Assembly (NCBI GenBank): GCA_039812705.1
Contig: JBDIBA010000001.1
Location: 23,814-87,813 of the forward strand
DNA length: 64,000 nucleotides
Reading direction: 5' to 3'
Origin: Acidimicrobiia bacterium
Lineage (GTDB): Bacteria; Actinomycetota; Acidimicrobiia; Acidimicrobiales; JBBSGY01
Below are positions 1-64,000 of this stretch, one piece after another. A model generated the notes under the pieces. That model did no database searches. It had not been told where the DNA came from and worked only from the letters and a program-made list of their open reading frames with translations. The first letter of the stretch is position 1; every line of letters starts with the position of its first letter. The position numbers and the translations under genes were made by a program.

Positions 1-76
1 ACGGTTCGTCTGAAAATGACTGAACAACCTCGAGCGTTTCGCTGCATTTCTTGCACGCGTACTCGTAAGTCGGCAT
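1..76 (-). CDS. FmdB-family zinc-ribbon regulatory-type protein; only the N-terminal 25 codons are present, and the gene continues beyond the window start
   Basis: The reverse complement of 1-76 reads MPTYEYACKKCSETLEVVQSFSDEP, with ATG at 76-74 preceded by GGGAG. This matches the MPTYEYxCxxC...EVxQSxxD N-terminus typical of FmdB-type CxxC zinc-ribbon proteins. It is not in the ORF track because it is truncated by the window edge. Confidence 0.6.
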   Translation of the reverse strand, partial: MPTYEYACKKCSETLEVVQSFSDEP

Positions 77-252
77 CAAAGGGCTCCCTGGGTAATTGGC
101 TTGGTTTGGACAACCCGCAGGGTAGTGGGGTTCTCGAACAAAAAATCTCACTTGCCTCTGGTCAAAATCATCCGGGTAGGTATCATGATACGAGTGACGT
201 AAGCCCAGGCGGGCGGGTCACTTTTGGGGGATTTTGATGCTTAATTTCAAGC

Positions 253-1830
253 TTGTTTTGGGCTTGCCCGGTTTCGGGGCAAGCATTGGGAACGCGACTG
301 GTTCGGGGGCTGAACATGGCGCCGCTTGACCAGGTGGCGACGGATCGCTCCCGACGCACCACCGTCTCAACACCTCCACGAGGTGAGCCAAGGCACACAA
401 GCGACTATCTCAATCGGTTCCAACAAACGGGTCGGGGGGTCCGCCCACGGGAAGACCGCGGCCGCGTGTCAAAGACCAAGCCCCAGTTGCGCAGCGACCT
501 GGCTTCGCAAGACCGTCGTGGCGTAATCGCAACAAACCTGTTCTGGTTGAACCTCGGCACTGTCCTTGCGCTGTTCGTTTCTCAGGGCAGTCTGCAGACC
601 AACGGGTTTGGGCAGCTGTGGACCTCGGTTGGGCGAATCTCGGGCTTGATTGGTACCAACCTGATGTTGGTTCAGGTGATGCTGATCGCTCGCACGCCGT
701 TTATCGAGAAGGCTTTCGGTTTTGACCGAGTTGCAAAGTGGCACGGAACGCTTGGGCGCTTGTCCTTTTCGTTGATCGTTGCTCACTTTGCATTCATCGT
801 TGCGGGCAAATCTGCGTTGGCTGAAACGTCGTTGTTTACCCAAGCATGGACGTTGGCGCTGTCATCGCGTGACATGTTGATGGCTGCGGTTTCATTTGGC
901 TTGCTCCTGTTGATTGTTGGCACGTCGGTGAAGATTGCGCGCAGCAAGTTGCGTCGTGAAACGTGGATGTTCATCCACCTCTATTCCTACGCAGCCCTTG
1001 CGTTTGCGGTTCCGCACATGCTCACCAGCGGTGCAACTTTCGTGGGTAAGCCGATCACGCAGGTGTACTGGGCAATTCTTTACACGCTCGCGCTTTCGGC
1101 CGTCTTGTTCTTTCGCATTGGGCAACCTCTCTACACACATCTGTGTCACGGATTGCGCGTTGTTGAAGTGAGGCGCGAAGCAAGCGATGTCGTTTCAATC
1201 ACTGTTCAGGGCAAGCGATTGGAAGACCTCACGTACGAGTCCGGTCAGTTCTTCAACTGGCGTTTTCTTACTAAGCAGCAGTGGTTCCAGGCTCACCCTT
1301 ATTCGGTGTCGGCTGCACATGACGGCGAGTCTCTTCGTCTGACCGTCAAGGCGCTCGGTGATGGCAGTGCAGATGTTGCAGCCATCAAGCCTGGGACCAA
1401 GGTGTTGGTGGAAGGCCCGTTCGGTACGTTCACTGCCGATCGCAGAACCAAAAAGCGCGTGTTGATGATTGCCGGTGGCGTCGGAATTACTCCGCTGCGC
1501 GCGATGCTTGAGTCCATGCCTGCAGCACCTGGTGACATCACGTTCATCTACCGAGTTCGTGACTATCGAGACGCGGCGCTGCTTGACGAAGTGTTGGAAC
1601 TTTCCGAACGCAGGGGAGTTGAATTTAGTGTTCTGTCCGGCAGCTCGTCAGAGTTCAGCGCCGACTCTGCGCCGTTCGGTCCCGCACACCTAAGTCATGT
1701 AATGCCCGACATTGCCAATTCCGACGTCTTTGTTTGTGGTCCCAAGGGTCTCGTCAAGTCAGTGATCGAGTCATGTAAAGAGCTGGAAGTCCCTGCGTCG
1801 CAGGTGCATTACGAGCTATTCGAAATCTGA
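253..1830 (+). CDS. Ferric reductase-like transmembrane protein with a C-terminal FAD/NAD(P)-binding ferredoxin-reductase-type domain
   Basis: The N-terminal half has multiple TM helices, followed by HPYSVS (RxYS-type FAD motif), GGVGITP (NAD-binding GGxGxxP) and VFVCGP near the C-terminus. The start is uncertain: the first ~90 aa are Arg/Pro-rich, and alternatives are ATG 316 or GTG 466. Confidence 0.85.
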   Translation: MFWACPVSGQALGTRLVRGLNMAPLDQVATDRSRRTTVSTPPRGEPRHTSDYLNRFQQTGRGVRPREDRGRVSKTKPQLRSDLASQDRRGVIATNLFWLNLGTVLALFVSQGSLQTNGFGQLWTSVGRISGLIGTNLMLVQVMLIARTPFIEKAFGFDRVAKWHGTLGRLSFSLIVAHFAFIVAGKSALAETSLFTQAWTLALSSRDMLMAAVSFGLLLLIVGTSVKIARSKLRRETWMFIHLYSYAALAFAVPHMLTSGATFVGKPITQVYWAILYTLALSAVLFFRIGQPLYTHLCHGLRVVEVRREASDVVSITVQGKRLEDLTYESGQFFNWRFLTKQQWFQAHPYSVSAAHDGESLRLTVKALGDGSADVAAIKPGTKVLVEGPFGTFTADRRTKKRVLMIAGGVGITPLRAMLESMPAAPGDITFIYRVRDYRDAALLDEVLELSERRGVEFSVLSGSSSEFSADSAPFGPAHLSHVMPDIANSDVFVCGPKGLVKSVIESCKELEVPASQVHYELFEI

Positions 1831-1847
1831 GAAGCGGAAGAACTGTA

Positions 1848-2318
1848 ATGAAACGAGCACTTCTTGCCCTGGTCGCAACCGTTGCTGGCGTACTGGGCAT
1901 TTTCAACTACAACCCGAATGCAACAAGTGTTGAACTTGCAACGGCCGACGATGTCGACGGCTCGGTTGCGGTTACAGCGGTCGACAATGCAGCGGCGTCG
2001 TCCGTCCCTGCAAGACAGTCAGTAACGACAACAGCTCCTGGTCAAGGTGCAACACGCACGTTGAAAGGCGACGTAACGGACAACTCTTACGGTGATGTGC
2101 AGGTTGTAGTTGAGGTTTCGGGCAACAAGATCGTCAAGGTTGATGTGCCCAAGTACCCGACTGCCGGCAACAGCGGGACAATCAACTCGAAAGCCGTTCC
2201 AAAGCTGAAAGCCGCGGCATTGTCGGCGCAGTCAGCCGATGTCGCGAGCGTGTCTGGTGCCACCTACACAAGTGAGGCGTTCAAGAAGTCGTTGCAAACA
2301 GCACTCGCTCAGCTTTAG
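1848..2318 (+). CDS. FMN-binding domain protein (secreted or membrane-anchored)
   Basis: It has an N-terminal signal or anchor (MKRALLALVATVAGVLGIF). The C-terminal sequence GDVQVVVEVSGNKIVKVDV...SGATYTSEAFKKSLQTAL is typical of FMN_bind domains. It sits between a ferric reductase gene and ApbE. Confidence 0.8.
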   Translation: MKRALLALVATVAGVLGIFNYNPNATSVELATADDVDGSVAVTAVDNAAASSVPARQSVTTTAPGQGATRTLKGDVTDNSYGDVQVVVEVSGNKIVKVDVPKYPTAGNSGTINSKAVPKLKAAALSAQSADVASVSGATYTSEAFKKSLQTALAQL

Positions 2319-2333
2319 GGCCAAGATGTAGGC

Positions 2334-3200
2334 GTGCCTGCATACATGCGTGAACTGATGGGAACCGTTGCCATTCTTGATGTGCGAGACGAGTTGCCTA
2401 TCGAGGACATTGAAGCGGTCTGCAAGTCAACGCTCGATCACCTCGAAGAGATTGAGGCTGTTTTCAGCACGTATCGCCCCGACAGTGAGATCAATCGTTT
2501 GGGTCGTGGCGAGTTGTCGGAGCAAGACGCATCGCCGTGGGTGCACGAGGTGTTGGAATTGTGCGAAACCGTGCGCGCTGCCAGTGGTGGAGCGTTTGAC
2601 ATTCGTCGTGCCGCCGAAAACAGTCCAGCCGTGCAACATCAAGGGGGAGCGGGGGTTGTTCCGATCGAACCTTCTGGCATGGTTAAGGGTTGGGCGATTG
2701 ATCGCGCCGTTGACGTAATGCGTTCCGGGGGACTCGACAACTTCACCGTCAATGTTGGGGGAGACATATACGCGGCGGGTTATTGCGACGACGCGCCATG
2801 GCAAATTGGTTTGCAGCACCCGAGCGAATCGCAAATGATCATGGCCGTCGTGAAGGGCAGCGAGTTTGCCGTTGCAACGTCCGGCGCTTATGAGCGCGGC
2901 GCGCACATAGAAATGCTGCCCGAGGTTGTTGCGTTGCAGTCGATCACTGTTGTTGGTCCAGACGTGGTTCTTGCAGATGCTTACGCGACGGCTGCGTTTG
3001 CGATGGGCACCGCTGGAATTGAGTGGGTTGCCGGTCAGTCAGAGTTCGAGGTGTTTGCCGTGACAGGTGAGGGCGAAGCGTTGATGAGCGCGGGGATGGA
3101 GCACTATTTGGTCCTTCCGCCTGAGCTCTCGGAGGGCGCCGAGGACGACAATCGTGGTGTTCTTGGGTCTCAAGAGGCGCTCAGCGCCCACCGTGAATAG
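2334..3200 (+). CDS. apbE: ApbE-family FAD:protein FMN transferase
   Basis: It contains the motifs MGTVAILDV, IEPSGMVKGWAIDRA and AVATSGAYERG, which are characteristic of ApbE. The operon context with an FMN-binding target protein supports the call. Confidence 0.85.
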   Translation: MPAYMRELMGTVAILDVRDELPIEDIEAVCKSTLDHLEEIEAVFSTYRPDSEINRLGRGELSEQDASPWVHEVLELCETVRAASGGAFDIRRAAENSPAVQHQGGAGVVPIEPSGMVKGWAIDRAVDVMRSGGLDNFTVNVGGDIYAAGYCDDAPWQIGLQHPSESQMIMAVVKGSEFAVATSGAYERGAHIEMLPEVVALQSITVVGPDVVLADAYATAAFAMGTAGIEWVAGQSEFEVFAVTGEGEALMSAGMEHYLVLPPELSEGAEDDNRGVLGSQEALSAHRE

Positions 3201-3288
3201 CGATCAATGACCCAGTTTGACGTCAAAAGTGACTAAAAGTGGTCAAAAAGTGACACTAATCGGGCGTTCCGTTGGCGCACGACCCGAA

Positions 3289-4197
3289 ATGTTCGATACA
3301 ACTGGTGCCGTGACTTCCCGAATTACAAAAGCCGTTATCCCTGCGGCGGGCTTCGGTACCCGCTTTCTTCCAGCCACAAAGGCAACGCCAAAGGAAATGC
3401 TTCCTTTGATCGACAAGCCAACCATTCAGTACGTGGTCGAAGAGGCCGTGGCTGCCGGCATCGAAGACATCTTGATCATCACGGGTCGATCCAAGCGTTC
3501 GATCGAGGATCACTTTGACCGCGCTCCTGAACTTGAGGCCGCGCTTGCAGAAGGTGGCAAGCAGGAACAGTTAGACGAAGTTGTTGCGATTTCCGAACTG
3601 GCCAACATTCACTTCATTCGTCAAGGTGAGATGCGTGGTCTTGGTCACGCAGTCGGAATGGCTCGCCACCACATTGGCAATGAGTCCTTTGCCGTGTTGC
3701 TGGGCGACGACGTCATGCACCACTCGTCGACGGTGTTGAAGGACATGATTTCTGCGTCCGAGCGCCTCAACAAGTCCGTTGTTGCGTTGAAGGATGTTCC
3801 GCGCGAGGACATCAAGTCCTACGGTTGTGCGGCAGGTGAAGACGAGGGCGACGGTCTGGTCAAAATCACGGGCATTGTTGAAAAGCCCGAGCCCGCCGAG
3901 GCGCCATCAACCCTCGCGGTTATGGGTCGTTACGTGTTGACGCCTGACATCTTCGACATCCTCGAAAAGACCGAGCCGGGCAAGGGTGGCGAGATTCAGC
4001 TCACCGACGCGCTTGCGCAGCAGATGGCCGGCGGAAACCTCTACGGGAATGTCTTCACCAAGGGTCGTTTCGACATTGGTAAGAAGTTGGACTTCCTTCG
4101 CGCGACCGTTGAGTTGGCGCTCGATCGCGAGGACATTGCCGACGAGTTCCGTGCCTTCTTGCACGACGTTCTTGCTGGTAAGAGCGAGATCCGCTAA
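3289..4197 (+). CDS. galU: UTP--glucose-1-phosphate uridylyltransferase
   Basis: KAVIPAAGFGTRFLPATKATPKEMLPLIDKPTIQYVVEEA is the GalU signature, and the product is ~302 aa from ATG 3289. The track ORF begins at 3217, so the start is uncertain. Confidence 0.9.
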   Translation: MFDTTGAVTSRITKAVIPAAGFGTRFLPATKATPKEMLPLIDKPTIQYVVEEAVAAGIEDILIITGRSKRSIEDHFDRAPELEAALAEGGKQEQLDEVVAISELANIHFIRQGEMRGLGHAVGMARHHIGNESFAVLLGDDVMHHSSTVLKDMISASERLNKSVVALKDVPREDIKSYGCAAGEDEGDGLVKITGIVEKPEPAEAPSTLAVMGRYVLTPDIFDILEKTEPGKGGEIQLTDALAQQMAGGNLYGNVFTKGRFDIGKKLDFLRATVELALDREDIADEFRAFLHDVLAGKSEIR

Positions 4198-4308
4198 CCA
4201 ATATTTCGCCGATTGCCCGACGTCTGAGCGGGTGTAAATGCTTGTCAGAGGGCCGTCAGGTTGGTTGAACCAGCGCGACGGCCTTCTCTTTTCGTAGAAT
4301 TGAGTCCC

Positions 4309-4821
4309 ATGAGTCTTGATCGCACGCAGCTGGACCCCTTGGGTCGAGCCCGAATGGTTGATAGCGCCCCTAAAGAAGCCATTCACAGGCGGGCGGTGGC
4401 GCGCTGTCGTGTGTACATGGCCAACGAAACGACGAACGCGATCGCGTCCAATGCCACCAGCAAGGGCGACGTGTTGGGCGCGGCGCGCATCGCGGGTATT
4501 CAAGCGGCCAAGCAGACTGCTTCGCTCATCCCGCTTTGTCATCCTCTGTTGGTCGGCTCTGTCTCGGTCAACTTCACCATTGGCGATGACCATGTCGAGG
4601 TCGAGGCACACGTCGAGACCATCGACCGCACTGGTGTCGAGATGGAAGCAATGACCGCCGCCTCGATTGCTGCGCTGACCATTTACGACATGAGCAAGTC
4701 AACCGATCGTGACATGAAGATTTCTGACCTGCAGCTGTGGGAAAAGACCGGTGGGCGCTTAGGTGTTTGGAAGCGTCAATCCGATGAAGAAGATGACCCG
4801 ATTGGTGGTCTCGGGTTCTAA
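4309..4821 (+). CDS. moaC: Cyclic pyranopterin monophosphate synthase MoaC
   Basis: It contains KGDVLGAARIAGIQAAKQTASLIPLCHPL and EMEAMTAASIAALTIYDM, both MoaC motifs. The product is 170 aa from ATG 4309; the track ORF starts at TTG 4261. Confidence 0.9.
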   Translation: MSLDRTQLDPLGRARMVDSAPKEAIHRRAVARCRVYMANETTNAIASNATSKGDVLGAARIAGIQAAKQTASLIPLCHPLLVGSVSVNFTIGDDHVEVEAHVETIDRTGVEMEAMTAASIAALTIYDMSKSTDRDMKISDLQLWEKTGGRLGVWKRQSDEEDDPIGGLGF

Positions 4822-4846
4822 CTTCCCGTTGCTGTTGTTGGTTCGA

Positions 4847-4875
4847 AACGCGCTCCATATTGGGGCGCGTTTTTT
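4847..4875 (+). terminator. Rho-independent terminator after moaC
   Basis: The stem AACGCGC (4847-4853) pairs with GCGCGTT (4865-4871) and is followed by a T-run to 4875. Confidence 0.6.
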
Positions 4876-5021
4876 GTTGCTGGGTTTCGGTTGAGGTTCA
4901 TTGAGCTAGGTCGCTTTAGGTGTCATGACGTGAAAGTTCACTGCAAACCATCCACCCATCGAGCCTGTTGTTTCAGTAGTTTCTTGACGTCTTAACCCAG
5001 GGTTTTATTGGGAGGTTCTGG

Positions 5022-5465
5022 GTGATTTTCTTTGTTCTTGCGCTTATCTGGGCTGCTGCGCTTTTGCCGTCAATTCTGCGTGCGCGTGCCAACCGGAATC
5101 CGATCCACACGGTCGGTAAGTTTCGCAATCACCTACGAGTTCTTGAAAGCACGACGCCGAACATGCCTCGCGCGTGGGCACAAGAGGCGCTTCGCATGCG
5201 CCGTCGTCGCCGACAAGAACAAGTGCTTCGCACGCTTCTGGCGCTGTGTGCAACCACACTTGTTGCGGGACTGATTCTGGACTTCAGGTCGGTGTTGGTC
5301 TTGCATGTTGTGTGCGATGTTGCATTGGTTTGGTACGGCTACTCGCTGTTTGCCGCGCGTCGCCGTCGGCGTGTGCAGCGCCGTGTGCTTGAGCAGCACC
5401 ACACCTATGCCGAGGCCGCACAGTTCGAGCCCGAGGCAACGGTCGCATCCCAGTCGGGGATGTAG
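5022..5465 (+). CDS. Hypothetical membrane protein
   Basis: It has two or three hydrophobic helices (IFFVLALIWAAALLPSIL; LLALCATTLVAGLIL; VLVLHVVCDVALVWYGYSLF) separated by Arg-rich loops. I recognise no family. Confidence 0.5.
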   Translation: MIFFVLALIWAAALLPSILRARANRNPIHTVGKFRNHLRVLESTTPNMPRAWAQEALRMRRRRRQEQVLRTLLALCATTLVAGLILDFRSVLVLHVVCDVALVWYGYSLFAARRRRRVQRRVLEQHHTYAEAAQFEPEATVASQSGM

Positions 5466-5497
5466 CCCAGCCACCCAGCCACCCAGCCACCCAGCCA
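5466..5497. repeat. Perfect tandem octamer (CCCAGCCA) x4 immediately after the stop codon of the 5022-5465 ORF
   Basis: Read directly from the sequence: cccagcca repeated four times at 5466-5497. Confidence 0.9.
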
Positions 5498-5909
5498 CGC
5501 GTCCGCGTTTTGCGCGCCGTGCTCCGGACGCGCGCCCACGCCCGCTTTTTGCAAGAAAATCGCAGTCAGTTCACGGCCTTCCGACAACACGTCGACTTTC
5601 TTTCGCGAAATCGCCCAAACGGCCGGTTCTGCGCAAGAAAATCGCCGCGATTCCCGCCGCCCTTAATCTCGCCGCGACTTTCTTCCATGAAGCCCTTTTG
5701 CCAGGTTTCCGGCCCACAACTGTCACTCACGCCGAAAAACTTGCGCGCCTGTTCATCTCGCGGCGAGAAACTTTCAAAATCGGACCGAAACAGCCCCAAA
5801 ACTGAAAGAAAAACCGATACCGAAGCCAACGCGCGCGCCGCTTAGGCACGCGCGTGGTACGTGAGGTTGCGCGGCGGCGGCGTGCGGCGGCGCGCTACAG
5901 CGCGGCGGG

Positions 5910-8471
5910 TTACTCAGGAATGGTGAAGGCGCCCTTGAGGTTGTCGTGCCAACGCTCGTAGAACGACGCGTTGACCCTCAATCGCTCGCAAGTTTGGTCA
6001 ACAAGCTTCTGAGCCTGCGGCACCGGATGAGACTGTATAAACGCCTCGACTCGCTGTGCAAGTTCGGGATTGGCCTGAGCCGTTACCCCATCAAGCATGC
6101 GCGCAATCGAGTTGTCAGGGAATCGCTTGGCAAGCTCGCCCCAATGTTCCTCGCACCACTCCCACACGCGCGGGCCGCTTTCGCGACTACCGAGCATCGC
6201 GCGCAGCGTGTACGGGGCGTCTTGAGTGCGAACCGTCCCGTCAAGAATCATCTCAAGCGTGCGGTCGACCAGTCCGGGGGTGTCGAAGCTTGCGAACGCG
6301 CCCAACGCGTTGATGCGCGCCTGAGGCGTTTCGGACTCGTTCTGGAACGTGGTCACGAAGGTGGAGTAGTCGTCGTGGTTTCCAGTGGCAGCAATGGTTG
6401 CCTGCACCGCGTCGACCAGGTTGGTGTTCAGTGAACCGGGAACCTGTCGAAACGCCGCAAAACGGTGACGGGCTTCGGTGCGCACGTCTTCGTCTTCACC
6501 AAGGGTTCCCAAAGTACGAATCAACACGCCGCGAAGAGTCGCAAGTCTCTCGGACTCGCCGTTGTGCGGCTCCCAGCCAAGCCAGTCGTGCTGAGGGTTC
6601 GCCAGCGCGCGGACGAACGCTTTCAGCTCGGGTCGCTCGGAATCTGGAACGACCTTGTCGAGCATGCGCAACGGGCTGACCATTGCAGTCCAAACGCTGG
6701 GATCGTCATCGCCGCGATTGATCCAGAGCATTTGCAGCAGTTGTGGAACTTCACACTCGCCCGCAAGAGTTGCAGCCCAGGTGTCGTTGACGAGTGCAAA
6801 GCGCTCGAGCGAGTCAAGCGCATGCAGATTCGGAATCAACATGTCGAGCAGCTTGGGCTCATACGCCGCGCGGAAAAAGCCGTTACCGTGCTCGTTGAGC
6901 AGAACAAACTTTGGCTCGCCCGGAAGCTCGACAACGGTCTCGCGCTCCGTGAGGACGAGCTTCTCTTGATGCAGGTTGTCGCCGATCATTGTGCGAATGC
7001 CGATTGGAATGTGCCAAACGGCATCGTCATTGGTTGACAGATAGTTGAACCGCTTTTGAGTCAGTTTCAACGAGGTTCCGTTGTCGCCAAGTTCGGCGCG
7101 CACAATTGGGTGGCCGCCTTGGAAGATCCAGGTGTCCATCATTGCGCGGACAGGCTGTGCGCTTGATTCTTCAAGCGCATCCCACAAGTCAGTGGTTTCG
7201 GCGTTGTCGTAAGCGTGTTTGTGTAGATACGCGCTGATGCCAACGCTGAATTCATGCGCGCCGATGTGCTGTTCGAGCATGCGCAAAACCGCGCCACCCT
7301 TTTCGTACGTCAACAGGTCGAACATTCCTTGGGCTTCTTCCGGACGCACGACTTCGAACTCAATTGGTCGTGTGCTCGAAAGCGAGTCGACGCCTTGTGC
7401 GGCTGAACGACTGAGGCAGAACTCTGCCCAGCGGTCCCACTCGGGGCGGAAGTGGTCGACAAAAAGCAGTTCCATGAACGTCGCAAACGCTTCGTTTAGC
7501 CAAATGCCGTTCCACCACTTCATGGTGACCAGGTCGCCAAACCACATGTGCGCAATCTCGTGTGCAACAACGTCGGCAACACGCTCGACTTCAAGACGGC
7601 TTGCCTTTTCCGGGTCGACCAGAAGTGCGGTTTCGCGGAATGTCACACAACCAAGGTTCTCCATTGCGCCGAACGCAAAGTCGGGAATGGAGATGAGGTC
7701 GAGCTTGTCTCCTGGATACGGAATCTTGAAGTACTCGGCAAAGTAACGAAGCGCGGCAGTGCCCGTTTCGAGCGCGAAAGAAGTGAGGTTTTCCTTGCCG
7801 GGTGCACACGCAACGCGCAGCGGCACGCCGTCAACGTCAACGGGATCAGTGACAACGAATGGACCAACGATGAACGCAACCAAGTAGGTCGACATCTTCA
7901 TCGTGTCTTCAAACATCACCTGGCGCTTGCCGTTGCCAAGGTCAATGGCCGAACGCTCCGATGCATTGGAAAATGCCGCAAGGTTGTTGTCAACGATGAG
8001 CGTTACGCCATAGACGGCCTTGAAATCGGGCTCGTCCCAACATGGAAACGCACGTCGCGCGTCCGTCGCCTCGAATTGCGTCGTGGCGATGACGTGTTCG
8101 GTTCCTTGCTCGTCCTTAAAAGTGCTGCGATAAAAGCCGCGCAGCTTGTCGTTGAGGATGCCGGAGAAAGTAAGCGCAAGCGTGTAGTCGCCAACCTCAA
8201 GCGATTCTTCGAGAGCGATGGTTGCCGTTTCGGCTTCCTCGTCAATGCTCACCTGGCCGTCAAAGGCGTGGCCGCTGGCCGAGCGCACCTGTGCAGATTG
8301 AATGTCTAGCTCGGCCGCGTTGAGAACGATCGTGCGCGTGGATTCCTTGACTTCAATCTCGGTTCGCGACTCGCCTGTGAAGGTCGCGCTTGCGAGATCT
8401 GGGACCAGCGTTAGTTCGTAACGCTTGGGCAGGACTGCGCGAGGCAGGCGGAACGGATTGTGGTCAGCCAA
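5910..8471 (-). CDS. pepN: Aminopeptidase N (M1 family metallopeptidase)
   Basis: It has the GAMENLG exopeptidase motif and the HEIAHMWFGDLVTMKWWNGIWLNEAF zinc site (HExxH-x18-E). The 853 aa length is typical of actinobacterial PepN. Confidence 0.95.
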   Translation of the reverse strand: MADHNPFRLPRAVLPKRYELTLVPDLASATFTGESRTEIEVKESTRTIVLNAAELDIQSAQVRSASGHAFDGQVSIDEEAETATIALEESLEVGDYTLALTFSGILNDKLRGFYRSTFKDEQGTEHVIATTQFEATDARRAFPCWDEPDFKAVYGVTLIVDNNLAAFSNASERSAIDLGNGKRQVMFEDTMKMSTYLVAFIVGPFVVTDPVDVDGVPLRVACAPGKENLTSFALETGTAALRYFAEYFKIPYPGDKLDLISIPDFAFGAMENLGCVTFRETALLVDPEKASRLEVERVADVVAHEIAHMWFGDLVTMKWWNGIWLNEAFATFMELLFVDHFRPEWDRWAEFCLSRSAAQGVDSLSSTRPIEFEVVRPEEAQGMFDLLTYEKGGAVLRMLEQHIGAHEFSVGISAYLHKHAYDNAETTDLWDALEESSAQPVRAMMDTWIFQGGHPIVRAELGDNGTSLKLTQKRFNYLSTNDDAVWHIPIGIRTMIGDNLHQEKLVLTERETVVELPGEPKFVLLNEHGNGFFRAAYEPKLLDMLIPNLHALDSLERFALVNDTWAATLAGECEVPQLLQMLWINRGDDDPSVWTAMVSPLRMLDKVVPDSERPELKAFVRALANPQHDWLGWEPHNGESERLATLRGVLIRTLGTLGEDEDVRTEARHRFAAFRQVPGSLNTNLVDAVQATIAATGNHDDYSTFVTTFQNESETPQARINALGAFASFDTPGLVDRTLEMILDGTVRTQDAPYTLRAMLGSRESGPRVWEWCEEHWGELAKRFPDNSIARMLDGVTAQANPELAQRVEAFIQSHPVPQAQKLVDQTCERLRVNASFYERWHDNLKGAFTIPE

Positions 8472-8536
8472 TTGTGAGCTCCAGTGTGTGGGTAATCCCT
8501 GTCAAATTGCGGGCTGTTCCCCAGACAGTACCCGCG

Positions 8537-9580
8537 ATGAGCCCCCGACGGCCGACTGTGGTTAAGAATGTGCAGGTGACAAAGCATTACGACGTAGTTG
8601 GAATTGGCCATGCCTTGGTTGACGTATTGGCGCCCGTCGACGAGCAGTTCCTGGTGGACCAGGGCCTTGTGCGCGGCACAATGCACCTAATCGACGAGGC
8701 CAGGGCAGATTCGCTCTACGAGGCAATGGGCGCCAGCAGGGAGGTCTCCGGTGGCTGTGCGGCAAGCACGGTCGTCGGCGCAATCGCTTGTGGTGGCACG
8801 GGCGCGTTCATGGGGACCATTGCCGATGATCGCCTGGGTGAGAGTTTCACGGCTGACCTCATGAAAGCAGGGGTGGAGGCCAGAACGCAGATTCGCGACG
8901 AGGTCGGCACCGGACGCAGCCTGATTCTCATTTCGAGTGATGGCGAACGCACCATGAACACGTTTTTGGGTGCAGCGGCATCTGTGGGTCCCGCTGTTGA
9001 AGATGACGATCTGTTGCGCGAGGCCAAGATCGTCTTCATCGAGGCTTATGTGCTGGATTCTCTGTACACGGCCGAGTCCTTAATTGCACTTGGTGAGCGC
9101 GTTCGCAGTTTCGGCGCGAAGTTGGCCATTTCGCTGTCCGATCCATTCTGCGTGGAGCGTCACCGCGATGCCTTGCTTGAGTTCTTGGAGAAGGGCGCGG
9201 ACATTTGCATTGGCAACGAACAAGAGATTCGCGCACTGTTCAACACTCACGATGTTGACGACGGTCTTGCGGCTGCCATTGCAATGTGTGATGTCGTCAG
9301 CGTGACTTGTGGATCTCGCGGGTCAATCGTTGCAAGTGAAAATGAGAGGCATCACGTTGATGCGGTCACCGTTGACGTGGTCGACACCACGGGCGCGGGC
9401 GATGTTTACGCATCTGGATTTCTCTATGGCCTTAGCCAGGGTTGGGACTTGCAGCGCGCCGGACGGATGGGGTCCGCGGCTGCCGCGGCTGTGATCACGC
9501 GCGTTGGTGCACGGGTCGAGTCGCCAATTACTGAACCGTCACTTGCTGAACCGTCACTCGCTGAACCGCACTCCAACTAG
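8537..9580 (+). CDS. PfkB-family carbohydrate/nucleoside kinase (adenosine-kinase-like)
   Basis: It has an N-terminal VVGIGHALVDV motif and the C-terminal DTTGAGDVYASGFLYG PfkB signature. ATG 8537 was chosen because the track ORF start at 8390 would overlap the divergent pepN start. The C-terminus carries the short peptide repeat EPSLAEPSLAEP. Confidence 0.85.
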   Translation: MSPRRPTVVKNVQVTKHYDVVGIGHALVDVLAPVDEQFLVDQGLVRGTMHLIDEARADSLYEAMGASREVSGGCAASTVVGAIACGGTGAFMGTIADDRLGESFTADLMKAGVEARTQIRDEVGTGRSLILISSDGERTMNTFLGAAASVGPAVEDDDLLREAKIVFIEAYVLDSLYTAESLIALGERVRSFGAKLAISLSDPFCVERHRDALLEFLEKGADICIGNEQEIRALFNTHDVDDGLAAAIAMCDVVSVTCGSRGSIVASENERHHVDAVTVDVVDTTGAGDVYASGFLYGLSQGWDLQRAGRMGSAAAAAVITRVGARVESPITEPSLAEPSLAEPHSN

Positions 9581-9592
9581 GTTTAGGGCCTC

Positions 9593-10672
9593 ATGGAACG
9601 TTTCGGTTTTGTTGGTCTTCCAAACGCAGGCAAGTCATCGCTATTCAACGCGCTCACCGGTGGTGGGGCGCTTGCCGCGCCTTACCCTTTTGCCACCAAG
9701 GACCCCAACGTTGGTTCGGCAAAGGTTCACGACGAGCGGCTGTTGAAGCTCGGCGAGATGAGCAAGTCGAAAAAGATTGTTCCGGCAACCGTTGAGTTCC
9801 TCGACATCGGCGGCCTGGTAGCCGGTGCAAGTCAGGGTGAAGGTCTTGGCAACAAGTTCCTTGGCGGCATTCGCGAAGTCGATGCAATTGTCTTTGTGTT
9901 GCGTGCATTCGTCGACGACGACATTGTTGGCCCGCCAGACCCGATGGAGCACTTGTCGACTGTTGAAACCGAGCTCACCCTTGCCGACTTGCAGTCTGTA
10001 GAAACACAGTTGCCGCGCAAGCAGAAGCAGCTTCGGTTGGACAAGTCGCTTGGTGATGAAGTCGCTGCACTCGAAGTCGCTCAAAAGCTGTTGGCCGAGG
10101 GAACTCCGCTCTACCGCGCAGACCTCACGGCTGACCAGCGCGCAGTTCTCAAACCCTCGTTCTTGTTGACCAACAAGCCCGTGTTGGCTGTTGTCAACAT
10201 TGCAGAGGACGACCTCGACCGTGCCGACGAGATTGCAGCGCCCGTGCGCAAAGAACTTGCCGGTTTTGGCGAGGTTGTGACCATGTGTGTGCAACTCGAA
10301 ACCGAAGCCGCGCAGATGAACACCGAGGAAGAACGTTTGGAAATGCTCGAAGCTCTTGGCCTTGGCGACGGTGCGCTGCCACGCATGTTGAAGGCCGCGT
10401 ATCACTTGCTTGGTCGACGCACTTATTTCACAACCGGCGACACCGAATCGCGCGCGTGGACCTTCCGCGCCGGCGCCAAAGCTCCCGAGTGCGCAGGCGT
10501 TATTCACACCGATTTCCAACGCGGCTTCATCAAGGCCGAGGTCGTCCATTGGGACGAACTGTTGGAACTTGGCTCGTGGAGTGCTGCACGCGATGTCGGC
10601 AAGCTGCGCATTGAAGGCAAGGAATACGAAGTGGCCGATGGCGATGTCATCGAGTTCCGCTTCAACGTCTGA
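9593..10672 (+). CDS. ychF: Redox-regulated ATPase YchF (Obg-like GTPase family)
   Basis: It has the GLPNAGKSSLFNALT P-loop and the C-terminal TGS-like FIKAEVVHWDELL...IEGKEYEVADGDVIEFRFNV sequence. Confidence 0.95.
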   Translation: MERFGFVGLPNAGKSSLFNALTGGGALAAPYPFATKDPNVGSAKVHDERLLKLGEMSKSKKIVPATVEFLDIGGLVAGASQGEGLGNKFLGGIREVDAIVFVLRAFVDDDIVGPPDPMEHLSTVETELTLADLQSVETQLPRKQKQLRLDKSLGDEVAALEVAQKLLAEGTPLYRADLTADQRAVLKPSFLLTNKPVLAVVNIAEDDLDRADEIAAPVRKELAGFGEVVTMCVQLETEAAQMNTEEERLEMLEALGLGDGALPRMLKAAYHLLGRRTYFTTGDTESRAWTFRAGAKAPECAGVIHTDFQRGFIKAEVVHWDELLELGSWSAARDVGKLRIEGKEYEVADGDVIEFRFNV

Positions 10673-10734
10673 CGTCGACGGCAGCTCTGCGCGGGCGGAG
10701 TTCTTCTAGCTGCAGACCGGGGTGGGATCTGCCC

Positions 10735-11268
10735 TCATGCCATTGGCGGGGTCCACACTTCTGCCTCAGAATCGGCAGGGTAGTAGTGGCCGTTGGGGAT
10801 GGTCTGTAGTTCGATGATGGTGCCCCACGGGGCCAAGACGTAGACACTGCCGTTGCCTGGCGTGTCCTCGTAGCGCGAGTTGGCATGTACGTCTGACAGG
10901 GCTTGGCCACCAGCGGCAACCAAGCGTTTCAACGAACCTTCAATGTCGTCGACGTAAAAGGCTAGGTGGTTCAGCCCGTAGTCCACCAGGCCGGCAGCCG
11001 GCCGGTGAGGACCGTCGATCTCGAAGACCTCCAAAGAAGGCCCAACTCCGGCCACGATCATGCGTTGGCGGCGGATAGCAGCGCCGTTGGGCAGTCCCAA
11101 TTGTTGCTCGACCTCTGCGCCACAGCGAGGCTCGTCGTCGGCGGTTAAGCCGTCGTAGGCAACTTTGGCCCCCAGTCCTTCCTTGAGGAAAGTGGTGGCG
11201 GCGTCAAGATCGGGAACTGTGATGCCAATGTGGTTGATTCCGCGAGGGAGGGGACGCGAATCGCTCAT
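10735..11268 (-). CDS. VOC-family (glyoxalase/bleomycin-resistance/dioxygenase) protein
   Basis: It has two beta-alpha-beta-beta-beta modules, starting at [18 protein letters not shown] and [18 protein letters not shown]. Confidence 0.75.
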
Positions 11269-11421
11269 TCCTCAAGCCTGGTTCCCGGTATTGATAAGGC
11301 TGGCGGTGACGTAATCGACGTTCTCCTAGTGCGTAATGAAGCTCTGGAGCATTTGGGTCATCATCTGCCTACTAACAGGCGGGCCAACATCGGCGTTGGT
11401 GATTTCAGAGGAGCCGGTTTA

Positions 11422-11811
11422 ATGACAAGTAAGCAATTGGAACGCAACAAGGCCGCCGTGCACGCGTTCTACGACCTCATGTTCAACCAGTGTCGGCCGC
11501 AAGAGGCCATCGAACGCTTCGCCGGGCCTGAGTATCGACAACACAACCCGCACGTTGGGGACGGCAAAGACGCATTCGTTGCCTACTTCGAACGAATGAG
11601 CCGCGAATATCCGGACAAGCGCGTCACGTTCGTGCGCACGGTTGCCGAGGGGGACCTGGTTGTCCTTCATTGTCACCAAGAATGGCCAGGATCGGACAAC
11701 TACGCGGGCATTGACATTTTTCGTTTGGATGACGAAGGCAAGATTGTGGAGCACTGGGATGTTCTCCAGGCAATTCCCGCGACCAGCGCCAACGACAACG
11801 GGATGTTCTGA
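11422..11811 (+). CDS. SnoaL-like / NTF2-fold protein
   Basis: From ATG 11422 (AGAGGAG RBS) it encodes 129 aa. The [15 protein letters not shown]...[12 protein letters not shown]...[14 protein letters not shown]...IVEHWDVLQ pattern is typical of SnoaL-like polyketide-cyclase-fold proteins. Confidence 0.7.
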
Positions 11812-11902
11812 ATCAGCTCGTCGATGCCGACACGCCCCGAAGTTGCGTCTCAACGTTTATGCACTTTCGGGTAAGCGATGAGTGTCGTATTAGCTTGAAC
11901 AC

Positions 11903-12742
11903 GTGACAACGCCCGACTGCACAAATGGACGACTGCTAATTGTTGCAACGCCCATTGGCAACTTGTCGGACATTTCGCAGCGCGCAGTTGATGCATTGAA
12001 TTCTGCTGATGCGATTGCATGTGAAGACACGCGCCACACGCGCAAACTGTTGAACCACATTGGTTGCAATACCGCGACTTTTGCAGTCCATGAACACAAC
12101 GAGTTGCAAGGTGCTGCCGCGATAATTGAACGTTTGCGGAAGGGTGAAACGGTTGCCTTGGTTAGCGATGCCGGCATGCCCGGTGTTAGCGACCCTGGCG
12201 CACAGGTCGTCGACCGCGTTGCCAATGCGGGCTTTTCGGTGTCGGTCATACCCGGTCCGTCTGCGTTTGTTGCTGCGCTAGCCGTGTGTGGGTTCGACAC
12301 TCAACGTTTTGTGTTTGAGGGGTTTTTGTCAACAAAGGCGTCGGAGCGACTGCGTGGTTTGCAACGCATTGCACAAGAGACTGCGGTGAGCGTTGTATAC
12401 GAAGCGCCGCATCGCTTGGTGCGCTTGGCCGAAGAGTTGGCGGAGCATTGCGGTCAGACACGACGCGTGTGTTTGGTGCGCGAACTGACGAAGCTGCACG
12501 AGGAAATCTGGCGTGGCACCACAATTGAGTTTGTCCGTCACTTGGGTGACAACGTAAAGGGGGAGTGCGTTGTTGTCGTCGAAGGGGCGCCGCCGGTCGA
12601 CATTGACGACCACTCGATTGTTGAAGCACTCGAGCGAGCACTTGCCGCTGGCCTAACCAAGAAGGCCGCGTCCGAAGAAGTATCAGAGAAGCTTCACGTT
12701 CCAAAGAACCGCGTCTACTCCATTGCGCTGTCGCTGAAGTAG
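11903..12742 (+). CDS. rsmI: 16S rRNA (cytidine1402-2'-O)-methyltransferase RsmI
   Basis: It contains LLIVATPIGNLSDISQRAVDALNSADAIACEDTRHTRKLL and ALVSDAGMPGVSDPG, both RsmI motifs. Confidence 0.9.
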   Translation: MTTPDCTNGRLLIVATPIGNLSDISQRAVDALNSADAIACEDTRHTRKLLNHIGCNTATFAVHEHNELQGAAAIIERLRKGETVALVSDAGMPGVSDPGAQVVDRVANAGFSVSVIPGPSAFVAALAVCGFDTQRFVFEGFLSTKASERLRGLQRIAQETAVSVVYEAPHRLVRLAEELAEHCGQTRRVCLVRELTKLHEEIWRGTTIEFVRHLGDNVKGECVVVVEGAPPVDIDDHSIVEALERALAAGLTKKAASEEVSEKLHVPKNRVYSIALSLK

Positions 12743-12789
12743 CGCCGGGTTTCCCGGAAACACCACAAACCGGGACTATGAAATAGGAC

Positions 12790-13566
12790 GTGTTTGAGGA
12801 TTCCTGGATTGATACGCATTGCCACATTCACGATATGGACAATTCGGACGCCATTTACGAGCGCTCAAAAACAGACGGCGTGAGCCCGGTTGTCTGCATT
12901 GGTACAGATGCTCGGACCTCGTTGTTAGCGTCGCAAATGAGCGCTCAACACCCCAATTCGATCTACTACTCGATCGGGTTGCATCCCCACGAAGGGACTA
13001 CAGGCCTCGACGAAGTGATCGCTTTAGCATATGAATGCGATCGTAATAAAGAATCCCGCTTTGTTGCTATTGGAGAGTGCGGTTTGGATTATTACTATGA
13101 GCATTCTCCCCGTGACGCTCAGCGTCAATCTTTTCTAAAACAGATAATTCTCGCCGACGAATTAGATAAAACATTGGCAGTTCATACACGCGATGCCTGG
13201 GATGACACCTTGGACATGTTGCGGAGTGAATCCAAATCCTCGCGAACGGTGATTCATTGCTTTACCGGAGGTGTTGAAGAGGCCAGAAAGTGCCTGGACC
13301 TGGGGTTTTACCTCTCCTTTTCCGGAGTCGTGACGTTCAAGAAGTCGCTCGAACTTCAAGAAGCGGCCAAGTTTTGCCCCCTTGATCGGATGCTTCTAGA
13401 GACGGATTCCCCGTTTCTGGCCCCCGTGCCGGTGCGCGGTTCAACAAATGAACCGCGAAATATTCCTTTAATTGGTCAATTTATTTCTGATTTAAAAGAA
13501 ATTGGCATCGAGGAATTGCGCTCAACAATTTCCACAACCTCAAAGCGGGTTTTTAGTTTGCAATAA
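12790..13566 (+). CDS. tatD: TatD-family metal-dependent hydrolase (DNase)
   Basis: It has the WIDTHCHI N-terminal HxH motif, GECGLDYYY, and LETDSPFLAPVP. Confidence 0.9.
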   Translation: MFEDSWIDTHCHIHDMDNSDAIYERSKTDGVSPVVCIGTDARTSLLASQMSAQHPNSIYYSIGLHPHEGTTGLDEVIALAYECDRNKESRFVAIGECGLDYYYEHSPRDAQRQSFLKQIILADELDKTLAVHTRDAWDDTLDMLRSESKSSRTVIHCFTGGVEEARKCLDLGFYLSFSGVVTFKKSLELQEAAKFCPLDRMLLETDSPFLAPVPVRGSTNEPRNIPLIGQFISDLKEIGIEELRSTISTTSKRVFSLQ

Positions 13567-13671
13567 GTAATCATTTGCATTACGTTGCCGATTTCGTTCT
13601 TGACCCCAACCCCGGAGGGCTGAGTCCTGCTTAAGCGGACACTCCGGAGCAACCTTCGTCGTACAGCACCT

Positions 13672-14307
13672 GTGGCCCTTGGCGTCGCAGCTGTTATTGG
13701 CGGAGCAGTGCTCCTTCAAAATGCAACTAGTACGAAATCCGAAAACACCGATCAGGTTCTTGCGGCAGACCGCGAAGCCGAAGGCACGGCAAACCGTGGA
13801 GGTGAAAGAAGCGACACCGCTCCCGTAATTGAGAGCACCACGGTCACCGAGGCCCCAACCTCAACCGAGGCACCAACAACCGCACCTCCCACAACGCCTG
13901 CCCCGGCACCAACCGCACCTCCCACAACGCCTGCACCAGTGAAGGCTGCCGCACCGGCTCCAAAGCCGGCCGCCAAGCCAGCACCAAAGCCGGCACCGGC
14001 ACCGAAGCCAGCACCTTCGGTTGCTCGTCAGGTGGCAGCACCAGCACCGGCACCGGCTGCACCGCCAGCCGCGAACAACGATGTATGGACCCGTCTTGCG
14101 AAGTGTGAAAGCGGCATGCGCAACGACTTGGGAGCCCCTTACTACGGCTACTTCCAGTTCTCACCAGCAACCTGGCGTTCAATTGGTGGCACCGGCCTTC
14201 CAAGCGACCACTCATATGAAGTGCAGCTTGAAATGGCCAAGAAGCTTCAAGCCCGTTCGGGTTGGGGGCAGTGGCCAGTCTGTGGCAAGAAGGCGCTCGC
14301 CGGATGA
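13672..14307 (+). CDS. rpf: Resuscitation-promoting factor (Rpf) with transglycosylase-like domain
   Basis: It has an N-terminal anchor and a Pro/Ala/Thr-rich linker (APPTTPAPAPT repeated). The C-terminal WTRLAKCESGMRNDLGAPYYGYFQFSPATWRSIGG...GWGQWPVCG is the Rpf domain. Confidence 0.85.
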   Translation: MALGVAAVIGGAVLLQNATSTKSENTDQVLAADREAEGTANRGGERSDTAPVIESTTVTEAPTSTEAPTTAPPTTPAPAPTAPPTTPAPVKAAAPAPKPAAKPAPKPAPAPKPAPSVARQVAAPAPAPAAPPAANNDVWTRLAKCESGMRNDLGAPYYGYFQFSPATWRSIGGTGLPSDHSYEVQLEMAKKLQARSGWGQWPVCGKKALAG

Positions 14308-14468
14308 GCAAGCACTTCCAGCCAAGGTCGAGAGTCCGAAAGGCCGTCTCTGCATTTGCTCTGACTGCTGCTGTGGCTTCCGGCTTTGCGCTCTTGCAGG
14401 CTGAGTTGCAGGTAAGTCCAAGCGAAGCACACGCGGAAAAGCCAAGCGAAACCGCGGTGTTTGGATAA
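14304..14468 (+). CDS. Possible small secreted peptide (54 aa) translationally coupled to rpf
   Basis: Its ATG overlaps the rpf stop (ATGA). The sequence MSKHFQPRSRVRKAVSAFALTAAVASGFALLQA looks like a signal peptide, and the ORF ends 33 nt before a strong terminator. I recognise no homology. Confidence 0.3.
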   Translation: MSKHFQPRSRVRKAVSAFALTAAVASGFALLQAELQVSPSEAHAEKPSETAVFG

Positions 14469-14501
14469 CAATCCCGCACACAACTTAGGTATTCAAGAAA
14501 G

Positions 14502-14526
14502 CCGGGCCTGCGGGCCCGGTTTTTTT
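14502..14526 (+). terminator. Rho-independent terminator of the rpf unit
   Basis: CCGGGCC (14502-14508) pairs with GGCCCGG (14513-14519) around loop TGCG, followed by T7. Confidence 0.7.
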
Positions 14527-14541
14527 GTGCAAACTGCACGG

Positions 14542-15360
14542 GTGACTTTTAGCCGTGCGCAAGTAAGCCAGTTACTTGATGATTTTGACGTCAGTCCTTC
14601 ACGCGCACTTGGTCAAAACTTCGTGGCCGACCCAAACACTGTTCGCAAGATCGTCCGCTTGGCGCGCGTTGATGCCGAAACAAAAGTCGTTGAAATCGGT
14701 GCGGGTCTTGGGTGCCTAACCCTTGGACTGGCCGAAACGGGCGCGCCCGTTACGGCTGTTGAAATCGACAAACACGTCTTGCCCGCACTTCGCGAAACAA
14801 TGAGTGCATGTTCGAACGTTGAAGTAGTCGAAGGCGACGCAATGAAGCTCGATTGGGACGCCGTGTTGCCGCCAGACAATGGTCCATATGTTTTGGTGGC
14901 AAATCTTCCGTACAACATTGCAACGCCTTTGGTTGCTGACATTTTGGATGAGGTCCCGCAGATCCAGCGCATGTTGATCATGGTTCAGCGCGAAGCGGGG
15001 GAGCGTTTTGCCGCACCTATCGGCACGAAAGACTTTGGTGCCGTCACTCTGAAGGTTTCGTACTGGGCGAAGGCAAAGGTTCTCGCCAATGTTCCGCGAA
15101 CCATCTTTGTTCCGCGTCCAAATGTTGATTCTGTGTTGGTCGAAATTGTTCGAAGAGATGAGGTGGCAGTTGATGTCGATCGCCAAGAACTTTTTGCGTT
15201 GATTCGTGCAGGTTTTGCGCAAAGACGAAAGATGTTGCGACGCAGCTTGGCGGGTTTGGTCGATGAGAACCGATTTGCCGTTGCTGGTGTTGATTCAACG
15301 GCTCGCGCCGAAACGCTCGGGCTTGAAGATTGGGCGCGACTAGTGAGGGCGCAATCATGA
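14542..15360 (+). CDS. rsmA: 16S rRNA (adenine1518/1519-N6)-dimethyltransferase RsmA/KsgA
   Basis: It contains LGQNFVADPNTVRKIV, VVEIGAGLGCLT (SAM motif) and VANLPYNIATPL. GTG 14542 was chosen because the track start at 14461 lies upstream of the terminator. Confidence 0.9.
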   Translation: MTFSRAQVSQLLDDFDVSPSRALGQNFVADPNTVRKIVRLARVDAETKVVEIGAGLGCLTLGLAETGAPVTAVEIDKHVLPALRETMSACSNVEVVEGDAMKLDWDAVLPPDNGPYVLVANLPYNIATPLVADILDEVPQIQRMLIMVQREAGERFAAPIGTKDFGAVTLKVSYWAKAKVLANVPRTIFVPRPNVDSVLVEIVRRDEVAVDVDRQELFALIRAGFAQRRKMLRRSLAGLVDENRFAVAGVDSTARAETLGLEDWARLVRAQS

Positions 15361-16100
15361 CCGATGCCGTTCTGCAGGCCGAAGCGAAACTGACGGTCAG
15401 CTTGCACATGGTTGGCATCCGGTCTGACGGTTACCACCTGTTGGAAAGCGAGATGGTTTCGCTCGACCTGTCCGACACTCTTGAGTTAAACCCCGATGGT
15501 GACGGCCTGATTCTTCATCCGGAATCAACAGTTCGCGTCGATGTTTCTGCTGACAATCTGATCAACAGGGCTCTGCGGTTGGTTGACAAGCGCTGTGGTG
15601 TCACGTTGCGGAAGAACATCCCCGTGGGTGCTGGCCTTGGGGGAGGGTCTGCCGATGCGGCGGCCATTCTTCGATGGACCGATGAACAAGACCCGTTGGT
15701 CGGCGCAAAGTTGGGTGCCGACGTTCCGTTTTGTATGCGCGGAGGGCGCGCATTGGTTAGCGGCATCGGCGAGATTGTGGAGCCGCTTGGCTTTCAACCG
15801 CGCAACTTCACACTGCTGACTCCGCCAATTCATGTGGATACCAAGAGTGTGTATCAAGCCTTTGATGAACTGGGCCCCGGCGAGCGCCGCGCGGACAATG
15901 ACTTGGAGAGCGCGGCTGTTGCGGTTGCGCCAGAGCTCGGCCTTTGGCGCGACCGTTTGGCAGATTGGACGGGCCAGCAACCGCACCTTGCAGGCAGCGG
16001 GGCCACTTGGTTTGTCGAGGGCCATCACAGCGTCCCAACGGACGCGAACGTGCAAAAAGCCCGATGGGTGCTGGCGAGCACCACACCGGGCTTCTTTTAG
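15357..16100 (+). CDS. ispE: 4-diphosphocytidyl-2-C-methyl-D-erythritol kinase
   Basis: It has the GHMP-kinase motif PVGAGLGGGSADAAA, and the ksgA-ispE synteny supports the call. ATG 15357 overlaps the ksgA stop (ATGA). Confidence 0.9.
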   Translation: MTDAVLQAEAKLTVSLHMVGIRSDGYHLLESEMVSLDLSDTLELNPDGDGLILHPESTVRVDVSADNLINRALRLVDKRCGVTLRKNIPVGAGLGGGSADAAAILRWTDEQDPLVGAKLGADVPFCMRGGRALVSGIGEIVEPLGFQPRNFTLLTPPIHVDTKSVYQAFDELGPGERRADNDLESAAVAVAPELGLWRDRLADWTGQQPHLAGSGATWFVEGHHSVPTDANVQKARWVLASTTPGFF

Positions 16101-16118
16101 AAATGTTGAAACCGACTA

Positions 16119-16220
16119 CTACTTACCAGTAGCGCGGCGCTGCCAACGTGTGGCCTTCAGCATCTTCTTGTGCTTCTTCTTGCGCATGCGCTTACGGCGC
16201 TTCTTGATTAGTGAACCCAT
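16119..16220 (-). CDS. Actinobacterial small ribosomal subunit protein bS22 (33 aa, AURKAIP1/COX24-like)
   Basis: The reverse complement reads MGSLIKKRRKRMRKKKHKKMLKATRWQRRATGK*. This closely follows the mycobacterial bS22 pattern MGSVIKKRRKRMxKKKHRKLL. It is below the ORF-track size cutoff. Confidence 0.8.
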   Translation of the reverse strand: MGSLIKKRRKRMRKKKHKKMLKATRWQRRATGK

Positions 16221-16367
16221 GAGGTGGACAAAGTTAGTCCAAACCGCCCGGCCTTGGCACACGCTGGCGCAACAAGTTCTTCCCCGAACGTTTCGGTTGC
16301 CAGCGGTGCGGCCACCGTGTCAATGACCGCCTTCGCCGAGTAAGGTCTAGCGCGCACCTTGGCGCAG

Positions 16368-16438
16368 TCGGGGGTCGTCTAACGGCAAGACACATGGTTT
16401 TGGTCCATGGAATAGGGGTTCGATTCCTCTCCCCCGAA
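16368..16438 (+). tRNA. tRNA-Gln (anticodon TTG)
   Basis: I folded the cloverleaf by hand. The acceptor is TCGGGGG/CCCCCGA, the D-stem GTCT/AGAC, and the anticodon stem CATGG/CCATG with loop TTTTGGT. The T-arm is AGGGG-TTCGATT-CCTCT with discriminator A, and CCA is not encoded. Confidence 0.85.
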
Positions 16439-16554
16439 CGCAATCAGTCCGGCTCTGCATCACGTCGGCCGTAGTCGACCGAGTTCGCTTTCAGCGAGCT
16501 CGATTCGTACGCTGGTCGTCAACGGTTCGTGGTTCTTGCTTTGCGAAGGGTGAA

Positions 16555-17406
16555 TTGTTGATGGACAAGAGACTCGGCACGGCACTTGTTCAATACGCGA
16601 GAGACAACAACCTCGAGTCTGGGCTAGCTCATCGTGCACAGGTCGCCATCGAAGAGTGCGGTCAGCTCCTTGGACCTCGCAGTAGTTCGCGAGTTGCGAG
16701 GTTGCGCCTAGGCAAGGCGCTGATGGATTCATCGTTGCGGCCCGAGGTTTGGGTTCCGGTCTGCCCCGACTATTCGGGTGACGCCGATGGATATCGGTTC
16801 GACGATTTACATTCTGGGGTTTCGTTGCTTGCAAGAAGACACATTGCCTTCTTGGCGATGTTCTTCAAAAGCGTTCCTGGCGCCCAGATGAGGGTGATGT
16901 ATGCAGATCTTGAGGCTCGAGACTTAGCCATTCAAAGGTCGTGTGGGATTGGTCATCAGGTGTTTCTCCAGCGGATTGACGCTTCGATCGAAGCAACGAG
17001 AAAGGTTCTCGAGGGGCCAGCATGGGAGGTCTCCAGGATGACCGATGTGGTTGGCGATCTCGATCAACACGAAGAAGCCGCCGAGCTTTGGCTGCTCATG
17101 GATCCAGATCGAGTGCAGCGTTTGGCGCGCGACTCGGTTGCTCGTGAGGATCTTTACGCCCGTATCGATCCAAACCTGACTCCGCAGCAGCGCTTTGATC
17201 GAACGCTCAAGACGGCTGCCCAATACCTGGCCTTGGGTCGCGAAGCAAACAGGCGGGGCGCACTGATTTGCGGTCATACGACCACCAATCTTCATTGGTA
17301 TTCAGTGGCTGGTGCTGCTCTGGTCCACAACGACGTGCGAATCTACAAGACCCGTGATGTCGCCACTAAGTCGACCGCAGCTTACGAAACACCACTCGCC
17401 GTATAG
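16555..17406 (+). CDS. Hypothetical protein (283 aa), family not recognised
   Basis: It is a long ORF with coding-like composition between tRNA-Gln and glmU. I can identify no motif, and it has no TM segment. Confidence 0.5.
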   Translation: MLMDKRLGTALVQYARDNNLESGLAHRAQVAIEECGQLLGPRSSSRVARLRLGKALMDSSLRPEVWVPVCPDYSGDADGYRFDDLHSGVSLLARRHIAFLAMFFKSVPGAQMRVMYADLEARDLAIQRSCGIGHQVFLQRIDASIEATRKVLEGPAWEVSRMTDVVGDLDQHEEAAELWLLMDPDRVQRLARDSVAREDLYARIDPNLTPQQRFDRTLKTAAQYLALGREANRRGALICGHTTTNLHWYSVAGAALVHNDVRIYKTRDVATKSTAAYETPLAV

Positions 17407-17429
17407 CTGCTCGCGATAGAACAGGTGAC

Positions 17430-18539
17430 ATGTCGCAGCGTCATCTCAGTGCAGTCGTCCTCGCAGCAGGTGCGGGTACCCGCATGAAGTCCGAGAGGCC
17501 AAAACCACTGCATCAACTTTGTGGTCGTCCGATGGTTGTTCATGTGCTGAGCGCTCTTGATGGCGTCGATGTTGATTGGGCTGTGCTTGTTGTCGGTCAC
17601 GGCGCAGAGCGCGTGGTGAAGAAGCTCAATGACGACGCGCCGTCGCAATGGTCGCTTCACTACGTCGAACAGGTTGAGCAAAAGGGAACAGGCGACGCGG
17701 TGTCTATTGCGCTTGCATCGTTGCCAGAACACTTGAGTGACGAGGCCGAAGACGCCGACGTACTGATTCTCCCTGGCGACACTCCGTTGTTGAGGCCACA
17801 GACGATTGTGGACTTGGTTGCACAGCATCGCGAAACCGAAGCCGCGGCCACAATGCTGACGGTCGAGATTGACGATCCGTCAGGTTATGGACGCGTCATC
17901 CGCGACCGTCACGGGCGGGTGCGCAGAGTTGTCGAACAGGCCGACGCGTCGGCCGAGGAGGCCGCGGTTAAAGAGATCAACACGAGTGTCTACTGCTTCA
18001 AGACTTCATTGCTTGGCCCGGCATTGCGTCGCATTTCGCCTGTCAATGCACAGGGCGAGTTCTATTTGACCGACGTCATTCATGTCCTGGCCGAAGGCGG
18101 TCACAGGGTCGAGGCAATGGTCGTCAACGATGCATCGGAAGCCTCGGGCGTGAACGACCGAGTGCAGCTGGCGGAAGCCGACGCCGTGCTTCGCGCGCGC
18201 ATCAATCAGCAGTGGATGAAAGCCGGCGTCTCAATGGTCGACCCGGCCACTACCTACATCGATGTTGACGTGCGCTTGGAAAGTGACGTCACTTTGCATC
18301 CCAACACATGGCTTCATGGGTCCACACGGATTGCCAGCGGTGCCGAGATTGGCCCGGGAACTCGTCTGATTGAGTGCTCGGTGGGGCAGAACTCCAGGAT
18401 CCCTCGCTGCGAAGGAAGGCTTGCCAGTGTTGGCGCCGATGTCGAGATGGGTCCATTCTGTGTTCTGGAACCCGGTGCAGTTGTTGCAGACTCTGAACGG
18501 GTGCCGAGTTTCACGACGCGCCACGGTGCCGGGGAATAA
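17430..18539 (+). CDS. glmU: GlmU-like N-acetylglucosamine-1-phosphate uridylyltransferase with a shortened left-handed beta-helix domain
   Basis: It has the VVLAAGAGTRMKSERPKPLHQLCGRPMV nucleotidyltransferase signature and glmU-prs synteny. Hexapeptide repeats run from ~residue 255, but the protein ends at 369 aa, before the expected H-L-S/T-Y-L-G-D acetyltransferase catalytic motif. Confidence 0.8.
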   Translation: MSQRHLSAVVLAAGAGTRMKSERPKPLHQLCGRPMVVHVLSALDGVDVDWAVLVVGHGAERVVKKLNDDAPSQWSLHYVEQVEQKGTGDAVSIALASLPEHLSDEAEDADVLILPGDTPLLRPQTIVDLVAQHRETEAAATMLTVEIDDPSGYGRVIRDRHGRVRRVVEQADASAEEAAVKEINTSVYCFKTSLLGPALRRISPVNAQGEFYLTDVIHVLAEGGHRVEAMVVNDASEASGVNDRVQLAEADAVLRARINQQWMKAGVSMVDPATTYIDVDVRLESDVTLHPNTWLHGSTRIASGAEIGPGTRLIECSVGQNSRIPRCEGRLASVGADVEMGPFCVLEPGAVVADSERVPSFTTRHGAGE

Positions 18540-18574
18540 CGGCAAGAATCGCTAAAAAGGGATCGGCTGAGTAA

Positions 18575-19549
18575 ATGGAACTCGTGTCAAAACGTCGCTT
18601 GCGCCTCTATGCAGGCAGGGCGACTCAAGAACTGGCTGCAGAAATTGCTGAGCTGCTCGATGATGAGTTGCGATCCGTAAAGCTGGTCGATTTCGCCAGC
18701 GGTGAGACGTACTGCAGGTTTGAAGAGTCGGTTCGAGACACAGATGTGTTCGTCATTCAGAGCCACGTCGCGCCGGTGAATGACGCCATCATGGAACAGC
18801 TGATCATGATTGACGCTGCAAAGCGTGCGTCGGCCAAGCGCATCACTGCGGTGTGTCCTTACTTTGGTTACGGCAGGCAGGACCGCAAGGCGCTCAGCCG
18901 CGAACCGATTACCGCAAAACTGATTGCAGACCTTTTTGGTGCGGCGGGTGTCGACCGCGTTATCGGTGTTGACCTTCACTCCGGTCAGATTCAGGGTTTC
19001 TTTGACGTACCTTTCGACCACCTAACTGCATTCCCCGTGCTTGAGGATTACGTCGCTCGAAACATCGACAGCGCAAACCTGGTCGTCGTTGCGCCCGATG
19101 CGGGGCGAGTCAAGACCGCTGAACGCTTTGCTCACCGCATCGGAGCCGACATTGCATTTGCGCACAAGCGTCGCTCGCGTGAGCAGGCTCACCAGGTTGA
19201 AGTCGATGAGGTCATTGGCGAGGTCGAGGGTCGCCATTGCGTGATCATCGACGACATGATCGACACCGCTGGCACAGTTTGTGCTGCGGCCGATTTGCTC
19301 AAGCGCCGCGGTGCCTCCGACTGCTGGATCATGGCTACTCATGGCATCTTGTCCGGACCCGCGGTTGACCGGTTGAAGAACGCGCCGATCTCAAAGCTGG
19401 TCATCACCAACTCGGTGCCACTGCCCAAGGACCGGCAGTTCGACAAGCTTGAAGTGGTCTCGGTGGCGGGCGTTTTGGCCTCGGCTATCGAGTCGGTTTT
19501 CGAAGGTTCGTCGGTTTCAGATCTTTTTCAGGGTGAAAACCAGCTTTAG
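18575..19549 (+). CDS. prs: Ribose-phosphate pyrophosphokinase
   Basis: It contains ITAVCPYFGYGRQDRK and the VIIDDMIDTAGT PRPP-binding loop. Confidence 0.95.
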   Translation: MELVSKRRLRLYAGRATQELAAEIAELLDDELRSVKLVDFASGETYCRFEESVRDTDVFVIQSHVAPVNDAIMEQLIMIDAAKRASAKRITAVCPYFGYGRQDRKALSREPITAKLIADLFGAAGVDRVIGVDLHSGQIQGFFDVPFDHLTAFPVLEDYVARNIDSANLVVVAPDAGRVKTAERFAHRIGADIAFAHKRRSREQAHQVEVDEVIGEVEGRHCVIIDDMIDTAGTVCAAADLLKRRGASDCWIMATHGILSGPAVDRLKNAPISKLVITNSVPLPKDRQFDKLEVVSVAGVLASAIESVFEGSSVSDLFQGENQL

Positions 19550-19630
19550 TTCAAAAAACGGCAACCGAAACCTCACAAAGAGTGGTTTTCGGCCGATCAA
19601 AAACGAACTCGTCTTTGCCTGGGGGATCAG

Positions 19631-20863
19631 TTGGCATTTCGTAGTTCGCAATTCCGTGCAAGGTTCGCCCGTCTAGCCGCAGTGGCCGCGATGGTTGTCG
19701 CCGGTCTTGGCATGCAGGCAGCAACACCGGCTCCTTCTGTGGCTAACGGCCCTTACAACATTGAGGGTCAAACCTGGTTGGCTAACTCTTCGGGCGAAGT
19801 GGTTCGCCTGAGTGGTGCCCCCAACCACGGCAGCCTCAAGGGTGTGCCCCTCAACCGACCAATTGTCGGGATGACTCCGACCAGGTCGGGAAATGGCTAC
19901 TGGATGGTGGCCACCGACGGCGGTGTGTTCAGCTTTGGCGACGCAGCCTTCTATGGCTCCACCGGAAACATCCGCTTGAACCAGCCAATCATTGCAATGG
20001 CGCAAACCAAGTCCGGAGACGGTTACTGGTTGATTGCCTCTGACGGCGGAATCTTCAGCTACGGCGATGCCCGTTTCTACGGCTCCACCGGAAACATCCG
20101 CTTGAACAAGCCGATTGTTGCAATGACTCCGACGCCATCGGGCAACGGTTACTGGCTCGTTGCATCAGACGGCGGTGTGTTCAGCTTTGGTGACGCAGCC
20201 TTCTATGGCTCCACCGGAAACATTCGACTCATTCAGCCGATCGTTTCGATGGCACCGACGCCATCAGGAAAGGGCTACTGGTTGGCAGCAGCCGATGGCG
20301 GCATCTTCGCCTTCGGCGATGCTGGCTTCTTCGGTTCGGCCGGTGGCAGCCCAACGGCGAACTTCGTCCAAGTCGTTGCCAAAAGTGACGGTCGCGGTTA
20401 CTGGCTGGTTCGCAAGGGCGGCGACACGCTTTCCTATGGAACCGCAACAAGTGGATCGCGTCCTCCGGTTGCTCAGGTGTTCAAGCCCGGCAACCGTGGC
20501 GAGATTGCAGTTGACTACGCCATTCGTCGACTTGGAACCCCATATGTCTGGGGCGGCAACGGTCCGAACGGTTACGACTGCAGTGGTTTGACATCGCAAG
20601 CTTGGAAGTCTGCGGGCAGTGGCATTCCTCGCGTTGCCAATGACCAATACAACTTTGGCACCCGCATTCCGCTTGACCAGCTGCGCCCGGGCGACCTGTT
20701 GTTCTGGGGTCCGGACCGCGCCAACTCGCGTTCGATTGACCACGTTGGAATGTATGTCGGCGGTGGCTGGGCCATTAACTCCAGCTCCGGCGGAGTCTCT
20801 ATGCGCAGCGTTCCGGGAACGTCGGGTTGGATGTTCCCGTACGGAGTTCGACCGGCTTCCTGA
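19631..20863 (+). CDS. Secreted NlpC/P60 (C40) peptidoglycan endopeptidase with an N-terminal 42-aa tandem repeat domain
   Basis: It has a signal peptide, then four full 42-aa repeats of the form P-I-V-x-M-x-P-T-x-S-G-x-G-Y-W-L-V-A-S-D-G-G-V-F-S-F-G-D-A-x-F-Y-G-S-T-G, plus flanking partial repeats. The C-terminal YVWGGNGPNGYDCSGL...HVGMYVGGG is the NlpC/P60 Cys/His core. Confidence 0.85.
   Translation: MAFRSSQFRARFARLAAVAAMVVAGLGMQAATPAPSVANGPYNIEGQTWLANSSGEVVRLSGAPNHGSLKGVPLNRPIVGMTPTRSGNGYWMVATDGGVFSFGDAAFYGSTGNIRLNQPIIAMAQTKSGDGYWLIASDGGIFSYGDARFYGSTGNIRLNKPIVAMTPTPSGNGYWLVASDGGVFSFGDAAFYGSTGNIRLIQPIVSMAPTPSGKGYWLAAADGGIFAFGDAGFFGSAGGSPTANFVQVVAKSDGRGYWLVRKGGDTLSYGTATSGSRPPVAQVFKPGNRGEIAVDYAIRRLGTPYVWGGNGPNGYDCSGLTSQAWKSAGSGIPRVANDQYNFGTRIPLDQLRPGDLLFWGPDRANSRSIDHVGMYVGGGWAINSSSGGVSMRSVPGTSGWMFPYGVRPAS
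19853..20356 (+). repeat. Four tandem 126-nt coding repeats inside the NlpC/P60 gene
   Basis: Repeat units start at 19853, 19979, 20105 and 20231. Units 1 and 3 share a nearly identical ~60-nt core (gacggcggtgtgttcagctttgg[c/t]gacgcagccttctatggctccaccggaaacat). Confidence 0.85.
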
Positions 20864-20920
20864 GGGTTCTCTCGCAGACTCGACCAGCAGGGGAGTGAAC
20901 TTCACCTAGAATCACCCCCC

Positions 20921-21598
20921 ATGGCTGAAGTCGCTCTCTCTGCAAACCTCCGTAAGAACCCTGGCAGCTCGAACTCTCGACGCCTTCGCACCTCCGGTCA
21001 AATCCCCGGAGTCGTCTACGGACACGGTATCGATCCGACTTCGGTAAGCGTCGAAGCAAAGTCTTTGCGCCTTGCTCTCAACACAGACGCGGGTCTCAAT
21101 GCGCTGATCAACCTTGACGTTGAGGGCAAGAAGCACCTCACCTTGGCGCGCAGCGTGCAGCTTCACCCCGTCCGCAACACCGTTTCCCACGTTGACTTTC
21201 AAGTGGTCAGCCGCAACGAAGTGATGACCGTTGAAGTCCCGTTTGCCTTTATTGGTGAAGCAGACGAGCTTCGCAAGGCCGGCGGCATCCTCGAACACGT
21301 TCTCAACACGCTCACCGTTTCGGCGACGCCAACCAACATTCCTGCGCACATCGAAATCGACGTCACCAACGTCAACATCGACGACAGCATTCGCGTCAAT
21401 GACATCAAGCTTCCTAACGGTGTCACCACCGAAGTCGATCCCGAAGAAGCCATTGTCATCGGAAAGATCACTCCCAAGGAAGAGTCCCTTGAGGCCGCTT
21501 CCGGCGAGGGTGAAGCCGCCGAGGGTGAACAAGGTTCAGGCGAGGGTGCGGGCGAAGAGGCTTCAGCCGACGCCGAAGCCGAGAACAAAGAGGGTTAA
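20921..21598 (+). CDS. rplY: 50S ribosomal protein L25 / general stress protein Ctc
   Basis: It has the N-terminal R..GKG.SRRLR-type sequence (NSRRLRTSGQIPGVVYG) and an acidic Glu/Gly/Ala-rich C-terminal tail. The ctc-pth synteny supports the call. Confidence 0.9.
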   Translation: MAEVALSANLRKNPGSSNSRRLRTSGQIPGVVYGHGIDPTSVSVEAKSLRLALNTDAGLNALINLDVEGKKHLTLARSVQLHPVRNTVSHVDFQVVSRNEVMTVEVPFAFIGEADELRKAGGILEHVLNTLTVSATPTNIPAHIEIDVTNVNIDDSIRVNDIKLPNGVTTEVDPEEAIVIGKITPKEESLEAASGEGEAAEGEQGSGEGAGEEASADAEAENKEG

Positions 21599-21673
21599 GC
21601 CCTGCCTGCTTTTGGTCGCGGCAGGTCAAAGAAAGATCTGCCGACCAAGAAATCCGGAACGCCAGCAGACCTC

Positions 21674-22228
21674 TTGGTCGTCGGCCTTGGCAATCCAGGC
21701 GCTGAGTACGACGGCACACGTCACAATGCCGGCCTTGACTGCGTTTCCCACATTGCCGCCGAGCGCGGGGTCAACCTGCGTTCTGCAATGGGCAAGGCGT
21801 TGTGGGGTCAAACCCGCATCGGCGAAAAGCTTTTGGCGTTGGGAATCCCGGGCGTCTTCATGAACCTTTCAGGCGAGTCCGTTGCGCCACTTGTTCGTCG
21901 CTACGGCATCGAGAGCCTTGAAAACCTTGTGATCATTCACGATGAGCTTGATCTGCCAACCGGTTCGATTCAGGTGAAGTTGGGCGGCGGCCTGGCGGGT
22001 CACAACGGTCTGAAATCCATCAAGCACCACTTGAAGGACGATGGCTTTGCGCGAATCCGCATTGGCATTGATCGTCCCGATGGCCGTCAGCCGGTAAGTG
22101 ACTATGTGCTTCGTCGTCCAACGGGCGACCAACGTGAGTTGCTTGACGCGGGCATTGCGCGGGCCGCCGAGTGCGTTGAGGACATCTTGATGCACGGACT
22201 TACAACGGCAATGAATCGCTACAACTGA
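21674..22228 (+). CDS. pth: Peptidyl-tRNA hydrolase
   Basis: It contains LVVGLGNPGAEYDGTRHNAG and GGLAGHNGLKSI, both Pth motifs. It uses a TTG start, and there is no in-frame ATG or GTG upstream. Confidence 0.9.
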   Translation: MVVGLGNPGAEYDGTRHNAGLDCVSHIAAERGVNLRSAMGKALWGQTRIGEKLLALGIPGVFMNLSGESVAPLVRRYGIESLENLVIIHDELDLPTGSIQVKLGGGLAGHNGLKSIKHHLKDDGFARIRIGIDRPDGRQPVSDYVLRRPTGDQRELLDAGIARAAECVEDILMHGLTTAMNRYN

Positions 22229-22268
22229 CTTGGGTCGATAGGTCTTTTCGTTCACTACTGTTGAACAA

Positions 22269-25200
22269 GTGCTAACTGCGCTCCCACCTTTGTTGCGATC
22301 TCAAGAGTCGCTGATGTCGATCCTTGGCGCACCTTCGCGCGCTGTTGCCGTTCCAGATGCGGTTCGTGCGTTCTTCCTCGCCGGGTTGAACCATCTCAGT
22401 GCTCCACCCGTGACACTTGTTGTTGTTGCAACGACAAATGACGCACAGAAATTGGTCAACGACCTTGGCGTGTGGCTCGGTGAAGAAAGTGTGTCGTTGT
22501 TTCCAGCATGGGAAACACTGCCTTTTGAACGAGTAAGCCCGGCAGTCGAGACAATGGGCGAACGTCAACGTGTTCTCTGGAAACTCAAGTCAATCGCTGA
22601 TGACACAGGTGCGAATGACAAAGCCCAGCAGAGTCGCCACGTAATTGTTGCGCCCATTAAATCGTTGCTGCAATTGCTTGGACCTGACAACGCGGCGAGC
22701 GACCCGGTGTGTGTTCGCAAGGGTGACACGGTTGACCCCATGAAGCTTGTTGAACGTCTTGTTTCGGCTGGATACCGACGTGACTACCAAGTTGAACACC
22801 GCGGAGACGTTGCAGTGCGCGGTTCCATTGTTGACGTGTTTGGTTCGACAGCAGACGCACCCGTGCGCATTGACTTGTGGGGCGACGAAGTGGACCGCTT
22901 GAGCGAGTTCGCGATTGCCGACCAGCGTTCGACCAACGATGTTGATTCTGTTGAGTTGTTCCCTTGTCGCGAAGTGCTTCCCACGCAAGACACCAAGAGC
23001 CGCGCTCAACAACTAAGTCGCCTAGAGCCGTGGGGTCGCGAGCAATGGGAAAAGCTCAGCGAAGGCCAGCTGTTTGAAGGCATGGAGTCTTGGCTGCCGT
23101 GGATTTCTGTGCGTGAGCGAGTGCTAACGGACTTATTGCCTCGCGATTCGCAGATCTTGTTGGTTGAGCCGCGCCGCATGCGTGACCGCGCAAGCGAGTT
23201 GCAAGACGAAGAACGCGCGCTGGCCGAAACGTTGGCGTCAACGTGGAGTGCGCGAAAGGAGGGCGAAGACCCGTTCCCGCACTTACATGTGGACTTTGAG
23301 CGCCTGCTGGAAGCGACTCCGGCAAGTGTGCGTTTTCTGACTTCGGTTCCAGAGAGCCCAGACACGCCGTCTGTTGATGCGCGTGGTTGGGGTGACATCG
23401 CCGGCGACGGAGCGCGCGTGGCCAAGTCGATCACTGAACTTGTTGATGATGGCTATCGAGTTGTGCTGACCGCTGAGACGCCGTCAAGTGCGCAACGCAT
23501 GTCGCACGCGTTGTCTGAACAAGGCGTTACAGCACCGGTGGCACTTGATGCACAGGACCACGATGCTCACTGGGCTCGGGAATCCGGCGCCCATGTCGTT
23601 GTTGCCAGTCTCGAAAAAGGTTTCGTGTTCGCGCCCGCAAAGTTGGCGGTCCTTAGTGAAGCCGATGTCAACGGGCGCCGCCGGTCGCACCGCAAGCCAA
23701 AGGCTCGTTCGCGCGCCATGGAAGGCTTTTTCGATCAGCTTCAACCTGGCGATTACGTCGTGCACCACGTTCACGGTGTCGGCAAGTACGTCGGCATGGT
23801 CAAGAGAAACCTTGGTGGCGCCGAACGCGACTACTTGATGCTTGAGTACAAGGGCAACGACCGCTTATACGTGCCATCGGACCAGATTGATGCCATTCGT
23901 CCGTACACGGGCGGCGAGACGCCAACGCTTAACAAGATGGGCGGTTCGGACTTTGGCCGGACCAAGTCACGGGTGCAACAGGCCGTTCGGGAAATCGCCC
24001 AAGAACTTGTGGTGTTGTACCAACGCCGAACGCATTCTCCCGGTCATGCGTTTGGCGCCGATACGCCGTGGCAACGCGAGCTCGAAGAGAACTTCCCGTT
24101 CACTGAAACCACAGACCAGCTGAAGGCCATTGAAGAAGTGAAGGACGACATGGAGCGCGAAGTTCCAATGGATCGTTTGGTCTGCGGCGATGTTGGTTTC
24201 GGCAAGACCGAAGTTGCCATCAGGGCTGCGTTCAAGGCAGTGCAAGACAACAAGCAAGTTGCCGTTCTTGTTCCAACGACGTTGTTAGCCCAGCAGCACT
24301 TCCAGACGTTTAGCGACCGCTTTGCGGGCTATCCGGTCAGGGTTGAAGTGTTGAGCCGCTTCTTGACGAGCGCGCAGCAGAAGCGCGTCATCAAAGAGAT
24401 TGCCGACGGCGAAGTTGATGTTGTCATTGGCACGCACAAACTGCTCAGCGACAAGATCGCGTTTCCACGTTTGGGTTTGCTTGTGGTCGACGAGGAACAG
24501 CGTTTCGGCGTTACGCACAAAGAAGCCATCAAACAACTACAGAATCAGGTTGACGTCTTGACCCTGTCGGCTACGCCGATTCCGCGCACGCTCGAGATGA
24601 GCCTTACGGGTATTCGCGACCTAACCATTCTCAACACTCCGCCAGCTGAACGTCAGCCGATTCTCACCTATGTCGGTGAAGCCAATGACCAAGCGGTTAG
24701 CGAAGCAATTCGGCGCGAGCTGCTTCGCGAAGGTCAGGTGTTTTACATCCACAACCGGGTGCACGACATCGACCGCAAGGCCGCCGAGATTCGCGAGCTC
24801 GTGCCCGAGGCTCGTGTTGCAATTGCACACGGCCAGATGGACGAAGGCTCCCTTGAACAGATCATCTATGACTTCTGGGAAAACAAGTACGACGTGTTGG
24901 TTTCTACGACGATTGTCGAATCGGGTATCGACATGCCGACGGTGAACACACTCGTTGTGGATCGCGCCGACAGGCTTGGCCTTGGTCAGTTGCACCAGCT
25001 GCGTGGCCGTGTTGGTCGTTCCGGCCAGCGTGCCTACGCGTACCTGTTCTATCCCCCCGATGTTTCGCTGAGCGAACAGGCCTATGAGCGTCTCAAGACC
25101 ATTGGCGAAAACACTGCTCTTGGGTCGGGCTTCAAGATTGCAATGCGTGACCTTGAAATTCGCGGCGCCGGAAACCTTCTCGGCGGAACCCAAAGCGGGC

Positions 25201-25781
25201 ACATTGCTGCCGTTGGCTACGACCTCTACGTTCAGATGGTGTCCGAAGCCGTGGCAGAGCTGAAGGGCGAACCAATTCGAGAGCCCGCCGAAATCAAACT
25301 TGAAGTGCCGGTCAACGCCAACTTGTCAGACGAGTACATCGGTCGCGAAGACCTGCGTTTGGAGGCGTATAAGCGATTGGCCACAGTCACAAGTGACAGC
25401 GAGGTTGATGACATTCGTCGCGAATGGCTTGACCGCTATGGTCCCATTCCTCAAGAAGCAGAGGCGCTGCTTGAGGTTGCTGCACTGCGTGCTGAATGCG
25501 TACGCACCGGCGTTCGTGAAGTCTCTGTTAGTCGTGATGTTGCTCGCATCTCGCCTCTGCAGCTCAAGGCCAGTGCATCCATTCGCTTGAAGCGGGTCTA
25601 TCCAAATGCAGTAGAGAAACAAGACCTTGAGCAGATTCAAGTGCCGTTGCCTCGCAAGTCCGCCGTGCGATTTGGCACGAAGAAGCCAGACGAGAAGGAA
25701 GCAGAATCGATTGTTGTCATGTTGACTCGGTTCTTGCGTGACATGGTTCCGGTTGAAGGCGTTGAGGGAGCGGCATCGTGA
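22269..25781 (+). CDS. mfd: Transcription-repair coupling factor Mfd
   Basis: At 1170 aa it has a UvrB-like N-terminus, an RNAP-interaction domain, and SF2 helicase motifs ([34 protein letters not shown]). Confidence 0.95.
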
Positions 25782-27052
25782 CAAACAAAGCGACAATTGT
25801 TGTGGTGGGTCTTGGTCCTGCCGACCGCGACCTAATAACCAAGTCCGCACACGATGCATTGGCTGGCGATCATGTCTATCTGCGAACCCGCAAGCATCCA
25901 GCGGCGCAACCATTTACAAACGCCGTCAGCTTTGACGATGTGTATGACTCTGCCGAGCGCATCGAAGACGTTTACCCCGAGATCGTTGAACGCCTAGTTG
26001 CGGCTGCTCAAGAACACGGTCGCATTGTCTATGCCGTGCCTGGTTCTCCGTTGGTTGCAGAAGCAACCGTCGTGGGGTTGCGCGCGAGGTCCGACGTCGA
26101 CGTCTCGATCATTGCTGCGTTGTCGTTCCTTGACCTGTGTTGGCAGGAGCTTGGTGTTGACCCGCTTGATGTTTCGCCGCGCATTGTCGATGGGCGCGCG
26201 TTTGCTGTCGAGGCCGCGGGGGAGCGCGGCCCAATGCTTGTTGCTCAATGCGATCAGCAATGGGTGCTGAGTGACATCAAGCTTGCTTACGAGAACGAAA
26301 CTCCAGACACCGTGACTGTCTTGCAGCGCCTCGGCTCGCCCGATCAAGCCGTTTTCACGCTGCCCTGGGAAGATTTGGACCGCAGCGTTGAAGCCGACGA
26401 ACGCACCAGCCTTTGGATTGAAAACGTTCCAAGTCCCGTTGCCATGGAGCTGTCTCGGCTCGATTCCGTTTCGCAAGAACTGCGTGTCAGGTGTCCCTGG
26501 GACGCCAAGCAGACGCACGCGAGTCTGTCCAAGCACTTGATTGAGGAAAGTTACGAAGCCGTTGAGGCCATGAACGGCGACGACGATGATCACCTGATTG
26601 AAGAGTTGGGCGACGTGTTGTTTCAAGTGTTTGCTCACAGCACAATCGCAACTCAACAGGGTCGCTTTACCGTGGGCGACGTTGCTAAGGCCGTGACGGA
26701 CAAGCTGGTCGAACGTCACCCTCACGTTTATGGCGATGAGTCCGCCGCAACTGCAGATGAAGTTGTGAAGAACTGGGAGGTCAACAAGATGTCCTCCAAG
26801 GGTCGCAGTAGTGCAATGGAAGGAATACCGGCCGACCTTCCGTCTTTGATGTATGCATCAAAAGTTCTTTCGCGCGCCAAGGCTGCGGGTTTTGTTGAAT
26901 CCGCATCAACCGAATCGGCCCAGGAGTTGGGCGATGTGTTGTTGCGCCTAGTCGCCCAGGCAGCAGAAGCGGGACAAGACCCTGAAGTCGCACTGCGCAT
27001 GGCGGTCGATCGCTATCGCGAAAGATTCTTGAGTTACGAACAACGCAAGTAG
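25778..27052 (+). CDS. mazG: MazG-type nucleoside triphosphate pyrophosphohydrolase with an N-terminal tetrapyrrole-methylase-like domain (YabN-type)
   Basis: It has an N-terminal IVVVGLGPA methylase-like fold and a C-terminal EESYEAVEA...EELGDVLFQV MazG EExxE motif. A GTGA overlap with mfd is present, and mfd-mazG synteny supports the call. Confidence 0.85.
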   Translation: MTNKATIVVVGLGPADRDLITKSAHDALAGDHVYLRTRKHPAAQPFTNAVSFDDVYDSAERIEDVYPEIVERLVAAAQEHGRIVYAVPGSPLVAEATVVGLRARSDVDVSIIAALSFLDLCWQELGVDPLDVSPRIVDGRAFAVEAAGERGPMLVAQCDQQWVLSDIKLAYENETPDTVTVLQRLGSPDQAVFTLPWEDLDRSVEADERTSLWIENVPSPVAMELSRLDSVSQELRVRCPWDAKQTHASLSKHLIEESYEAVEAMNGDDDDHLIEELGDVLFQVFAHSTIATQQGRFTVGDVAKAVTDKLVERHPHVYGDESAATADEVVKNWEVNKMSSKGRSSAMEGIPADLPSLMYASKVLSRAKAAGFVESASTESAQELGDVLLRLVAQAAEAGQDPEVALRMAVDRYRERFLSYEQRK

Positions 27053-27111
27053 TCGATCAATGCCCGTTGTTTGCTGAATCGATTTTGCAATGGGTTTGTA
27101 TCGTGTTGCTC

Positions 27112-27663
27112 ATGGATGTTTCAGAAGTATTGACTTTCCGACGCGTCCGCGACGCCGCAGATTTTGACGGTTTGCGCATTGCGGCCTTAGTGCCCGGACA
27201 TCCTGGTCATCCAGTTCGTTGGTCATATGACAACGCGCCTTCATCTGTTCACATTGGCGCCTACTTGAAGGACGAGTTGATCGGCTGCGTCAGCAGCTAC
27301 GACACGCGAGATCTCGATCCCGAGGCGCCGGCCTCGGTGCGCCTGCATTCAATGGCCATTGATGCATCGGTTCGCGGAATGGGATTGGGTCGCAAGCTGC
27401 TTGGCGAACTTGCCCGGGTGTTGCTTATCGAAGGTGGCGACTTTGAGATTCTTGAAGCCACCGCACGCGACTCGGCTGTCGGCTTTTACAACCGGCTCGG
27501 TTTTGAGCTTGGACCCAAGGGTCGTTTCGAGTTCAAAGAGACCGGTTTCGCAGCAAACTGGATCCAAATCTCTCGTGAGAAAATGGCCAGCTGCTTGCTG
27601 AGCGACCCTCTCAAGGTTTCCAGGTCACAAGTTCGTCCTGCGTGGTTTCCAGCAAGCGCTTGA
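27112..27663 (+). CDS. GNAT-family N-acetyltransferase
   Basis: It has the acetyl-CoA motif A MAIDASVRGMGLGRKLL and FYNRLGFE. ATG 27112 is preferred over the track start at 27067. Confidence 0.7.
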   Translation: MDVSEVLTFRRVRDAADFDGLRIAALVPGHPGHPVRWSYDNAPSSVHIGAYLKDELIGCVSSYDTRDLDPEAPASVRLHSMAIDASVRGMGLGRKLLGELARVLLIEGGDFEILEATARDSAVGFYNRLGFELGPKGRFEFKETGFAANWIQISREKMASCLLSDPLKVSRSQVRPAWFPASA

Positions 27664-27728
27664 TCCCACCGGGGTCATTGCGGTCACTATAGTTGGGGTT
27701 GGGTATCTACCCTTCGCGACTTCGCCGC

Positions 27729-27837
27729 ATCTGCGGGCTGTCTGCACAACCTTCAGGTGGTTGTGGGCTGCAAACCCATAAAACAGGTACGCCCTGCCTT
27801 TGGCGGGCGGGGGTTCGAATCCCCGCGCAGTTAGCCA
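27729..27837 (+). other. tRNA-like structured element (four consecutive hairpins, T-arm GGGG(G)-TTCGAAT-CCCC, ending ...GCGCAGTTA-G-CCA); identity unresolved
   Basis: The hairpins are CACAACC/GGTTGTG (loop TTCAGGT), (G)TGGG/CCCA(T) (loop CTGCAAA), CGCCC/GGGCG, and the canonical T-loop TTCGAAT at 27814-27820. The only 5' partners for the 3' strand are imperfect (CTGCG at 27731, or TCATTGCG at 27675), so I could not fold a canonical tRNA. Confidence 0.25.
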
Positions 27838-27918
27838 CTCAGGCGTCGGACTTCGGTCAGTGGGTGGAGGGCCTTGCGGGTTCACGCCCCCGCCTGATGC
27901 CCATGACGCCTGAGTGGC
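27834..27918 (+). other. Long hairpin with a perfect 14-bp basal stem
   Basis: GCCACTCAGGCGTC (27834-27847) is the exact reverse complement of GACGCCTGAGTGGC (27905-27918). The 57-nt interior contains a GAC-UUCG-GTC tetraloop hairpin and G-rich/C-rich partial pairing. It lies 24 nt upstream of the SPFH gene ATG. Confidence 0.5.
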
Positions 27919-27941
27919 AGCTGCAATGCCAAACTTCGCCA

Positions 27942-28676
27942 ATGGAAGCTCTCGTGACGATTGTTGTTCTCATGGTTCTCGGCGTGGTGCTTTTTGCGCT
28001 AACGCCCTTCAAGAAGTTTGTAGTTGAGGCCCATGAGCGTGGCGTGTTGTTCAAAAACGGCAGGTTCATTACCCAGTTCGAGGCGGGCAGACACTGGTGT
28101 TACGGCTTTGGCATGCGACTTGAGACCGTTGACCTTCGTCGCCGAACCGTAACTGTTCCTGGTCAAGAACTGATTACTGCGGACGGCGTGGGCATCAAGG
28201 TGTCGCTCGTGATGGAGTTCGAGGTGCGCGATGCGGTACTTGCCTTGATGGTCATGCAAGACTTTTATTTGGCGCTCTATTCGGCAGCACAGCTTGCGCT
28301 CCGCGATGTTGTGGCCGGCAAGACCCTTGACGAGGTGATGGCCGAGCGCAATCAATTCGGTGCGGCACTTGTTGAGCGCAGTGGACCAACGGCGGGTGAA
28401 TGCGGTGTCCGGATTGTCCGTCTGGAAGTCAAAGACATCATGTTGCCCAACGAGTTGAAGCGCATTTACAACCAGCTGGCCGAGGCCAAGCAAGAGGCGC
28501 TTGCAGAGTTGGAACGCGCCCGTGGCAGGGCTGCGGTGACCCGCAGCATGTTGAACACGGCAAAGCTCTACGAGGAGCACCCTCAGCTCGCTCAAATGCG
28601 CTTGCTCGACGCCGTTTCTCAGGGCGGCAACACCATTGTGGTGGGCACCAACGGCGTTGCCGACGTATTGCACTGA
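27942..28676 (+). CDS. SPFH/band-7 (stomatin/prohibitin-like) membrane protein
   Basis: It has an N-terminal TM segment (MEALVTIVVLMVLGVVLFAL). The SPFH core follows (VDLRRRTVTVPGQELITADGVGIKV...LRDVVAGKTLDEVMAERN...IVRLEVKDIMLP) with a coiled-coil tail. ATG 27942 was chosen because upstream in-frame codons cover the structured RNA-like region. Confidence 0.85.
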   Translation: MEALVTIVVLMVLGVVLFALTPFKKFVVEAHERGVLFKNGRFITQFEAGRHWCYGFGMRLETVDLRRRTVTVPGQELITADGVGIKVSLVMEFEVRDAVLALMVMQDFYLALYSAAQLALRDVVAGKTLDEVMAERNQFGAALVERSGPTAGECGVRIVRLEVKDIMLPNELKRIYNQLAEAKQEALAELERARGRAAVTRSMLNTAKLYEEHPQLAQMRLLDAVSQGGNTIVVGTNGVADVLH

Positions 28677-30052
<1,376 letters not shown>

Positions 30053-30053
<1 letters not shown>

Positions 30054-30448
30054 TGGTCGCAACAACCCGTACGGCAAATGGTGTGTTGCTTGGTCAGCGC
30101 ATGCGCCGCGTTGTGCTTGCAGTAATTGTCATTGCTGCTGTTTATCTTTTGGCGGTTACACCGGCGCGCACTTGGTGGGACCAGCGTCAGGACATGCACG
30201 CGGCTTCGCAGCGCTACGAAGCATTGAAGGTTGCCAATGCAGATCTCGAAAAGCGCGCGGCAGCCTTGCGCGATGACAAAAACGTTGAAGCGCTGGCACG
30301 CGATCGATACGAATTGGTACCCGCGGGCAAAGACGCTTACGCGGTAATGCCTGCGCCGTCACAAGCCGTGCCGGCAGGTGCCACAGATGGCGACCCCGAA
30401 AAGTCTTGGTGGTCCAAAACCATCGACACCGTTGAGTTTTGGGATTAG
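30053..30448 (+). CDS. ftsB: Septum formation initiator FtsB/DivIC family protein
   Basis: It has a single TM segment (VVLAVIVIAAVYLLAV) followed by a coiled coil and the ARDRYELVPAGKDAY motif. Its position directly after eno matches the mycobacterial arrangement. Confidence 0.7.
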
Positions 30449-30957
30449 TGAACGCACCGAAGTTTGACCTTGGCGCCGAGCCGAGCCTTGAAGACCAAGC
30501 AGCAGTAACCGAATTCTTGGGCTTTGCGCCGCGTGGGCAGTTCAGTGTGACCGTGCGTCGCTCAGACGGAAAACCCGCGGTGCTTAAAAACGCGCCGTTG
30601 ATGTTTGACGGCACTCCCATGCCAACGCTCTATTGGTTGATTGACCCCGAGTTGGTGAAAGAGGTTGGCCAGATTGAATCCAGCGGCGGAGTCGACTTGG
30701 CAGAAAATGAAGTCGACCCTGTTGAGCTGGACGAGTGCCACGCAAGCTATCGACAAGAACGCGATGCACTAATGCCGACCGACTGGCAAGGGCCTGCGCC
30801 TTCGGGTGGTGTCGGCGGAACCCGCACGGGCGTGAAGTGTTTGCATGCGCACTACGCGTACTTCCTGAGTGGCGGTAAAGACCCGGTTGCAACGTGGCTA
30901 GTCATGCGTTTGCGAAGGTTGCGCAAGCAGCAATCCGCGTCAACGGGGGAGCAATAG
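30448..30957 (+). CDS. DUF501-type conserved actinobacterial protein
   Basis: The PTLYWLIDPEL...CLHAHYAYFLSGG pattern and its position between ftsB and ppx match the conserved DUF501 gene of this syntenic block, as I recall it. The start is TAGTG-coupled at 30448, or TTG at 30439. Confidence 0.65.
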   Translation: MNAPKFDLGAEPSLEDQAAVTEFLGFAPRGQFSVTVRRSDGKPAVLKNAPLMFDGTPMPTLYWLIDPELVKEVGQIESSGGVDLAENEVDPVELDECHASYRQERDALMPTDWQGPAPSGGVGGTRTGVKCLHAHYAYFLSGGKDPVATWLVMRLRRLRKQQSASTGEQ

Positions 30958-31853
30958 TGGCGAATCGTGCAGCAATCGATTGTGGGTCAAACACAACGAG
31001 GCTCTTGATTGTCGATGACCAAGACAAAGTGTTGGCGCGAGAACTTGCATACACGCGCCTCGGGAAAGGCGTTGACAGCTTCGGCGCGCTGGACGCCGGA
31101 TCGCTTGACGCATGTGAAGAAGCGCTGCGTGATTTCTCAAAGTTGTTACTGGAGCACAACGTCGAAAAGCTGGGCGTGTTTGCAACTTCGGCCGTGCGCG
31201 ATGCAAGCAACGCAGATGATTTCGTAAAACAGGTTGAACACATCTTGAAGGTGAGTCCTCGCATTCTGAGTGGCGAAGATGAAGCGCGACTCACGTACTT
31301 GGGCGCAACTGCGAATTTGCCCGATGGCGACTACGCGTTAATTGACATTGGCGGGGGATCGACAGAGTTTGCGTGGCGAACGAACGAATCCAATTCGCCC
31401 GTGTTTTCGTCGATTGATGTCGGCGCTGTGCGAATGACGGAGCGTTGTATGCGCTCCGATCCACCAACCGAAAGCGAACTTGTCGAAGCCCAGGGCCAAA
31501 TTGCAGAAGCATTCGGTCCAGTAGTTCGACCATCGGGAAAACCAACACTGATTGGTGTAGCCGGAACCGTGACGACAATCGCGGCGCTCTCGTTGGGACT
31601 CTCGGAATACGACCCCGACAAGGTGCATGGCTCGACGCTTTCGCGCGCCGACGTTTTCAAGTGGACCGAAACCCTGGTTGAAGAAACCGCACAACAGCGA
31701 ATGGCGCGTGGTGTTCCAGAGGGCAGGGCTGGGGTGATTGCGGCGGGCGCAATGATCCTCGATCTTGCGTTCGAGGTCTTTGGTTTCGATCAAGTCTTGG
31801 TTAGCGAACGAGACAATCTCGACGGCCAAGTCGCGCTTCTAAAAAACCTCTGA
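30957..31853 (+). CDS. ppx: Ppx/GppA-family exopolyphosphatase
   Basis: It has AAIDCGSNTTRLLIV (ASKHA phosphate-1 motif) and LIDIGGGSTEF. GTG 30957 has a GGGGGAG RBS and overlaps the upstream stop (TAGTG). Confidence 0.85.
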   Translation: MANRAAIDCGSNTTRLLIVDDQDKVLARELAYTRLGKGVDSFGALDAGSLDACEEALRDFSKLLLEHNVEKLGVFATSAVRDASNADDFVKQVEHILKVSPRILSGEDEARLTYLGATANLPDGDYALIDIGGGSTEFAWRTNESNSPVFSSIDVGAVRMTERCMRSDPPTESELVEAQGQIAEAFGPVVRPSGKPTLIGVAGTVTTIAALSLGLSEYDPDKVHGSTLSRADVFKWTETLVEETAQQRMARGVPEGRAGVIAAGAMILDLAFEVFGFDQVLVSERDNLDGQVALLKNL

Positions 31854-31891
31854 TGCGCTCGGCGACAACATGTGGGGCGCCAGGCGACGTC

Positions 31892-31930
31892 CGACAAATT
31901 GTCGCAAAACCGTCACCATTCGGTTGGTGA
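31892..31930. promoter_or_regulatory. Two short palindromes in the 171-nt leader of the T4SS-like operon (candidate operator sites)
   Basis: CGACAA-A-TTGTCG lies at 31892-31904 and TCACCA-N6-TGGTGA at 31913-31930. Both sit upstream of a TATCAT -10-like hexamer and the GGAGGGGAGGG RBS of the 32025 gene. The role is inferred from position only. Confidence 0.25.
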
Positions 31931-32024
31931 ATGTTTCCTGCCCGTGTATCATAAAGCAATCAGCTGGGTGCTCAACCGAGTACCGAAGCATTGTTTGTTG
32001 TTTTGATTTGGAGGGGAGGGCAGC

Positions 32025-33443
32025 GTGAGCGGCTATTCGCAATCCGGTGGACGTTACGGCGGTGGTCGACCCAATAACACCCGCAGTGGCGGCGTCGTGC
32101 CTTTCTCGCAGCTGCGCCCCTCCTCACAGGCGTTTGGGCAGCCAGGCAAGGGTGTCAAGCCGGCAACTGGCGCCAGGCCAGGCACCAAAACCGATGGTTT
32201 TGGTGCGGCCCGTGGCCCCGCAGCCGCTGCCCAACAAGGGTCAACGCGTCAGCGTCCCGGTGGTAACCCAAACGGTCAAAACCCTCAAAAGAGTGGGCCG
32301 AACGCGCCGCATCCGGTCAGCGACAAGCGCGCGGTCGATTTGCGTAACTCGTCGCAGCAAGTCAGTCAGGCTGTTCGCCAAGAGCCTTGGCGTACACACC
32401 GCGGCAACCAGTTCATTGAGCAGGGCACGCGCTACACAGATGATGGTTACGAGTACCGCCGTCAGGGCGCGCCGGCTCGTCGCGGAGGTAGCGACGACCG
32501 TTACTTTGAAAACTTCGACCGTCAGCCGCGCCGTCAGTCGGACGCCAGTCGTCCCCACGATGGATGGCGTGGGCTTCTTTTCCGACTGACGGGCATCAAC
32601 GTTGGTCAGTCGGCCTCCGAAAAGCGGGTTCACGAAGCCGCGCGCATGCTCAAGCTTCCCGTCGACGAGGGCACCGTTGCTGTGTTTTCGCGCAAGGGCG
32701 GGGTTGGTAAGACAACCATCACGGCATATCTCGGCTCGACGCTTGCCAGCCTGCGTGGCGGCAGAATCGTTGCCCTTGATGGCGATGCCGAAGCCGGTTC
32801 ACTTGGCTGGTTGTTGGCGCCCCGTGCGCCAAGCTCGTTGGCTCAACTGGCATACGCGCAACCCTCTCCGCGCAATTTCCACGAGATGCGTCAGTATGCG
32901 GCCAGCACCGATACAGGGCTTGACGTCATCATCGGTGAACCCGCCGAAAACGGTGTTCTTGGCGAAGGTGAGATGCAGCGAGTGGTCGACGTGTTGTCGG
33001 ACAACTACGACATTTCCTTGTTTGACACAGGTGCCGGGGTCACCCGGGCAACGGGCCGCGTGCTGGTTCACAGTGCACGCACGTTGTTGCTTGTCATGGG
33101 TCCAAGCGTTGACAGTGTGAGGGCCGCAGAGCGCACACTTGCTTGGCTTGATGAGCACCCCGGAGAAGCCGCCCACCCAGACGCCCGCGTGATCGCCGTC
33201 ATTAACGGCATTCCAAGCGACACCCCAGAAGAACACATCGAGCGCATCGAGTCTCATTTCGTGGACCGTTGCTCTGAAGTGGTGAGAATTCCGTGGGATC
33301 GGTACCTTTCAACTGGGGCCACAAACGTGGACATTGAATCCCTCGACAAAGGCACGCAAGACGCATTCGTTGAACTCGCTGCTGTAACCGTCGGCACGCT
33401 CGCCGGTGGTCGCAAGCGCGCAAGGATGCGTCGTGCTTCCTAG
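32025..33443 (+). CDS. ParA/MinD-family P-loop ATPase with a ~190-aa Gly/Arg/Pro/Gln-rich disordered N-terminus (EspI-like architecture)
   Basis: It has the deviant Walker A SRKGGVGKTT, preceded by GWRGLLFRLTGINVGQSASEK. The VALDGDAEAGSL and VRIPWDRYL motifs are also present, and the RBS is strong. Confidence 0.75.
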   Translation: MSGYSQSGGRYGGGRPNNTRSGGVVPFSQLRPSSQAFGQPGKGVKPATGARPGTKTDGFGAARGPAAAAQQGSTRQRPGGNPNGQNPQKSGPNAPHPVSDKRAVDLRNSSQQVSQAVRQEPWRTHRGNQFIEQGTRYTDDGYEYRRQGAPARRGGSDDRYFENFDRQPRRQSDASRPHDGWRGLLFRLTGINVGQSASEKRVHEAARMLKLPVDEGTVAVFSRKGGVGKTTITAYLGSTLASLRGGRIVALDGDAEAGSLGWLLAPRAPSSLAQLAYAQPSPRNFHEMRQYAASTDTGLDVIIGEPAENGVLGEGEMQRVVDVLSDNYDISLFDTGAGVTRATGRVLVHSARTLLLVMGPSVDSVRAAERTLAWLDEHPGEAAHPDARVIAVINGIPSDTPEEHIERIESHFVDRCSEVVRIPWDRYLSTGATNVDIESLDKGTQDAFVELAAVTVGTLAGGRKRARMRRAS

Positions 33444-33518
33444 AGAGTTTTTCCCTATTAACAAGTCCCTCGGGGACACTTTCAAGTCAATCCTTGTTTC
33501 AAGGAAGGAAAGAAGAAA

Positions 33519-33833
33519 ATGATTACAAGCGCAATTGTTTTGTTGGGTCAGACAGACTCAAAATTGCCCGCAATAAATCCAGACAGCGGCTTTTTTGGCG
33601 CTGATCTGGCAAACAATTTCATGCAGGGAATTGGGTATCTAGCTCTGGTCCTTGTGGTTATCGGAGTCGTTCTTTCGGCCGGGTTGTGGGCGGTTGGTTC
33701 GTTCTCGAACAACTACACCCAAAGCGTTAACGGCAAGAAAGGTTTCTTGATCTGTGCCGCAGCGGCGCTGGCAATTGGTGCCGCGGTAGTTGGTGTCGAC
33801 TGGTTCTTCAAGCAGGGCAAGACCCTCACCTGA
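33519..33833 (+). CDS. Small two-TM membrane protein, candidate VirB2/TrbC-like pilin
   Basis: The 104-aa product has two hydrophobic helices (IGYLALVLVVIGVVLSAGLWAV; FLICAAAALAIGAAVVGV) separated by a short polar loop. The RBS AAGGAAGGAAAG is strong, and it is the first gene of the membrane-component block. Confidence 0.45.
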   Translation: MITSAIVLLGQTDSKLPAINPDSGFFGADLANNFMQGIGYLALVLVVIGVVLSAGLWAVGSFSNNYTQSVNGKKGFLICAAAALAIGAAVVGVDWFFKQGKTLT

Positions 33834-33884
33834 TCCCTTAGACCCATCACTGATGATGGATTGACTTGAACGAAAGGAGACAAC

Positions 33885-34595
33885 ATGGCCCCGCGAATAC
33901 TTGGTGGTGACTCGTGGGGCCAGTCTTCTGGCGTAGGCCTTCCTTTGGTCGCTGTCATTGCCGTAGCAACGCTGGTTCTTGGTGGGCTGGCCGGTTATGC
34001 ATTTGGCAACAAGAACAACAACACCGCCTCAACAGGGCGCTCGGTCAGTCAAATCGCCGGCACCACATTTCAAGACATGGTCAACGGAGACCCCTCCCAA
34101 GCGGGGGCGGTCAAAGCGGCCACGTCGTTCATTTCTGCGTTGCCCGAGGTTTCGATTCTTCCCGACACGAACCGCACGCAGGCAACCTCGGTCGTGTTTG
34201 CGTCAAATGCGCCCGAAGAGGCGCGGTCGTTCGTCACGTACTCGCTTGCAAACTTGGGCAAGGAGTTGCGGCCCACTTCGTCGGCTGCAACCAGTCGTGC
34301 AGTCACGCTGCCCGGCGTGTACAAGGTCGCACGAGTCGACAACGGCTACACGGTCACCATTTGGTATTGCTTGATGGTCGCCGACCCACAGGGCGCCAAG
34401 TTCCGCAGTGTTTGGCAGACCGCAGACGTCACGCTTGTTTATGAGAACGGCTGGCGCGTTTCAGGCTTCCGCAACGCATTTGGTCCGTCACCGGCGCTGC
34501 TCAGCCCGCAGGGGCAAAGTGGTGATTACAACGCCGCACAGCCTCTTTTAGATCGATCGTTTGCGTTCCGCTATGGACCTGTTCCAGCTAAGTAA
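33885..34595 (+). CDS. Bitopic membrane protein, candidate VirB8/TcpC-like component
   Basis: It has a single N-terminal TM segment (LPLVAVIAVATLVLGGLAGYAF) followed by a ~190-aa extracytoplasmic domain. That domain ends in beta-rich YKVARVDNGYTVTIWYCLMV...VTLVYENGWRVSGF, which looks NTF2-like. The RBS is GAAAGGAG. The function is assigned by size, topology and context only. Confidence 0.4.
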   Translation: MAPRILGGDSWGQSSGVGLPLVAVIAVATLVLGGLAGYAFGNKNNNTASTGRSVSQIAGTTFQDMVNGDPSQAGAVKAATSFISALPEVSILPDTNRTQATSVVFASNAPEEARSFVTYSLANLGKELRPTSSAATSRAVTLPGVYKVARVDNGYTVTIWYCLMVADPQGAKFRSVWQTADVTLVYENGWRVSGFRNAFGPSPALLSPQGQSGDYNAAQPLLDRSFAFRYGPVPAK

Positions 34596-35547
34596 TCACC
34601 CCACACTTCTTGGGTTCGAACTTTTTCAGTGGTTGGCTGACGCCGTCGTGGGCGCCGCCATGCAGGCTTTCAAATGGGCTATTGAGTTCATTCTCAAGGG
34701 AACGACTCTCAACATCGGTGGCGCCGCGTTTGCCACACAGATGGAGGCAATGAAGACCATTGGTCTTTATGCCGTTGTTCCCTTCATTGTTATTGCAGTT
34801 ATTGCCGGGATTGTTCGCGGGTCGCTTTCCGAAGTCCTTCGCACGATCACCATGGGCGCGCTGATTGCCGTTGTGGGCGTCCCGGCCACCATGTTTATTT
34901 CAACACTTCTGCAGATGATCGATAGGTCAATGACAAACGCGTTACTGGGCGTGAGCGCGTCGCAATCTCAATTGTTCATTGACCGCTTCACTTCAATCGA
35001 CCTCTCCAACACCGGGCCCGGACCGTTGCTCTTGATGTTCGGACTCGGCGTCTTCTTGTTTTTTGGTGTCATTTGTCTTTATGCCGAACTCCTATTGCGA
35101 GACGTGATGATCATGATGATCACGTTGTTTATGCCCCTTGCTTTGGCTGCGGGCATTTGGAGGCCGACAAGAGCCTTCCTGGTCCGCATGATTGAGACTC
35201 TGATTGTCGTTATTTTCGCCCGCACGATTGCCATCGGCGTGCTGTTCCTTGGCATGGCCATGTGCTCGGAGTCTTTTTCGCTCACCTCGAATGCAGAAAC
35301 CTTTGCGGCGTCAGACCAGGGTTACATGCTGATGTTGGCCGGAATGCTCACGGTGATGCTTGCCGCCATGCAGCTGCCACTGCTGCTGTCGTTCTTTGCC
35401 GGGCAAGGCGTCTATTCCCAGGTGGGTGCTCGTCAAGAGTACGAACGTGGTCCGTTCTCGCCCAGTCAAGGCAAGACCGACGCCCGCGCTGCTTCGGTCA
35501 AGGCCATCCGCAAGGGCGGCCAGGCGTTCAGGGGCAAGACTTCGTGA
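34561..35547 (+). CDS. Polytopic membrane protein, VirB6/TrbL-like candidate (copy 1)
   Basis: It has at least 6 predicted TM helices and the core sequence YAELLLRDVMIMMITLFMPLALAAGIWRPTRAFLVRMIETLIVVIFART, which is shared with the next ORF. The start is either TTG 34561 or ATG 34573. Confidence 0.55.
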   Translation: MRSAMDLFQLSNHPTLLGFELFQWLADAVVGAAMQAFKWAIEFILKGTTLNIGGAAFATQMEAMKTIGLYAVVPFIVIAVIAGIVRGSLSEVLRTITMGALIAVVGVPATMFISTLLQMIDRSMTNALLGVSASQSQLFIDRFTSIDLSNTGPGPLLLMFGLGVFLFFGVICLYAELLLRDVMIMMITLFMPLALAAGIWRPTRAFLVRMIETLIVVIFARTIAIGVLFLGMAMCSESFSLTSNAETFAASDQGYMLMLAGMLTVMLAAMQLPLLLSFFAGQGVYSQVGARQEYERGPFSPSQGKTDARAASVKAIRKGGQAFRGKTS

Positions 35548-35674
35548 TGAGCCGTATTGGCTCTTGGGTCAATGCGGAATAAAAGCAGCGACGCGTTATG
35601 ATACATACGTTGCGTTATTTGCCCAGGTGGGCGTGGTTTTGCTCACGCTTTTGGTTGTTGGAAAGGAGCGCCTC

Positions 35675-37609
35675 GTGAGTTTTGTTTCTATTCGCCGGGT
35701 TCTCTTCTCTTTTCTTGCTGTGGCCGTGTTCTCTTTTGGTCTGGCAGGCGTTCCGACAGCAGCCGTTGCCGCCCCAGGTGACCCAGGTTTTGGCTTGGGA
35801 GGTGGCGATCTAGTTGAGGCGAACGAGCAGGGTCAGCAAGCCCCTGGCGCCGTAACGGCGCCAGGGGAGCAGGCGACCACTCAGGCGCAAGGCGGGTTTG
35901 AGAGCCTGCAGCAAGCAGCCACGCTTGCTCCGCCCGATGATGCATGTGGACTCGGAGTCATCATCAACTTGGGCAAGTGCATTGCAAACATGTTCAAAGA
36001 AGCCGTGACCAAAACCATTGCCGCGCCGATTGTTGCCTTTTACAAATGGGGTGTCGAGGCGATGTCTTCGCTGACCGTTTCGATGATCAACTCGGTAATG
36101 GGTTGGCTTTTGGGTGACCCCAAAGAGGCTCCCGATGCAAGCTCTGACCATCAACACGGTCTGGGTGCGCCAAACCTGACTCAGGGTTGGTTTGCCACCA
36201 ACTTTGGAGTGACTCAACAGATTGCATTCTCGTTCATGCTGCCGCTGCTGATAATCGCGATCATTACCGCGGTCATCAGAGGCTCGCTGTTCTTTATGTT
36301 GCGCGCGCTGTTGATCATGACCCCAGTTGCTTTGCTTGGTACTCAAGCGATCGTCTTTTTGACGCGCTTGTTGTTGTGGATCAGCGACAACATGTCCAGC
36401 TACTTGGCTTCGGGTTTTCTTGTTGGTGAAGTAAAACCGTTGCAGGACAACATCACTGCACTTGCTGCTCATCTTGTAGACGTCCCGCTGGCCGTTGTTT
36501 GGCTGATTGTGATCATGCTTGCAGCGGTCGTCATTCTTTGTGAGTTGATCATTCGCGAATTGGGTATTTATCTGGCTGCGTTTTTCATGCCACTTGCACT
36601 GGCCGCAATGGTTTGGCCGGCTACGGCAAAGTTCGCAAGGCGACTTGCAGAAGTTCTGATTGCCTTGATTTTTTCGAAAGTGTTCATTGTCGCGGCGCTG
36701 TCGATTGGATTTGCTGCACTTGGAAAAGCCGACGTTGCAGTTAGCAACTCAACCGATGGCGGGGGTGCGATTGGCGCGGGCGAACTAGGTAGTTACATCA
36801 CCGGCGCTTGCATTTTCTTCATGGCGGCGTTTACCGGAATGAAGATCATAGAAATTGCGCCGGGTGCGTCAATGGCTGCTGAGGGTCAGTTGTCGCGTCC
36901 CGGAAGCATCATGAGCAAGGGTCACTACACCAGCTTTGCGCTTAGCAAAGCCAATGCTTTCTTCAGAAACCGAAACAGTGATCGTGCGACGCCTTCAGGG
37001 ACGTACCAGCCAACTCCAGGCGGAGGTGCATCGCCAAATCTTGGTCCTACAAGGCCCCAGCCTGGGCCGTCTTACGCTCCCGGCGGAGCCTTGCCATCCG
37101 GTAACGGCAGTGGTGGTCCAGGCGGGCCCCGAGGCGCTTTGGGTGGCGGTAATGGTTCCGGTGGACCCGGTGGCAACGGTTCCGGTGGACCTGCCGCTGC
37201 GGCCGGTGCAGCCGGCGCTGCAGGGGCAGCCGGTGGTCGCGGAAGCTCGCAACGCAGAGGACGCACGACCAACGGATCGGATCATGGCGGCAACGGTGGG
37301 CAGCGGCGACGGGGTCAATCGGCCACGCCTCCTGGCGGCGCCGGGCAGACGCAGACCCCCACCAACGTTGGGCCGGCGAGCTTTAATCAAGTCGGTAGCG
37401 ACGGGGTGGCGAACATCGTTGGGGGCAACTCGACCCTCAACCAAAAGGCGCCAACAGACCAAAAGGCACCAACAAGTAGTAGACCCGTTGTCGGGCGAGT
37501 GGTGCACAACGGGAACCCACAAAGCACACCGCCGCCACGGACGACGCCTCCACCACGGAGTACACCGCCGCGGACGACACCGCGACCGTCAAATGGCAGA
37601 GGCAAGTGA
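35675..37609 (+). CDS. Secreted/polytopic membrane protein, VirB6/TrbL-like candidate (copy 2) with a long Gly/Pro-rich C-terminal tail
   Basis: GTG 35675 has a GGAAAGGAG RBS. The signal peptide is VSFVSIRRVLFSFLAVAVFSFGLAGVPTAAVA. The TM core LCELIIRELGIYLAAFFMPLALAAMVWPATAKFARRLAEVLIALIFSK is paralogous to copy 1. The last ~190 aa are low-complexity (GNGSGGPGG, AAGAAGAAG, KAPTDQKAPT, TPPPRTTPPPR). Confidence 0.6.
   Translation: MSFVSIRRVLFSFLAVAVFSFGLAGVPTAAVAAPGDPGFGLGGGDLVEANEQGQQAPGAVTAPGEQATTQAQGGFESLQQAATLAPPDDACGLGVIINLGKCIANMFKEAVTKTIAAPIVAFYKWGVEAMSSLTVSMINSVMGWLLGDPKEAPDASSDHQHGLGAPNLTQGWFATNFGVTQQIAFSFMLPLLIIAIITAVIRGSLFFMLRALLIMTPVALLGTQAIVFLTRLLLWISDNMSSYLASGFLVGEVKPLQDNITALAAHLVDVPLAVVWLIVIMLAAVVILCELIIRELGIYLAAFFMPLALAAMVWPATAKFARRLAEVLIALIFSKVFIVAALSIGFAALGKADVAVSNSTDGGGAIGAGELGSYITGACIFFMAAFTGMKIIEIAPGASMAAEGQLSRPGSIMSKGHYTSFALSKANAFFRNRNSDRATPSGTYQPTPGGGASPNLGPTRPQPGPSYAPGGALPSGNGSGGPGGPRGALGGGNGSGGPGGNGSGGPAAAAGAAGAAGAAGGRGSSQRRGRTTNGSDHGGNGGQRRRGQSATPPGGAGQTQTPTNVGPASFNQVGSDGVANIVGGNSTLNQKAPTDQKAPTSSRPVVGRVVHNGNPQSTPPPRTTPPPRSTPPRTTPRPSNGRGK
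37081..37590 (+). repeat. Short tandem coding repeats / low-complexity Gly-Pro-Ala-Thr region
   Basis: The 24-nt unit ggyaayggttccggtggaccyg occurs twice at 37148-37195, with a diverged copy at ~37100. There are also GCN-GGN alternation at 37196-37238, a duplicated ccaaaaggc[g/a]ccaaca unit at ~37440-37475, and a TPPPR-coding repeat at ~37525-37590. Confidence 0.6.
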
Positions 37610-37741
37610 GTTTCGGCTCGATGTCGGGTGCCGAAACAGCGGTTCAGCAATTGGGCCTCGCTTTTTTCGGCAATTCACGGTATCCAGGATTAGAGAAGTG
37701 TTTTGGCCCGTGCGCACGAGGGCCGGAAGGAGTTACTGCTG

Positions 37742-39412
37742 ATGTCAGCAGTTAGGGGTTATGTTTTTGGCCCGCTGGAAAAGCGGGGAGCGTTAGCTGG
37801 TTTGCGTCTTGGGCAACTGGTCATCTTTGGTGTGGCCCTTGTTCTGGCGCTGATGATCTTCAGCTTGTCGTCAGTTATCGGCCAGGGCGCCTTGGTTATC
37901 GCACTTGGTGTGCTTGCTGGGGCCGTCGGTCTTGGATTCATCCAGCCGGGTGGTCGTGGAGTCGACGAGTGGATTCCGGTAATTTTTGCTTGGTTCATGA
38001 ACTCGGGAAACAAGGCGGGTTGGATTTCAACCATGCCGGCAATTGGCGATTTCAGTTATGAAGACCTAAGCAATCGCATTTCATTCGAGAACGAGCCTCC
38101 TCAACGCGGACCTCGTGGTCGCGGTCAGGCTGCAAACGCACGCTCGGCTCGTGGCGGACAACAACGCTCGCGTGGCATGGACTCGCGCGGCGGCAAGGGC
38201 TCCAAGGGTGGAAAGGGCGGACGGGGTCAGGTTGATCCTCGACTTATGTCGCGCGCATTGCCGCCATCGCTGCGAGGTCTGAAAATTCTCGACGTGCCGG
38301 TGGCTGAGGGCAACACAAGCATCGGCGTTGTTAAAGACGAAAAGTCAATGCTGTACACAGCTGTGCTGGCGGTTCGTGGTGACGCTTTTGCGTTGCTCGA
38401 TGCTGGCGAGAAAGCACGTCGCTTGCAGTCTTGGGCTGACGTGTTGGGCTCGATGGCGCGCCCAAGTAGCTACGTACACCGCGTGCAATGGATTGAACGC
38501 GCGGTTCCAGACGACGGTGACGCCTTCAACCGATACTTGGCCGAAGCCAAGGTTCAGTCTGACGACGCACCGACTGTCCGCTCTTACATCGACTTGTTGC
38601 AAGAGTTCGGTCCAATCTCGCAACAACACGAGACCTTCATCGCTGTTCAAATCAGCGCAGCTAGTGCTGGACGCATCATCAAGAAGGCCGGTGGAGGCGA
38701 CAAAGGGGCATGTCTTGTGCTGCTTCGCGAAGTACGCCAGTTGATGGAAAGCCTTTACGGCGCAGACATTCATGTTGATGGAGCACTTTCACCACGCTTG
38801 TTGAGCGGAGTCATTCGTAACGCCATTGACCCGTTGGGTCGTCGAGAGTTGGTGCGTCGTGGTCGTCGTGACCCAGAACGTGCCGGTGCATCACCCAAGA
38901 GCGCTTGGCCGATGGCAACACAAACGGCTTGGGACCACTACCGCACCGAGCGTGCCTATCACGCAACATTTTGGATTGCTGAGTGGCCGCGCTTGGAAGT
39001 GGGGCCAGACTTCATGGCGCCATTGATGGTGCGCACTCAACGCATTCGTACCGTGTCAATGGTCATGCAGCCGATTGACCCTGCCAAGGCGCAGCGAGAA
39101 GTTGAATCTGCGCACACGGCTTACGTTTCAGACGAAGAACTTCGTGGACGCGCGGGCTACATGCCAAACGAGCGCAGGCGCCGCGAACTCGAAGGTGTTT
39201 TGCGTCGCGAGCAGGAACTGGCAGACGGCTTTTCCGAGTACCGGTTTAGTGGCTATGTGTCTGTGACCGGCTCGACAATCGAAGAACTCGAAGAAGCTTG
39301 CAGCGAGGTTGAACAGTCTGCGTCACAAGCGCACATTGAACTGCGCAGGCTTTATGGCGAACAAGACGTAGCGTTTTCATGCGTGCTTCCACTTTGCAGG
39401 GGGCTCAACTAA
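37742..39412 (+). CDS. Membrane protein with a VirB3/PrgI-like two-TM N-terminus and a large cytoplasmic domain (VirB4 N-terminal-like; 'SCO6880-family'-like)
   Basis: ATG 37742 has a GGAAGGAG RBS. The N-terminus is GYVFGPLEKRGALAGLRLGQLVIFGVALVLALMIF followed by a second TM segment. An Arg/Gly-rich linker and a ~400-aa soluble domain without a P-loop follow. Its stop overlaps the next start (TAATG). The family name is from memory of PGAP naming and has not been verified. Confidence 0.55.
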   Translation: MSAVRGYVFGPLEKRGALAGLRLGQLVIFGVALVLALMIFSLSSVIGQGALVIALGVLAGAVGLGFIQPGGRGVDEWIPVIFAWFMNSGNKAGWISTMPAIGDFSYEDLSNRISFENEPPQRGPRGRGQAANARSARGGQQRSRGMDSRGGKGSKGGKGGRGQVDPRLMSRALPPSLRGLKILDVPVAEGNTSIGVVKDEKSMLYTAVLAVRGDAFALLDAGEKARRLQSWADVLGSMARPSSYVHRVQWIERAVPDDGDAFNRYLAEAKVQSDDAPTVRSYIDLLQEFGPISQQHETFIAVQISAASAGRIIKKAGGGDKGACLVLLREVRQLMESLYGADIHVDGALSPRLLSGVIRNAIDPLGRRELVRRGRRDPERAGASPKSAWPMATQTAWDHYRTERAYHATFWIAEWPRLEVGPDFMAPLMVRTQRIRTVSMVMQPIDPAKAQREVESAHTAYVSDEELRGRAGYMPNERRRRELEGVLRREQELADGFSEYRFSGYVSVTGSTIEELEEACSEVEQSASQAHIELRRLYGEQDVAFSCVLPLCRGLN

Positions 39413-40698
39413 TGCCAAAGATTCACGTTCCAGCTCACCGTGTTTCAACCGCTCACTTGCAAGCGGCCTATCCGTTCATTGCTGAAAGTGGTTTGGGTGG
39501 TCGTGGTGCGTTCATTGGTCAAGACCTGACCGGCGGTGGAAGCTTTTGTTACGACCCGTTCGAGCTTTACAAGGCCGGCGTTCTGACAGACCCGAACATG
39601 ATTCTTTTGGGCCACATTGGTCGCGGTAAGTCGTCGCTTGTGAAGACTTACATCATTCGCCAACAGGTTTTCGGTCGCAAAGCAGCCGTTATGGACCCGA
39701 AGGGTGAATACGACGACTTGGCAGCAGCCCTGGGCGTTACGCCATTGCGGTTGTCTCCCGGTGGTTCGATTCGTCTTAACCCGCTTGACCCTGGTCCCGG
39801 TGAACACGACTTGAGTGCCGATGTGACTATCGCGCGTCAAGAGACGCTGATGACTTCAATCAGTGAAGCGTCTCTAAACCGTCGTTTGGGTCCTGCTGAG
39901 CAGACCGCTTGTCGCATTGCCCTTGATCACGTCCGCGGTCGCAACACGCAGCCAACTATTCCTGAAGTTGCAAAGGCATTGCTGCACCCCAACCGCGCAT
40001 CGGCTGGTCGTGCACACACGACAGTTGAGCGCCTGACTGAAGACGGCCGCGAGATCGCATTGGAGTTGTTGCGTCTTTGTGAAGGTGACCTTCGGGGCAT
40101 GTTCGACGGTCAAACTTCTGTCGACGTTGACTGGGATGGTCCGCTGGTGATTGTTGACCTTTCCGCGTTGCACCAGTCAGACGCATTGCCGATCTTGATG
40201 ACGTGCGCCGCGGCTTGGTTGCAGGCGGCATTTGCGCGGCCTGGTGCTGGTAAGCGAATCATCGTGGTTGACGAGGCCTGGTCGATTCTTCGCACCATCG
40301 GCATTGCGCGATGGATGCAAGCAAACTTCAAGCTCAGTCGTGCGTACGGTATTCAGAACCTGATCGTTATGCACCGTGTGTCCGACCTCAAAGCAACGGG
40401 TGACGCAGGAAGTGAGCAGCGCCAGATTGCAGAGGGTTTGCTTGCCGACGCTGGAACGCGCGTTGTTTATGCGCAGTCCTCGGACGAGTTGGTTTCTGCA
40501 CGCGAGTTGTTGGGTCTTACGAGCACCGAAGCCGCGTTGTTGCCAAACCTCGGTAGGGGTGAGGCAGTTTGGAAGGTCGGCGGCCGTTCGTTCGTCGTGC
40601 GTCACCTTCTGGGCAACTCTGAGCGCGCATTGGTCGACACTGACAGCAGAATGTCCGGTGTGGCGCCAGTTCAAGACTTGAATCGAGACACGGCATGA
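39412..40698 (+). CDS. VirB4/TraC-type conjugation ATPase (C-terminal P-loop domain only)
   Basis: It has Walker A LLGHIGRGKSSLVK and Walker B RIIVVDEAWSIL, followed by IQNLIVMHRVSDL. It is located directly upstream of a VirD4-like gene with an ATGA overlap. Confidence 0.7.
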   Translation: MPKIHVPAHRVSTAHLQAAYPFIAESGLGGRGAFIGQDLTGGGSFCYDPFELYKAGVLTDPNMILLGHIGRGKSSLVKTYIIRQQVFGRKAAVMDPKGEYDDLAAALGVTPLRLSPGGSIRLNPLDPGPGEHDLSADVTIARQETLMTSISEASLNRRLGPAEQTACRIALDHVRGRNTQPTIPEVAKALLHPNRASAGRAHTTVERLTEDGREIALELLRLCEGDLRGMFDGQTSVDVDWDGPLVIVDLSALHQSDALPILMTCAAAWLQAAFARPGAGKRIIVVDEAWSILRTIGIARWMQANFKLSRAYGIQNLIVMHRVSDLKATGDAGSEQRQIAEGLLADAGTRVVYAQSSDELVSARELLGLTSTEAALLPNLGRGEAVWKVGGRSFVVRHLLGNSERALVDTDSRMSGVAPVQDLNRDTA

Positions 40699-42821
40699 GT
40701 GGTCAACAGGGAGGAAGCGGCGGCAATAACGACAACTTGATCATTGGCGGAATCGCGCTGGTTTTCGCGTTGATGGTGGTGTTTTCCATCACTGGTTGGG
40801 TTTCCAGCCTGATTGCCAGTGGCGGCCGCAGTGTGCCGAGTGCTGGCGTGTCAGAGATGTTGCCGATTGTTTTCAAGCTGCTTTCGAATCCAGGCGAGCC
40901 AAACTTGGCTTGGCCCGAAGCCGATCAGCAGGTCGTGCCCGGCGCCGGGCTGTTCTACGGAACCTTCATTTTGTTGCTTGTGTTCCTTGGCGCCGTTGCT
41001 TGGGCGGGGTACCGCTTTTACCAAGAGCGTGTTTCTGGCGGTTCCGGCAAGCTTGGTCAGAAGTCCACGCAGTGGGCACGCAAGTCAGACATCAAGCAGT
41101 TGGTTGTGCGAGAGACAACGCCGGGTCGCTTGACCCTTGGTCGTGTTGGCAACGCGCTGATTGCCACAGAGCTTCGTCACTCGGTAATCGTCATGGGGCC
41201 AACCCAGTCCGGTAAGACGACCGGGCTCGCCGTTCCCGCCATTCTTGAATGGGAGGGTCCGGTTATTGCCACGTCAGTTAAGAATGACTTGGCCGAAGAC
41301 ACCCTTGAGTGGCGCAAGCGCAAGGGAGAGGTGTGGGTCTATGACCCCACCGCTGCAACGGGCTTGCCGACGTCAACATGGTCGCCACTTGATGGCGCGC
41401 GCGACTGGGCCGGTGCGAAGAAGATTGCCGCGTGGTTGACAAGCGCTGCGAAGAGCAACTCAAAAGGCCTTTCAGATGGCGACTTTTGGTACTCGGCTGC
41501 GGGCAAGTTGCTTGGTCCTCATCTGTTCGCTGCAGCGGCTAGCGGGTACACGATGGCCGATGTCGTTCGTTGGATTGACACCCAAGAGGAATACGAAGTC
41601 CGCGCATTGTTGGCTGCAATTCCAGGGCCCGACGGCGAGGACGCCATGCGTGCAGCAGATGCTTCATGGCAACGTGAAGACCGCGCGCGAAGCTCCATTT
41701 ACACAACCGCAGAAGTCGTCATTGACGCTTACAGCGACCCGACGGTTCTGCTTTCTGCTCGCGGCAGCGAGATTCAGGCCAAGAAGTTCTTGGATGGTGG
41801 ACAGCACACGTTGTATGTGTGTGCTCCTTCACACGAACAAGACCGCTTGCGTCCGGTGTTCTCGACTCTGTTGCGTCAGATCATCCGCGCGGCATACGAC
41901 CAGGCGCCGCTGCGTCCGGGGCGTCGCCTCGACCCGTCCATGCTCATCGTGTTGGACGAGGCCGCAAACATTGCACCGCTAGACGACTTGGACTCCATTG
42001 CTTCAACCTGTTCAGGTTTGGGTATTCAGTTGGTGACCGTTTGGCAGGACATGGCGCAGATCAACAACCGCTACGGCGACCGCGCTCAGACTGTTGTTAA
42101 CAACCACCGCGCAAAGGTCGTGTTGTCGGGTATCTCTGACACGTCGACATTGGACTACGTCTCGCGCTTGATTGGTAACGAAGAAGTCAGTTCGACCTCG
42201 ACAACTCGCGATGCGCAAGGCTCAAAGTCGACAACGACTTCGACTTCTGACAAGAACCTTGCTCCTGCTGACATTGTTCGTCGCATCAAGATGAACGAGG
42301 GCGTGCTTATTTATGGAGCATTGCTGCCGGCGCGTCTGCATTTGCGACCTTGGTATAACAACAAGCGTTTGTCAGCCATGCGAAACAACGACCTTGGAAC
42401 CGTGCGCGCGGTCGACGCAGCTTCGGGCTCAGGTTCGCCTTCAGGTGCGACCAACGGTGCGACTAACGGAAAGCCGGCAGCTGCTGCCGGTCGGTCTCGT
42501 CGCGGTAATGGACTTGCCATGAAGCTCAACGACTGGGCCATGCGTCTGCAGGCCTATGCCGAGGAGCAGAACCAGCGCGCCCAGCAGGCACGCACCAACG
42601 ACCCGCGTGCCGCCAAGGGCGGTCGGGGCAACGGCGGTCGCAATCCACGCCCAGCAGCGGGACGCCGCGACGCTCAGATGGGTCGACCACCTGGCGGGCA
42701 GCCCGACCGTCCTCGCGTGAGCCCCAATGGTCGTCCTCCTCGTCCCAACCCATCGGGTTCGTCTGGTTCTTCTGGATCGTCTGGTTCTGCTCAGCTCGGC
42801 CGTCCGCGCCGCCCAAGCTGA
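40695..42821 (+). CDS. Type IV coupling protein (VirD4/TraG/TraD family) with a low-complexity C-terminal tail
   Basis: It has two N-terminal TM helices, Walker A VIVMGPTQSGKTTGLAVP and Walker B SMLIVLDEAANIAPL, plus LVTVWQDMAQI. The last ~135 aa are Gly/Arg/Pro/Ser-rich. Confidence 0.75.
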   Translation: MSGQQGGSGGNNDNLIIGGIALVFALMVVFSITGWVSSLIASGGRSVPSAGVSEMLPIVFKLLSNPGEPNLAWPEADQQVVPGAGLFYGTFILLLVFLGAVAWAGYRFYQERVSGGSGKLGQKSTQWARKSDIKQLVVRETTPGRLTLGRVGNALIATELRHSVIVMGPTQSGKTTGLAVPAILEWEGPVIATSVKNDLAEDTLEWRKRKGEVWVYDPTAATGLPTSTWSPLDGARDWAGAKKIAAWLTSAAKSNSKGLSDGDFWYSAAGKLLGPHLFAAAASGYTMADVVRWIDTQEEYEVRALLAAIPGPDGEDAMRAADASWQREDRARSSIYTTAEVVIDAYSDPTVLLSARGSEIQAKKFLDGGQHTLYVCAPSHEQDRLRPVFSTLLRQIIRAAYDQAPLRPGRRLDPSMLIVLDEAANIAPLDDLDSIASTCSGLGIQLVTVWQDMAQINNRYGDRAQTVVNNHRAKVVLSGISDTSTLDYVSRLIGNEEVSSTSTTRDAQGSKSTTTSTSDKNLAPADIVRRIKMNEGVLIYGALLPARLHLRPWYNNKRLSAMRNNDLGTVRAVDAASGSGSPSGATNGATNGKPAAAAGRSRRGNGLAMKLNDWAMRLQAYAEEQNQRAQQARTNDPRAAKGGRGNGGRNPRPAAGRRDAQMGRPPGGQPDRPRVSPNGRPPRPNPSGSSGSSGSSGSAQLGRPRRPS

Positions 42822-42904
42822 TTTCGAGCTTGTTTCGCCGGTCTCGTTGGGCGGTCATCAAATGAGCGAACCACGGGAAGCCAAGGCGCGCTAATTTCGC
42901 GGCG

Positions 42905-43519
42905 ATGGTTTCTAACGCCGTTGAGCTTCACGGTCCTCGCGTAGTCATACGGCCCTTGGTTCCTGGCGATTTCAAGCAATGGAGCGAAGTCCGCGTTCGC
43001 TGTGGCGAGTGGCTGACGAAGTGGGAGCCCGCTCCATTGCCCGGTTACCCCGACATTTCCACCGATAAGCACGCCTTTTCGCGCCGTTGTGCCATGAGGG
43101 ACAGGGAATGGAACGCGGGCACGGCCTTTGGCTTCGGCATTTTTCGCGACGGTCGGTTCATGGGCGAGGTGAACATCAACAGCGTGCAGCGTGGCCCGTT
43201 TCAGAATGCCTACGTTGGTTATTGGATTGACCGCGATTGTGCAGGCAACGGGTATATGCCCGAGGCCGTGGCTTTGGTCCTGGCCTTTGCTTTCGAGGAG
43301 ATTCATCTGCATCGCATCCAGATCAGCGTGATCCCTCGCAACAACTCCAGCAGGCGGGTTGCCGAGAAGTTGCGGCTCCGCGAGGAGGGAATTGCAGATC
43401 GCTATCTCGAGATAAATGGCGTTTGGGAAGATCACGTTAGGTACGGAATTACGTCAGAAGACTGGCAGCTCAAGCGCGATTTCTATATCAGGCACTTCCT
43501 TGGCGGCACCTTTTCATAA
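42905..43519 (+). CDS. GNAT-family acetyltransferase, RimJ/RimL-like
   Basis: It contains VVIRPLVPGDFKQW, YVGYWIDRDCAGNGYMPEAV, and HRIQISVIPRNNSSRRVAEKLRLREEG, a pattern typical of ribosomal-protein N-acetyltransferases. Confidence 0.75.
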   Translation: MVSNAVELHGPRVVIRPLVPGDFKQWSEVRVRCGEWLTKWEPAPLPGYPDISTDKHAFSRRCAMRDREWNAGTAFGFGIFRDGRFMGEVNINSVQRGPFQNAYVGYWIDRDCAGNGYMPEAVALVLAFAFEEIHLHRIQISVIPRNNSSRRVAEKLRLREEGIADRYLEINGVWEDHVRYGITSEDWQLKRDFYIRHFLGGTFS

Positions 43520-43552
43520 ACCTTTTGTTCACTCGGGCAATATCATGGAGGC

Positions 43553-44698
43553 GTGGCAGGGGAGGGTGTTATCAGTTCTTTAGGTGCGGCATCGACGCAG
43601 TACGGCTACGAGGTGATCGTTCCTGACGAACTTGATTCCGGGCTCGTCAAGGTTTGGCGGCACTTCCAGCAGGTCAATCCGGCCTATCGCAACCCCTTTC
43701 TGTCGCCGGATTTCGCGATGTTGTTTGGTCGTCATCGCGATGATGCGCGGATCTGTGTTGTTACAGGTCCCGAAGGCGTTGTTGGTTTCATGCCTTATTG
43801 CGAGGGGCGCTTAGGAACGGCGACGGCACTTGGTCTCGGCGTGTCAGATGCTCAAGGCTTGGTGTTGGGTGATTGTGAGATTGACCTGAAGGTCGTTCTG
43901 GGCGAGTTGCAGCTGTCCGTTTTTGAGTTTGATCATTTGGTTTTGCCGTCTGCTGTTCACGACGACGCGCAAGTCGGTGGTCGTGTTGTGCTTCATCCGT
44001 CCCCGTTCGTCGACACCGATGGCACTTGGGAAGACTGGCTAGAGCGAAAAACCAAGGAATCCAAGCGCATCACGACGGCGCGGCAGAAGCAGCGCAAGTT
44101 GGAGCGCGAGCATGGCGAGTTGCGTTTTGATCCTGATTGTCGAGACGCTGATGTGCTGAATGTGTTGATGGACTGGAAGTCGGCGCAATATCGCCGCACA
44201 AGTCGCAGTGACAGGTTTGCTCAAGCCTGGTTGCGTCAACTGGTGATTGACTGTTTTGAGTCGCGCAACGAGTTCTTTGAATCGCGACTTTCGGTTCTGT
44301 ATGCGGGCGACCAGATTGTCAACATCGACCTTTCGCTACTAGCCAATGGCGTCCTTGCGGGCTGGTTTCCCGCGTACAACCAGGAACTGTCTCGGTATTC
44401 GCCAGGCTTTGTTGCCATGCTTGAGATGGTGCGCTCTGCGATGTCAGATCCCAATATTTCGGTTTTGGATATGGGCAAGGGTGGCGCGCCCTACAAGGAA
44501 ACCCTTAAAACTGGGGACTTTTGGGTGGGCGAGGGTTGGATTGAGAGCCCCAGCTGGAAGTCCACGCTTTGGCGTACTCGCACAGAGCCCAAGCGGCGTG
44601 TGATGTCTTTGGTCCTTGGCAATCCCAAGTTGCGAGTTGCGGCGCGGGAAACACTTAACCGAATTGGTGAAGTGCGCACGCGTATTGATCGCCGCTAA
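43553..44698 (+). CDS. GNAT/FemAB-fold acetyltransferase, CelD/BcsL-like (COG5653-type)
   Basis: At ~380 aa it has YRNPFLSPDFAMLF near the N-terminus and AGWFPAYNQELSRYSPG...LDMGKGGAPYKETL near the C-terminus. The family is recalled from the general pattern, and no search was run. Confidence 0.55.
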   Translation: MAGEGVISSLGAASTQYGYEVIVPDELDSGLVKVWRHFQQVNPAYRNPFLSPDFAMLFGRHRDDARICVVTGPEGVVGFMPYCEGRLGTATALGLGVSDAQGLVLGDCEIDLKVVLGELQLSVFEFDHLVLPSAVHDDAQVGGRVVLHPSPFVDTDGTWEDWLERKTKESKRITTARQKQRKLEREHGELRFDPDCRDADVLNVLMDWKSAQYRRTSRSDRFAQAWLRQLVIDCFESRNEFFESRLSVLYAGDQIVNIDLSLLANGVLAGWFPAYNQELSRYSPGFVAMLEMVRSAMSDPNISVLDMGKGGAPYKETLKTGDFWVGEGWIESPSWKSTLWRTRTEPKRRVMSLVLGNPKLRVAARETLNRIGEVRTRIDRR

Positions 44699-45972
44699 CG
44701 CGTTTGTCCTAACTCAAAGGGCAGTTTGAGAATGCGGTTGTCAAAGTTCGACGCCAAGTGTTGTGGCGTGCCGATTGAGCGGATTTCTGGGGCGCGCGTG
44801 AAGAGTTCTTTGAATAGCTGTCTCATTTCGCTGCGCGCAAGCAGCTTGCCGAGACAGGTATGCGGCCCGCCCGCGCCAAAACCAACGTGAGGATTTGGGT
44901 CGCGCGTGATGTCGAACTTGTCCGCGTCGGGAAATACCGTTTCGTCTCTGTTCGCGGAATGGAAGAACAGCATTACTTGGTCGCCCGCCTTCAAGTGCGC
45001 GCCGCCAAGTTTGTAGTCGGACTTCACGTGGCGACGAAACTGATAGATGGAAGGTTCGTAGCGGACGACTTCTTCGATGGCCTTGTCAATGTGCGCATCA
45101 AAGTCTGAAAGCAGCAGCGCACGCTGGTCCTCGTGCTTTGTTATCAAGTGCAAGAAGTGCACGATCTCGTTGCGCGTTGTCTCGATGCCTGCCACCAACA
45201 GTGTGTTGAAGAACGCGCCGAGGTCTCGGTAGCCAAGCCGGTGGCCGCCGATCTCGGTCGTAACAAGGGCGGTAATCAAGTCGTCTTGCGGGTTCTTGCG
45301 GTACTGACGCGTAATCCCCGCGACCATCAGGTGCATTTGAAGCATTGCAATTGTTCCGCGACCCGGAATCCGAAAACGCTTGAATGCGTGCTCTGCACTT
45401 GCCCGTTCGGTTGTAGTGAAGATGCGTTGCAATATGTTTGCGCGTTGCTTTTCGGGAATTCCCATCATGTTGCAAAGCACTTGGAACGGCACCTGCGAAG
45501 CAAGTGATGTGACGAAGTCGTCTGGCTTGTTGTTGATCAGATCATCAACGGCGATCTTGACCACGCGCTCAATGTCTTTTTCGACGACGGCCATGTTGCG
45601 CGCGGAGAACGCGCGCTGGACGATTGAACGAAGACGACCGTGGCGTGGGTTGTCCATGTTGACCATTGATTCGCCGAACATCCACGATGCGATTGGGTTC
45701 GGTAGCGGGGTGGTGACGCCTGGTTCGCTGCTGAATACTTTGGCGTTGCGACTTGCTTCGGCGACTTCATCGAACTTGACGATGGCCCAATAGCCCTGGA
45801 CGGGTTTGCCGTTGCGAGCCGGTGTTTCCGTGACGAAGATCGGCGAATCGAGCGAGCGCAGGTGTTTGAATGCGTCTCGAATCTCTTGTGGCGGGCGCGC
45901 CCAAAACTTTGGGTCGGCCAGGTCAAAATCGAGTTGATTGCCACGGGGGTTCATTGCGGCAGTTTCTCGCAC
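44695..45972 (-). CDS. Cytochrome P450
   Basis: It has the heme-thiolate loop FGAGGPHTCLGKLLAR, the ExxR motif (EVVRYE), and the I-helix LVAGIETT. Confidence 0.9.
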   Translation of the reverse strand: MRETAAMNPRGNQLDFDLADPKFWARPPQEIRDAFKHLRSLDSPIFVTETPARNGKPVQGYWAIVKFDEVAEASRNAKVFSSEPGVTTPLPNPIASWMFGESMVNMDNPRHGRLRSIVQRAFSARNMAVVEKDIERVVKIAVDDLINNKPDDFVTSLASQVPFQVLCNMMGIPEKQRANILQRIFTTTERASAEHAFKRFRIPGRGTIAMLQMHLMVAGITRQYRKNPQDDLITALVTTEIGGHRLGYRDLGAFFNTLLVAGIETTRNEIVHFLHLITKHEDQRALLLSDFDAHIDKAIEEVVRYEPSIYQFRRHVKSDYKLGGAHLKAGDQVMLFFHSANRDETVFPDADKFDITRDPNPHVGFGAGGPHTCLGKLLARSEMRQLFKELFTRAPEIRSIGTPQHLASNFDNRILKLPFELGQTR

Positions 45973-46042
45973 TTGTTTGTGCGATGTCGGGTGGCCCGTG
46001 TTGTTGCTGCTCAGCTCCTATTGTGGCCAGGCACCAACCACA

Positions 46043-46128
46043 GCCCGGGTGGCGGAATTGGCAGACGCAGGGGGCTTAAACCCCCCGGACTCGAAAGGGT
46101 CATGCGGGTTCGAGTCCCGCCCCGGGCA
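46043..46128 (+). tRNA. tRNA-Leu (anticodon TAA), class II
   Basis: I folded the cloverleaf by hand. The acceptor is GCCCGGG/CCCGGGC and the D-arm GCG-GAATTGGCAGA-CGC. The anticodon stem is GGGGG/CCCCC with loop CTTAAAC, followed by a 17-nt variable arm. The T-arm is GCGGG-TTCGAGT-CCCGC with discriminator A. Confidence 0.9.
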
Positions 46129-46255
46129 CCCCTTTCGTCTTCTCGTTGACCTTGCGGACACTTTGGCCCGGCGCGACCTGGGCTTTTGTGGTCGCGCGCG
46201 TCCCTAACGTCAACGAGAAGCAAGTAGGGGGCATGTTGCGAGCGAAGTTGGGTTC

Positions 46256-46720
46256 TTGAATACTGGGCGCGTGGACAACCAAGAAGCCACGGTGGCAGAA
46301 CCGCAGTCGGGGACAAGTACAGGGAAAATGGTGTTGATCAGCCTGATGGCAGTTCTTGGAGTGACCGTGCTGTTTATGCTTGCAGTTTTGTGGTTTATCG
46401 ATGCGCCGAACCGCCCGAAGTGGGAATCGAGTGTTTCCAAGTTCGATGAGGTGGTCGCCACAATGCCACCCGCGCCGCCTGGAAAAGAGTGGGTTGACTT
46501 TGATGTGCCTGCCAGAATTGGCGAGTACAACATCCGCAGCGCCGCGCGCGTCAAGTCTGGTGCGGTGTTCTACGACACCGAGGGGTGTGGATTTCTCGAT
46601 GAAGCAGGTTTCGCGTACTTGCCTAACGGCATTGACCCAAACCTGGAAAATGGCACCTTTGAACGCCCGCGTTATAAGAGCCTTGGCGGCCCCTGGTACA
46701 GCTTTTGTGCGAGTTGGTGA
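46256..46720 (+). CDS. Hypothetical membrane-anchored protein (154 aa)
   Basis: It has a single TM segment (MVLISLMAVLGVTVLFMLAVLWFI) followed by a globular domain ending GGPWYSFCASW. It is preferred over the overlapping antisense 263-aa ORF. Confidence 0.5.
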   Translation: MNTGRVDNQEATVAEPQSGTSTGKMVLISLMAVLGVTVLFMLAVLWFIDAPNRPKWESSVSKFDEVVATMPPAPPGKEWVDFDVPARIGEYNIRSAARVKSGAVFYDTEGCGFLDEAGFAYLPNGIDPNLENGTFERPRYKSLGGPWYSFCASW

Positions 46721-46733
46721 GCGCCAAAGGTGG

Positions 46734-47492
46734 TTAGACCCAGCGTTCGTTAAGCGCGATCTCGCCAGCGGGGATTTCGGCGAACATTGCGACGTCTTCG
46801 TCATCATCGTCTGAGTCGTCAACGTAGAACGGTTCGTCGGGTTCCACGTAAAGCACGGTGCCCTGGTGAAGTTCCGTGCCGTCGAGTTCAAGCCACGGGT
46901 TGCCGAAGTCTTGGTTGATTACGCACAGCGCCTGAGCGGCACCGCTGACAATGCTGGCAACTTCCTCATCGGTTTCTTCCGGAAAGTTCTGTCGGCGAAC
47001 TGCCCGCGCAGTGTCAAGCAGTTGCTTTTCGTCAACAATATTTAGGTCCCACCGGCCAATGACGCTGATGTGTGCGATGTCCTCATCGGACCCAGGGTCT
47101 GAACCCGAGTCACCCGCGGTGTAAGCGTCATCTGCAGATTCATCGGACTGATCGCTGTCATTGTCCGAATAGTCATCATCGGAATAGTCGTCGGGCAAGA
47201 ACTCGTCTTCGACATCGTCGAGACGGTCCTCGTCGCCCTCGTCTTCGTCGTTCAACATGAGCACCGAAGTGTTCGTGTGTTCGTACGCGCTGGAGTTCCA
47301 GTGCATGACGACTTCTTCCAGCTCCACGTTCATTTCCGCAAGCTGGTCGGCCTCGTCTTCACTGCCATTCATCTGCGACGAGACGTCCAGATAGTTCTCA
47401 AGAAGTGCAATCAGTTCTTGGGTCGCTGACGCAAAAGCTTCTTTACTTTGTTCCGAGAATGGCTCGAGCACATCTGCATCGTCTTCGTACAT
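46734..47492 (-). CDS. Hyper-acidic hypothetical protein (252 aa)
   Basis: It has long Asp/Glu runs (DEDEGDEDRLDDVEDEFLPDDYSDDDYSDNDSDQSDESADD; DDSDDDDEDV) flanking a structured-looking segment (ISVIGRWDLNIVDEKQLLDTARAVRRQNFPEE). I recognise no family. Confidence 0.5.
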   Translation of the reverse strand: MYEDDADVLEPFSEQSKEAFASATQELIALLENYLDVSSQMNGSEDEADQLAEMNVELEEVVMHWNSSAYEHTNTSVLMLNDEDEGDEDRLDDVEDEFLPDDYSDDDYSDNDSDQSDESADDAYTAGDSGSDPGSDEDIAHISVIGRWDLNIVDEKQLLDTARAVRRQNFPEETDEEVASIVSGAAQALCVINQDFGNPWLELDGTELHQGTVLYVEPDEPFYVDDSDDDDEDVAMFAEIPAGEIALNERWV

Positions 47493-48295
47493 GGCTCAAA
47501 TGTTGCACGTTGGCAAAGCCAAGTGAAGGAATCGCCCCAGATTGCGATGAAAAGCTGCGGGCTAGGCGTTGTGCCTGGCCGGTAGAAAGGGCGACCAAAA
47601 CCTACGGGAGGACCAAACGCGGGCCTCTGGTCAACTGGAAGGCGATTGCCACGGTCCGGATTTACATCGGCACTGTCTAGTGCCGACTCGCGACCGTACA
47701 GTGTCGCAAAAGCCTGCTGGGCTTCCTTGTTTGCTTGGTCACTGATCTCTTTGGTCGAGAACCCCACCGGGATGCGTTCTGGCTCCAGACGATGTTGATT
47801 GCTGTGATCATGCAAGTCGTAACGAATGCTTGGTTTTCCATCGAAGCGAACAACCCAAACCTCTTCGGTTTCCCCATAGCCAACGTTGCGTCTATAGGCA
47901 ATGACGCGGTTGTTGCGAGGGTCGCGGTGAGTTTCAATCGCGTGGCGGTTTAGGTCGGCCGCAACGTACAAGTCTCGGATCGTCTGGGGGTCAACAAAGG
48001 CTGGGCCTGCTGGCGACAAGCGGGGAATCTCAAGGCGCTCGTCTGATTCGGCGAATCGGTGTTTGAGGTGAGACAGGCATTGGTCCAACTCGTCCGGGCT
48101 CATCCACTGTAGGCGAGTTCTCTTTCCGGGAAGGTTGACTGTTTCAACGAAATTCGGAGGAAGCTCGCCGGATGGGTTGTACGGAACGCAGAAGCGGCGT
48201 CCGTCGAGAGTCAAGTGGATGCCTAGGTGGTCAACTCGGACTGGTGAAGCTGCGACGCTTGGTGTTCTGGAGGCGGGGGAACTGCTGTTGGACAT
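47411..48295 (-). CDS. Hypothetical protein (294 aa)
   Basis: The ORF has coding-like composition and I recognise no motif. The last ~27 codons overlap the downstream acidic gene and look non-native, so the C-terminus is uncertain. Confidence 0.45.
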   Translation of the reverse strand: MSNSSSPASRTPSVAASPVRVDHLGIHLTLDGRRFCVPYNPSGELPPNFVETVNLPGKRTRLQWMSPDELDQCLSHLKHRFAESDERLEIPRLSPAGPAFVDPQTIRDLYVAADLNRHAIETHRDPRNNRVIAYRRNVGYGETEEVWVVRFDGKPSIRYDLHDHSNQHRLEPERIPVGFSTKEISDQANKEAQQAFATLYGRESALDSADVNPDRGNRLPVDQRPAFGPPVGFGRPFYRPGTTPSPQLFIAIWGDSFTWLCQRATFEPCTKTMQMCSSHSRNKVKKLLRQRPKN

Positions 48296-48371
48296 GGGCG
48301 ACCATTATTTGTCGCGAGCCGGGGGATTGCCAAACGAGCCGAGCCTGCAAGTAGTGGAAAGATGGCCGACA

Positions 48372-48860
48372 ATGACAGGTAGCTCCGGTCCGGATCGCAA
48401 CGCGTACGGGTACCGCCAGGGCGCAAGTGTGATTCTGCTTGCGCCCGACGACACCATCTTGGTTTGCAGGTTGCGCAGTGAGTTTGTGCCAAAAGCCGTC
48501 TTGCCGTCGGGTGGAATTGAAACCGGAGAAGACGTGATGGCCGCCGGTCTGCGGGAACTGCAAGAAGAAACCGGCATTGCGCCCAAGTCGATTCGCGTGG
48601 TCGGTGTGTCGGATCGCTACTTCCGTTACGACCTTGTCGATGAGCAATTCAACAAATGGATCAAGAGAGGCTCGCACTTCCGCGGCCAGGAGAAGCACTA
48701 CGTAGTGGCCACCCTCGACGATTCGGTGCAGCTTCCAAGTCCGACCGAGCCCGCCATTGCCGCGACCATGTTCGTCGAGCGGTCCGGCTTGGCCGACGCG
48801 CTTAACCACCCCGATGAGGCGGCGCTGATCGAGCAAATCCTTCGCGATTTCGGTCTTTGA
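48372..48860 (+). CDS. NUDIX hydrolase
   Basis: It has the Nudix box GGIETGEDVMAAGLRELQEETGI. ATG 48372 was chosen; the alternative at 48294 abuts the divergent gene. Confidence 0.8.
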   Translation: MTGSSGPDRNAYGYRQGASVILLAPDDTILVCRLRSEFVPKAVLPSGGIETGEDVMAAGLRELQEETGIAPKSIRVVGVSDRYFRYDLVDEQFNKWIKRGSHFRGQEKHYVVATLDDSVQLPSPTEPAIAATMFVERSGLADALNHPDEAALIEQILRDFGL

Positions 48861-48973
48861 CCACGAAAAGTTTGCCTGAAGGACATAAAAAGTCGGATTT
48901 GTGCTTTAGGACTTGTCTGAAGCAGATGGAAGGTATTAGAAAGACAGATATCGATCGAGGGGGTATTCGAACG

Positions 48974-49231
48974 ATGTCATATGACAACTCTTTAGGGTCT
49001 GGTTATTCGGTTGCAGAGGCAACCCCAGATTCATTGTTGATGAAACCGGCAGAAGTGGCAGCAATGTTCCGGGTTAGTCCAAAGACAGTGGCCCGATGGT
49101 CAGTGTCCGGACGGCTTCATCCAATGCGGACAGTTGGCGGTCACAGAAGGTTTCATGCCGATGAAGTCGCGGCACTTCGTGACCAGCTAGACCCGCATCA
49201 GTTCGGCGGCGCTCGCGCCGCTAATCAGTAG
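48974..49231 (+). CDS. Small MerR/excisionase-family HTH DNA-binding protein (BldC-like)
   Basis: LMKPAEVAAMFRVSPKTVARWSVSGRLHPMRTVGGHRRFHADEVAAL is the excisionase-family HTH pattern seen in actinobacterial BldC-type regulators. Confidence 0.7.
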   Translation: MSYDNSLGSGYSVAEATPDSLLMKPAEVAAMFRVSPKTVARWSVSGRLHPMRTVGGHRRFHADEVAALRDQLDPHQFGGARAANQ

Positions 49232-49275
49232 CCGATTGGGGGATCGGCTACTGAGTTTCTGACTTAGGTCAGTTG

Positions 49276-49320
49276 TCGCCATGGCGGCCTCGGGTACAAC
49301 TACCGTGGCCGCCATGGCGA
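49276..49320. promoter_or_regulatory. Perfect 14-bp inverted repeat spanning both candidate fumC start codons
   Basis: TCGCCATGGCGGCC (49276-49289) is the exact reverse complement of GGCCGCCATGGCGA (49307-49320), with a 17-nt spacer. ATG 49281 and ATG 49314 each lie inside an arm. Confidence 0.4.
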
Positions 49321-50705
49321 CAGACTCCGAATTTCGAATTGAGCGCGACTCGATGGGCGAGGTGAAGGTCCCAAAGGACGCGCGTTACGGCGCTCAGACA
49401 CAGCGCGCTATAGACAACTTTCCCATTTCAGGCCTGCGCGTTGATCAGTCCCTGATTGCTGCTCTTGCGCGCATCAAGGGCGCCGCAGCCTTGCAGAACG
49501 CAGAGATGGGTCTCATTCCAGCCGACCTGGCCGACGCCGTGGCAGCTGCCGCAGGCGATGTTGTTGAGGGTAAGTGCATTGATGACTTTCCCGTTGACGT
49601 ATTCCAGACGGGCTCGGGAACCAGCACCAACATGAACATGAACGAGGTTCTCTCCAACCTCGCGACGGCGTGCCTTGGTGGCACCGCTGTTCACCCGAAT
49701 GACATTGTCAATGCCTCTCAGTCATCCAACGACACGTTTCCTTCGGCAATCCACCTTGCTGCGCAAACCTCAATCACGAACGACTTGCTTCCCGCACTTG
49801 ACGCGTTGGCAAAGTCGCTTGAAGCCAAGTCGTCGGAGTTCAGCGATGTCGTGAAGTCCGGTCGCACGCACTTGATGGACGCAACGCCTGTCACCCTTGG
49901 TCAAGAGTTCGGCGGATATGCAGCGGCCGTGCGCAACGGAATTGAGCGCGTGACAGCTTCGATGGATCGCGTAGGCGAGCTTCCGCTGGGCGGAACCGCG
50001 GTTGGGACTGGAATCAACGCACCCGCGGGTTTTGCGTCCGGGGTTATCGCACGACTCGCGAAGGAAACCGGCCTGAACCTCACCGAGACGCGCAACCACT
50101 TTGAGGCTCATGGATCTCGCGATGCGCTGGTTGAGGTTTCCGGTCAGCTGCGCACGGTTGCGTTGTCGTTGTGGAAGATCTCCAATGACTTGCGCTGGAT
50201 GTCGTCGGGTCCTCGTGCGGGTCTTGGCGAGATTCGCCTTCCTGACTTGCAGCCTGGAAGCTCAATCATGCCGGGCAAGGTAAATCCGGTCGTTCCAGAA
50301 GCGGTGTGCCAGGTGGTTGCACAAGTTGTCGGGAACGATTCCGCTGTGGCATTCGGCGGCGCTGCTGGAAACTTTGAACTGAATGTCATGTTGCCGGTCA
50401 TTGCGCGCAACTTGTTGGAATCGATCTCGCTGCTTGCGTCGGTGTCTCGTGCATTTGCGACCAAGTGCATTGACGGCATTGAGGCAGACGAAGACCGCTG
50501 CCGTTTCTTGGCCGAGTCTTCGCCGTCGGTCGGCACCTCGTTGAACCTGCACATTGGTTACGACGAGGCCGCAAAAGTCATCAAGGAATCTTTGCGAGAC
50601 AAGAAGACGTTGAAACAAGTAGTCGTAGAGCGCGGGTTGTTGAGCGAGGAAGAAGCAAGCCGCGTCTTAGATGTAATGAAACTTACAAAGGGAGGCATTC
50701 AATGA
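49281..50705 (+). CDS. fumC: Class II fumarate hydratase
   Basis: It has the [11 protein letters not shown] signature, [14 protein letters not shown], and [18 protein letters not shown]. The start is either 49281 or 49314. Confidence 0.95.
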
Positions 50706-51172
50706 GCGGTGTTAATTCGGCGCTGTATTACGCGCTGTTGGTTGTGCACATACTTTCAATTGTTGCGATTTTTGGCCCGGCGCTCGTCTTTCCGTCACTT
50801 GCTCGCAAGGCAATCGACCTGAAAGGTGAAAGCGGCGCGTCCGTAATGAAGATCGCGCAGTTTGCGAACGGACCGATTGCTCTTGGCGGCCTTGTTGCGT
50901 TAGTGCTGGCCGGAATTGGCCTTGTTGTTGTCAGCGATGGCGCTTGGGGTTTTGATGAGCCTTGGATCTCAGCTGGTTTTGCGATTGCGCTTGCATTGTT
51001 TGGTGTCGGCTGGTTCATGACGCAGCCGGCAATTACAAAACTGCGCGCAGCGCTGTCAGAGTCCGCTTCGGATGAAAAGCTAAGAACGCTGCGGTCTCAG
51101 CTGGCGATGAGCACCGGTTTCATGCACCTGGCAATGGCAGTTGCAGTGGTGTTGATGGTGTGGAAACCGTAG
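50702..51172 (+). CDS. Integral membrane protein (DUF2269-like, four TM segments)
   Basis: It has four hydrophobic helices and an ATGA overlap with fumC. The family assignment is tentative. Confidence 0.55.
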
Positions 51173-52028
51173 TGGTCGGCGTTGTTGTCGTAGTCGATGT
51201 GTTTGACGCGGCAACGAGGTTGACGCGTGCATAGCTTGTGCGCTCGTTTCCGCCATCACAATCGCTACTGGTAACGGCAATGACAACGTTGTAAATGCCG
51301 CCTTCGGGGTACGCATGCTCAAAGCGCTCCTTGCGGTTTGAGGTCGTGAACCCTTGATTGCCGTTTGAGCATTCTTGCAATGCCCACGTGCGCGCTTCAG
51401 GCACATCGCCTGACTGCCAGTTCACTGCAACACGAGTGATGAATCCGCGGGTGTCCGCACCTGTCACTTCGATTGCCACGCGTGGGTCTTCAGGAAGGAA
51501 CGTGTCGGTGACGTCTGTGGCCTGAATTGTCAGTTCACGCGCGGGCAGGTTGACCGGCGGAATTGAAAGCGGGTTTTGCGTCGAGATTGGGTTTGGCGCA
51601 GGTGCAGCTGGGCGCGTTATCGGGCTCGCGGAAGGCCGTGCTGGTTGTGCTGGAGCCGGAGGCGTTGCACCAGCTGGTGCTGGGCTGTTCGGTGTTGCCG
51701 GCGTTGCTGGGTTTGGCGCTGCTGTTGTGGCGGGCGCGTTGGGATCAGCTGGCGTTGCAACAACCGTCGTCGCTGAATTGTCAGGGGCGGGTGTGACGGA
51801 GCTGTTGTTGGTTGTTTGGAGCGTGCTGAATGGCGAGCCTTCCGCCAAGGGCTTGGTGTGATTTGCGTTGTCGGCATCCAAGGCAAAGGTGCCGATGCTG
51901 ATTACGGTCAGCAATGAAAGACCGGCCCCACCGAGGGCGATTGATGGCTTTGGGTTGGACTTCACCCAAGACTGCGTTTTGGATATAACTGCGGCGAGTT
52001 TTTGACGCATACCCATATTCTGCTTCAT
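51120..52028 (-). CDS. Secreted/anchored hypothetical protein with a Pro/Ala/Thr-rich linker and a beta-rich C-terminal domain
   Basis: It has an N-terminal anchor (PSIALGGAGLSLLTVISIGTFAL), a P/A/T linker, and then a domain with ITRVAVNWQSGD...GGIYNVVIAVTSSDCDGGNE, which looks like an Ig/PKD-type fold. Start candidates are 52028, 52016 and 52010. The 3' end overlaps the convergent gene by 53 nt. Confidence 0.5.
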   Translation of the reverse strand: MKQNMGMRQKLAAVISKTQSWVKSNPKPSIALGGAGLSLLTVISIGTFALDADNANHTKPLAEGSPFSTLQTTNNSSVTPAPDNSATTVVATPADPNAPATTAAPNPATPATPNSPAPAGATPPAPAQPARPSASPITRPAAPAPNPISTQNPLSIPPVNLPARELTIQATDVTDTFLPEDPRVAIEVTGADTRGFITRVAVNWQSGDVPEARTWALQECSNGNQGFTTSNRKERFEHAYPEGGIYNVVIAVTSSDCDGGNERTSYARVNLVAASNTSTTTTTPTTTVSTPSTPLQLPLPGA

Positions 52029-52055
52029 TACAGCTTTGTGTACAGGGAGTACGCG

Positions 52056-53333
52056 TTGGGAACGAAAAACCAAACAGAAAGTGCAGGTCAGGGCCTTGCG
52101 ACTTTCGAGGGCGGGACGTCTAAAACGGTTCTGATTACGGCAGTCGTAACTTCTGGGCTCTGGTTGGTCTCTCTGGGAGTGCTGTGGTGGACGCCTTTTG
52201 ATTCCAAGTTTGACCAAGCGTTCGGCTTTGGCCTGGCCGTTGTTGCGTGGCTGGCATTGGTCTGGTTGACCACTCGTCAGGTGAACATGACCAAGTTGGT
52301 TTTGGCCTTGATGGTCGTTGGCGGCGGCGCAGCGGTGATTGCGATGCCAGCAACGTCAACTGACGTGAACTCTTATGCCATGTACGGACAAATGGTTAGC
52401 GAACATCACGCGTCGCCGTACGTGCATTCCCCAGACGACTTTCCTCAAGACCTGTGGTCGAACCGTGTTGCAGACAAGTGGAAAGACTCGCCGTCGCTTT
52501 ATGGACCGCTGTTTACGGGCTTGTCTGCGGCGTTGGTTGTTGTCACGGGCGGCGATGTCGAAGCAACCGTTCATGGTTTTCAACTGCTCGCACTCGTGGC
52601 CTACGCATTGTCGGCGTACCTGTTGTGGCGACGTAGTCGCAATACATCAGTCCTTGCTTTTTTTGGCTTGAGCCCCTTTGTGCTGGCGCTCGGTGTTAAC
52701 GACGCTCATAGCGATCTGCTTGTTGGTCTTGGAGTCCTGTGTGCCGCCTTGTTGATTGAACGCGCGTGGAATGCCGGCAGCACAGGCGTTCAGCGGTTGT
52801 GCCTGGCCGGGGTTTCTTTGGCTTGTGCGGGTCTTGTGAAAATCACGGCGTTGTTGGCCGCCGGGGGTTCGGCTCTTGTCCTTGTAGCGCGTCGACGACT
52901 CCGCAATGCAGCGCTGTTGGTTTTCATCATTGCCGTGACGGTTGGCATTGGTTTGACGATTGTTGGCGTTGACAACTTTGTTTCGGCCATGTCGCAAGCG
53001 TCCGATAGGCATTCGCGATTTTCTCTGTGGGCGCCCGTGCATTCATTGTTGAATGAGTCGGGCCAGCCTGACGTGGCCAAGCGGATTAATGCGGTCGCGA
53101 ATCTGGTTGTCCTTGTTGTCGGTGCGCTGGTTGTTTGGATGTTGCGCAAAAACAGACAAGGGGCGCTGTGGGTCGTGGCACCGCTGGTTACATACCAAGT
53201 GCTTGGCCCGTACACCGTGGGTTGGTACGCGCTGTGGTCACTGCCTGCGTTGGCACTTGTTCGACATCACTGGTTGACCAAGGTTGCAGTTGGCCATGGA
53301 GTGTTGGTGACGATGCTTTACTTCCTGTTGTGA
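52056..53333 (+). CDS. Polytopic membrane protein, GT-C-type glycosyltransferase-like (DUF2029 / mannosyltransferase-like)
   Basis: It has ~10 TM helices with an early loop containing D/E plus aromatic residues (SPDDFPQDLWSNRVADKWKDSPSLYGPLF), as in polyprenol-phosphate-dependent glycosyltransferases. TTG 52056 with a GGGAG RBS was chosen. The family assignment is tentative. Confidence 0.55.
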   Translation: MGTKNQTESAGQGLATFEGGTSKTVLITAVVTSGLWLVSLGVLWWTPFDSKFDQAFGFGLAVVAWLALVWLTTRQVNMTKLVLALMVVGGGAAVIAMPATSTDVNSYAMYGQMVSEHHASPYVHSPDDFPQDLWSNRVADKWKDSPSLYGPLFTGLSAALVVVTGGDVEATVHGFQLLALVAYALSAYLLWRRSRNTSVLAFFGLSPFVLALGVNDAHSDLLVGLGVLCAALLIERAWNAGSTGVQRLCLAGVSLACAGLVKITALLAAGGSALVLVARRRLRNAALLVFIIAVTVGIGLTIVGVDNFVSAMSQASDRHSRFSLWAPVHSLLNESGQPDVAKRINAVANLVVLVVGALVVWMLRKNRQGALWVVAPLVTYQVLGPYTVGWYALWSLPALALVRHHWLTKVAVGHGVLVTMLYFLL

Positions 53334-53704
53334 TGACGGAGTGGATTGGGATAATCGCGCGGGCATGTGCCGGGTTTGTGTTCTTGATTGCCGCGTGGAC
53401 CAAGTTGCGCTCGCCACGGTGGTCCATGAAGGCGTTGGCAGATGGCATTGCGCCGCCGGTCGTCAGGTTGCTGCCTGCGTTTGAAGCTGTTCTGGGCTTG
53501 GCTTTGGTGGCGCAGCTGTTCCCGCATTTCGTTGCGTGGATTGCAGTTGCCGTGTTCTGCGCATTTTTGGCGTTTGTGATTTCGCGCTTTAACGATCCGC
53601 GAGGCTGCAATTGTTTCGGTGCAGCGGGTTCGGTCGTTGGGGTCGGCACCGTCATGCGCAACATTGCACTGATTGCTGTAGGCCTTGTTGGCGCGTTGTT
53701 CTAA
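53333..53704 (+). CDS. MauE/DoxX-like small membrane protein
   Basis: The 123-aa product has four TM segments, FLIAAWTKLRSP, and the CNCFG motif typical of MauE-family proteins. It has a TGATG overlap with the upstream gene. Confidence 0.6.
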   Translation: MTEWIGIIARACAGFVFLIAAWTKLRSPRWSMKALADGIAPPVVRLLPAFEAVLGLALVAQLFPHFVAWIAVAVFCAFLAFVISRFNDPRGCNCFGAAGSVVGVGTVMRNIALIAVGLVGALF

Positions 53705-53713
53705 GAGTGCGTC

Positions 53714-54508
53714 TCAGAGGGCTTTGAAACTTTGCAGCACGCGGCCATAGATCTCGCCGACGAATTGGCCATCAGACGCTGCAACGAGAATCACATAGAG
53801 ATGTGAGTCAGTTGTCCGAAGGTTTATAAGCGCCACTGATTGACCATTGACGACGGTTGCTTCAACTTGTGGATCGACTGCTGTTCCGACCGTTCGTTTG
53901 GATGCAATGGTCCCGCGACCCTGGGCAAGAGCAGTCAGCGTTTCGTCCAGTCGGTCAACGTTCGCACGCTCATTCGTGTTAAGCGTCCAGACGGCGGCAC
54001 TTAGTGGGTCGCCGTCTCTCTCTGACAGAACGAGGTTCGCAGGCGTGCCGTCGGACAACGCACTTGCACGCTGAGTTGGTGTGAACGGTAACGAGACGCT
54101 GCATGCACAGTTTGCAGGCTTGAAAGCTTGCAACGGATAAGCGCTTGCGCTGTCTCTTCCCATTGTCAACGCTCCGCTGAGCGATGCTGTGTCTGGGGTC
54201 TTGTCGACATTGTTCGGCGCTGCGGGTGGAGCGGTTGTGGTTGTCGGCTGGGGTGCGACCGTGTCGATTGTTGATGTTGATGTCGGCGCTTCGATGGTCG
54301 CGCCTGGTTCAACGACCGTGGTTTCAACAACACTTACTTCTGCGTTCTGTTTTGTATTGACCTTGGGGTGCAACAGCCGCGCACTCATCACGGGAGACGT
54401 CAGCAGAAAAAGGAACACGCAAAGGCCGATCAGCAGTCCGTTCTTAACCGACGACCCGTTTGATCCGTCAGATGTCTGACTGGTTGGTAAAAGTGGCTGG
54501 TCCTGCAT
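53714..54508 (-). CDS. Secreted/anchored hypothetical protein
   Basis: It has an N-terminal TM segment (LLIGLCVFLFLLTSPVMSA), a Thr/Pro-rich linker, and a C-terminal ~150-aa domain. Its architecture is similar to the C-terminal part of the adjacent 530-aa protein. Confidence 0.5.
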   Translation of the reverse strand: MQDQPLLPTSQTSDGSNGSSVKNGLLIGLCVFLFLLTSPVMSARLLHPKVNTKQNAEVSVVETTVVEPGATIEAPTSTSTIDTVAPQPTTTTAPPAAPNNVDKTPDTASLSGALTMGRDSASAYPLQAFKPANCACSVSLPFTPTQRASALSDGTPANLVLSERDGDPLSAAVWTLNTNERANVDRLDETLTALAQGRGTIASKRTVGTAVDPQVEATVVNGQSVALINLRTTDSHLYVILVAASDGQFVGEIYGRVLQSFKAL

Positions 54509-54542
54509 CGTCGCGCCTCGATGAGAAAACCCCGAGGACTTG

Positions 54543-56135
54543 TTACGCGTTCGGGCGGAAGCCGCCGACTAGTCGCGCGAAGAGGTCGGGTTCGCCACTT
54601 GCGCTGGGGCTAACCAGCCACATGCCGTACAAGATGTCGCCACGGACGTAGTACACGGCGTCACCGTTGACGGTCAGATCCGCGCTCGCAAAGTGTCCGT
54701 TGAGTTGACGCACCCCGTTGTTGACTTCTTGGGATTGCGAGGTAGCCGTTGCTCCGCGGTCACGCGCAGTAGCGGTCAACTGGTTTGCCATCAGTTGGTA
54801 GTCAAGGGCGCGGTTGCGGTTGGCAGGAATTCGACGAATGTAAGTCTCGACGTATGTTGTCGTGCCTGGAATGTCTGCGCGCACAGTTGTTGCGGCAGGT
54901 TCCTGTCGCGGTGTTGGAGTCCCGGGAAGTAGTGCCGTGTAAAGGCCGTCGGGGTCCGCGTAGTCGCGCCATTCGCCGGCTGCGTTTGACTGAGCGGGCG
55001 GTGCAACAGTGGTGGGCACTGTTGGTTCCTTGAACATGGTTGATGCAATCAAGGCGAGTACGCCAAGGAGGACAATTGCACCCGCGGCGATAGCTGCGAA
55101 CCTTCCACCCTTGCGCAAAGTCGAGTCATCGAACTGTGACGTAAGACGCGCGAAGATGTTCGGCTTCTTTTCGACAGGACCAATGATCATTGACGAAACC
55201 GACGAGTAGTCAGGCCCTGGCGTAGTCATCAGATCCAAAGCAGAAAGGAACGCGCCGCTTTCGTCAGCTTCATTCGCGTCGCGTGATGACGGGAAGTTGT
55301 CGAGTGTGGCCGGTGGTGTGTTCAGGAGTTCTTGAACTTCGGCGTCCTTTTCGTCAAAGAAGTTCAATGACGTGAAGTTGAGGGTGTCGTTTTGCTCTTC
55401 GTCTTCGGACTGTTCACTGTCTTGTTGTTCGATGTCGAACCTGTTGTCCCCAAACGGATTGCTTTGGAAGTTTGAGTGTCCGAGCAACACGGCATCGGGG
55501 TCTGTTTCCCAAGACGGGTCGATGTCGCTCTCGTGCGAACCGAAATCGGTTGTCTCGTCGGCGTTGGCAATGAGTGAGTTCGAGAACTCGGCTTCGGCGG
55601 GTCCCTCTTCGACCGGGGTGTCTTCGCGGGCAATGGTCTCGGGGTCGAACGTTGACTGGAAGCTAGGAAAGCTCAGACGACCTGCAAGGTCGAGCTCTTC
55701 TTCGGTGACTTGAACTTCGGGTGCAGACGCGTCGCTTGAGTCTTCCCACTCGTCTTCGATGGTTTCGTCTTCAAGCGCATTGAACTCGGCAGGCTCGGCC
55801 TCGAGAACTTGGTCTTGTTCTTGCTGAAACTGATCCTGATCCTGAGTCGGCTCGCTGGCGTCGGCATCTTGGGATGAATCCACCCAAGGCTCCGTCATCT
55901 CACCGGGAAGCCCGAATGTGGCATCGCTAGAAGGTGCGTCAACATTGGTTGAATCGATTGTGGTGTGGTCCTCTACAACGGCGTCAATGTGGGCCACTGG
56001 GACCTGCTCAGATTGCTGCTGGGGTTCGGCATGGGTGATTGCGGTCTCGTCAATAAGAGAAGCCGCGCAGGATCGACAAACGGTCCAGTCACGGTTGACG
56101 AAGGCGCCGCAGGCAGCGCAAAGATTCAGCTCCAC
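54543..56135 (-). CDS. Zinc-ribbon / acidic disordered / TM / extracytoplasmic-domain protein
   Basis: It has the N-terminal zinc ribbon CAACGAFVNRDWTVCRSC (CxxC...CxxC), a ~300-aa highly acidic region, one TM segment (FAAIAAGAIVLLGVLALIASTMF), and a C-terminal domain. Confidence 0.55.
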   Translation of the reverse strand: MELNLCAACGAFVNRDWTVCRSCAASLIDETAITHAEPQQQSEQVPVAHIDAVVEDHTTIDSTNVDAPSSDATFGLPGEMTEPWVDSSQDADASEPTQDQDQFQQEQDQVLEAEPAEFNALEDETIEDEWEDSSDASAPEVQVTEEELDLAGRLSFPSFQSTFDPETIAREDTPVEEGPAEAEFSNSLIANADETTDFGSHESDIDPSWETDPDAVLLGHSNFQSNPFGDNRFDIEQQDSEQSEDEEQNDTLNFTSLNFFDEKDAEVQELLNTPPATLDNFPSSRDANEADESGAFLSALDLMTTPGPDYSSVSSMIIGPVEKKPNIFARLTSQFDDSTLRKGGRFAAIAAGAIVLLGVLALIASTMFKEPTVPTTVAPPAQSNAAGEWRDYADPDGLYTALLPGTPTPRQEPAATTVRADIPGTTTYVETYIRRIPANRNRALDYQLMANQLTATARDRGATATSQSQEVNNGVRQLNGHFASADLTVNGDAVYYVRGDILYGMWLVSPSASGEPDLFARLVGGFRPNA

Positions 56136-56237
56136 AGCACCTTGGTCGGCATCCTGGAAAGTTTCTTTAGCCCTTTATGCCCCACAAGGGCCAGGAAGAG
56201 TCCCGAATAAGGCCTTCCTGCCGCGGGTGGGGCGGTT

Positions 56238-58355
56238 TCAGGTGGCCGAAGTGGCCGAAATGATGAAGGCCTGGACGAAGGCCTCGTCGCGCCAGGCGTC
56301 GTAACGCCCAGAAGGGCCTCCGTGACCGGCTCCCAGCTCGGTCTTCAACAAGATGGGATGTGTGCTCGTGTTGTGCGCGCGCAGCTTTTGGACCCACTTG
56401 GTGGGCTCCCAATAACTGACACGGGGATCGTTGAGGCCGGCCGTGACGAGCATCGCGGGGTAACTGGCGTTGGTCACGTTGTCGTAAGGGGAGTAGGAGG
56501 CCATGTAGTCGTAGTACTCAGGGTCTTCGGGGTTGCCCCACTCTTCGTATTCATGCACGGTCAGCGGCAGGGTCGGGTCGCTCATTGTTGTGAGTGAGTC
56601 CACAAAGGGCACCTCGGCAACAACTGCACCAAACAGCTGTGGTGCTGCGTTCGTAACGGCACCCATCAGCAGACCCCCGGCGCTACCGCCGCGGATGGCC
56701 AACTGTTGGCTTGTTGTGTAACCGTCTTCGATCAATTTGTTGGCACACGCGATGAAGTCCGTGAACGTGTTCTTCTTTTCAAGGAACTTGCCGTGCTCGT
56801 ACCAGAGGCGACCCATGTCGCCGCCGCCACGGATGTGTGCGATGGCGAAAACGAACCCGCGGTCAAGCAGGCTGACGCGCGCAGACGAAAACGACGGGTC
56901 GATGCTGATTTCGTAGGAGCCGTAACCGTAAAGCAGTGCGGGCCCGGCGCCTTGCTTGCGGTCTTTTCGGTAGACGAGTGACATCGGCACTTGCGTTCCG
57001 TCTTCAGCGGTGGCCCACAACCTCTTTGTGTCGTAGTCATCGGCGTTGAAACCGCCCAGCACGGGTTGTTGTTTGAGAAGCGTGCGATCCCCGGTGCTGA
57101 CGTTGAGCTCAAACACCGTTGACGGCGTGATCATGGATGAGTAGTTGAACCGCACAATGTCTGTATCGAGTTCAACGTTGCCTGTTGCAAATGCCGTGTA
57201 GCTCTCTTCGCTTTGCTCGACCACCTCAAGGCGGTGCCCATCAAGGTGAAGCAGCGCCATGGTTTCGCTTGCCTGCGCACGCTCTGCAAGCACCAAGAAG
57301 TTCTTAAAAGGATCAACGCCATCAAGCTTTACGTTGTCGCGGTGTCCAACTATTTCTTTCCAGTTGTCCCGCGACGTCTTCTCAACACTTGTTTCCATCA
57401 ACTTGAAGTTGGGCGCGTCTTCGTTAGTGAGAATGAACAGTCGTTCACCAGATTCGTTGCGGTGGTGAAACGCGTGGTACTCAACGTTGTGGCGTCGAGG
57501 CTCAATCACTTTGAACGTTCCGAAAGGGTCACTTGCGCGCAGCAAATGTTGTTCGCTTGTGATGGAACTTGAAACAAGAATGCTGACAAAGTCCTCGGAC
57601 TTGGAGTTGCCAACGCTGACGAAGAATCGCTCATCATCTTCTTGAAAAACGCAAGTGTCCTCGGCGCTTTCATCCACGACATGGCGCCACACTTGGTACG
57701 GCCGCATGGACTCGTTCTGACGCATGAAGAACAGGGCGTCGCCTTCACTTGACCAAGCGGTTCCGTATGAAGTGCGTTCAATCGGAGTGCCGATGAGTTC
57801 GTTGGTTTCGAGATCCAAGATGTGCATCGCGTAGACCTCGTCACCTTGATGGTCGGTGCTGTATGCAAGGCGACGGCCATCTGGGCTTACGTCAAAGGCG
57901 CCCAGTGCGAAGTATTCAGAGTCACCAGCAAGTTTGTTCTCGTCGATCAGCACTTGCTCGGGGGCGCTGTCCGTCGGAACGCCACGGTCACCTTGCGTGC
58001 GACAACGGATTGGGTACTGCAGTCCTTCGACGCTGCGCGTGTAGTACCACCATGGTCCGCGCTTGATCGGCACAGATAGGTCAGTCTCTTGAACTCGACC
58101 CTTGATCTCGTTGAACAAAGTGGTGCGCAGTTCGTCTTGTGAGGTCGTTACGGCTTCGGTGTAGGCGTTTTCGGCTTCCAGGAGTTCGATAACTCGCGGG
58201 TTTGACTTCTCAGACAACCAGAACCAGTCGTCGATCCGCTCCTTGCCGTGCGCGGTCAATGTGTGTGGTTTCCGCTCGGCTACCGGGGCAGTGGTGGTGT
58301 CGCCTTGTGGTTTTTCGGGCTGATGACTTTCATTGTTTGGTTCCTGGAAGCTCAC
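56238..58355 (-). CDS. ptrB: Oligopeptidase B (S9A prolyl oligopeptidase family)
   Basis: It has the N-terminal RIDDWFWLSEKSNPRVIELLEAENAYT, a beta-propeller region, and the catalytic GGSAGGLLMG serine motif. The C-terminal D/H region is LKTELGAGHGG. Confidence 0.9.
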   Translation of the reverse strand: MSFQEPNNESHQPEKPQGDTTTAPVAERKPHTLTAHGKERIDDWFWLSEKSNPRVIELLEAENAYTEAVTTSQDELRTTLFNEIKGRVQETDLSVPIKRGPWWYYTRSVEGLQYPIRCRTQGDRGVPTDSAPEQVLIDENKLAGDSEYFALGAFDVSPDGRRLAYSTDHQGDEVYAMHILDLETNELIGTPIERTSYGTAWSSEGDALFFMRQNESMRPYQVWRHVVDESAEDTCVFQEDDERFFVSVGNSKSEDFVSILVSSSITSEQHLLRASDPFGTFKVIEPRRHNVEYHAFHHRNESGERLFILTNEDAPNFKLMETSVEKTSRDNWKEIVGHRDNVKLDGVDPFKNFLVLAERAQASETMALLHLDGHRLEVVEQSEESYTAFATGNVELDTDIVRFNYSSMITPSTVFELNVSTGDRTLLKQQPVLGGFNADDYDTKRLWATAEDGTQVPMSLVYRKDRKQGAGPALLYGYGSYEISIDPSFSSARVSLLDRGFVFAIAHIRGGGDMGRLWYEHGKFLEKKNTFTDFIACANKLIEDGYTTSQQLAIRGGSAGGLLMGAVTNAAPQLFGAVVAEVPFVDSLTTMSDPTLPLTVHEYEEWGNPEDPEYYDYMASYSPYDNVTNASYPAMLVTAGLNDPRVSYWEPTKWVQKLRAHNTSTHPILLKTELGAGHGGPSGRYDAWRDEAFVQAFIISATSAT

Positions 58356-58564
58356 GGGCCGAGCTTGTCATGTCGCTGCCGCTTTGAGCTTCCTGTTTTC
58401 TGCGGACGGCTCTCCAGTTTGTTTCATAATCGAAAAAAGACGTATCATGATCCCGCTATTTGGGCGATTTGCCCGTTTGCTGCTTTGGTCCGCGGGTGTT
58501 TCGTCCGGATAGCGCGAGTGATTTTCAGGTGGCCGTCATAGCCACCAAAAGCAGAGGTGCGCCC

Positions 58565-59446
58565 ATGAACACTGTTCGTTGGCTTCAGTCGAAGCGACAA
58601 TCTGGCGGACGGAAGCGCATTCTTCCTTTGGTTGCCGTCTTTGTTCTGTGTGCGGCAGTCGGTGTGCCCAGTGCAATGGCTGCGTTGCCCGCCAAGCGTC
58701 CCCCGATGCTTGTCGCGATGGGTGACTCCTTCACCTCGGGCACAGGCAACGCTCCATCCCAAGACGTGAACTTTTCCTGCAGGCGGTCCGCGGCCTCGTA
58801 CTCGGCGCTCGTTGCGAAGCAGCTTGGCGCTACTTACAAGAACCTTGCGTGCAGCGGCGCGAAATCACCAGACATGTGGGGCACGTACAGAAACGATCCC
58901 TCTCAGATGCAGTCCTTGCGCAAGCTCGCGTTGAGTAACGACGTCCGTTACGTGGTTCTGACAATCGGTGGAAACGACGTTGCAATGTTCGATTCCATGA
59001 AGGCTCGTCTGACCGGTCAACCCACACCGCAGTTCGACACGGCCATCAAGGCGTTGCCGCCGAAGGTGAGCGAGACCTTGCGATGGGTGAACTGGATGGC
59101 TCCGCAGGCCGAGATTTATATCCTGGGATACCCAGACCTGCTTCCGCGCACCCGGACCGAACTTGGAGGCTGCTTTACGCCCTGGGTCGCCGCGAGGATG
59201 GATCCCACTCCTTGGACATCGATGATGGATCAGCTCAATGCTGCGGTTTCGGCGGGGGCGAAGTCGTCGAAGATCTCCAAAGTGCATTACGTCGCCCCTC
59301 CGTCGTTTGCCGGACACTCGGTCTGCTCCAGTGACACCTGGGGCTTCCGTCTGGCCAACACACTTGGCAAACCAGAGGGCGCGTTCCACCCCAACGCATT
59401 GGGCCACCAGGCCCTCGCTACCAATCTCGTGAAAGTGGCGCGCTAA
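58565..59446 (+). CDS. Secreted SGNH/GDSL hydrolase (lipase/esterase)
   Basis: It has a signal peptide and block I LVAMGDSFTSGTG. It also has LTIGGNDV and the C-terminal HPNALGH (DxxH-like) block. ATG 58565 has an AGAGG RBS. Confidence 0.8.
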   Translation: MNTVRWLQSKRQSGGRKRILPLVAVFVLCAAVGVPSAMAALPAKRPPMLVAMGDSFTSGTGNAPSQDVNFSCRRSAASYSALVAKQLGATYKNLACSGAKSPDMWGTYRNDPSQMQSLRKLALSNDVRYVVLTIGGNDVAMFDSMKARLTGQPTPQFDTAIKALPPKVSETLRWVNWMAPQAEIYILGYPDLLPRTRTELGGCFTPWVAARMDPTPWTSMMDQLNAAVSAGAKSSKISKVHYVAPPSFAGHSVCSSDTWGFRLANTLGKPEGAFHPNALGHQALATNLVKVAR

Positions 59447-59497
59447 AAGGGTCTTGTTCAGGGGTGTTGTCGAATAGTTGCCGATTAGTGGCAAGCT

Positions 59498-59785
59498 TTG
59501 TTCGCTAGCCTCACGGTGTTAGCTGTTGGTGCCTCCAAAAGAGGCAGGCAGCCAAAGGAACAGATGGAATCGACAACCCCCCAAACCCCCGCAGTCGTGA
59601 TCACTCCTGAGCAATTGGGAAGCCAATCCACGCCGAAAGATGCAGTGGTCGTCATTATGAGCGAGGACGCCTGTGCCGCAGCCGAAGCAAGTCGCTTGGT
59701 TCCTGGTCGCAGTGCAGTCTTTGTTGGTGGAAACCAGGCATTGGGCGAGGAGATGGCCTCCGAGCTATTTGCCCCGCGCTCCTAA
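59498..59785 (+). CDS. Hypothetical small protein (weak call)
   Basis: It is the only sizeable ORF in the 450-nt gap upstream of sufB, and I recognise no motif. It may be non-coding. Confidence 0.25.
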   Translation: MFASLTVLAVGASKRGRQPKEQMESTTPQTPAVVITPEQLGSQSTPKDAVVVIMSEDACAAAEASRLVPGRSAVFVGGNQALGEEMASELFAPRS

Positions 59786-59897
59786 GCAAGCATCGCCAAA
59801 AAACCCAGCCAGGTGGACTTTTTCTGACCGGGGAAGGTCCTGGCGGCCTCGGTTGTTATCTTCTTAGTGAACCGAGCCCACGCCTGGAGGCATTTGC

Positions 59898-61295
59898 ATG
59901 GCTGTAACTGATCTCGACCTTGGTCGCTACCAACTTGGATGGCGAGACGTCGAGAACTACGTCTACAAGCCAAAGAAGGGCATCAGCGAAAACATGATCC
60001 GCGAGATGTCGTGGATGAAGGGCGAGCCTGACTGGATGCGTGACCGCCGACTCAAGGCGTTCCGTCACTTTGGACGAAGGTCTATGCCGACGTGGGGCGG
60101 CGACCTTTCCGACATCAATTTCGACGACATCTACTACTACGTACGTCCGACCGATAAGCAGGTCAACAGCTGGGACCAGCTTCCAGACTCAGTCAAGACC
60201 ACGTACGAAAAGCTCGGCATTCCCGAAGCGGAGCGCCAGTACCTCGCCGGCGTGACGGCTCAATACGAGTCCGAAGTCGTCTATCACCGCAACCGCGAAG
60301 ACCTTGAGGCGCAGGGTGTCATCTTTTGCGACATGGACACCGCGCTTCGCGAGTATCCAGAAATTGTCAAGGCGTATTTCGGCACCGTCATTCCGCTGAG
60401 CGATAACAAGTTTGCGGCGCTCAACTCGTCTGTGTGGTCTGGTGGTTCGTTTATCTACGTTCCGCCGGGCGTCAAGGTCGACATGCCGTTGCAGGCGTAC
60501 TTCCGCATCAACGCCGAGTCCATGGGTCAGTTTGAGCGGACGTTGATCATTGCCGACGAAGGTAGCCAGGTTCATTACATCGAGGGTTGTTCTGCACCTG
60601 AATATTCAACTGAGTCATTGCACTCTGCCGTTGTTGAAATCATTGTGAAGCCGTCGGCGCGCGTGACCTACACAACCATTCAGAACTGGTACCCGAACGT
60701 TTTCAATCTGGTGACCAAGCGTGCGCGTGTTGAGGCCGAGGGTCGCATGGAATGGATTGACGGCAACATTGGCAGCCGTCTCACCATGAAGTACCCGGCC
60801 GTTTATCTGATGGGTCCGAAAGCATCGGGCGAGGTGCTTTCTGTTGCATACGCCGGTGAGGGCCAACACCAAGACGCGGGCGCGAAGATGGTTCACGTTG
60901 CACCAGAGACAACTTCGACGATTGTTTCAAAGTCGATCTCTAAAGATGGTGGCCGCACCAGCTATCGCGGGTTGGTCAAAGTAGAAGAAGGCGCAACCAA
61001 GTCAAAGAGCTTTGTGCGTTGTGACGCTTTGTTGCTTGATGACGAAAGCCGCTCGGACACATATCCATACATGGAAGTCGGCGAGCAAGACACCAACATT
61101 GGTCACGAGGCAACCGTGTCAAAGATTGGTGACGATCAACTGTTCTATTTGATGAGTCGCGGCCTTTCTGAGTCTGCTGCAATGTCGATGATCGTCAATG
61201 GTTTCATTGAGCCTGTGACGCGAACGTTGCCAATGGAATACGCAGTTGAGTGGTCGCGCTTGATCGAGCTGCAAATGGAAGGGTCGATCGGCTGA
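59898..61295 (+). CDS. sufB: Fe-S cluster assembly protein SufB
   Basis: At 465 aa it has the characteristic [23 protein letters not shown] and [24 protein letters not shown] sequences. Confidence 0.95.
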
Positions 61296-61296
61296 C

Positions 61297-61647
61297 GTGC
61301 CAATGCGCGTGAACTGCCGGTTTTACGAGAGCCGGACGTATGCAACGGGTGACACGGTTAGGCAGTGTCGCCTAGACCTTGCGCCGGAGGCTCCGTGGCG
61401 TTGCCCCGAGGATTGTCCGAAGTTCCAACCAAAATTGAACGATGGCGGGTGGACGCAGGGGAGCCTTGCGAACAAGGGTATGACGGATGAGCCGACGCTG
61501 GACGCAGATCACGTTTCGATGTTGGACGCAGCCGAGAACATCATCAATGCGGCCGGTCCGGAGATCGTCCAAGAAGTGAGAGCAAAGAAAAACGCCGAGG
61601 CTCGCAAGCGCAAGCCTCGGCGTTGGTATTGGCCATTCGGCGGCTAA
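61297..61647 (+). CDS. Hypothetical Cys-containing small protein inserted after sufB
   Basis: The 116-aa product has four Cys residues in the first 40 residues (C7, C24, C36, C40: ...CRFYE...QCRLD...WRCPEDCPKF) and a basic C-terminal tail. It starts 2 nt after the sufB stop. Confidence 0.45.
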   Translation: MPMRVNCRFYESRTYATGDTVRQCRLDLAPEAPWRCPEDCPKFQPKLNDGGWTQGSLANKGMTDEPTLDADHVSMLDAAENIINAAGPEIVQEVRAKKNAEARKRKPRRWYWPFGG

Positions 61648-61659
61648 CCAAAGATTTGA

Positions 61660-62415
61660 TTAAGCAGCTTTGTAAGTTCCGTAACCGGTTTTGCACGTCT
61701 TCGTTCCGCTGGCGAAACCCGGGTAGAGCTTTGATACACCAACAGCCTTGCGGTCTACGTAGTTTGCCCTGCCGTTAATTGCAGTGGCGAGCGTGTAGGC
61801 GTCGAGCCGGTTGTTCTTGATGTAGATAAACAGTGGGATTTCGACAGACGTGGACCCCCATTCCTTTTCTTTGTGTGGTGCGCGTCCAGGTTCCTGAACC
61901 CAGACTGTCCTGCCTGTCCAGAAGAGGTAGTTGATCTTGAGAGCAGCGCCGCCGGTGCCCTCGCCCCATTGTCCACCACTGGTGGGCTCGCCTAGGTAGA
62001 CGGTCGCGAACTTTCTGGTCCGAGTGCTGCCGCCGGCATTTGTCTTGAAAATCTGAACGTACTTGGCGCGTCGGCGATTGTTTGCGGAGACGTAGCCGGG
62101 GACCGTTGCCGAGCGCGCTTCGATGCTCTGGATTCTCATGTAATCGCTCTTTGGCGAGAATGCTCCAACGGACAGGCTGTTGTTGCTATTCGCCGAAATT
62201 GCAATGCCGACATGAGAATTACCGGGGCCGTATGCGACCACGCAGCTCGCTCCATCGTTAAACACAGAGGGCTTGTAAGTGGTGGCTGCTGAAGCTGCGC
62301 TGATTCCAGCTGTTCCAACACAGAGCGCTACTAGCGACGCCGCCAAAACTCGTCCCTTGGTGAGGGCGATTCTTGGGAGTCGTGGATGGGTCCGATGTCT
62401 GATTTGGTTGAACAT
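61660..62415 (-). CDS. Secreted hypothetical protein on the opposite strand, located between sufB and sufD
   Basis: It has a signal peptide (LAASLVALCVGTAGISAASA) followed by a beta-rich ~215-aa domain. I recognise no family. Confidence 0.55.
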   Translation of the reverse strand: MFNQIRHRTHPRLPRIALTKGRVLAASLVALCVGTAGISAASAATTYKPSVFNDGASCVVAYGPGNSHVGIAISANSNNSLSVGAFSPKSDYMRIQSIEARSATVPGYVSANNRRRAKYVQIFKTNAGGSTRTRKFATVYLGEPTSGGQWGEGTGGAALKINYLFWTGRTVWVQEPGRAPHKEKEWGSTSVEIPLFIYIKNNRLDAYTLATAINGRANYVDRKAVGVSKLYPGFASGTKTCKTGYGTYKAA

Positions 62416-62567
62416 GTCGGAAATCTAGAAACGTGCGAGTCTCTCCAACAAATCTGGCCATGTCCTGCGGATCTAGAGGTTTGTGCTATTTCGCGTCGGT
62501 GTTCGCTGAGCGCGGCTTGGTGCGGCGCGTACGGTTGTGGCTTGGGTAACCTCTTTCGATTACTGAC

Positions 62568-63755
62568 ATGAGCGACACCTCCTTACCCAGCGCAACCGAA
62601 GAGTTGTGGCGTTACAGCCGGATTGCAGACTTTCCGCTTGATCGGTTCTCGGCTGCCAAGCCAAGTGAGCCCGTGCGACTTCCCGCTAGGGCCGTCGCGC
62701 TCCTCGAGGCCCTCGGCGTTGACGAGGCAAGCGCCCTGGTTTGTGTTGACGGGTTTGTTCAGAGCTCGCCTTCGATCAAAGGCCTCACCATTGAGGTCCA
62801 GCGTCAGGCGCCCGCAGCGCTCTGCGAGAACGCGTCGCCATTCTGCAAGTTGTTCGCTGACTCCATCAGCGACGCGATTGAGGTCGTGATTGGCGAGAAC
62901 GCCACCCACATTGAGCAGTTGGTCGTTCTTCATGTTGCTTCGCAGGCGTCGACAGTTTCATTTCCTTCCGTGAAACTGCGCGTTGGTGCCAACGCAAGCG
63001 TCAAAGTTGTCGAGGTTGTTGTTTCCGACGTTGGTGACCTGACCGTTGTTCCGCAAACAAGTGTTGAACTTGGTGCGGGTGCAAACGTCAGATACGTAAA
63101 TCTGCAGTTGTTGGACGAGACGGCTTGGCAGTTTGGATTCCAGACGTCAATTGTTGGACAAGATGCAGTGCTTGACTCAACGAGTGTTGCGTTGGGCGGC
63201 TACTACGCGCGCGTCGAAACCGAAAGCCACCTTGGAGGCAAGGGCGGCGAGGCTCGTTTGAATGCCTTGTACTTTGGCACCGGCGACCAGATGCATGATT
63301 TTCGGACCCTGCAGGCTCACGACGCGCCAAAGACAACAAGTGACTTGTTGTTCAAGGGCGCCGTTGCAAACACCGCGCGGTCGGTTTACAGCGGCCTTAT
63401 TCGTGTAACGAAAGGCGCAGCGGGCACGCGCGCGTTTCAGACGAATCGCAATCTGGTGTTGAGCGATGGCGCCCACGCAGACTCCGTTCCAAACCTGGAA
63501 ATCGACGAACAAGACGTTGCTTGCAGTCACGCATCGGCTGTTGGTCCGGTTGATTCGGAGCAGTTGTTTTACCTTGAAAGCCGCGGAGTTCCGACAGGTG
63601 TTGCGCGGCGTCTTGTTGTGCTTGGCTTTCTGGGAGAACTGGTGGACAGGACCGGCGTGGCCGGCCTCAATGTCTTCATTGATGGGCTTCTTGGTGAGAA
63701 GTTGGAACGAGCGGGTATCGAATTGATCAACTTTGAGAATGGCGTTCAGCAATGA
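62568..63755 (+). CDS. sufD: Fe-S cluster assembly protein SufD
   Basis: The C-terminal beta-helix region carries FQTNRNLVLSDGAHADSVPNLEIDEQDVACSHASAVGPVDSEQLFYLESRGV, which is typical of SufD. Confidence 0.9.
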   Translation: MSDTSLPSATEELWRYSRIADFPLDRFSAAKPSEPVRLPARAVALLEALGVDEASALVCVDGFVQSSPSIKGLTIEVQRQAPAALCENASPFCKLFADSISDAIEVVIGENATHIEQLVVLHVASQASTVSFPSVKLRVGANASVKVVEVVVSDVGDLTVVPQTSVELGAGANVRYVNLQLLDETAWQFGFQTSIVGQDAVLDSTSVALGGYYARVETESHLGGKGGEARLNALYFGTGDQMHDFRTLQAHDAPKTTSDLLFKGAVANTARSVYSGLIRVTKGAAGTRAFQTNRNLVLSDGAHADSVPNLEIDEQDVACSHASAVGPVDSEQLFYLESRGVPTGVARRLVVLGFLGELVDRTGVAGLNVFIDGLLGEKLERAGIELINFENGVQQ

Positions 63756-64000
63756 GCAGCGTTGTGCTTTGCAAGGTGGCAGACCTTGAAATCGGGTCGG
63801 CAAAGAGGTTTGAGGTTGAAGGTCATCGCATTGCCTTGGTTCGCATCGAAGACGACTTCTATGCAGTTGGCGATCGGTGCAGTCACGCAGATGTTTCGTT
63901 GGCGCAGGGTGATGTGTTCGAGCGCGAATGTGAGATTGAATGCTGGAAGCACGGCTCGACGTTTTCGCTAAAGACCGGCGAGCCTCAGTGCTTGCCGGCG
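63752..64000 (+). CDS. Rieske [2Fe-2S] ferredoxin-type protein of the suf operon (partial; runs off the window end)
   Basis: I translated it by hand from ATG 63752, which overlaps the sufD stop (ATGA): MSSVVLCKVADLEIGSAKRFEVEGHRIALVRIEDDFYAVGDRCSHADVSLAQGDVFERECEIECWKHGSTFSLKTGEPQCLPA. It contains the Rieske motifs CSH and CWKH. It is not in the ORF track because no stop falls within the window. Confidence 0.8.
   Translation, partial: MSSVVLCKVADLEIGSAKRFEVEGHRIALVRIEDDFYAVGDRCSHADVSLAQGDVFERECEIECWKHGSTFSLKTGEPQCLPA

What the first reader, a model, noticed from the sequence alone, without database searches (positions are those of the whole stretch)
27664..27941. 278-nt structured intergenic region: a tRNA-like T-arm and GCCA end without a canonical cloverleaf, fused to a hairpin with a perfect 14-bp stem
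Seen in sequence:
- Between the GNAT gene and the SPFH gene there is a canonical T-loop (GGGG(G)-TTCGAAT-CCCC, 27809-27824), followed by GCGCAGTTA-G-CCA.
- The segment after the T-loop, about 13 bp of T-stem plus acceptor 3' strand with a G discriminator and encoded CCA, would fit a 9/4 or 8/5 acceptor/T arrangement.
- It is preceded by three further hairpins. One has a CTGCAAA loop (anticodon-like GCA), one has a TTCAGGT loop, and one is a variable-arm-like CGCCC/GGGCG stem.
- I could not find a well-paired 5' acceptor strand. The best candidates are CTGCG at 27731 and TCATTGCG at 27675, which imply lengths of ~107 nt or ~163 nt.
- The GCCA overlaps the left arm of a hairpin whose basal stem is an exact 14-bp inverted repeat (27834-27847 / 27905-27918), ending 24 nt before the SPFH start codon.

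Possible identities are a non-canonical long tRNA (selC-like or allo-tRNA-like), a YrlA-type tRNA-mimic ncRNA, a decayed tRNA or att remnant, or a cis-regulatory leader of the SPFH gene.
Basis: partly seen in the sequence, partly recalled or inferred. Interest (0 to 1): 0.55.

Follow-up and report, generated by a model that had tools for sequence, protein, structure and literature searches.

The report
tRNA-mimic RNA partnered with SPFH gene
The 278-base gap in front of the SPFH (band-7) membrane-protein gene is not a tRNA gene but one copy of a widespread, strongly conserved folded RNA with tRNA-like pieces that precedes this kind of SPFH gene, often next to RNA-repair enzymes or inside tRNA gene arrays. 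It was predicted once in 2016 and has not been studied experimentally, as far as the literature I could search shows.

Summary
The T-loop hairpin, the CUGCAAA loop and the exact 14-bp inverted repeat are all at the stated coordinates.

It is not a tRNA. ARAGORN finds nothing on this strand, and the Rfam tRNA-Sec model gives 29 bits against a threshold of 47.

The T-arm plus the long hairpin (27809-27925) form the conserved core of a structured RNA. That RNA lies directly upstream of every related slipin-type SPFH gene I could examine.
- A covariance model built from 17 sequences hit 79 of 84 SPFH loci. The other 5 have under 115 nt of upstream sequence.
- The window scores 86.8 bits (E about 1e-18).
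- Covariation is strong: 92% of cells are paired, against 41-52% in slid controls, and 31 of 33 pairs show compensatory changes.

In related loci the RNA-SPFH pair sits beside RtcB or RtcA RNA-repair genes, sometimes behind sigma-54-like promoters, or inside long tRNA arrays. [quoted passage not shown] I could not read that paper.

The anticodon-like arm is an optional module whose triplet varies between loci. The 5' part of the window's copy is specific to its lineage.

The likely role, by inference, is an RNA partner of SPFH in RNA-damage responses, analogous to Y RNA and Ro. A cis-regulatory leader remains a live rival.

The parts
27664..27736 (+). 5' part, specific to this lineage. It is an irregular hairpin closed by GCGG 27680-83 / CCGC 27725-28, with an apical GGGU-AUCU-ACCC hairpin at 27701-12. 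A second AUCU-loop hairpin, CCGC-AUCU-GCGG, lies at 27725-36; it reuses CCGC 27725-28 and is therefore an alternative to the closing helix.
   Evidence: Seen in the MFE fold and by reading the sequence. It looks like the consensus 5' domain by eye (N-AUC-U loop, UUCGCG..UUCGCC). However, the 5'-domain covariance model R2 does not match it, so homology is not shown.
27745..27765 (+). D-arm-like hairpin: CACAACC / GGUUGUG with loop UUCAGGU. It lies in the variable region.
   Evidence: It is not conserved in homologues.
27762..27780 (+). Anticodon-arm mimic: stem UGUGGG / CCCAUA, 7-nt loop CU-GCA-AA at 27768-74.
   Evidence: Similar CU-NNN-AA or UU-NNN-AA hairpins next to the T-arm occur in about 27 of 66 homologous RNAs, with at least 9 different triplets.
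27790..27809 (+). Variable-arm-like hairpin: CGCCC(U)GCC-UUU-GGCGGGCG. It lies in the variable region.
   Evidence: Read from the sequence. Only the outer CGCCC/GGGCG stem is confirmed; the 8-bp version with a bulged U was worked out by hand and is not reproduced by either MFE fold. Not conserved in homologues.
27809..27825 (+). T-arm mimic: GGGG-UUCGAAU-CCCC. This is the first conserved module of the family.
   Evidence: The loop consensus G-G-U-U-C-R-A-N-Y-C-C was found by pattern search in 55 loci. GGUUC, A and CC are invariant in the 29-sequence alignment. The stem covaries (helix 1).
27834..27918 (+). Conserved 3' domain, closed by the long stem P_L (27834-47 / 27905-18, 14 bp exact) and forming a three-way junction. 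Inside are: small hairpin H1 GGAC-UUCG-GUC (27848-58); arm P_M GUGGGUG / UGCCCAU (27860-66 / 27898-904); and the conserved box at 27868-96. The box comprises helix P_N GGGC / GCCU, the CUU bulge, the G27876-C27890 pair, and hairpin GGGU-UCAC-GCCC.
   Evidence: - Inverted repeat.
- The same architecture appears in independent MFE folds of about 27 of 29 homologues.
- RNAalifold consensus: 28 of 33 pairs compensatory.
- CM alignment of the window.
- Pair counts on 54 sequences.
- A strain SNP, A to G in the 3' arm, keeps U-A as U.G on the + strand.
27919..27941 (+). Short spacer between the RNA and the SPFH start codon.
   Evidence: Across 67 loci the distance from the end of the CM match to the start codon has a median of 19 nt. 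No terminator or promoter consensus was found here.
27942..28676 (+). Slipin-type SPFH / Band-7 gene (244 aa, N-terminal hydrophobic anchor). It is the invariable downstream partner of the RNA.
   Evidence: Pfam PF01145, E 2e-27. Apart from 99%-identical strains, the nearest homologues are 44% identical or less. The RNA precedes 79 of 79 homologous genes that have enough upstream sequence.

Best explanation
The intergenic region is one instance of a conserved structured RNA of roughly 120 to 330 nt. It is encoded on the same strand as, and immediately upstream of, a particular clade of slipin-type SPFH/Band-7 genes.

Its invariant core has two parts. The first is a hairpin that copies the tRNA T-arm. 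The second is a three-way-junction domain closed by a long stem, containing a nearly invariant internal-loop box (RGCY-n-UG-c-RgG ... ccY-C-C-Gc).

Upstream of this core, many copies carry further tRNA-like hairpins. These include an anticodon-arm mimic whose triplet varies between loci; the window's copy has GCA.

What is shown: the RNA is conserved, structured, strand-specific and always paired with the SPFH gene. It has a -10-like or sigma-54-like promoter just upstream in many loci, and I noticed no terminator before the SPFH gene (scanned formally only in the window).

What is inferred: it is transcribed as the 5' end of the SPFH (or SPFH-rtcBA) transcript, then acts as the RNA partner of the SPFH protein. 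The conserved 3' domain would bind the protein. The tRNA-like modules would present a tRNA mimic to RNA-repair or tRNA-damaging enzymes, as YrlA/Y RNA does with Ro60 in rsr-yrlBA-rtcBA operons.

In this genome the RNA-SPFH pair is a stand-alone two-part insert between mazG/GNAT and eno.
For: Match and association
- CM R1, built from 17 sequences, scores the window at 86.8 bits, E about 1e-18.
- It hits the + strand just upstream of SPFH in 79 of 84 SPFH loci. The 5 misses have 112 nt or less of upstream sequence.

Structure and strand
- On 54 sequences, 92.2% of cells are paired against 41-52% when partners are slid. The covariation score is 0.72 against 0.11-0.16. 31 of 33 pairs have changes on both sides.
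- Many G-U pairs, and the strain SNP, fit the + strand.
- Independent MFE folds give the same architecture.

Genomic context in homologous loci
- RtcB and RtcA follow SPFH in L084, L060, L053 and L036. In L047 RtcB precedes the RNA and RtcA follows SPFH. RtcB lies in the tRNA arrays that hold the module in about 9 further loci.
- A TGGCAC-N5-GTGCA sigma-54-type motif lies upstream of the RNA in L084, with a weaker TGGCAC-containing motif in L053.
- Extended -10-like boxes sit 6-12 nt upstream of the first helix in at least 14 loci.
- The module lies inside arrays of up to 20 tRNA genes.

Literature
- b7a-tRNA is described as a predicted ncRNA next to a Band-7 gene and RtcB, and as unvalidated (preprint 10.1101/312249).
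- An SPFH gene is embedded in the P. aeruginosa rtc locus (PMC13086221).
Against: - I could not read Burroughs and Aravind 2016, so identity with their b7a-tRNA is inferred from a second-hand description. That description says it 'strongly resembles an authentic tRNA'. The conserved core found here is a T-arm plus a non-tRNA domain, and tRNA models do not hit the homologues tested.
- No RtcB or RtcA lies in the 64-kb window.
- The consensus 5' domain is not detectable in the window.
- There is no expression, processing or binding data of any kind.
- The tight, constant spacing to the start codon fits a cis-acting leader as well as a separate ncRNA.
Confidence: 0.6

Rival explanations
1. It is a cis-regulatory 5' leader, a riboswitch or a protein- or tRNA-binding leader. 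The conserved three-way junction and box bind a ligand, a tRNA fragment or the SPFH protein itself. That binding controls translation or stability of the SPFH (and downstream rtc) mRNA, and no separate RNA product is involved.
For: - The RNA is always directly upstream of the gene and on the same strand.
- The promoter-like box is right before the RNA, and I noticed no terminator between the RNA and the gene (only the window was formally scanned).
- The RNA ends a median of 19 nt before the start codon, with the Shine-Dalgarno sequence immediately after the long stem.
- The nearly invariant internal loop is typical of a binding pocket.
- The conserved CCUCC in the box is anti-Shine-Dalgarno-like (read from the sequences).
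Against: - No conserved expression platform was found. The Shine-Dalgarno sequence lies outside the conserved structure, and no intrinsic terminator follows.
- The window copy has CCCCC instead of CCUCC and no recognisable Shine-Dalgarno sequence.
- tRNA-like modules and RtcB linkage parallel the trans-acting Y RNAs.
- Some array copies have about 97 nt and an extra hairpin between the RNA and the gene.
Confidence: 0.25
2. It is a tRNA-like processing or stabilising element. The T-arm and stems recruit RNase P, RNase Z or other tRNA-maturation enzymes. These cut the SPFH mRNA out of long tRNA-array or operon transcripts and leave a protective structured 5' end.
For: - About 24 loci place the module inside tRNA arrays, directly after tRNA-His and before tRNA-Cys.
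- The T-loop sequence is canonical.
- The mascRNA model, a tRNA-like 3'-end processing signal, gives 25.7 bits.
Against: - The T-arm is a free-standing hairpin. It is not stacked on an acceptor stem formed with the 5' end, so the RNase P substrate geometry is absent.
- Most loci, including the window, are not in arrays.
- This reading does not explain the large invariant 3' domain.
Confidence: 0.08
3. It is a functional non-canonical tRNA: a Sec-like, selC*-type or allo-tRNA with a Cys GCA anticodon that is aminoacylated and used in translation.
For: - The Rfam tRNA-Sec model aligns end to end at 27736-27836, with a 9-bp acceptor, a 6-bp D stem, a 6-bp anticodon stem, a long variable arm and a 4-bp T stem. 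Score 29.2 bits, local E 8.5e-4.
- Real Sec-like tRNA(GCA) genes exist in other Actinomycetota and Chloroflexota MAGs.
Against: - The score is below the gathering threshold (29 against 47 bits).
- There is a 3-nt insertion between the T stem and the acceptor stem, plus U.U and A.G mismatches.
- ARAGORN is negative.
- The acceptor 3' strand overlaps the conserved 14-bp stem.
- The discriminator is A or G, not the U73 of selC* tRNA-Cys (PMC5389517).
- The D, anticodon and variable arms lie in the non-conserved region, and tested homologues show no cloverleaf.
Confidence: 0.03
4. It is a decayed tRNA gene, or the att-site remnant of an integrated element.
For: - The GNAT-RNA-SPFH block is an insertion absent from relatives, which have mazG and eno adjacent or hold other inserts at this position.
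- The tRNA-like features are partial.
Against: - The T-arm and hairpin are under strong purifying and compensatory selection in 79 loci across a very wide GC range, 0.26-0.75.
- No second copy of the hairpin arm or T-arm sequence was found elsewhere in the window. The flanks were not searched for an integrase or for direct repeats.
Confidence: 0.02

Closest known systems
[quoted passage not shown]
   Same: - A predicted ncRNA with tRNA-like features, encoded next to a Band-7/SPFH gene.
- In homologous loci the pair sits beside RtcB and RtcA.
- No experimental validation.
   Different: - The window has no RtcB or RtcA within 64 kb.
- The conserved core defined here is a T-arm plus a three-way-junction domain, not a cloverleaf.
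- tRNA detectors and Rfam tRNA models do not recognise the homologues.
- I do not know whether the original description included the 3' domain, the tRNA-array context or the variable anticodon-like loops.
YrlA / bacterial Y RNAs with Ro60 (Rsr) in rsr-yrlBA-rtcBA operons
   Same: - An ncRNA with a tRNA-mimicking module plus a separate conserved protein-binding module.
- Encoded beside its partner protein gene and RtcB/RtcA.
- Sigma-54-type promoters in some loci (PMC7790460, PMC4201824).
   Different: - The partner is a membrane-anchored SPFH protein, not the Ro60 ring.
- No Y-RNA family appeared among the Rfam matches at E up to 10; I did not confirm which Y-RNA families Rfam 15 holds.
- The RNA precedes its partner gene at a fixed short distance.
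- No Ro-binding helix.
tRNA-Sec, selC* tRNA-Cys and allo-tRNAs (Mukai et al. 2017, PMC5389517)
   Same: Long variable arm, long D and anticodon stems, a GCA anticodon-like loop, and a sub-threshold match to RF01852.
   Different: - The acceptor/T geometry fails (9/4 with a 3-nt insert).
- The discriminator is wrong.
- There is no covariation support.
- The arms lie in a non-conserved part of a larger RNA.
[quoted passage not shown] 2021, PMC8421152)
   Same: Many homologues of the RNA-SPFH module are embedded in arrays of up to 20 tRNA genes that also carry RtcB.
   Different: - That work describes cyanobacterial arrays and does not mention an SPFH gene or this RNA.
- The window copy is not in an array.

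Membership tests
Canonical tRNA (Rfam RF00005 / ARAGORN) | A cloverleaf recognised by tRNA detectors; at least 29 bits for RF00005. | tested here: not met
   ARAGORN finds none at default settings, and none on the + strand at relaxed thresholds. Nothing reaches the gathering score. The best clan member is tRNA-Sec at 29.2 bits.
tRNA-Sec (RF01852) | Score at or above the 47-bit gathering threshold; a 13-bp acceptor/T branch (8/5 or 9/4); UCA or a recoded anticodon. | tested here: not met
   29.2 bits. The layout is 9/4 but with 3 extra nucleotides (GCG 27825-27) and two mismatches. The anticodon-like triplet is GCA. selA/B/D could not be tested because only 64 kb is available.
selC* tRNA-Cys | U73 discriminator, GCA or UCA anticodon, and an 8/4 acceptor/T structure (PMC5389517). 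| tested here: not met
   The GCA loop is present. The discriminator would be A27837 or G27834, and the geometry is not 8/4.
allo-tRNA | A 12-bp acceptor branch in 8/4 or 9/3 form, with a Sec-like D arm. | tested here: not met
   The best alignment gives 9/4 with a 3-nt insert.
YrlA / Y RNA | Encoded next to rsr (Ro60); a conserved Ro-binding helix; a tRNA-like domain. | tested here: inconclusive
   No Y-RNA family appeared in the Rfam scan at E up to 10; which Y-RNA families Rfam 15 holds was not checked. The neighbours are mazG, GNAT, SPFH and eno. No profile search for rsr was run on the rest of the window.
b7a-tRNA (Band-7-associated tRNA-like RNA) | A predicted ncRNA encoded adjacent to a Band-7/SPFH gene. 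| tested here: met
   It lies 23 nt upstream of the SPFH start on the same strand. The same holds in 79 homologous loci.
b7a-tRNA (Band-7-associated tRNA-like RNA) | Association of the pair with RtcB. | tested here: not met
   Not met in the window: tblastn finds no RtcB or RtcA. It is met in at least 14 homologous loci.
b7a-tRNA (Band-7-associated tRNA-like RNA) | 'Strongly resembles an authentic tRNA', and sequence identity with the published alignment. | not testable with these tools
   The paper is not held. The window has a canonical T-arm, an anticodon-like arm and a 29-bit Sec-like alignment. Homologues keep only the T-arm, with or without the anticodon-like arm.
SPFH-upstream RNA family as defined here (CM R1) | A T-arm hairpin, a long closing stem, a three-way junction and a conserved internal-loop box, directly upstream of a slipin-type SPFH gene. 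| tested here: met
   86.8 bits with a full-length match at 27809-27925.
SPFH-upstream RNA family as defined here (5' domain, CM R2) | A nested 5' hairpin: GCAGCC..[GGAAUCUCC loop]..GGUUCUGC. | tested here: not met
   R2 finds non-seed loci, but it finds nothing in the window even with filters off.

The most novel reading that the evidence does not exclude
The conserved core (T-arm plus three-way junction with an invariant internal loop) is a distinct, uncatalogued RNA class and not merely 'a tRNA-like RNA'. It would assemble with membrane-anchored SPFH cages into a ribonucleoprotein that senses or decoys tRNA damage. Its interchangeable CU-NNN-AA anticodon-arm mimics (at least 9 different triplets) would act as baits or competitive inhibitors for anticodon nucleases. 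That would link SPFH scaffolds, RtcB repair and horizontally mobile tRNA arrays into one tRNA-protection system.
Probability: 0.2. Interest if true: 0.8.

Novelty: new member of a known kind. Interest (0 to 1): 0.6.

Why it matters
SPFH/Band-7 proteins are ubiquitous, and their bacterial functions are poorly understood. An obligatory, highly structured RNA partner with tRNA-like modules would give a concrete handle on one clade. That clade is linked to RtcB/RtcA repair and to tRNA arrays.

It would also provide a second natural example, after Ro60-Y RNA, of a scaffold protein paired with a tRNA-mimicking RNA in RNA-damage responses.

As far as the literature I could search shows, the RNA has been predicted only once and never validated. 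It is not in Rfam, so genome annotation misses it.

Together these make the family directly testable, for example in the Pseudomonas aeruginosa rtc locus, which contains an SPFH gene.

Tried and rejected
- **Synteny with relatives.** MazG homologues at 58-66% identity have mazG next to eno, or other inserts. The intergenic region has no orthologue there, so that route gives no covariation.
- **Genome-contig scan with the SPFH protein.** It found no relative.
- **DNA pattern GGCTGCAAACC-N-GGTTCGAATCC in genome contigs.** It found genuine Sec-like tRNA(GCA) genes and cyanobacterial long tRNA-Cys-like genes. None is homologous to the window element.
- **The same pattern and a T-loop+box pattern in viral contigs.** Nothing found.
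- **Phage and plasmid collections searched with the SPFH protein.** No phage hits. Plasmid hits are only distant generic slipins, 34% identity or less.
- **PADLOC and NCBIfam.** No specific family for the SPFH or GNAT proteins.
- **GNAT as part of the module.** Rejected: it is found only in the near-identical strains.
- **5'-domain model R2 on the window.** No match.
- **Promoter and terminator consensus in the window.** None found.
- **Riboswitch-discovery papers and the tRNA-array paper.** No mention of SPFH or this motif.
- **Reading Burroughs and Aravind 2016.** Not held.
Full report
**Observation**

- T-arm-like hairpin: GGGG-UUCGAAU-CCCC at 27810-24.
- CUGCAAA loop at 27768-74.
- UUCAGGU loop at 27752-58.
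- CGCCC/GGGCG stem at 27790-94 / 27805-09.
- An exact 14-bp inverted repeat at 27834-47 / 27905-18.

The flanking genes are as follows.
- mfd and a TP-methylase-MazG fusion.
- A GNAT acetyltransferase ending at 27663.
- An SPFH/Band-7 gene starting at 27942.
- Then eno, divIC and DUF501.

The + strand folds better than all 200 shuffles, z = -3.56.

**Is it a tRNA?**

No.
- ARAGORN reports three tRNAs in the window, none here. Relaxing its thresholds does not recover one on the + strand.
- Rfam at gathering thresholds finds nothing here.
- At permissive thresholds the best match is tRNA-Sec at 27736-27836, 29.2 bits against a threshold of 47.
- That alignment has a 9-bp acceptor with a U.U mismatch and a 6-bp D stem with an A.G mismatch. 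It also has a 6-bp anticodon stem with loop CU-GCA-AA, a long variable arm and a 4-bp T stem. Three extra nucleotides sit before the acceptor 3' strand.
- The acceptor 3' strand overlaps the 14-bp stem.
- The features that define selC* tRNA-Cys and allo-tRNAs are not met: U73, and 8/4 or 9/3 geometry (PMC5389517).

**Relatives of the organism**

MazG homologues place the window in Acidimicrobiia, and the nearest are only 58-66% identical. In those contigs mazG is followed directly by eno, or by unrelated inserts such as a ChaB protein or a 480-aa protein of unknown function.

So the GNAT-RNA-SPFH block is a lineage-specific insertion, and the orthologous region cannot provide covariation. Two metagenome contigs carry the same block at about 99% identity. 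Of three SNPs, one lies in the 3' arm of the long stem and turns U-A into U.G. That change is tolerated only if the + strand is the RNA.

**The turning point**

The SPFH protein has no close homologues beyond those strains; the next are 44% identical.

I looked upstream of three such distant homologues (L017, L018, and L019 from an Anaerolineales MAG). Each has the same two motifs: a GGGUUCAAnUCCC hairpin, and a long hairpin containing GCCUUGCRGGUUMAGACCYCCGC.

A metagenome scan with an SPFH alignment returned 80 further loci. Of these, 55 have a GGTTCRANYCY motif 80-340 nt upstream of the gene. In 27 of the 31 compact copies measured, the T-loop lies 122-161 nt before the estimated start codon. 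The outliers had unreliable start estimates.

**Structure and covariation**

Independent MFE folds of 29 such regions give the same 3' architecture in about 27 of them.
- A T-arm hairpin.
- A long outer stem of 12-20 bp, whose sequence differs completely between loci.
- That stem closes a three-way junction.
- One arm is a small hairpin.
- The other arm leads to a short GGC(C)/G(G)CC helix, a CYU bulge, an invariant G-C pair, and an RGG(U)/(A)CCY hairpin.

RNAalifold on 17 sequences recovers 33 pairs, 28 of them with compensatory changes.

A covariance model from that alignment (R1) finds a match on the SPFH strand just upstream of the gene in 79 of 84 SPFH loci. The five misses have only 9-112 nt of upstream sequence. 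Control loci give only weak hits on real tRNA T-arms. The window scores 86.8 bits.

On a 54-sequence model-based alignment the counts are as follows.
- 92.2% of cells are paired, against 41-52% with partners slid by 1-3 columns.
- The covariation score is 0.72, against 0.11-0.16.
- 31 of 33 pairs have changes on both sides.

This alignment is fitted to the model, which favours the structure. The unfitted MAFFT/RNAalifold result and the single-sequence folds agree with it.

The hits span GC contents of 0.26 to 0.75, which suggests a wide phylogenetic spread. No Rfam family matches representative loci at E up to 1-5.

**Other parts of the RNA**

Most compact copies have a 5' domain. It is a nested hairpin with GCAGCC...GGUUCUGC and an apical GG-NAUCU-CC loop, and its pairs covary.

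A model of that domain (R2) finds non-seed loci but not the window, even with filters off. The window's 5' part (27664-27736) is therefore divergent, or specific to its lineage.

Between the 5' domain and the T-arm lies a variable region. In about 27 of 66 copies it contains a hairpin with a tRNA-like 7-nt loop, CU-NNN-AA or UU-NNN-AA. The triplet varies: CAU, GAU, GAC, GAA, GAG, GCA, GUA, UAA and AAU.

The window's GCA loop is one of these. Its D-like and variable-arm-like hairpins have no counterpart elsewhere. This is why only the window gives a Sec-like cloverleaf alignment.

**Context and identity**

In about 24 loci the RNA-SPFH pair sits inside tRNA arrays. L075, for example, has 20 tRNA genes in 5.7 kb. 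There the RNA and SPFH lie between tRNA-His and tRNA-Cys.

RNA-repair genes are linked as follows.
- L084, L060, L053 and L036: SPFH is followed by RtcB, then RtcA.
- L047: RtcB comes first, then the RNA, SPFH and RtcA.
- About 9 array loci also carry RtcB.

L084 has a TGGCAC-N5-GTGCA sigma-54-type motif just upstream of the RNA, and L053 has a weaker TGGCAC-containing motif. At least 14 other loci have extended -10-like boxes 6-12 nt before the first helix.

The RNA ends a median of 19 nt before the start codon.

[quoted passage not shown] It is described in preprint 10.1101/312249. From memory, their abstract speaks of SPFH/Band-7 scaffolds with 'a novel tRNA-like molecule'.

I could not obtain the paper itself. 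A 2026 paper notes an SPFH gene (PaFlo8) inside the P. aeruginosa rtc locus.

The window contains no RtcB or RtcA. Its GNAT neighbour is not part of the module elsewhere.

**Mechanism**

Shown:
- A conserved, strand-specific, structured RNA, invariably paired with this SPFH clade.
- It is positioned to be co-transcribed with the gene.
- It carries a canonical T-arm, and often an anticodon-arm mimic.

Inferred:
- It is the RNA partner of the SPFH protein.
- The invariant 3' domain is the likely protein-binding module.
- The tRNA-like modules mimic tRNA towards repair or damage enzymes, by analogy with Ro60-YrlA in rsr-yrlBA-rtcBA operons (PMC7790460, PMC4201824).

The main rival is a purely cis-acting leader. 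The fixed short distance to the ribosome-binding site and the binding-pocket-like box favour it. I found no expression platform.

**Verdict**

The tRNA readings are rejected. The tRNA-mimic and SPFH-leader readings are essentially right.

The element is a new member, in Acidimicrobiia and without an adjacent rtc gene, of a known but obscure RNA family that has not been tested experimentally, as far as I could find.
- a covariation-supported structure;
- a search model;
- the links to tRNA arrays and to variable anticodon-like loops.

Noticed in passing
window 5141-5223 (-): ARAGORN calls an 83-nt tRNA-Arg(gcg) with the anticodon at position 29. Rfam gives no tRNA match at the gathering threshold, and the sequence has no T-loop. 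It is probably a false positive.
   Followed up: partly
L005 4602-4691, L006 ~3674-3765, L011 ~2429-2522, L014 (- strand, ~6880-6980): These are Sec-like tRNA genes with a Cys GCA anticodon: an 8-bp acceptor, a long variable arm, and 48.9 bits to RF01852 in L005. They occur in Actinomycetes, Ca. Aquicultor and Anaerolineae MAGs; three of the four (L005, L006, L011) lie 1-1.5 kb from tmRNA. They resemble the sense-codon tRNA-Sec and selC*-type genes of Mukai et al.
   Followed up: partly
L012 3275-3325 (-) and L013 7361-7414 (+): Cyanobacterial loci (Nodosilinea and a MAG) hold a long tRNA-Cys(GCA)-like gene directly beside an RtcB homologue. L012 carries a dense array of about 20 tRNA genes; L013 has only two tRNA hits. 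This is a different tRNA-like element with the same RtcB theme.
   Followed up: no
L084 2155-2176; L053 1881-1900; L060: L084 has a sigma-54-type promoter motif (TGGCAC-N5-GTGCA) immediately upstream of the RNA in an RNA-SPFH-RtcB-RtcA operon, which suggests RtcR-type control. L053 and L060 have a weaker TGGCAC-containing motif.
   Followed up: partly
L024, L026, L027, L032, L062 (between the RNA and the SPFH start): A subgroup of the array-type copies has about 97 extra nucleotides before the start codon. These include another T-loop-like hairpin (CCGGUUCGAACCGG).
   Followed up: no
L062, L066, L069, L075, L090, L097 (tRNA arrays): The arrays contain unusually long predicted tRNAs: tRNA-Ile(tat) of 92 nt and tRNA-Thr of 86-88 nt. 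These may have long variable arms or inserts.
   Followed up: no
window 27053-28697 compared with L003, L004 and the P0103 contig: The mazG-eno junction is an insertion hot spot in this Acidimicrobiia group. Different lineages have nothing there, a ChaB-like gene, a 480-aa gene of unknown function, or GNAT+RNA+SPFH.
   Followed up: partly
window 27701-12 and 27725-36: Two neighbouring hairpins, GGGU-AUCU-ACCC and CCGC-AUCU-GCGG, share the same AUCU tetraloop. This echoes the N-AUC-U apical loop of the consensus 5' domain, although the 5'-domain model does not match here.
   Followed up: partly
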